The position numbers and the translations under genes were made by a program. The notes beneath the pieces are model-generated. The model made no database searches. It saw only the letters and a list, made by a program, of their open reading frames with translations, and had not been told where the DNA came from. Below are positions 1-11,995 of a DNA stretch of 11,995 nucleotides, one piece after another. The DNA is from an archaeon. GTDB lineage: Archaea > Iainarchaeota > Iainarchaeia > Iainarchaeales > CSSED10-239. Numbering within the stretch: position 1 is the stretch's first letter; every line of letters begins with the position of its first letter. The DNA lies in the NCBI GenBank assembly GCA_035387745.1, contig DAOOON010000008.1, positions 23,525-35,519 on the forward strand, read 5' to 3'.

Positions 1-1302
1 AAAATAAGATTGGATTCTAATGAGCCAATGATTGTAATACTTGGCAAATACAAAAGATTATTTTTAGTAAAAAAAGAAAACAATAGAACAAATATAATTT
101 CTGAATATCCTTTATCTACAGGAGTAAATGGCTTTGGTTGTGAAACCGATAGTTTAAAAACGCCAATGGGCTTATTTAAAATTGTACAAAAAGTTGGACA
201 AAATTGCTCGCCTTTCCAAATAATTGGAGCTAGTGGTTGCCAATATAGTGATGGCCATCCTGTTATTGCAAGTAAAAACACAGGAACTGCATACGTCGTT
301 ACAAGAAAGCTAGTAATTGATGGTCTTGAAAAAGAAAACATAGGATTAGGTTGTGATAATGGTAACAGAAATACAATCTATAGAGGGATATATATTCACG
401 GAACAAATAAAGAGAACTCAATGGGTCAGCAAAGATCTCATGGTTGTATAAGAATGCTAAATAACGATGTGATTTCTCTTTTTGACCAGATAGAAAATGG
501 TACATATGTTTATGTTTATAACTCCGAGATCAGTTATTCTAATCTTTTAGATTTAGAAAATCAATTTGCAAGTAATGGAACAAGCTTAAATCAATTTGTA
601 TTTTTTAGTTGGTTTAATCTATTTTTCCCACCAGTTATAGAGCCCACAAGGCCAAAACCTAAAACAAAAGAAGAAATAATTAATTCTTTAGCCAAAGGAA
701 CAGGTAATTGTTATACCACTAATGGGAACACATTAACTACATTAAGATCAGGAGATTTAGGTTTAACAACAAAAGTAAATACCAGAAGAACAAAAAATAG
801 TGTGGTTGTTCCAAGTACCCACTCTGTTTCGTTATCAGATATTTATACAATTGCAAAAGATAGGCCAAATAATTATAGAGCAGACAATAAATTTTTAACT
901 GCAATTCCGTCACTATATAATCTTTGTGCGATATATGGCGTAGATCCAATTTTTATTTTAGCATTCTTTAAAAGAGAAAAATCAATGTATAATATGTTAG
1001 CAGGAAATTATAATAATGGAGAGCTAACTGCGACAAACAATCCATCAGGGATAAAAGCAACAAATGGCTGTGCTTGTGGTGGTAGCAAAGCGCGCAATAC
1101 TGAATTTTGTGTATACCCTACGTTAGATGCTGGTTTTGAAGCAACCTTAATAAATCTCAAAAATAATTATTCTGGTAGAGTATTATCTACTGGTTCTAAC
1201 AAGAACAGAGGCGTTGCAGAAAAATGGAATCCTGGTGGCACACCAAGTTATGGTAGAGATTTAGTTAATTTTATAAATCAATTTTATGGTTATATTAACT
1301 AA
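1..1302 (+). CDS. Two-domain cell-wall enzyme: an L,D-transpeptidase (YkuD-fold) domain fused to a C-terminal GH73/FlgJ-like N-acetylglucosaminidase-like domain; probably 5'-partial
   Basis: The ORF track gives 10..1302 (TTG at 10; first ATG at 28). The frame is open back to nt 1 (aaa ata aga), and no signal peptide precedes the catalytic domain, so the gene may continue upstream. YkuD signature: 'IYIHGTNKENSMGQQRSHGCIRMLNNDV' (His...Ser-x-Gly-Cys-x-Arg, Cys codon tgt 445-447). The C-terminal half, 'VDPIFILAFFKREKSMYN...NNPSGIKA...EFCVYPTLDAGFEATLINLKNNY', follows the glucosaminidase layout (Glu-x-Ser, NN-x-x-GIK, F-x-x-Y-x-(3)-x-S/G-F-x-x). Stop TAA at 1300-1302. Confidence 0.8.
   Translation, partial: KIRLDSNEPMIVILGKYKRLFLVKKENNRTNIISEYPLSTGVNGFGCETDSLKTPMGLFKIVQKVGQNCSPFQIIGASGCQYSDGHPVIASKNTGTAYVVTRKLVIDGLEKENIGLGCDNGNRNTIYRGIYIHGTNKENSMGQQRSHGCIRMLNNDVISLFDQIENGTYVYVYNSEISYSNLLDLENQFASNGTSLNQFVFFSWFNLFFPPVIEPTRPKPKTKEEIINSLAKGTGNCYTTNGNTLTTLRSGDLGLTTKVNTRRTKNSVVVPSTHSVSLSDIYTIAKDRPNNYRADNKFLTAIPSLYNLCAIYGVDPIFILAFFKREKSMYNMLAGNYNNGELTATNNPSGIKATNGCACGGSKARNTEFCVYPTLDAGFEATLINLKNNYSGRVLSTGSNKNRGVAEKWNPGGTPSYGRDLVNFINQFYGYIN
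28..525 (+). other. L,D-transpeptidase catalytic (YkuD) domain
   Basis: 'MIVILGKYKRLFLV...YPLSTGVNGFGCETDSLKTPMGLFKI...IYIHGT...SHGCIRMLNNDVISLF' matches the conserved order of YkuD motifs (TP-x-G-x-F, HG, S-x-GC-[IV]-R-[ML]-x-N-x-D). Confidence 0.8.
892..1299 (+). other. GH73 / FlgJ-like glucosaminidase-like domain (muramidase-type peptidoglycan hydrolase fold)
   Basis: 'FLTAIPSLYNLCAIYGVDPIFILAFFKREKSMYNMLAGNYNNG...NNPSGIKA...FCVYPTLDAGFEATLINL'. Compare the family pattern 'GI-x-PS...AQAALESGWG...NN-x-FGIK...F-R-x-Y-x-S...S-x-x-DY'. This is similarity by eye only. Confidence 0.55.
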
Positions 1303-1963
1303 ATTTAAGTAAAGGGTCTCTAATCTTTAGAGTTTTTCCTTTCTTTGCTTTTGTAGAATAGTACCTTTTTCCGTGTTCCACCAAAAGAGCATGATATTCT
1401 TGATACACTTTAAAATCTCTTGGAAGGTTATCCATAAATAGTTTTTGTATTTCTTCGTATTTTGCATTCTTTTTAATTAGTTTTAGATTTAGTAATATTC
1501 TTCTAGTGTAAGTATCAACAACAAATATTGGGTCTCTATGAGCATAAAGAAGAATAGAGTCTGCAGTTTCTTTTCCAATACCTTTAACAGAAAGAAGCTC
1601 ATGTCTTGTTGGCATTCGATCTTTTAAAGTTAGATAAAATTTAGAAATATCAACAAGTCTTTCATATTTTTGATTATAATAGCTAAGATTATTTATTGCG
1701 TGCTTAATTGTTCTAGAATCGCTTTCAATTATTGCTTTTGGATTTAACAGATCATTTTTTTTAATATTAAATATTGCTTTTTCTACATTTGTCCAAGAGT
1801 TTGCTTGTGTTAGTATTGCTCCAACATATACTTCAAATATCTGTTTATGTGTTTTAATTAGAAAATACTTTCCTGGATGATAGCCAATATCTGAAAGCGG
1901 CCACCAGCCTTGTGGCCCGTAGTTAATAAATAAAGTATTATATATTTCTTTTATTTCGTTCAT
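1295..1963 (-). CDS. HhH-GPD superfamily DNA glycosylase, endonuclease III-related (COG2231 / MagIII-like), without Fe-S cluster cysteines
   Basis: 222-aa ORF, ATG at 1961-1963, stop TAA (complement of 1295-1297). Motifs: 'YGPQGWWP' near the N-terminus, 'GAILTQANSW', helix-hairpin-helix 'LLSVKGIGKETADSILLYA' (Lys131), then 'VVDTYTRR' (Asp150). The Lys-Asp spacing is comparable to Nth K120/D138. The C-terminus 'HALLVEHGKRYYSTKAKKGKTLKIRDPLLKFS' contains no Cys. Confidence 0.85.
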   Translation of the reverse strand: MNEIKEIYNTLFINYGPQGWWPLSDIGYHPGKYFLIKTHKQIFEVYVGAILTQANSWTNVEKAIFNIKKNDLLNPKAIIESDSRTIKHAINNLSYYNQKYERLVDISKFYLTLKDRMPTRHELLSVKGIGKETADSILLYAHRDPIFVVDTYTRRILLNLKLIKKNAKYEEIQKLFMDNLPRDFKVYQEYHALLVEHGKRYYSTKAKKGKTLKIRDPLLKFS

Positions 1964-2073
1964 ATTTATCTGTAGTTTAATTTGATTATTATAATCTATA
2001 TATAATAAAATATATTTATAAATACTTCAGCTCAGTATATTTAAGTTGAATTTTGGTTTTTTGGGGATTTAAA
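1964..2073. promoter_or_regulatory. Divergent intergenic region, presumably carrying promoters for both the glycosylase gene (-) and the giant gene (+)
   Basis: A 110-nt, extremely AT-rich spacer between two divergently oriented starts. TATA-like strings: 'tttataaata' (2015-2024), 'tatattta' (about 2036-2043), 'tataat' (about 1989-1994). A purine patch 'ggggat' lies 6-7 nt upstream of ATG 2074. No recognisable Shine-Dalgarno sequence precedes the minus-strand ATG. Exact promoter elements cannot be assigned without knowing the domain of life. Confidence 0.4.
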
Positions 2074-2142
2074 ATGAATAGAAAATTTCTTGTTTTTATA
2101 ACTATATTTGCTATTGTTCTTTCCCTTAATTTAATTTACGCA
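2074..2142 (+). other. N-terminal Sec-type signal peptide of the giant protein
   Basis: Basic n-region (NRK), a 17-residue hydrophobic core (FLVFITIFAIVLSLNLI), and a small residue at -1 ('IYA|S'). Confidence 0.75.
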
Positions 2143-5100
2143 AGCACTCTTTCTGTTGATAAGAACGAAACCTATCTAGGAGACACTGTTGTAATAACAG
2201 GAACCGGATTTTCTCCAAGTTCAACACTTGTTTTACAAAATAACCTTGAGCCAAACTCTGCTTGGTGGGATGGATATAATGAACAATGGGGTTTTCCAAC
2301 CTTTGTTACAACAGACGAAAGCGGTAATTTTACATATAATTGGACAGTGCCTTTTGATTTTAGAATTTCTCCAGGTAAACAATATTTTTCCGTAGGCAAT
2401 AATATATCTGCAACAATTTATTGGAATGGTGGAGGAGATTATCCGACTTCTAAAAATAAAACAATATGTGATGGGAATTATTGTTATGTTACTTCAACAT
2501 ATACAAATCCAAATGGCGGTGTTGAAAAATTTAATATGTCAACAGGAGCAAGAGAATGTAATGCTTCTGTTGCGGTTACAGGAACAGGAATAGCAATAGA
2601 TGGGACATATATATACACAACATATGCTGCAACATCAAACAATCTTAGAAGAACAGCAATGGCAGATTGTACAGGAACATCAACATTTACTACTGCCGGC
2701 TCTAATACATATTCTGTTGCTATTTCCAATGGTTATGCTTTTTTTGGTTATAATGTTAATATTGCCCCAAGAAAATATGAAAATCTTTCTACAACTCCTT
2801 CACAAGTTGTAGCATTTGCGCCAGCATCAAGAAATTCTATTGCAAACTACATTTGTGTTACTCCTGATGCAACAAAAGTCGTTGTTGGCTATGCTGATGG
2901 TAATGTGTTGGCATTTGATTACACAACAGGAGCAACATTATGGAATTCTGATCCAGATGATGATGTTACTCAAGCAATTTCTGGGATGCATTGTGATAAT
3001 GACAAAATATATGTTGCAAAAGCTTACAACTCTACAACAAACGGGCCACTGTTTGGTGGTTTTGCATATGCCTTAAGTGCTTCTGATGGAGCTTTGGTTT
3101 GGAGAAGCGAAAGAATAGATAGTCATTATGTTTATAGTTCATATACTAACGTTGCTTGTGATTCTGTAAATTGTTATGCGTCAGTTTTATCTCCTCCACT
3201 CGGGGGTGCAGGAATTAATGGTGCTCCAATTATTCAAATAGACAAGACTACTGGCGAAATTGGTTGGGTAAAATGGAGATCTTGGCTTCCAGCAAGCACG
3301 GGGGATTATGGTACTAGCACAACACATCAAAGTCCAATGGATTTGTGGGTGGATTCTGATGAAAATGGTTTTATTTATCCGGTTTATTCTGGAGGGAGAA
3401 TACAAAAACTTTCAAAAAATGATGTTAGTGTTCAATCTTTCCCAGATACAAATCTTTGGATAAGAAGCAATACTAATCTTTATAATTTTGTAATGAACCC
3501 AACAAAGAATGTTTTCTATAGCAATGAAAGACCAAGTTTTAATTTTAAAGCAATAGATAACTATGGTCAGTATATGGACGCTGATGATAATAGATTTAAT
3601 ACCTCTCATTTAAAATTTAGTACAATTAATGCTTATAATGAATTTACTGCAGCAGAGGCCGGTTCTGCTACAGTTGCCTCACAATTTATGGATCCAAGAA
3701 TTATGTCTGTTTATTCTGCAACAGCAACACTTCCAAATCCTACACCATATAATTATTTAAAATTCATGTATGACGAATATGACAGTGGTGTATTTTGTGA
3801 AACTGCAGTTTATAACACAAAATTATTTGGTTGGCATATCAACAACAGATATTGTTTATATGAAAATCTAGAAGTTAATAATGCAACACTTAATCACACA
3901 CAAAATGGTGTAAAGCTTGCTTCTATTGCAAATTACTTTTTAGTAAATCCTAATAAATGGAACAATTTTCCAATCACAAAAACATTTGGAACAGATAATT
4001 GGACTTGGTCATCAAGTCACAACCCTACTTATGATCAAATATTAGGTTATGCAACAAGATTTGGTTCTGATTTTAATGAAGCTTGGTTTAATCAATTAGG
4101 TCAAGGAACTTCTTTTAACACAAACACAGGAACAACTTCTTTAATAGATTATATTGATGCAACTCAAGATTTTAATAATGCTGATCCAAGATTACAAAAA
4201 TGGCATGAATCTTATTTCTTATTTAAACCTCTTGGTTCAGGGGCAGACGGAAACAGACATTGGCAATATATTGAAAATGACACTAATATGATTGCTACTC
4301 CAATAACCGTTGTTCAAGGAACAAATCAATCTGGAAGTTATTTGATTGGTGCAGATACTTTTTCAAATAGAATAGATTTCAATGCGACAGAAGCAGGAAT
4401 ACTAGAAAGAACAAACGAACCATTCTGGTTTGATGTTAATTTCATAGATAGCATAAATTCAGATTGTTCAGACATTGTTGTAACAGACATTACAGATACT
4501 CCAATTGGTTTATGGCAACTTGATTCTGAAACTTGTACAGCAAATAATTATTACACATTGTTTGTTCAAGACAATTTTACTTTAGGACAAGAAAAACAAT
4601 ATAGATTATATTATAATTCTCCAACAGCAGCAGTTACTCCAGGAGGAACAACAGACTTAATTACTAGTTTAGTTTCTGGAACCTGTGCTGCAGGAACAGA
4701 TATTATTGATGTAAATAGTACTAATTGGTATAGATGGGTGCAGCCAGGAGTTGGTGCAGTAGCTGCTAACCAATTATATTTTAATTTTGGTGGAAGTTCA
4801 AATACTTGGTTTAATCATGCGACAACAAGATATGCGTTAAGAGCAGGGTATTTAAATAGTCAATCTGCAGGAACGGGTGCAGGGTCAGTAACAAATACAC
4901 TTGGAACCGCTCTAGCTACTTTTACTTCAAGGTGTTATCAAAGAAGCTATAATAAAGACAAGATATTTACACGAATTGACATGAATACTGCAAACTTTAC
5001 GATTGCTCCACACACTCCAACCGAAATTAATCCAAATGCAACAACAACATTTACAAGGAAGATAATGAGTCGTTGGTATTTCTTTAATGGAAATGGAAGA

Positions 5101-8100
5101 ATAAGAATAATGTTTAAACTGGATGAACCATTACCAGTAATGACTACTGGTATTTCACAAACATATCACCCTTATTTTTATTTTGGAATGTATGCTTTAG
5201 TTCCACAAGGAACAGCAACAGTTGCTGCAAATAATTTTGTTAACTGGTCAGGAAGAAAAGAATTAATGGATGAATATACTCCTGTACAATTGTCTCCTGA
5301 TAAAAAGTCAGCGATATTAACTCCTAGTCCTTTACCATTGACTTTTACAATAGACTATAATGGTGAACACTTCCCAACGGTTTCTTCTGCAAGTAGCAAG
5401 GTTGGCGGTGGTTGTACCGTACATAAGGTTTGGCCATATTTTTCTTGGAGACCAATTGATCCCGTAACAACAACAAATGCAACAACTTTTGCTTCAGCTT
5501 ATACTACTGACTTTATATCTTGTGATGAAGATTTAAATGGCACAATTCCTGATATTGGAAATGATGGTTATGTTAATGTATTTCCAAAAGAATCAATCTA
5601 TGGAACAGGATTAAACAGATTTGTTGACCCAAACTATATTGCGAAGTTTTATTTAAAGCCAAATCTCTATATTCCTGACAATAGAGAAAACAGATGGCTT
5701 CCACCACTAGCATTAAATTCACAATATGGAACATCTGCAAAAGTAAGTACAATTATTTTAGATGTTTGTCCAACAGAAGAATATGGTTATAAAGGTTATG
5801 ATGATTTTTTAGCAGATTTAGATGATTTAATCTCAAGTTCATCAATACACAAAGTTGAAGAAAACACAACTAATATTCCTTGTGCAACATCTATTACCAT
5901 TTTTAGTACTAATACCGGTTCGATAGGTAAATATTTCTTATTCCAAAGAGATGTTAATGTTGTTGTAGCAGATGTTTCACGACCAGATGCACCATATCCA
6001 AGTTATCTTTATGATCCAACAACAGGTGCTTTATCAATAAATGGAAGTTTAGATTATACAAATGCTCAAAAATCAACACAATATCTTGGTAAATGGTTTT
6101 TTACGTCAAGTTCTGATCCTTATGTAATAAGCGGTTATGCAACAACAGGTGCTGAACAATTACAGGGTGCTAAAAGATATGCTTGGGCACCAAGCTTTGC
6201 TTTTAATAAGAAAGTTTATTCTGAGAATTTATTTTGGAATAAAAGCATGTCAAATTTAACTTATCAACAAAGTCCTTGTGCTTGGAATTTTTCAACAAAC
6301 TATTGGGGAGACATGGATTTTGGTCCAGGCTGGAAGAAAACAATGTCAACGACTCAGCAAGGAACAATTTGTCCAAGAAATGAAAGTAATATGGAACACT
6401 ATTCTTCTTTTAGAATGGCGCTTGCTTCTTTGTATCCAGCAAATGCTTTAGTTGTTACTGCGATTGATAATGTAATAGATGGTAGACCAAATAAAGTTAC
6501 AACCATAAATGATCTTGGTATTGATGCATCAATGTTTTCTAGACATAACTCTTTATGGGATTATAATCATTATAGCGATTACACACAAGTTTTAAGTGAT
6601 TTTTCTGAATTAACAGAAGGCACAAAACATTCTAATGATGAGCCTTGGCAATGTGATTTCTCACGATATGATTCTAAAAATTTCTGTATAGTTCCTGCAA
6701 CAACAACAACATTAATTTATACTGCAACTCCCGGAGTATTAACTGCTTCTACAACAAGCGGCATGTGGTCTCCATATTACCAATCAAATAGAGAATATTC
6801 TGTTCTTAGAAATTATTTTAACAATGTTTGGTTTAATACTGCCGCAATGTTTCCAACATATGATTTTTTAACAGAAAATACAATCTTTCCAATGCTTGGA
6901 GAAACAGAATTTACTTATGATACACTTTATACAAGTAATAATCCAAACGATTATAATGATTTAATGGATAAATTATTTCCAAGATTGCACGGAGCACTTT
7001 ATCAAAATCAATTCCTTTTAAGAGATTGGAAAAATACAGCATTTATGGTTCTTTCAGGAGGAGACACAAGAGAATATCTTCGTGGAACAACAATTAATGT
7101 TTCAGGATTTATGATGAAAGATAGTGACAGTCTAGCAAATGCGCCAATCATTGTTCAGGTCTTTAAAAACTCTGCACCAGAATCCCCACTAACAACTTAT
7201 CAAACAATAACTGATGCCAATGGAGACTTTAATTATTCTTATACAATTACTCCAACAGCAGAACCAGGTCTTTATTTCTTTAAGGCAATTTACAATAATG
7301 GAGAAATAACTGGGACAACGTCATTTAAAGTTTCGGCTCTTAATATTGCAACGGTTTTAGATAAATCAGTTTATGTTGCAGGAGATAGTGTTTTTGTTAC
7401 AACAACAATAAGTGATGCAATAATTGGAGATTTAATAAGTGATGCAACAGTCAATTTAGTAATAAGTGGGCCAGCAGGAAATACTTTATTAACGACCCCC
7501 ATGACTAATGCCGGATTTGGAGTATATACTTATTCTTTCCAGTTGTCTCCTGAAACTGTAAATGGAACATATGTAGTAACAATTACCGCAACAACCGCAG
7601 ATAACACAGGCAGTGCAACAACAACATTTGGAGTTGGTGTGGCAGTAAGTTCAATTAATATAATTAACAATTTCCAGATTTCTGATGCAAATATAGAATA
7701 TGTAACTCAAGTAACAACTTTACAAAATGTTGTTGCAACACCACTATTAGAATTTACTATCAATTATCAATTGTCTGGTGGATTAGATTTAGAAAACATT
7801 ACTTTATTTACAAAAGATGATATTGTTCTTGAAAGAGTTTATGATTTTGATGATCTTAATAGAACAACATATTATCTTTCATTAGATTCTTCAAATAATC
7901 CTATAGTTTATATAATGGCAAACTTTGAAGCAAGTCAAATAAGAACAATGACTTTTATTGCGGAGAATAAATATTATGAACACATAGAACAAGATTATAA
8001 TAGTGTAAACAATTATTCTTCTGAACTTTCAAGTTATTGTTCAATTCTTTTAACCCCTGCTGCCCAAGCAGATTGTGCAAATGCAAATACTTATTTAATA

Positions 8101-11100
8101 GATATAAATGATTATTACACTCAAGCACAAACAGCATCAAGCATAGATCAATTTTACAATATAAAAATAGCAATTGGTGAAAAATATATTTTGTTTATGG
8201 ACATTTTAGATTCTTTAAGAATCTTAGCAACCAATCAAGCAAGCTGTCAAATATTTGTTCCAGGAACTTGGTCTCTTGATTCTAATGTTTCTTTTGCTGT
8301 GTTAATGAATGGGCCATCAAGCATTCCAATTAATGGTTTGACTTTCGATGTCAATCTTTTCAATTATAATTCAGTTCTTGTTGATTCATATTCTGTAGAT
8401 GAATATGGCGAGGGATGGTATTATTCTTCTTTTTCAACTCCAAGTACGGGCGGAGGGTATAATCTAAGAATTGATCAAAATATTGGGACAAATAGGTTCC
8501 AGTGTGCTGCATCTTTTGATGTTAATCAGGCATCTGGATCAGTAATTGGTGGAGAGATTGGGGGGGGATTAACTGCAGATCAAAATGCAACGCTTTATGA
8601 GATATTAGGAATTGTTACAGACATTAATGCAACATTAAATGATCTTGAAGAAATAATATTTGATATTAATGCAATAGTAACAGACATAAATTCAACAGTT
8701 TCTGATATAGATTCAAGATTAAGTACTCTTGAGACAAGCCTATCTGATATTAATTTGTTATTGACTGGAATTGATTCAAATATTAATTACATAATTGGCA
8801 ACATGGCTACAACAACAGACATAACAAATTTAGATTCTACTTTACAAACAATTTTAGGTTATAATGTAGATATTAATCAGACAGTTCATGATTCTGCTAC
8901 TCAACTAAATAATTTGTACGATTTGTTGGACGACATTGATGATCAAATAGATGCAATGAATAATACCATAACTGATATAAACGCCTTAATAACAACTTGT
9001 GAAAATGCTCCAGAAACAAGTATTTGTGCAGATATTAATGGTTTATCAAATCAATTAAATAATATTAATTCTACAATAGATATTATTTCTTCAACAACAC
9101 AAGATATTAATTCAACAACAAGCTCTATGCAAGGCACAATAAATACTTTAAACAACACCTCAAACAGCATTCTTTCAACAGTAACAGACATTAACAATAC
9201 AAGCACATTTATTCTTTCTAAAGTAAACACCATAGAATCAAATACACAAGATATACAATCCAATATAACAACAATAATGTCTGATTTAAATTGTGCAGGA
9301 ACTCCCCCAGAATATAGTGTTTGTGGTAATCTTCTAAATATCAGTTCTTTAATTTCTGATTTTAATATTAGTACACAATTATCACTATTAGATATTTCTA
9401 ATGCATTATCAACAATAGAATATAATCAACAAGATATAAATCAAAGTATATCTTATATTTTAGAAGATTTAAATTGTGAAGACGAAAATGCTAGTCCAAT
9501 CTGTAGCAGTATACAGACCATAATTGATAACACTGATACCTTAGAAACAAGCATTTCGGATTTAAATAATACAATGATAATAATTGGAGACAATGTTTTA
9601 GATATTAATAGTAATACCAACAATGTACTTTTAGGAATATCTGATTTAAATAGCAGTAATCAAGAAATTCTAGATGATCTCTTAAATATTTCAGAAGAAA
9701 TAACAAATACTCAGGGATTGATTTCTGATACCAATTTAAATCTTACAAACTATCTATATGATATTAATGATACTGTAGATGATATAAATGACACAGTAGA
9801 CGACATAGGTGGAACAACAGGGGGAACAAGCGACAAGGTTGATGAGATAAAAGACATAGTACTAAATATAGATAATAATGTTTCTGAAATTAACACCACA
9901 CTAACAGACATTAATACACAACAACAAGCAATTCAAGCAACGCTAGCAAGCATGCAATTGACTTTAAGTGATATTAATGACACTACAACAAACATTTACA
10001 CAGACCAACAATCTAGATTTACGGTTGCTATAAGTGATTTTAGTGAAATTGGTTCTGGTGACGTCTATAGAGCAAAAGTCTGGGTGTTTGATTATGATGG
10101 TTCTCCAAAAGATGCAGATAGCAATGATGCTAAAATTACACTTTATGATCCAGAAAGAAACATAATTACAGAAAATATAACAATGACAAGATTATCAGAA
10201 GGAGTATACACTTATGATTATAATGTAGGAACTGGCCAGATTGCAGGAATCTGGGAAGCAGTGGCAACCGTTTTAGTAAATGGAGAAAATGTTAGCCCAA
10301 GTGATTTCTGGGAATTAGTTGGTAATCCTCCAGAAGTTAGAATTAATTCTATTGTTGATACAAGTATTCCAACAATAACAGCAGACGTTATAATTACAAA
10401 CGAAGGAAGTGCAAGTCAAGAGTATCAATACGAATATTGTATTGTTTCTGATCAATCAAATATGTGTGGTGGAGGAGACGATGTTGATTATTCAAGTGGT
10501 GCAAAGTTAATACTTCCCGGACAAACGTGGAATACGGAGTTGACTTTAAATGTTCCAACTGTTGGAACATATTGGTTTAAGATTAAAGTTTATTATGGTG
10601 TAGAAATGAGTGCTGCTTCTAAGCAGTTTGTAGCAACGACTGGTGGAACAAACACTGGAGGAACAGGCGGAGGCTCTTCTGATATAAGCGACGTTACAGG
10701 CCTTGTAAGTTTGCCTGTTGCTGTAGGAGAAATTGCAATTATAGAATACCCAACAGATATGACAATAATTCAAGGAGATTATGGATTTTATACCCTTAGA
10801 ATAAAAAATATTGGAAGTATTGATTTATCAGACATTAAATTAACCATTGAAGATTTACCAGAAAGCTGGTGGGAGATACAACAAGAAAAGACAATATTAA
10901 GTCCTAATGAAGAAGGCAGCTTTGTTATAAAGCTAAAAGCACCAATGGATGCTGAAGTAAAAGATACTCTTGTTAAATTTAAAATATCTTCAAAAGAAGA
11001 CACTCGTTTAAGAGAAAGCATTCTTAGAGTTCTTGAAAAATCTCTAGCAGAAATTAGATTTGTAGATGTTAAAGTTTCTCCAATTAAAGTAAATGGTTAT

Positions 11101-11568
11101 GGAGAGATTGAGTTTATTATTCAGAATATGAGCCTATATGATCAAAATATAACTGCGACACTTCTTGTTCCAAGAGATTGGCAAATAGAAGATAGCGATC
11201 AAGCTATTATTTTAAAAGGCGGAGAAACAAAGCGCATAATTTTTGTTGTTAATGCATCATATATTAGCGGGGTAAGAGACTTAGTGTTTGTGATAAAGAA
11301 CAATACCGGCCAGAGATTTAAAACAGGAGAAGATAAACTATTTAAGCAATTGATGGTAATAGTAATAAATGACGAGAAAGTAAAAAGCGAATTGAATTTC
11401 TTTAATCAGTTTAATGGAATAGGTATTGGTATTCTTATAATTATCTTGTTATTGGTTATTTTAATAATAATCTTTTTATTTGGCATAAAAAATAATAAAA
11501 AACAAAGACCATCTTTAGGATATAATAGAAACATTTTAGATAAATTAATGGGTTTGAGAAGAAAATGA
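2074..11568 (+). CDS. Giant (about 3,160 aa) modular, membrane-anchored cell-surface protein; putative adhesin or surface fibre
   Basis: A single uninterrupted ORF (track 2053..11568, TTG). I prefer ATG 2074 because it yields a canonical signal peptide, 'MNRKFLVFITIFAIVLSLNLIYA|ST', and has 'gggga' just upstream. It ends with a hydrophobic helix plus a basic tail and TGA at 11566-11568. An open frame of this length in AT-rich DNA is itself strong coding evidence. Confidence 0.93.
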   Translation: MNRKFLVFITIFAIVLSLNLIYASTLSVDKNETYLGDTVVITGTGFSPSSTLVLQNNLEPNSAWWDGYNEQWGFPTFVTTDESGNFTYNWTVPFDFRISPGKQYFSVGNNISATIYWNGGGDYPTSKNKTICDGNYCYVTSTYTNPNGGVEKFNMSTGARECNASVAVTGTGIAIDGTYIYTTYAATSNNLRRTAMADCTGTSTFTTAGSNTYSVAISNGYAFFGYNVNIAPRKYENLSTTPSQVVAFAPASRNSIANYICVTPDATKVVVGYADGNVLAFDYTTGATLWNSDPDDDVTQAISGMHCDNDKIYVAKAYNSTTNGPLFGGFAYALSASDGALVWRSERIDSHYVYSSYTNVACDSVNCYASVLSPPLGGAGINGAPIIQIDKTTGEIGWVKWRSWLPASTGDYGTSTTHQSPMDLWVDSDENGFIYPVYSGGRIQKLSKNDVSVQSFPDTNLWIRSNTNLYNFVMNPTKNVFYSNERPSFNFKAIDNYGQYMDADDNRFNTSHLKFSTINAYNEFTAAEAGSATVASQFMDPRIMSVYSATATLPNPTPYNYLKFMYDEYDSGVFCETAVYNTKLFGWHINNRYCLYENLEVNNATLNHTQNGVKLASIANYFLVNPNKWNNFPITKTFGTDNWTWSSSHNPTYDQILGYATRFGSDFNEAWFNQLGQGTSFNTNTGTTSLIDYIDATQDFNNADPRLQKWHESYFLFKPLGSGADGNRHWQYIENDTNMIATPITVVQGTNQSGSYLIGADTFSNRIDFNATEAGILERTNEPFWFDVNFIDSINSDCSDIVVTDITDTPIGLWQLDSETCTANNYYTLFVQDNFTLGQEKQYRLYYNSPTAAVTPGGTTDLITSLVSGTCAAGTDIIDVNSTNWYRWVQPGVGAVAANQLYFNFGGSSNTWFNHATTRYALRAGYLNSQSAGTGAGSVTNTLGTALATFTSRCYQRSYNKDKIFTRIDMNTANFTIAPHTPTEINPNATTTFTRKIMSRWYFFNGNGRIRIMFKLDEPLPVMTTGISQTYHPYFYFGMYALVPQGTATVAANNFVNWSGRKELMDEYTPVQLSPDKKSAILTPSPLPLTFTIDYNGEHFPTVSSASSKVGGGCTVHKVWPYFSWRPIDPVTTTNATTFASAYTTDFISCDEDLNGTIPDIGNDGYVNVFPKESIYGTGLNRFVDPNYIAKFYLKPNLYIPDNRENRWLPPLALNSQYGTSAKVSTIILDVCPTEEYGYKGYDDFLADLDDLISSSSIHKVEENTTNIPCATSITIFSTNTGSIGKYFLFQRDVNVVVADVSRPDAPYPSYLYDPTTGALSINGSLDYTNAQKSTQYLGKWFFTSSSDPYVISGYATTGAEQLQGAKRYAWAPSFAFNKKVYSENLFWNKSMSNLTYQQSPCAWNFSTNYWGDMDFGPGWKKTMSTTQQGTICPRNESNMEHYSSFRMALASLYPANALVVTAIDNVIDGRPNKVTTINDLGIDASMFSRHNSLWDYNHYSDYTQVLSDFSELTEGTKHSNDEPWQCDFSRYDSKNFCIVPATTTTLIYTATPGVLTASTTSGMWSPYYQSNREYSVLRNYFNNVWFNTAAMFPTYDFLTENTIFPMLGETEFTYDTLYTSNNPNDYNDLMDKLFPRLHGALYQNQFLLRDWKNTAFMVLSGGDTREYLRGTTINVSGFMMKDSDSLANAPIIVQVFKNSAPESPLTTYQTITDANGDFNYSYTITPTAEPGLYFFKAIYNNGEITGTTSFKVSALNIATVLDKSVYVAGDSVFVTTTISDAIIGDLISDATVNLVISGPAGNTLLTTPMTNAGFGVYTYSFQLSPETVNGTYVVTITATTADNTGSATTTFGVGVAVSSINIINNFQISDANIEYVTQVTTLQNVVATPLLEFTINYQLSGGLDLENITLFTKDDIVLERVYDFDDLNRTTYYLSLDSSNNPIVYIMANFEASQIRTMTFIAENKYYEHIEQDYNSVNNYSSELSSYCSILLTPAAQADCANANTYLIDINDYYTQAQTASSIDQFYNIKIAIGEKYILFMDILDSLRILATNQASCQIFVPGTWSLDSNVSFAVLMNGPSSIPINGLTFDVNLFNYNSVLVDSYSVDEYGEGWYYSSFSTPSTGGGYNLRIDQNIGTNRFQCAASFDVNQASGSVIGGEIGGGLTADQNATLYEILGIVTDINATLNDLEEIIFDINAIVTDINSTVSDIDSRLSTLETSLSDINLLLTGIDSNINYIIGNMATTTDITNLDSTLQTILGYNVDINQTVHDSATQLNNLYDLLDDIDDQIDAMNNTITDINALITTCENAPETSICADINGLSNQLNNINSTIDIISSTTQDINSTTSSMQGTINTLNNTSNSILSTVTDINNTSTFILSKVNTIESNTQDIQSNITTIMSDLNCAGTPPEYSVCGNLLNISSLISDFNISTQLSLLDISNALSTIEYNQQDINQSISYILEDLNCEDENASPICSSIQTIIDNTDTLETSISDLNNTMIIIGDNVLDINSNTNNVLLGISDLNSSNQEILDDLLNISEEITNTQGLISDTNLNLTNYLYDINDTVDDINDTVDDIGGTTGGTSDKVDEIKDIVLNIDNNVSEINTTLTDINTQQQAIQATLASMQLTLSDINDTTTNIYTDQQSRFTVAISDFSEIGSGDVYRAKVWVFDYDGSPKDADSNDAKITLYDPERNIITENITMTRLSEGVYTYDYNVGTGQIAGIWEAVATVLVNGENVSPSDFWELVGNPPEVRINSIVDTSIPTITADVIITNEGSASQEYQYEYCIVSDQSNMCGGGDDVDYSSGAKLILPGQTWNTELTLNVPTVGTYWFKIKVYYGVEMSAASKQFVATTGGTNTGGTGGGSSDISDVTGLVSLPVAVGEIAIIEYPTDMTIIQGDYGFYTLRIKNIGSIDLSDIKLTIEDLPESWWEIQQEKTILSPNEEGSFVIKLKAPMDAEVKDTLVKFKISSKEDTRLRESILRVLEKSLAEIRFVDVKVSPIKVNGYGEIEFIIQNMSLYDQNITATLLVPRDWQIEDSDQAIILKGGETKRIIFVVNASYISGVRDLVFVIKNNTGQRFKTGEDKLFKQLMVIVINDEKVKSELNFFNQFNGIGIGILIIILLLVILIIIFLFGIKNNKKQRPSLGYNRNILDKLMGLRRK
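2143..2430 (+). other. Ig-like (IPT/TIG- or Big-like) beta-sandwich domain
   Basis: 'LSVDKNETYLGDTVVITGTGFSPSSTLVL...TTDESGNFTYNWTVPFDFRISPGKQYFSV'. The 'GD-x-V-x-ITG-x-GF' and 'D-x-x-G-x-F-x-Y' strands are typical of bacterial and archaeal Ig-like surface modules. Confidence 0.55.
2455..3420 (+). other. Roughly 7-bladed beta-propeller (PQQ-like / YVTN-like repeats)
   Basis: Seven recurrences of a 'D-x-x-x-x-Y' strand: CDGNYCY (aa139), IDGTYIY (182), SNGYAFF (225), PDATKVVV (271), CDNDKIY (314), CDSVNCY (369), DENGFIY (436). Spacings are 43, 43, 46, 43, 55 and 67 aa. PQQ-propeller-like 'G-x-[LV]-x-A-x-D-x-x-TG-x-x-x-W' strands are also present ('DGNVLAFDYTTGATLWN', 'YALSASDGALVWRS', 'IIQIDKTTGEIGWVKW'). 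Residue numbers count from the track start at 2053. Confidence 0.6.
4405..4632 (+). other. Possible DUF2341-like beta-sandwich module
   Basis: 'ERTNEPFWFDVNFIDSINSDCSDIVVTDITDTPIGLWQLDSETCTANNYYTLFVQDNFTLGQEKQYRLYYNSPTAA' resembles the DUF2341 pattern (feature list, then 'DI-x-F-x-D...L-x-x-x-x-E-x-W...vkv...Y-x-YYGN...A'). Recognition is by eye only. Confidence 0.3.
7081..7645 (+). other. Two tandem Ig-like beta-sandwich domains (CarboxypepD_reg / Big-like)
   Basis: 'TINVSGFMMKD...IIVQVFKN...TITDANGDFNYSYTITPTAEPGLYFFKAIY' and 'VLDKSVYVAGDSVFVTTTISD...VNLVISGPAGNTLL...GVYTYSFQLSPETVNGTYVVTITAT'. Both contain 'TD-x-x-G-x-F' and 'G-x-Y-x-[VF]-x-[IA]' strands typical of these folds. Confidence 0.55.
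8560..8567 (+). repeat. G8 homopolymer tract inside the giant CDS (codons att-GGG-GGG-GGa, 'IGGG')
   Basis: Read directly: '...ggagagattg gggggggatt...'. The g at 8560 plus seven g at 8561-8567 gives 8 consecutive G. It is the longest G/C run I saw in the window. Confidence 0.95.
9760..9801 (+). repeat. Tandem 21-bp in-frame duplication encoding DINDTVD twice
   Basis: 'gatattaatgatactgtagat' (9760-9780) and 'gatataaatgacacagtagac' (9781-9801). The peptides are identical, with 4 nucleotide differences, all at synonymous third positions. Confidence 0.9.
10015..10635 (+). other. Post-stalk Ig-like domain followed by a CARDB-like domain
   Basis: 'YRAKVWVFDYDGSPKD...ITLYDPERNII...GVYTYDYNVGTGQIAGIWEAVATV', then 'PEVRINSIVDTSIPTITADVIITNEGSASQEYQYEYCIV...LILPGQTWNTELTLNVPTVGTYWFKIKVYYG' (CARDB-type 'V-x-[IV]-x-N-x-G' and 'G-x-Y-x-x-x-[IV]-x-V' strands). 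A Gly/Thr linker 'TTGGTNTGGTGGGSS' follows (10636-10680). Confidence 0.5.
10728..11305 (+). other. Two membrane-proximal CARDB / NEW3-like beta-sandwich domains
   Basis: 'YTLRIKNIGSIDLSDIKLTIEDLPESWWEIQQEKTILSPNEEGSFVIKLKAPMDAEVKDTLVKFKISS' and 'GEIEFIIQNMSLYDQNITATLLVPRDWQIEDSDQAIILKGGETKRIIFVVNAS'. Both show the 'N-x-G...P-x-[GD]-W...L-x-x-G-E-x-x-x-x-x-x-[IV]-x-x-P' layout seen in archaeal and bacterial S-layer-type modules. Confidence 0.5.
11416..11487 (+). other. C-terminal transmembrane anchor of the giant protein, followed by a 27-aa basic tail
   Basis: 'GIGIGILIIILLLVILIIIFLFGI' (24 uncharged residues), then 'KNNKKQRPSLGYNRNILDKLMGLRRK'. By the positive-inside rule the tail is cytoplasmic and the bulk is extracellular. 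Confidence 0.85.
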
Positions 11569-11900
11569 TATCTGGAAGTTTAATGTTTGTGTTGTTTATA
11601 AATTTTGTTATAATCATGTGCGTGGTTATTTTTTTCTTAAGGCACATGTCTTTAAGATTTAGAGAAGAATTTGACGAAACAAATAAAAGACTAGAAATGA
11701 TTGAACATAATATGCAACACAATGAATTGAGATTAAAACATTTAGAATTAAGAATAGACAAGCACCATGATGTTTCTGAGCATCACTATAAAAAACCAGA
11801 GATACACAAAGATATCGAAGACATGAAAATAGTTGTAAAAAAGATAAATCAAAATACAGAAAAGATCTATAAAAAAACAGAAGAACTATTCAAAAAGTAA
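11565..11900 (+). CDS. Small (111 aa) single-pass membrane protein with a charged, His-rich coiled-coil-like domain
   Basis: Its ATG (11565-11567) overlaps the giant gene's TGA (11566-11568) as ATGA. It has an N-terminal hydrophobic helix, 'SLMFVLFINFVIIMCVVIFFL', then 'RHMSLRFREEFDETNKRLEMIEHNMQHNELRLKHLELRIDKHHDVSEHHYKKPEIHKD...'. Stop TAA at 11898-11900. No family recognised. Confidence 0.6.
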   Translation: MISGSLMFVLFINFVIIMCVVIFFLRHMSLRFREEFDETNKRLEMIEHNMQHNELRLKHLELRIDKHHDVSEHHYKKPEIHKDIEDMKIVVKKINQNTEKIYKKTEELFKK

Positions 11901-11906
11901 TTTTAT

Positions 11907-11995
11907 ATGCTAAGAAAACTAATTATATTTTTGTGTTTGGTTCTTTTCTTAGGAACCATTATTTTTTTATTATTAAACTTTAACACAACTTATTA
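11907..11995 (+). CDS. Start of a further ORF with an N-terminal signal peptide or membrane anchor (3'-truncated by the window edge)
   Basis: ATG at 11907-11909, only 6 nt after the preceding stop. It translates as 'MLRKLIIFLCLVLFLGTIIFLLLNFNTTY...' (basic n-region plus a long hydrophobic core) and stays open to the end of the window. It is not in the ORF track, presumably for length, and only 29 codons are visible. Confidence 0.35.
   Translation, partial: MLRKLIIFLCLVLFLGTIIFLLLNFNTTY

Follow-up and report, generated by a model that had tools for sequence, protein, structure and literature searches.

The DNA analysed here (the window, 11,995 nt of archaeal sequence) is dominated by a single open reading frame. 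This raises the questions of whether such a gene is real in an archaeon presumed to have a reduced genome and, if it is, what its giant product does. The ORF spans positions 2053/2074 to 11568 of the + strand and fills 79% of the window, in agreement with the roughly 80% estimated originally. Comparison of four contigs, which came from four samples and were assembled separately with different assemblers, revealed 0 mismatches across the 9,495 nt of the gene and all shared flanks. Tandem repeats in the sequence are short (18-27 nt). Complete agreement among four separate assemblies excludes a chimera, and the 9.5-kb gene is real; an assembly artefact had been named as one of the results that would overturn the original prediction.

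The AspRS gene located on a longer contig, which contains the window DNA at 100% identity, gave best named hits to DPANN archaea only, and relatives of the giant gene were found on contigs labelled Woesearchaeota, Diapherotrites (MAGs) or unclassified archaea. Judged by the linked AspRS gene, the organism is a DPANN archaeon, and the premise of a reduced genome is supported. The features of the locus are as follows (evidence in brackets; entries with no bracketed evidence were read from the sequence):

1997..2068, + strand: putative archaeal promoter and ribosome-binding region
1997-2005 and 2015-2024, + strand: TATA-like A/T-rich boxes
2063-2068, + strand: Shine-Dalgarno-like GGGGAT, 5 nt upstream of the ATG at 2074
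2074..11568, + strand: giant gene, 3,164 codons and stop; protein of 3,164 aa
2074..2145, + strand: signal peptide, aa 1-24, MNRKFLVFITIFAIVLSLNLIYA/S (hydropathy)
2146..2439, + strand: N-terminal Ig-like beta-sandwich, aa ~25-122 (AF2: 8 strands, pLDDT about 75-90)
2449..3555, + strand: PQQ/BamB-type beta-propeller of ~7 blades, aa ~126-494 (AF2, Foldseek, family profile)
3556..7059, + strand: orphan conserved core, mostly beta, aa ~495-1662 (best-conserved family region)
4306..4638, + strand: core sub-domain, beta-sandwich with terminal YRLYYNSP motif, aa ~745-855 (AF2 pLDDT 50-74)
7066..7635, + strand: two MG2 (alpha-2-macroglobulin-type Ig-like) domains, aa ~1665-1755 and 1760-1854 (Pfam PF01835)
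7636..8523, + strand: head-stalk junction, aa 1855-2150, moderately conserved
8524..8571, + strand: Gly-rich linker, aa 2151-2166
8572..10053, + strand: heptad coiled-coil stalk, aa ~2167-2660 (3.5-residue periodicity)
8998..9027, + strand: Cys loop 1, CENAPETSIC, aa 2309-2318 (sequence; loop type common to relatives)
9292..9324, + strand: Cys loop 2, CAGTPPEYSVC, aa 2407-2417 (sequence and relatives)
9475..9504, + strand: Cys loop 3, CEDENASPIC, aa 2468-2477 (sequence and relatives)
9802..9831, + strand: Gly-rich hinge, DIGGTTGGTS, aa 2577-2586
10066..10647, + strand: MG2-like (aa 2665-2731) and, by pattern, CARDB-like (aa ~2745-2858) sandwiches (profile matches/pattern)
10648..10719, + strand: Gly/Thr linker, aa 2859-2882
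10771..11358, + strand: two NEW3-like (NPCBM_assoc) sandwiches, aa 2900-2972 and ~2990-3095 (PF10633; second copy by pattern only)
11398..11499, + strand: single C-terminal TM segment, aa 3109-3142, core about 3114-3138 (hydropathy maximum 3.83)
11500..11565, + strand: short basic cytoplasmic tail
11565..11900, + strand: 111-aa TM and coiled-coil ORF, translationally coupled (ATGA overlap with the giant gene stop)

From the N- to the C-terminus the protein therefore consists of a signal peptide, an Ig-like domain, a propeller, the orphan core, MG2 domains, the stalk, MG2-/NEW3-like sandwiches, a TM helix and a basic tail. Hydropathy analysis found two hydrophobic segments only, aa 3-28 and aa 3109-3142, and a comparable hydrophobic N-terminus is present in every full-length relative displayed. 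The basic tail has a motif, P-(S)-L-G-Y...N...D...G-L, in common with P0002 and P0003. The signal peptide, TM helix and basic tail noted earlier were thus recovered and, taken together, they lead directly to the proposed head-stalk-anchor topology. From this topology the product is predicted to be a Sec-exported, type-I (C-terminally) membrane-anchored surface protein. Its ectodomain is acidic and accounts for every one of the 34 cysteines; N-x-S/T sequons are mildly over-represented there (67, against 53 ± 6 in shuffled sequences).

The AF2 model of aa 22-520 (pLDDT 78, pTM 0.78) shows 8 strands followed by ~29 strands, as expected from the Ig-like domain and approximately 7-bladed propeller predicted at this end. 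The Ig-like sandwich has no Pfam match. In the propeller pLDDT is mostly 80-97, and a Foldseek search with the model retrieved 7-8-bladed propellers (E 2e-11, probability 1.0). The family profile matched quinoprotein ADH/PQQ dehydrogenases and BamB in the PDB (E 1e-7), and Pfam PQQ_2 was matched at E 4.5e-5, under the family cut-off. These sequence matches are to blade repeats and do not cover PQQ-binding enzymes end to end. The domain shares the PQQ-type blade repeat and propeller fold with BamB and PQQ-dependent dehydrogenases, but by sequence it matches them in 1-2 blades only, and nothing indicates that it binds PQQ or has a BAM-type role.

The core that follows (about 1,170-1,200 aa) corresponds to the ~1,200 aa in which no motif could be placed originally, and Pfam, NCBIfam, PHROGs and PDB profiles likewise gave zero matches and no catalytic family or motif. 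With its 12 invariant cysteines the core is predicted to be disulfide-rich. Alignment of 13 sequences, with identity down to 25%, has 93 invariant columns, among them the motif H1491-x4-D1496-x2-H1499. The invariant residues are mostly G, C, P and aromatics, which is a structural signature. As AF2 modelled the core at a pLDDT of only 30, there is room for an enzymatic or lattice-forming role. The sole sub-domain with some AF2 confidence, aa ~745-855, matched Pfam in 0/7 family members; by eye only, it looks like DUF2341.

The two Ig-like domains reported downstream of the core were identified as MG2 (PF01835, E 2e-19, 70 bits against a curated cut-off of 32.8), the first copy being found in 5/7 family members. 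At least one domain of the giant protein is above the PF01835 cut-off, with weaker copies elsewhere. Unlike alpha-2-macroglobulin, with which MG2 is shared, the protein has the Ig-like MG module only, and Pfam did not detect thioester, bait-region or receptor-binding domains. The junction with the stalk has no family match; it consists of a beta-rich part, a short helical part with a C-x11-C loop and a second beta-sandwich-like part.

Periodicity analysis revealed an unbroken 3.5-residue repeat across aa 2157-2660, reaching 22x background power, with long constant heptad registers and no 11/3 (undecad) signal. The predicted ~485-aa heptad coiled coil was thereby confirmed, as the propeller had been by structure prediction. 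Matches of the stalk in Pfam and NCBIfam were coiled-coil family noise, and no solved coiled coil related to it by sequence was found. The stalk of ~490 aa is divided into five segments of about 139, 88, 50, 101 and 76 aa by three Cys-x8-9-Cys loops, all conserved, and by the GGTTGG hinge. It is thus interrupted and not a single continuous rod, a detail absent from the original prediction.

The CARDB/NEW3-like modules predicted next to the membrane were confirmed in part. For NEW3, PF10633 was matched in 4/5 family members (best E 1.9e-6), the giant protein itself being under the cut-off at E 0.006. CARDB was matched in 1/5 members only (E 0.27), and MG2 in 5/5 (best E 3.5e-5).

A search of 1.84 billion representative proteins with the core profile returned no more than 11 clusters, every one of them belonging to the giant family itself, whose roughly 11 clusters are all uncharacterised. 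No full-length match to a characterised family was found, in keeping with the original remark on the combination of modules. Within the family, conservation is highest in the core (50-90% identity) and lowest in the stalk. Stalks of 0, ~500 or ~900 (up to ~920) aa contain 0, 1-3 or 4-6 Cys loops respectively, so that loops of the same type recur in relatives and their number grows with stalk length. Proteins sharing 60-66% identity differ almost two-fold in this length, and in other members the stalk is missing. In P0006 the core and an MG2 domain are retained, the N-terminus is unrelated and the stalk is absent.

No conserved partner genes surround the family members. A rare, patchy family of this kind shows the usual pattern of accessory host-interaction genes and not that of core envelope genes. 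Neighbouring genes also code for signal-peptide proteins, one of which, a secreted protein of 1,561 aa, has peptidoglycan-directed YkuD and glucosaminidase domains. Such neighbours favour an attachment fibre, but synteny with the YkuD protein is limited to the closest relative, which counts against it. A 36%-identical copy of the 111-aa ORF follows the orthologue in L006; its product may be a cytoplasmic-side partner of the giant protein, and its membership of the system is one that we infer.

The main rival to an attachment fibre is a tetrabrachion-like S-layer or canopy, in which membrane-anchored oligomeric stalks would bring heads into lateral contact as an outer layer above a wide pseudo-periplasm. 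Tetrabrachion, the archaeal surface glycoprotein of the Staphylothermus marinus S-layer, has the same layout of beta-rich N-terminal arms, a parallel coiled-coil stalk of ~70 nm, similar to the length predicted here, and anchoring in the membrane of its own cell; the pairing of a coiled-coil stalk with anchoring by a C-terminal TM segment is the hallmark of the archaeal S-layer anchors tetrabrachion and SlaB and counts against a fibre (PMC5744192). Colossal S-layer proteins with many Ig domains (~290 kDa) are known from other archaea, and PySLP (Pyrobaculum, Thermoproteota; 292 kDa) likewise has a stalk and a membrane-distal crown, although its 37-nm stalk consists of Ig-like domains where ours is a coiled coil (bioRxiv 10.64898/2026.08.21.746120). 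Homologue searches found no homology between PySLP and the giant protein. The acidity, sequon enrichment, NEW3-like sandwiches and C-terminal TM helix of the giant protein would also fit an S-layer, and its conserved cysteines and strongly conserved head would suit lattice contacts. NEW3/CARDB-type sandwiches are common among archaeal S-layer-like proteins, a further point against the fibre. However, tetrabrachion is about half the size, no sequence similarity to it was detected, its descriptions lack the propeller, orphan core and MG2 modules, and its stalk is a right-handed undecad, whereas ours is heptad, broken by Cys loops and unrelated in sequence to solved coiled coils. The near two-fold stalk differences and stalk-less members fit a fixed lattice geometry poorly, the N-terminal head is exchanged in P0006, and the family is very rare and scattered among DPANN lineages instead of lineage-wide. 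We consider an S-layer role less likely than a fibre.

A surface-tethered role for the core, as a hydrolase, lyase or binding module that has escaped recognition and would process polymers or a host envelope at a distance, by analogy with the proteases borne by the tetrabrachion stalk, appears unlikely. Its conservation, the invariant polar residues including the H-D-H motif, the adjoining peptidoglycan-active protein and the occurrence of PQQ-type propellers in enzymes as well as scaffolds would agree with this. Yet profiles found no catalytic family or motif, the invariant set is structural in character, and the propeller matches stop at blade repeats. Least probable is a membrane-bridging or fusion device, whose heptads near the TM anchor would zipper or refold once the head engaged a host, pulling both membranes together and opening cytoplasmic bridges between DPANN cells and hosts. 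Class I fusogens and tethers are in general laid out in this way, with a head, long heptads and a TM anchor, and the loops and hinge that segment the stalk could let it fold back. The proteins that form DPANN-host bridges are given as not known (PMC11420986). Against fusion, nothing besides the signal peptide and TM helix passes the hydropathy threshold as a fusion-peptide-like segment, profile and structure-database searches gave no similarity to known fusogens, and stalk-less members occur.

Overall, we favour, at about an even chance, an oligomeric, type-I-anchored attachment or host-contact fibre with a distal head on a coiled-coil stalk; the original interpretation is supported, with fibre function itself conjectural. 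A family in which the core is most conserved, and the stalk least conserved and variable in length, agrees with a binding head carried by a spacer of adjustable length. Membership of the DPANN archaea, whose cultured representatives are mostly obligate ectosymbionts (PMC11329633, PMC11420986), argues the same way, as do giant DPANN surface proteins already proposed as host-interaction devices (PMC10266531). Among these, the giant proteins of Nanohaloarchaeota (SPEARE, SVXNc_0300, BNXNv_0298) resemble ours in their Sec signal peptide, huge Ig-rich ectodomain, coiled-coil part, membrane association and proposed host interaction, but they are larger (8,880-9,409 aa for the two from cultured strains, against 3,164 aa), they have a VirB4/TraG-like ATPase domain, and a VirB4/TraG ATPase gene comes after theirs (PMC10266531). 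Neither an ATPase domain nor an ATPase neighbour was found by Pfam, NCBIfam or inspection of surrounding genes, and these proteins were not among the homologues. Trimeric autotransporter adhesins of the YadA/BadA type are adhesion fibres of lollipop design with module-tuned coiled-coil stalks. They share with the giant protein the head-stalk-anchor design and stalk-length variation by module gain or loss, but they are bacterial obligate trimers with a C-terminal outer-membrane beta-barrel anchor, whereas ours would be held in an archaeal membrane by one TM helix, and no homology exists.

In such a fibre, the heptad segments would pair with those of sister chains into a parallel oligomeric coiled coil. 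Laid end to end, the segments (about 454 residues of helix, ~0.15 nm per residue) would give a stalk of about 65-70 nm. A point against this is that the Cys loops could be hairpin turns, which would bend the helices back on themselves and leave a bundle shorter than a 65-nm rod. Provided that disulfides or other structure hold them, the loops could serve as joints or registers between rigid segments. Raised on a beta-sandwich pedestal, the stalk would hold two or more heads of ~230 kDa far beyond the cell envelope, where the distal propeller and orphan core may recognise a ligand presented by another cell or surface, and the reach of the fibre could be tuned through gain or loss of stalk modules.

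The analysis of the window revealed one dominant ORF (2053/2074..11568, plus strand), which fills 79% of the window and encodes a product of 3,164 residues, here called the giant protein. Translation is likely to start at ATG 2074. The putative signals ahead of this codon and the neighbouring genes are as follows.

10-1302, plus strand: last 430 aa of a 1,561-aa protein with a signal peptide (full gene at 4544-9229 of locus L001)
1295-1963, minus strand: HhH-GPD DNA glycosylase (3-methyladenine / endonuclease III-like), between two large secreted-protein genes
1997-2005 and 2015-2024, plus strand: A/T-rich TATA-like boxes in the sequence upstream of ATG 2074
2063-2068, plus strand: Shine-Dalgarno-like GGGGAT in the sequence ahead of ATG 2074
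11565-11900, plus strand: 111-aa ORF downstream of the giant gene; it has a single TM segment, and its C-terminal part is charged and coiled-coil

An Rfam scan of the window gave no match. The exact giant protein is encoded by four contigs from four samples: JGI 3300010355 (on an 81-kb contig), JGI 3300009782, ENA ERZ27257431 and ENA ERZ761564, the last being the window's own contig. The assemblers differed among the four. Comparison of these contigs found 0 DNA mismatches across the giant gene and all common flanks, and the only repeats in the DNA are short tandem ones of 18-27 nt. The original prediction had named an assembly chimera among the outcomes that would undo it; because identical DNA was obtained in four assemblies, a chimera is excluded as far as this is possible without reads.

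The giant protein opens with a textbook signal peptide, MNRKFLVFITIFAIVLSLNLIYA/S. Hydropathy analysis located exactly two hydrophobic segments, at aa 3-28 and aa 3109-3142, and the tail past the second is short and basic, with 8 K/R among the last 26 residues. The predicted signal peptide, TM helix and basic tail were thus all found, and a type-I topology with about 3,085 extracellular residues follows from them. The ectodomain is acidic (D+E 339 vs K+R 163) and contains all 34 cysteines of the protein. N-x-S/T sequons number 67, compared with 53.4 +/- 6.0 in shuffles.

The N-terminal head (aa 22-520) was modelled by AF2 from a 9-sequence family alignment with mean pLDDT 78 and pTM 0.78. Two domains could be seen in this model.

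aa ~25-122: Ig-like 8-stranded sandwich
aa ~126-494: beta-propeller of ~29 strands, corresponding to about seven four-stranded blades

Foldseek against PDB matched the head model to 7- and 8-bladed propellers (best E 2e-11, probability 1.0), among them Fbw7, beta-TrCP, BamB and the designed 8-bladed PQQ-type Tako8/Ika8; BamB and the designed proteins were matched at E ~1e-10 to 1e-11. Independently of Foldseek, a search of PDB sequences with a family profile found PQQ quinoprotein dehydrogenases and BamB at E 1e-7, and Pfam PQQ_2 scored 23.7 bits in the giant protein, just under the cut-off of 27.6. A propeller fold with PQQ-type blade repeats is therefore supported by AF2, Foldseek and profile search, in agreement with the Ig-like domain and roughly seven-bladed propeller first proposed.

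The region between the propeller and the MG2 domains (the core, aa ~495-1662, window 3556-7059) is the stretch of about 1,200 aa in which no motif had been placed. Searches with the single sequence, with each family member and with a profile found nothing like it in Pfam, NCBIfam, PHROGs or PDB. AF2 modelling of aa 466-1662 with a 7-sequence alignment was unusable (mean pLDDT 30), the best-modelled part being a sandwich at aa ~745-855 that ends in YRLYYNSP (pLDDT 50-74). A by-eye assignment of this sandwich to DUF2341 was rejected after none of the seven core sequences gave a Pfam HMM match at E <= 10. Homology of the core to the C-terminal sandwiches was likewise rejected, hhalign having found no internal homology. 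The core is nevertheless the best-conserved part of the family (50-90% identity), the stalk being the worst. Across 13 sequences with identity down to 25% there are 93 invariant core columns, dominated by glycine, cysteine (12), proline and aromatics, and H1491-x4-D1496-x2-H1499 (aa 1491-1499, window 6544-6570) is invariant in all 13. Together the His/Asp motif and the 12 cysteines could make up a metal or active site plus six disulfide bonds. Disulfides outside the cell would be noteworthy in an anaerobic source habitat, which the sample names lead one to suspect.

The two Ig-like domains predicted after the core were identified as MG2 (PF01835) at aa 1760-1854, with E 2e-19 and 70.2 bits against a cut-off of 32.8, and a second, weaker copy directly ahead of it. 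The score places the domain in the MG2 family but does not make the protein a macroglobulin; in the Pfam search at E <= 1, the thioester, bait and receptor-binding domains that true macroglobulins have were all absent. The MG2 domains are followed by a junction of about 300 aa, a Gly-rich linker and then the stalk.

Hydrophobic periodicity of 3.5 residues runs unbroken through aa 2157-2660 with power up to 22x background, which bears out the predicted heptad coiled coil of about 485 aa. The register is constant across 60-100 residues and there is no 11/3 component. Three loops, CENAPETSIC, CAGTPPEYSVC and CEDENASPIC, and a fourth break, the GGTTGG hinge, divide the stalk into segments of about 139, 88, 50, 101 and 76 residues. 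Four of the five have their spectral maximum at 3.46-3.52 residues, the 50-aa third segment having no clear peak, and power at 3.67 is near zero in all of them. The N@d-type stalk motif of trimeric autotransporters was considered and discarded: the recurrent Asn comes after the core Ile and not in the core position.

Between the stalk and the membrane lies a pedestal with the following modules, for which HMM matches were counted in five family members.

MG2-like sandwich: matched in 5 of 5 members, best E 3.5e-5
CARDB-like (PF07705) sandwich: assigned by sequence pattern; matched in 1 of 5 members, E 0.27
Gly/Thr linker: assigned on sequence alone
Two NEW3-like (NPCBM_assoc, PF10633) sandwiches: matched in 4 of 5 members, best E 1.9e-6

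PF10633 in the giant protein itself reached E 0.006 and 17.2 bits (cut-off 24.4). All the modules originally listed were recovered, the NEW3-like sandwiches tentatively, and CARDB is the weakest of the labels. PDB searches with the C-terminal region mostly gave matches to scFv Gly-linkers and to designed Kelch proteins through a short D-x-D-G-S-P motif, all discarded as spurious.

A word-indexed search identified six relatives of 2,224-3,936 aa with 36-66% identity. Homologous proteins P0002-P0011 and those encoded at loci L005-L010 are collinear with the giant protein across the Ig-like domain, propeller, core and MG2, and the alignments cover 58-97% of the length. An exhaustive HMMER search of 1.84 billion cluster representatives, using the core profile, returned 11 proteins only, all of them family members or fragments; members with a full core scored 412-2,249 bits. 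The word-indexed search with the core alignment found P0006 only, which is probably a candidate-list artefact because the exhaustive search recovered the whole family. The combination of modules had been thought unlike any characterised family, and indeed the only relatives are uncharacterised members of this one.

Stalk length falls into three groups, ~0 (P0006 and P0011), ~500 and ~900 aa, and the number of Cys loops grows with it (0, 1-3 and 4-6). P0006 retains only the core and one MG2 domain; it has an unrelated N-terminus of about 390 aa, which gave no match in PHROGs, and no long stalk. Its gene (L011 10001-16675) is surrounded by many tiny ORFs, a Holliday-junction endonuclease and KaiC/DnaB-like ATPases. 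These surroundings look like a mobile element and suggested a viral link, for which an IMG/VR scan with the core profile gave no match.

Distant members carry extra modules between head and stalk. In P0007 (3,936 aa; aa ~1900-2800) and the L007 protein (4,315 aa; L007 8471-21418) about 900-1,300 extra residues are inserted between the MG2 domains and the stalk, part of which looks like a right-handed beta-helix from its sequence, and further modules have been added in the L007 protein, a Woesearchaeota member. The cytoplasmic tail is about 22 aa long in the giant protein and its two closest relatives and consists of 130-230 aa of coiled coil in others; that of P0007 has extra TM segments and a PRC-barrel domain.

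The contigs of the relatives are labelled Woesearchaeota, Diapherotrites or 'uncultured archaeon'. P0007 is encoded on a 341-kb archaeal chromosomal contig with SRP54, ribosomal protein S8e and a DNA_pol_E_B + Metallophos gene, presumably the PolD small subunit. Two family members fall in other bins: one on a 6.3-kb contig binned as Woesebacteria, a CPR bacterium (L008), and one on a 60%-GC contig binned as Methanosarcinales (L009), with GC twice that of the window. Mis-binning would account for both, perhaps because symbiont DNA was grouped with that of a host, and so would horizontal transfer. NCBI labels the giant protein itself 'MAG TPA ... [archaeon]'. The AspRS encoded on a longer contig with the exact window DNA has named best hits solely in DPANN archaea ('archaeon' 86%, Diapherotrites 58%, Woesearchaeota 56% and Aenigmarchaeota 52% identity), in line with the reduced-genome organism originally supposed.

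On longer contigs the giant gene is preceded by genes for a 615-aa and the 1,561-aa protein, both with a signal peptide. In the latter, YkuD L,D-transpeptidase (E 2e-15) and, weakly, glucosaminidase domains were identified; these are peptidoglycan-directed enzyme domains in a DPANN archaeon. Their presence may be a hint that the partner or prey is a bacterium or has a pseudomurein wall. The 3' end of the HhH-GPD gene overlaps the 3' end of the YkuD gene by 8 nt, and its copy at L006, the locus of the closest syntenic relative, is 81% identical. The ATG of the 111-aa ORF overlaps the TGA of the giant gene (ATGA), suggesting that the two are translationally coupled, and the L006 orthologue is likewise followed by a copy, 36% identical. 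Relatives that have no such ORF bear the 130-230-aa coiled-coil tails on the giant protein itself, of which the 111-aa protein could be a split-off functional equivalent; sequence similarity gives this idea no support. Farther downstream are GGACT, KilA-N and AspRS genes and a tRNA. The YkuD/glycosylase/111-aa arrangement is common only to the window and L006, and no partner gene conserved across the family neighbourhoods was found.

An export signal, one anchor at the C-terminus, the module order, the heptad character of the stalk and the contrast between a conserved head and a variable stalk are direct observations. The cautious interpretation first put forward, a candidate attachment fibre of head-stalk-anchor design, is supported. 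The heptad segments would pair with those of sister chains to form a parallel coiled coil. Five segments in series, with about 454 helical residues, would then extend ~65-70 nm on a pedestal of four sandwiches and display several ~230-kDa heads far beyond the envelope. The Cys loops could instead be hairpin turns and not joints, in which case the fibre would be shorter. A conserved distal head on a fast-evolving, length-variable spacer is the pattern expected of a binding device with tuned reach. Such a device is likewise favoured by the shuffling of the N-terminal module, by how rare and patchy the family is and by the fact that cultured DPANN archaea live as ectosymbionts (PMC11329633, PMC11420986). 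We give an even chance to the giant protein being an attachment or host-contact fibre.

The main rival, a tetrabrachion-like envelope protein, is possible but on balance unlikely. The layout is strikingly like that of tetrabrachion (PMC5744192), but the family is rare and two-fold differences in stalk length among close relatives fit poorly with a lattice of fixed geometry. Moreover, the tetrabrachion-type stalk is a right-handed undecad (11/3) whereas that of the giant protein is a heptad, and the stalk sequence found no tetrabrachion entry in PDB, no similarity to solved coiled coils and nothing better than E 0.02, assuming that the set contains the crystallised stalk fragment described in PMC5744192; the comparison concerns the stalk. 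Trimeric autotransporter adhesins share the head-stalk-anchor layout too, but end in an outer-membrane beta-barrel (YadA anchor) where the giant protein has a single TM helix and basic tail, Pfam found no YadA-type domain in it, and its organism is an archaeon. It thus belongs to neither group. A tethered enzyme is improbable, although it has to be considered because the core fold lacks a confident model; the invariant His/Asp motif and the peptidoglycan-directed neighbour speak for it. A membrane-bridging or fusion role is speculative and highly improbable, hydropathy having found no fusion-peptide-like segment.

Giant membrane-anchored surface proteins of reduced-genome archaea are already known as a kind of object and are no surprise in principle; those of DPANN archaea have been proposed to act in host interaction (PMC10266531). 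The SPEARE-type giants of Nanohaloarchaeota have a VirB4/TraG-like ATPase domain and an adjoining VirB4/TraG ATPase gene (PMC10266531), whereas Pfam and NCBIfam found no ATPase domain in the giant protein, whose gene has as neighbours those of the YkuD protein, HhH-GPD glycosylase, 111-aa TM protein and GGACT protein, and no ATPase. Membership can be assigned for single domains only: MG2, the PQQ-type propeller by fold and profile and, tentatively, the NEW3-like sandwiches. SPEARE-type proteins were absent among the homologues found, and a search of the literature on Woesearchaeota surface proteins found nothing relevant. The family is uncharacterised and very rare, and unusual in pairing a 1,170-aa Cys-rich orphan core with a modular, Cys-loop-jointed heptad stalk. 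As a bolder and rather doubtful proposal, the core would be an undescribed fold or fold assembly, a host-recognition and possibly envelope-breaching module of a few DPANN archaea, carried on a length-adjustable, Cys-loop-jointed coiled-coil fibre that is coupled across the membrane to a cytoplasmic coiled-coil partner (the long tail of the relatives or the coupled 111-aa protein), and the whole would be a new class of archaeal cell-cell contact organelle protein.

DPANN archaea need physical contact with a host and the proteins that make it are largely unknown; the components of the Nanobdellota attachment organelle, for instance, are unidentified (PMC11420986). The giant-protein family is a defined, testable candidate for this contact, with a conserved head containing a 1,170-aa region unlike any known family and a stalk whose length varies among close relatives. 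If the head binds a component of the host envelope, a receptor-binding module and, via its ligand, the host of an uncultured lineage would be identified; if the protein is an S-layer protein instead, a tetrabrachion-like architecture arose also in DPANN archaea. Whichever holds, the failure of structure prediction makes the core well worth solving by experiment.

Follow-up and report, generated by a model that had tools for sequence, protein, structure and literature searches.

In-phase N-glycosylation sequons along the coiled-coil stalk of a giant surface protein from a DPANN archaeon

Introduction

Coiled-coil stalks that bear N-glycosylation sequons have been described for the archaeal surface proteins SlaB and tetrabrachion. 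SlaB of S. acidocaldarius is a membrane-anchored stalk composed of beta-sandwiches and a trimeric coiled-coil helix, with 14 predicted N-glycosylation sites, of which 6 are located on the 132-aa C-terminal helix (PMC10903991). Tetrabrachion of the hyperthermophilic crenarchaeon Staphylothermus marinus is a membrane-anchored S-layer glycoprotein in which a single chain provides both a large distal part and a coiled-coil stalk of ~70 nm, and a crystallised 52-residue fragment of this stalk (PDB 1YBK/1FE6) contains two sequons, NET and NVS. A functional analogy can also be proposed with viral stalks of the influenza neuraminidase type, where several N-glycans decorate an oligomeric, membrane-proximal stalk. 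These type I/II viral glycoproteins have no evolutionary relationship to the protein analyzed here, however, and their stalks are short, lack a long and regular heptad array and are modified at 4-5 sites by the eukaryotic oligosaccharyltransferase (OST) in the ER.

The window analyzed here, i.e., the whole stretch of 11,995 nt, encodes a giant protein of 3164 aa that shares with SlaB a membrane-anchored arrangement of beta-sandwiches and coiled coil as well as a similar sequon density in the coil (5.1 per 100 aa versus 4.5 in SlaB). In contrast to SlaB (475 aa), whose coil continues directly into the transmembrane helix, the coil of the giant protein is followed by four beta-sandwiches and only then by the transmembrane helix; the two proteins have no sequence relationship, and reports on SlaB mention neither a phase-locked sequon nor a D-I-N heptad. 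With tetrabrachion it shares the long stalk beneath a large distal part of the same chain. However, tetrabrachion forms a right-handed tetramer on 11-residue repeats, whereas the stalk described here follows a heptad with 6 register breaks, belongs to a mesophilic DPANN archaeon and is separated from the membrane by a beta-sandwich pedestal that is a feature of the giant protein; an in-phase sequon is not described for tetrabrachion in the literature searched. The preliminary description of this DNA had named no precedent for a coiled coil with an in-register sequon, a suggestion of novelty that went too far because the SlaB helix and the tetrabrachion stalk already carry sequons.

Domain layout of the giant surface protein

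The giant protein belongs to a DPANN (Woesearchaeota-type) archaeon and is anchored at the cell surface as a type-I membrane protein; Table 1 lists its features. The listed open reading frame starts at TTG 2053 (2053..11568), with the ATG at 2074 being the called start, and the identical product was found in at least six assemblies, including the NCBI MAG GCA_964645375.1. As judged from the translation, the signal peptide together with the C-terminal transmembrane helix would expose the protein on the extracellular side. No match to the head was obtained by sequence search against PDB sequences. Foldseek matches to the model of the pedestal were arrays of MG/Ig-like domains, and a Gly-rich linker sits after the second pedestal domain.

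Table 1 Features of the giant protein gene and its neighbours in the window.
Feature	Position (nt)	Strand	Basis or remark
Neighbour, C-terminal 430 aa of a 1561-aa secreted protein	10..1302	+	Context only
Giant surface protein gene	2074..11568	+	3164 aa; called start ATG 2074
N-terminal signal peptide, MNRKFLVFITIFAIVLSLNLIYAS	2074..2145	+	Predicted from the n/h/c-region pattern of the translation
Conserved head, ~2140 aa	2146..8559	+	Many invariant columns (10 homologues compared)
PQQ/BamB-like beta-propeller signal in head	2896-3270	+	PQQ_2 below threshold
MG2 domain in head	7351-7635	+	Pfam MG2, E = 2e-19
Coiled-coil stalk, aa 2170-2664	8560..10044	+	Heptad [LIV]a-x-Dc-Id-Ne-x-Tg; AF2 helices
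Cys loop 1, CENAPETSIC (C-x8-C with Pro)	8998..9027	+	Breaks the coil; AF2 helix break
Cys loop 2, CAGTPPEYSVC (C-x9-C)	9292..9324	+	AF2 and translation
Cys loop 3, CEDENASPIC (C-x8-C)	9475..9504	+	AF2 and translation
Gly-rich linker GGTTGGTS, separating the final two helices of the stalk	9808..9831	+	AF2 and translation
Membrane-proximal pedestal, four beta-sandwich (Ig/MG-like) domains	10045..11415	+	AF2 all-beta, pLDDT 72.5
C-terminal transmembrane helix and short basic tail (KNNKKQRPS...RRK)	11416..11565 (helix 11416-11487)	+	Predicted from the translation
Downstream 111-aa membrane-protein ORF	11565..11900	+	Start overlaps the stop of the giant gene (ATGA)

Heptad register and helices of the stalk

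The region at nt 8560-10044 is the alpha-helical, heptad-based coiled-coil stalk of the giant protein. Its register was assigned by a Viterbi procedure from hydrophobicity alone, with shuffled sequences as controls, and produced a score of 126 (33 ± 6 in shuffles) with just 6 breaks in 487 aa. Positions a and d were occupied by I/L/V/M in 80% of cases versus 9% at the other positions. An uninterrupted series of 21 such a/d residues had been noted in the preliminary description and was recovered at aa 2181-2251 (ORF numbering), extending to 25 if a single register skip is permitted. The consensus proposed there likewise agrees with the position table (a = L/I/V; c = D, 37%; d = I, 66%; e = N, 33%; g = T, 30%), and its assignment as a true 3-4 heptad is borne out by both the register statistics and the all-helical AF2 model. 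This model, which is of low confidence (pLDDT 51, monomer, 3-sequence alignment), placed 448 of ~490 residues within aa 2175-2664 in 7 helices. Global Fourier analysis of hydrophobicity produced a peak power inside the shuffle range and was uninformative because register breaks destroy long-range coherence. An example of a stalk peptide is VTDINSTVSDIDSR.

Two other coil architectures were rejected. An undecad of the tetrabrachion type did not apply, as power at the 3.67-residue period was not above background and the heptad register fitted throughout. Polar, ion-binding N@d core layers, in which a core Asn precedes Thr as in trimeric autotransporter stalks, were likewise dismissed because Asn lies at e, outside the core (Asn at a, 2/68; at d, 0/66). 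Profile searches with the stalk produced only sub-threshold matches, to SMC/Rad50/DUF1664 coils (Pfam, NCBIfam), and a phmmer search of the stalk and C-terminus against PDB sequences, tetrabrachion included, gave no match at E <= 0.01. The stalk-only homology search also returned no match and missed even the protein of origin, so the distribution of DINxT coils could not be read from it.

The choice of core residue at a and d governs oligomer state according to the Harbury rules. Because Ile dominates d, with L/I/V at a, the stalk is probably a parallel trimer or tetramer. The preliminary description had envisaged a rod of ~485 residues and ~70 nm; its helical nature is upheld, but the rod is discontinuous, as three Cys loops, one stutter and the Gly linker split it into the 7 predicted helices, and the 448 helical residues would span about 66 nm at most. 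All three Cys loops are kept in homologues, and loop 3 holds one of the stalk sequons (DENAS).

Sequons are in phase with the heptad and in excess of shuffles

Recounting N-x(not P)-S/T sequons across the 487 aa encoded at nt 8560-10020 returned exactly the 25 reported in the preliminary description, out of 67 in the whole giant protein. Its list of 16 sequons with D/E at -2 was identical as well (DQNAT, DINAT, DINST x2, DINQT, DINNT, DFNIS, DINQS, DENAS, DLNNT, DLNSS, DINDT x3, DNNVS and EINTT). Asn was at e in 16/25 sequons, confirming the proposed in-phase sequon with Asn at e and Ser/Thr at g. The suggestion that glycan sites recur at heptad periodicity holds for the phase but not for the spacing: e-phase sequons occur in just 16 of ~68 heptads, so a sequon is found once per 2-4 heptads rather than in every one.

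The shuffle controls proposed earlier were run for both counts. After composition shuffling, 15.6 ± 3.3 sequons were expected (21/3000 shuffles reached 25), together with 2.4 ± 1.5 extended sequons (0/3000 reached 16). A stricter shuffle that keeps the composition of each heptad position gave 17.0 ± 3.0 sequons (10/2000 reached 25) and 4.4 ± 1.8 extended sequons (0/2000 reached 16), and the reverse motif S/T-x-N was not enriched over shuffles in the stalk. Recent tandem duplication was rejected as the source of the motif, as synonymous codons differ among the copies and TRF detected just two arrays of DNA repeats, both short and weak.

In the window protein, g was S/T in 16/23 heptads with Asn at e versus 10/45 otherwise (p = 2e-4). 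The same coupling recurred throughout the family, even in a homologue on a contig of 44% GC, and in distant members its odds ratio was 14-41. It was restricted to offset +2 and absent at -5 and +9, and inter-helix g-e' pairing was thus rejected as its cause. Thr followed at g after 50-56% of Asn, compared to 26% of Asp, 6-23% of Gln and 20% of Ser. Among orthologues, S/T was retained in 100/128 cases where Asn was kept versus 21/41 where it was lost. Asn(e)-x-Ser/Thr(g) is therefore a real, selected, in-phase sequon and more than composition, and its pattern across the family points to an archaeal AglB-type sequon under selection family-wide.

Glycosylation and alternative explanations

A stalk with AglB-type sequons that forms a parallel rod and is glycosylated in part is, on balance, the best explanation of the whole, and stalk glycosylation appears plausible, somewhat more so than not. 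DPANN archaea in general carry aglB; no WWDYG-type motif or STT3 Pfam match was detected in the ~150-200 kb of related contigs that were scanned, which represent a small part of any of these genomes and are too little to speak for the absence of the gene. Beyond the stalk, the evidence differs between clades. Heads of the sister clade were enriched in sequons (z = 3.5-6.9, with the reverse-motif control at z about 0-1.4). No excess was found in the head of the window protein (36 observed versus 35.9 expected), in heads across its clade (z from -1.7 to 1.1) or in two further secreted proteins encoded on its contig (z = -0.1 and -1.3), and conserved head sequons were no commoner than the reverse motif.

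This absence of excess in the head and in neighbouring secreted proteins would also be expected if the heptad were purely structural, with D-I-N-x-T reflecting how an uncharged extracellular coil rich in Asn and Thr packs or stays soluble and the sequon an unglycosylated by-product, a reading that deserves serious weight even if we hold it to be the less probable one. In its favour, D-I-N is better conserved among orthologues than the hydroxyl residue at +2, and D(c) is coupled to N(e) as strongly as N(e) to S/T(g) while having no known role in archaeal glycosylation, which proves that i/i+2 couplings with no relation to a known archaeal sequon exist in this coil. Moreover, coupling in the window's clade occurs in the e phase alone and involves Thr without enrichment of Ser, as a purely structural N-x-T flavour would also produce, and in higher oligomers such as trimers and tetramers position e, with the Asn on it, is partly buried. 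Conversely, the coupling is strictly Asn-specific, with Asp, Gln and Ser at e failing to recruit Thr, and is absent at the inter-helix g-e' offsets; nor does a direct contact explain it, because a step from i to i+2 leads to the opposite flank of the helix. A purely structural origin also fits poorly with the distant clade, where a second phase is coupled (Asn at g with S/T at b; OR 3.8, p = 2e-5) and Ser is enriched alongside Thr, and with the global sequon enrichment of sister-clade heads.

An antiparallel bundle shorter than a parallel rod, with the Cys loops serving as hairpins between helices that fold back on one another, is unlikely. Within the AF2 model, pLDDT peaked near Cys loops 2 and 3 (70-84), which suggests that helices pack against each other in the modelled monomer; however, monomer AF2 routinely folds homo-oligomeric coils onto themselves. 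The helices flanking the loops are also unequal in length (62/89, 89/13+29 and 29/106), the core pattern of Ile at d with L/I/V at a throughout fits a homo-oligomer, and stalk length varies among homologues by whole modules, from 486 to 870 aa.

The preliminary description had likened the 16/25 stalk sequons with an acidic residue at -2 to the D/E-x-N-x-S/T pentapeptide of Campylobacter PglB, and their excess over the register-preserving shuffle could suggest that the extended motif is read as a unit by a PglB-like OST or a converged AglB. We consider this highly improbable. The genomic context is archaeal, and outside the stalk D/E at -2 accompanied 24% of sequons versus 17% of other Asn (p = 0.38), with only 2/26 sequons in a neighbouring secreted protein having it. 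In a three-way test, S/T(g) depended on N(e) and, once N(e) was accounted for, not on D(c), meaning that the extended sequon consists of two independent pairwise couplings rather than one unit, and the distant clade retains the sequon without the acid. The stalk's pentapeptide is thus a resemblance to a different system, the acid being coupled to Asn and not to Ser/Thr, and Asp(c)-x-Asn(e) appears from these comparisons to be a separate structural coupling peculiar to the stalk in the window's clade.

Least credible of all is the low-GC artefact that had been offered as the alternative, whereby Asn, Thr and Asp are common surface residues and sequons accumulate by chance: the window has ~31% GC and the stalk 13.6% N and 24% S+T, but both counts exceed the composition and register-preserving shuffles, the reverse motif is not enriched, and the motif is kept in the homologue on the 44% GC contig, whose own cytoplasmic coiled-coil tail is K/E-rich with 2.6% N and 0 sequons.

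Proposed arrangement and significance

From the domain layout and sequon pattern, we infer an oligomer state, glycan attachment and function of the stalk as follows. The giant protein would be exported via its signal peptide and held by the C-terminal transmembrane helix, with the four beta-sandwiches as a pedestal, while ~450 helical residues would assemble into a stalk that lifts the ~2100-aa head up to 60-70 nm off the membrane. The Cys-x8/9-Cys loops, stutter and Gly linker may serve as hinges or disulfide staples. AglB would glycosylate a subset of stalk Asn on the outer membrane face before the helices zip, producing a glycan stripe on the e flank with approximately one glycan per 2-4 heptads and at most 25 per chain, and these glycans could solubilise and protect a rod nearly devoid of Lys/Arg (5 in 487 residues).

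In ordinary coiled coils, solubility and specificity are provided by e/g salt bridges. A more far-reaching version, which we advance tentatively and rate below an even chance, is that the heptad of this rare DPANN family has been moulded to place an AglB sequon on the e-to-g flank of every helix once per 2-4 heptads. Up to 75-100 glycans would then coat the assembled 60-70 nm multi-chain rod as a helical stripe and take over the role of these salt bridges. If the sites are used, the stalk would offer the clearest example, at the sequence level, of co-evolution between a coiled-coil repeat and the machinery of N-glycosylation, would supply a design rule for glycan-decorated helical rods (Asn at e, Thr at g) and would show by what means uncultured DPANN archaea make long tethers, exposed to proteases, that reach host cells. 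If they are unused, the Asn-specific i/i+2 coupling would represent a structural rule, so far unexplained, of uncharged coiled coils outside the cell. The 16 sites fitting D/E-x-N-x-S/T make the stalk directly testable in glyco-competent E. coli.

Family and genomic context

The giant-protein family is undescribed so far and rare, with 8 cluster representatives among 1.84 billion, and its members come from archaeal (Woesearchaeota) MAGs. It is located beside murein-active enzymes in an archaeon: the 1561-aa neighbour contains YkuD/ElsL-like L,D-transpeptidase and glucosaminidase-like regions. The 111-aa downstream ORF is kept 3' of the giant gene in all contigs compared. Genes of homologues adjoin those for ribosomal protein S8e, the PolD small subunit, GatD, aEF-2/EF-1alpha and geranylgeranyl reductase, and TrmB/DUF7343 is found on the same contig as the giant gene.

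A segmented coiled-coil stalk on a giant surface protein

The stalk belongs to a giant protein whose translation begins with a signal peptide and ends in a hydrophobic helix plus a basic tail. Before the stalk comes a strongly conserved head (~2100 aa) that includes an MG2 domain and a beta-propeller-like signal; after it come four beta-sandwich domains (AlphaFold2, pLDDT 72.5) that matched arrays of MG/Ig-like domains in Foldseek. Together, the signal peptide, C-terminal helix and tail, and flanking domains indicate that the stalk is extracellular, standing on a beta-sandwich pedestal and bearing a large head. The basic tail is only 26 aa long here; two homologues of the same clade (P0004 and P0005) carry K/E-rich cytoplasmic coiled-coil tails of 146-232 aa past the transmembrane helix, with 0-2 sequons and 2.6-4.8% Asn. 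A further clade member (P0006, 2224 aa, locus L011) lacks stalk, pedestal and anchor, stopping directly after the head; its gene, whose end is overlapped by a 318-aa ORF, may be truncated or split.

Coordinates of the features discussed (window positions unless stated)
Feature	Position	Strand	Remarks
Giant-protein ORF, the one very long ORF in the window	2053..11568	+	called start ATG 2074; product 3164 aa
Stalk	8560-10020	+	487 aa in the giant-ORF frame
Cys-x8/9-Cys loops with Pro, interrupting the stalk	8998-9027, 9292-9324, 9475-9504	+	kept in all close homologues
DINDTVD-DINDTVD duplication	9758-9807	+	21-nt period, 2.4 copies, 82% match
Neighbour gene, 1561-aa signal-peptide protein	10-1302 (C-terminus); full gene 10662-15347 on L001	- on L001	
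111-aa membrane-protein ORF	11565-11900		start lies within the stop codon of the giant gene (ATGA)

When heptad register was assigned from hydrophobicity alone, with shuffled sequence as the control, the entire stalk fitted a heptad frame with six breaks (score 126 vs 33 ± 6 shuffled), and I/L/V/M filled 80% of a/d positions compared to 9% of the others. A separate heptad scan over the full protein agreed with the stalk boundaries to within a few residues. The resulting position table (a, L/I/V; c, Asp 37%; d, Ile 66%; e, Asn 33%; g, Thr 30%) matched the consensus given in the preliminary description, and the run of 21 consecutive hydrophobic a/d positions reported there was present in the register assignment. 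Under the Harbury rules, Ile at d with L/I/V at a favours trimers or tetramers over dimers, a pattern that here points to a putative trimer or tetramer, not a dimer. With 55 Asp and 18 Glu against 3 Lys and 2 Arg, the stalk is strongly acidic and lacks the usual e/g salt bridges.

As the AlphaFold2 stalk model was a monomer built from a shallow alignment (pLDDT 51), only its secondary structure was used: seven predicted helices of 76, 62, 89, 13, 29, 106 and 73 residues, separated by a stutter (GNMATTTD), the three Cys loops and a GGTTGGTS linker. The rod length of ~70 nm proposed earlier thus stands as an upper bound and not for a continuous rod, since the rod is segmented and its 448 helical residues would span ~66 nm at most. 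The Cys loops may be disulfide staples or hinges and recall the disulfide rings of fibrinogen; homologues whose stalks are ~380 aa longer carry six of them, so that stalk growth is by whole modules.

The in-phase sequon is a selected unit

Translation returned exactly the 25 N-x-S/T sequons counted in the preliminary description, 16 of them preceded at -2 by an acidic residue (Asp or Glu), and the motif list was identical. Both counts exceed what composition predicts, as composition shuffles gave 15.6 ± 3.3 sequons (21/3000 reaching 25) and 2.4 ± 1.5 of the extended form (0/3000 reaching 16). Under a stricter control, in which residues were shuffled only within the same heptad position, 17.0 ± 3.0 sequons (10/2000 reaching the observed count) and 4.4 ± 1.8 extended sequons (0/2000) were expected, and the reverse motif S/T-x-N showed no enrichment in the stalk. 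The excess arises because Asn at e and Ser/Thr at g are coupled: Ser/Thr occupies g in 16/23 heptads with Asn at e vs 10/45 with another residue there (p = 2e-4).

The in-phase N-x-S/T is a family-wide, Asn-specific and offset-specific unit maintained by selection. All stalk-bearing family members share the coupling, with odds ratios of 14 to 41 in members only 30-37% identical. It is confined to offset +2, with none at the offsets that would correspond to contacts between g and e' of adjacent helices (-5 and +9), and Thr follows at g in 50-56% of cases for Asn at e, compared to 26% for Asp, 6-23% for Gln and 20% for Ser. In the distant clade there is a second coupled phase, Asn at g with Ser/Thr at b (odds ratio 3.8, p = 2e-5). 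Between orthologue pairs, Ser/Thr was retained in 100/128 cases where the partner retains Asn vs 21/41 where Asn was lost, a rough count to which local conservation adds.

The possibility that the sequons merely reflect low-GC composition is excluded by P0004, which is encoded on a 44% GC contig with the same heptad table and whose tail on the cytoplasmic side of the membrane helix forms an ordinary K/E-rich coiled coil that contains 2.6% Asn and lacks sequons. Recent duplication as the source of the motif copies is ruled out by their differing synonymous codons and by TRF on the DNA, which found only two short, weak arrays; within the stalk, the DINDTVD repeat alone is clearly a recent internal duplication.

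Evidence for and against N-glycosylation

From these patterns we lean towards a stalk N-glycosylated by AglB at a subset of the in-phase Asn. These Asn would be modified while the unfolded chain emerges, after which the helices would assemble in parallel, lining the e flank with approximately one glycan per 2-4 heptads over a rod of 73 acidic and 5 basic residues. The glycans could confer solubility and protease protection and prevent lateral sticking, by analogy with the influenza neuraminidase stalk, for whose glycans this role has been shown (PMC12456132). Genes aglBDE are present in a cultivated DPANN archaeon (bioRxiv 10.1101/2023.10.27.564410), and DPANN AglB has been handled as an established group (PMC8993221). 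No STT3/AglB signature was found in the readable loci; because these cover only a small fraction of each genome, the result does not count as evidence of absence. Sequon load in the heads differs between clades: those of the sister clade (P0007-P0015) show enrichment (z = 3.5-6.9, against about 0-1.4 for the reverse motif) and, judged by this load, have the look of a heavily N-glycosylated protein.

A less likely reading is a purely structural N-x-T flavour of heptad, and several observations temper the glycosylation reading. Head sequons in the window's clade are at expectation (36 observed vs 35.9; z -1.7 to 1.1 in six members, P0001-P0006), conserved head sequons are not commoner than the reverse motif, and a sequon excess is likewise lacking in two further signal-peptide proteins of the contig. 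D-I-N is also tighter across orthologues than the +2 hydroxyl (DINQT/DINNA/DINST, DINAL/DINNT/DINST). Coupling in the window's clade is limited to the e phase, and there the enrichment after Asn(e) is of Thr and not of Ser; in trimeric and tetrameric coiled coils, moreover, position e is a partly buried one.

The acid at -2 cuts both ways. A strong coupling links Asp(c) to Asn(e) in the window's clade (19/23 vs 10/43). Given Asn(e), Ser/Thr(g) is independent of Asp(c), the distant clade has the sequon without the acid, and outside the stalk the acid is found at 24% of sequons vs 17% of other Asn (p = 0.38), and at 2/26 in the neighbouring secreted protein. D-x-N-x-S/T is therefore two overlapping pairwise couplings and no PglB-type extended sequon. 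The Campylobacter-type sequon suggested previously is thereby removed, as the acid is not part of the unit and the host is archaeal, yet the stalk is shown to hold an i/i+2 coupling, Asp(c)-Asn(e), without explanation in known archaeal glycosylation rules.

Archaeal surface glycoproteins with long coiled-coil stalks are already well known. The tetrameric stalk of tetrabrachion measures 70 nm, with two sequons in its crystallised 52-mer, and SlaB carries six predicted sequons on its 132-aa trimeric helix (PMC10903991), a density similar to that found here. Membership in either family was rejected given the lack of sequence similarity, heptads in place of undecads and a different domain order. 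A full-text literature search on sequons in heptad coiled coils found viral glycoprotein papers only. Judged from sequence, the novelty lies in the rare DPANN family and in a sequon locked to one heptad phase that behaves as a selected unit.

Distribution and gene neighbourhood

This is a rare family: a threshold of E < 1e-30 yields 8 cluster representatives among 1.84 billion. The giant-protein sequence was also found on an 81-kb JGI contig, and contigs L013-L018, which come from six or more independent assemblies or samples (JGI 3300010355, 3300025855 and 3300009782; ENA ERZ761564 and ERZ27257431; NCBI MAG GCA_964645375.1), encode a 3164-aa protein identical to it; this indicates one widespread, little-diverged population. 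Homologues adjoin archaeal-only markers (ribosomal protein S8e, PolD small subunit, GatD, aEF-2/EF-1alpha, geranylgeranyl reductase). One family member is encoded on a 6.3-kb contig (L009, LBWB01000040.1) binned as the CPR bacterium 'Candidatus Woesebacteria bacterium'; this is probably a mis-binned archaeal contig, the family being otherwise archaeal.

In the 1561-aa neighbour, a YkuD/ElsL-like L,D-transpeptidase/carboxypeptidase domain is accompanied by a glucosaminidase-like region. The homologue at L008 has a syntenic 1752-aa gene next to it, and that at L010 has an SLT lytic transglycosylase nearby. Such murein-active enzymes encoded in an archaeon suggest interaction with bacterial cell walls. 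The 111-aa ORF, with only weak, sub-threshold Pfam matches (TssO, DUF948), keeps its downstream position in every contig, which together with the ATGA overlap suggests co-translation with the giant gene.
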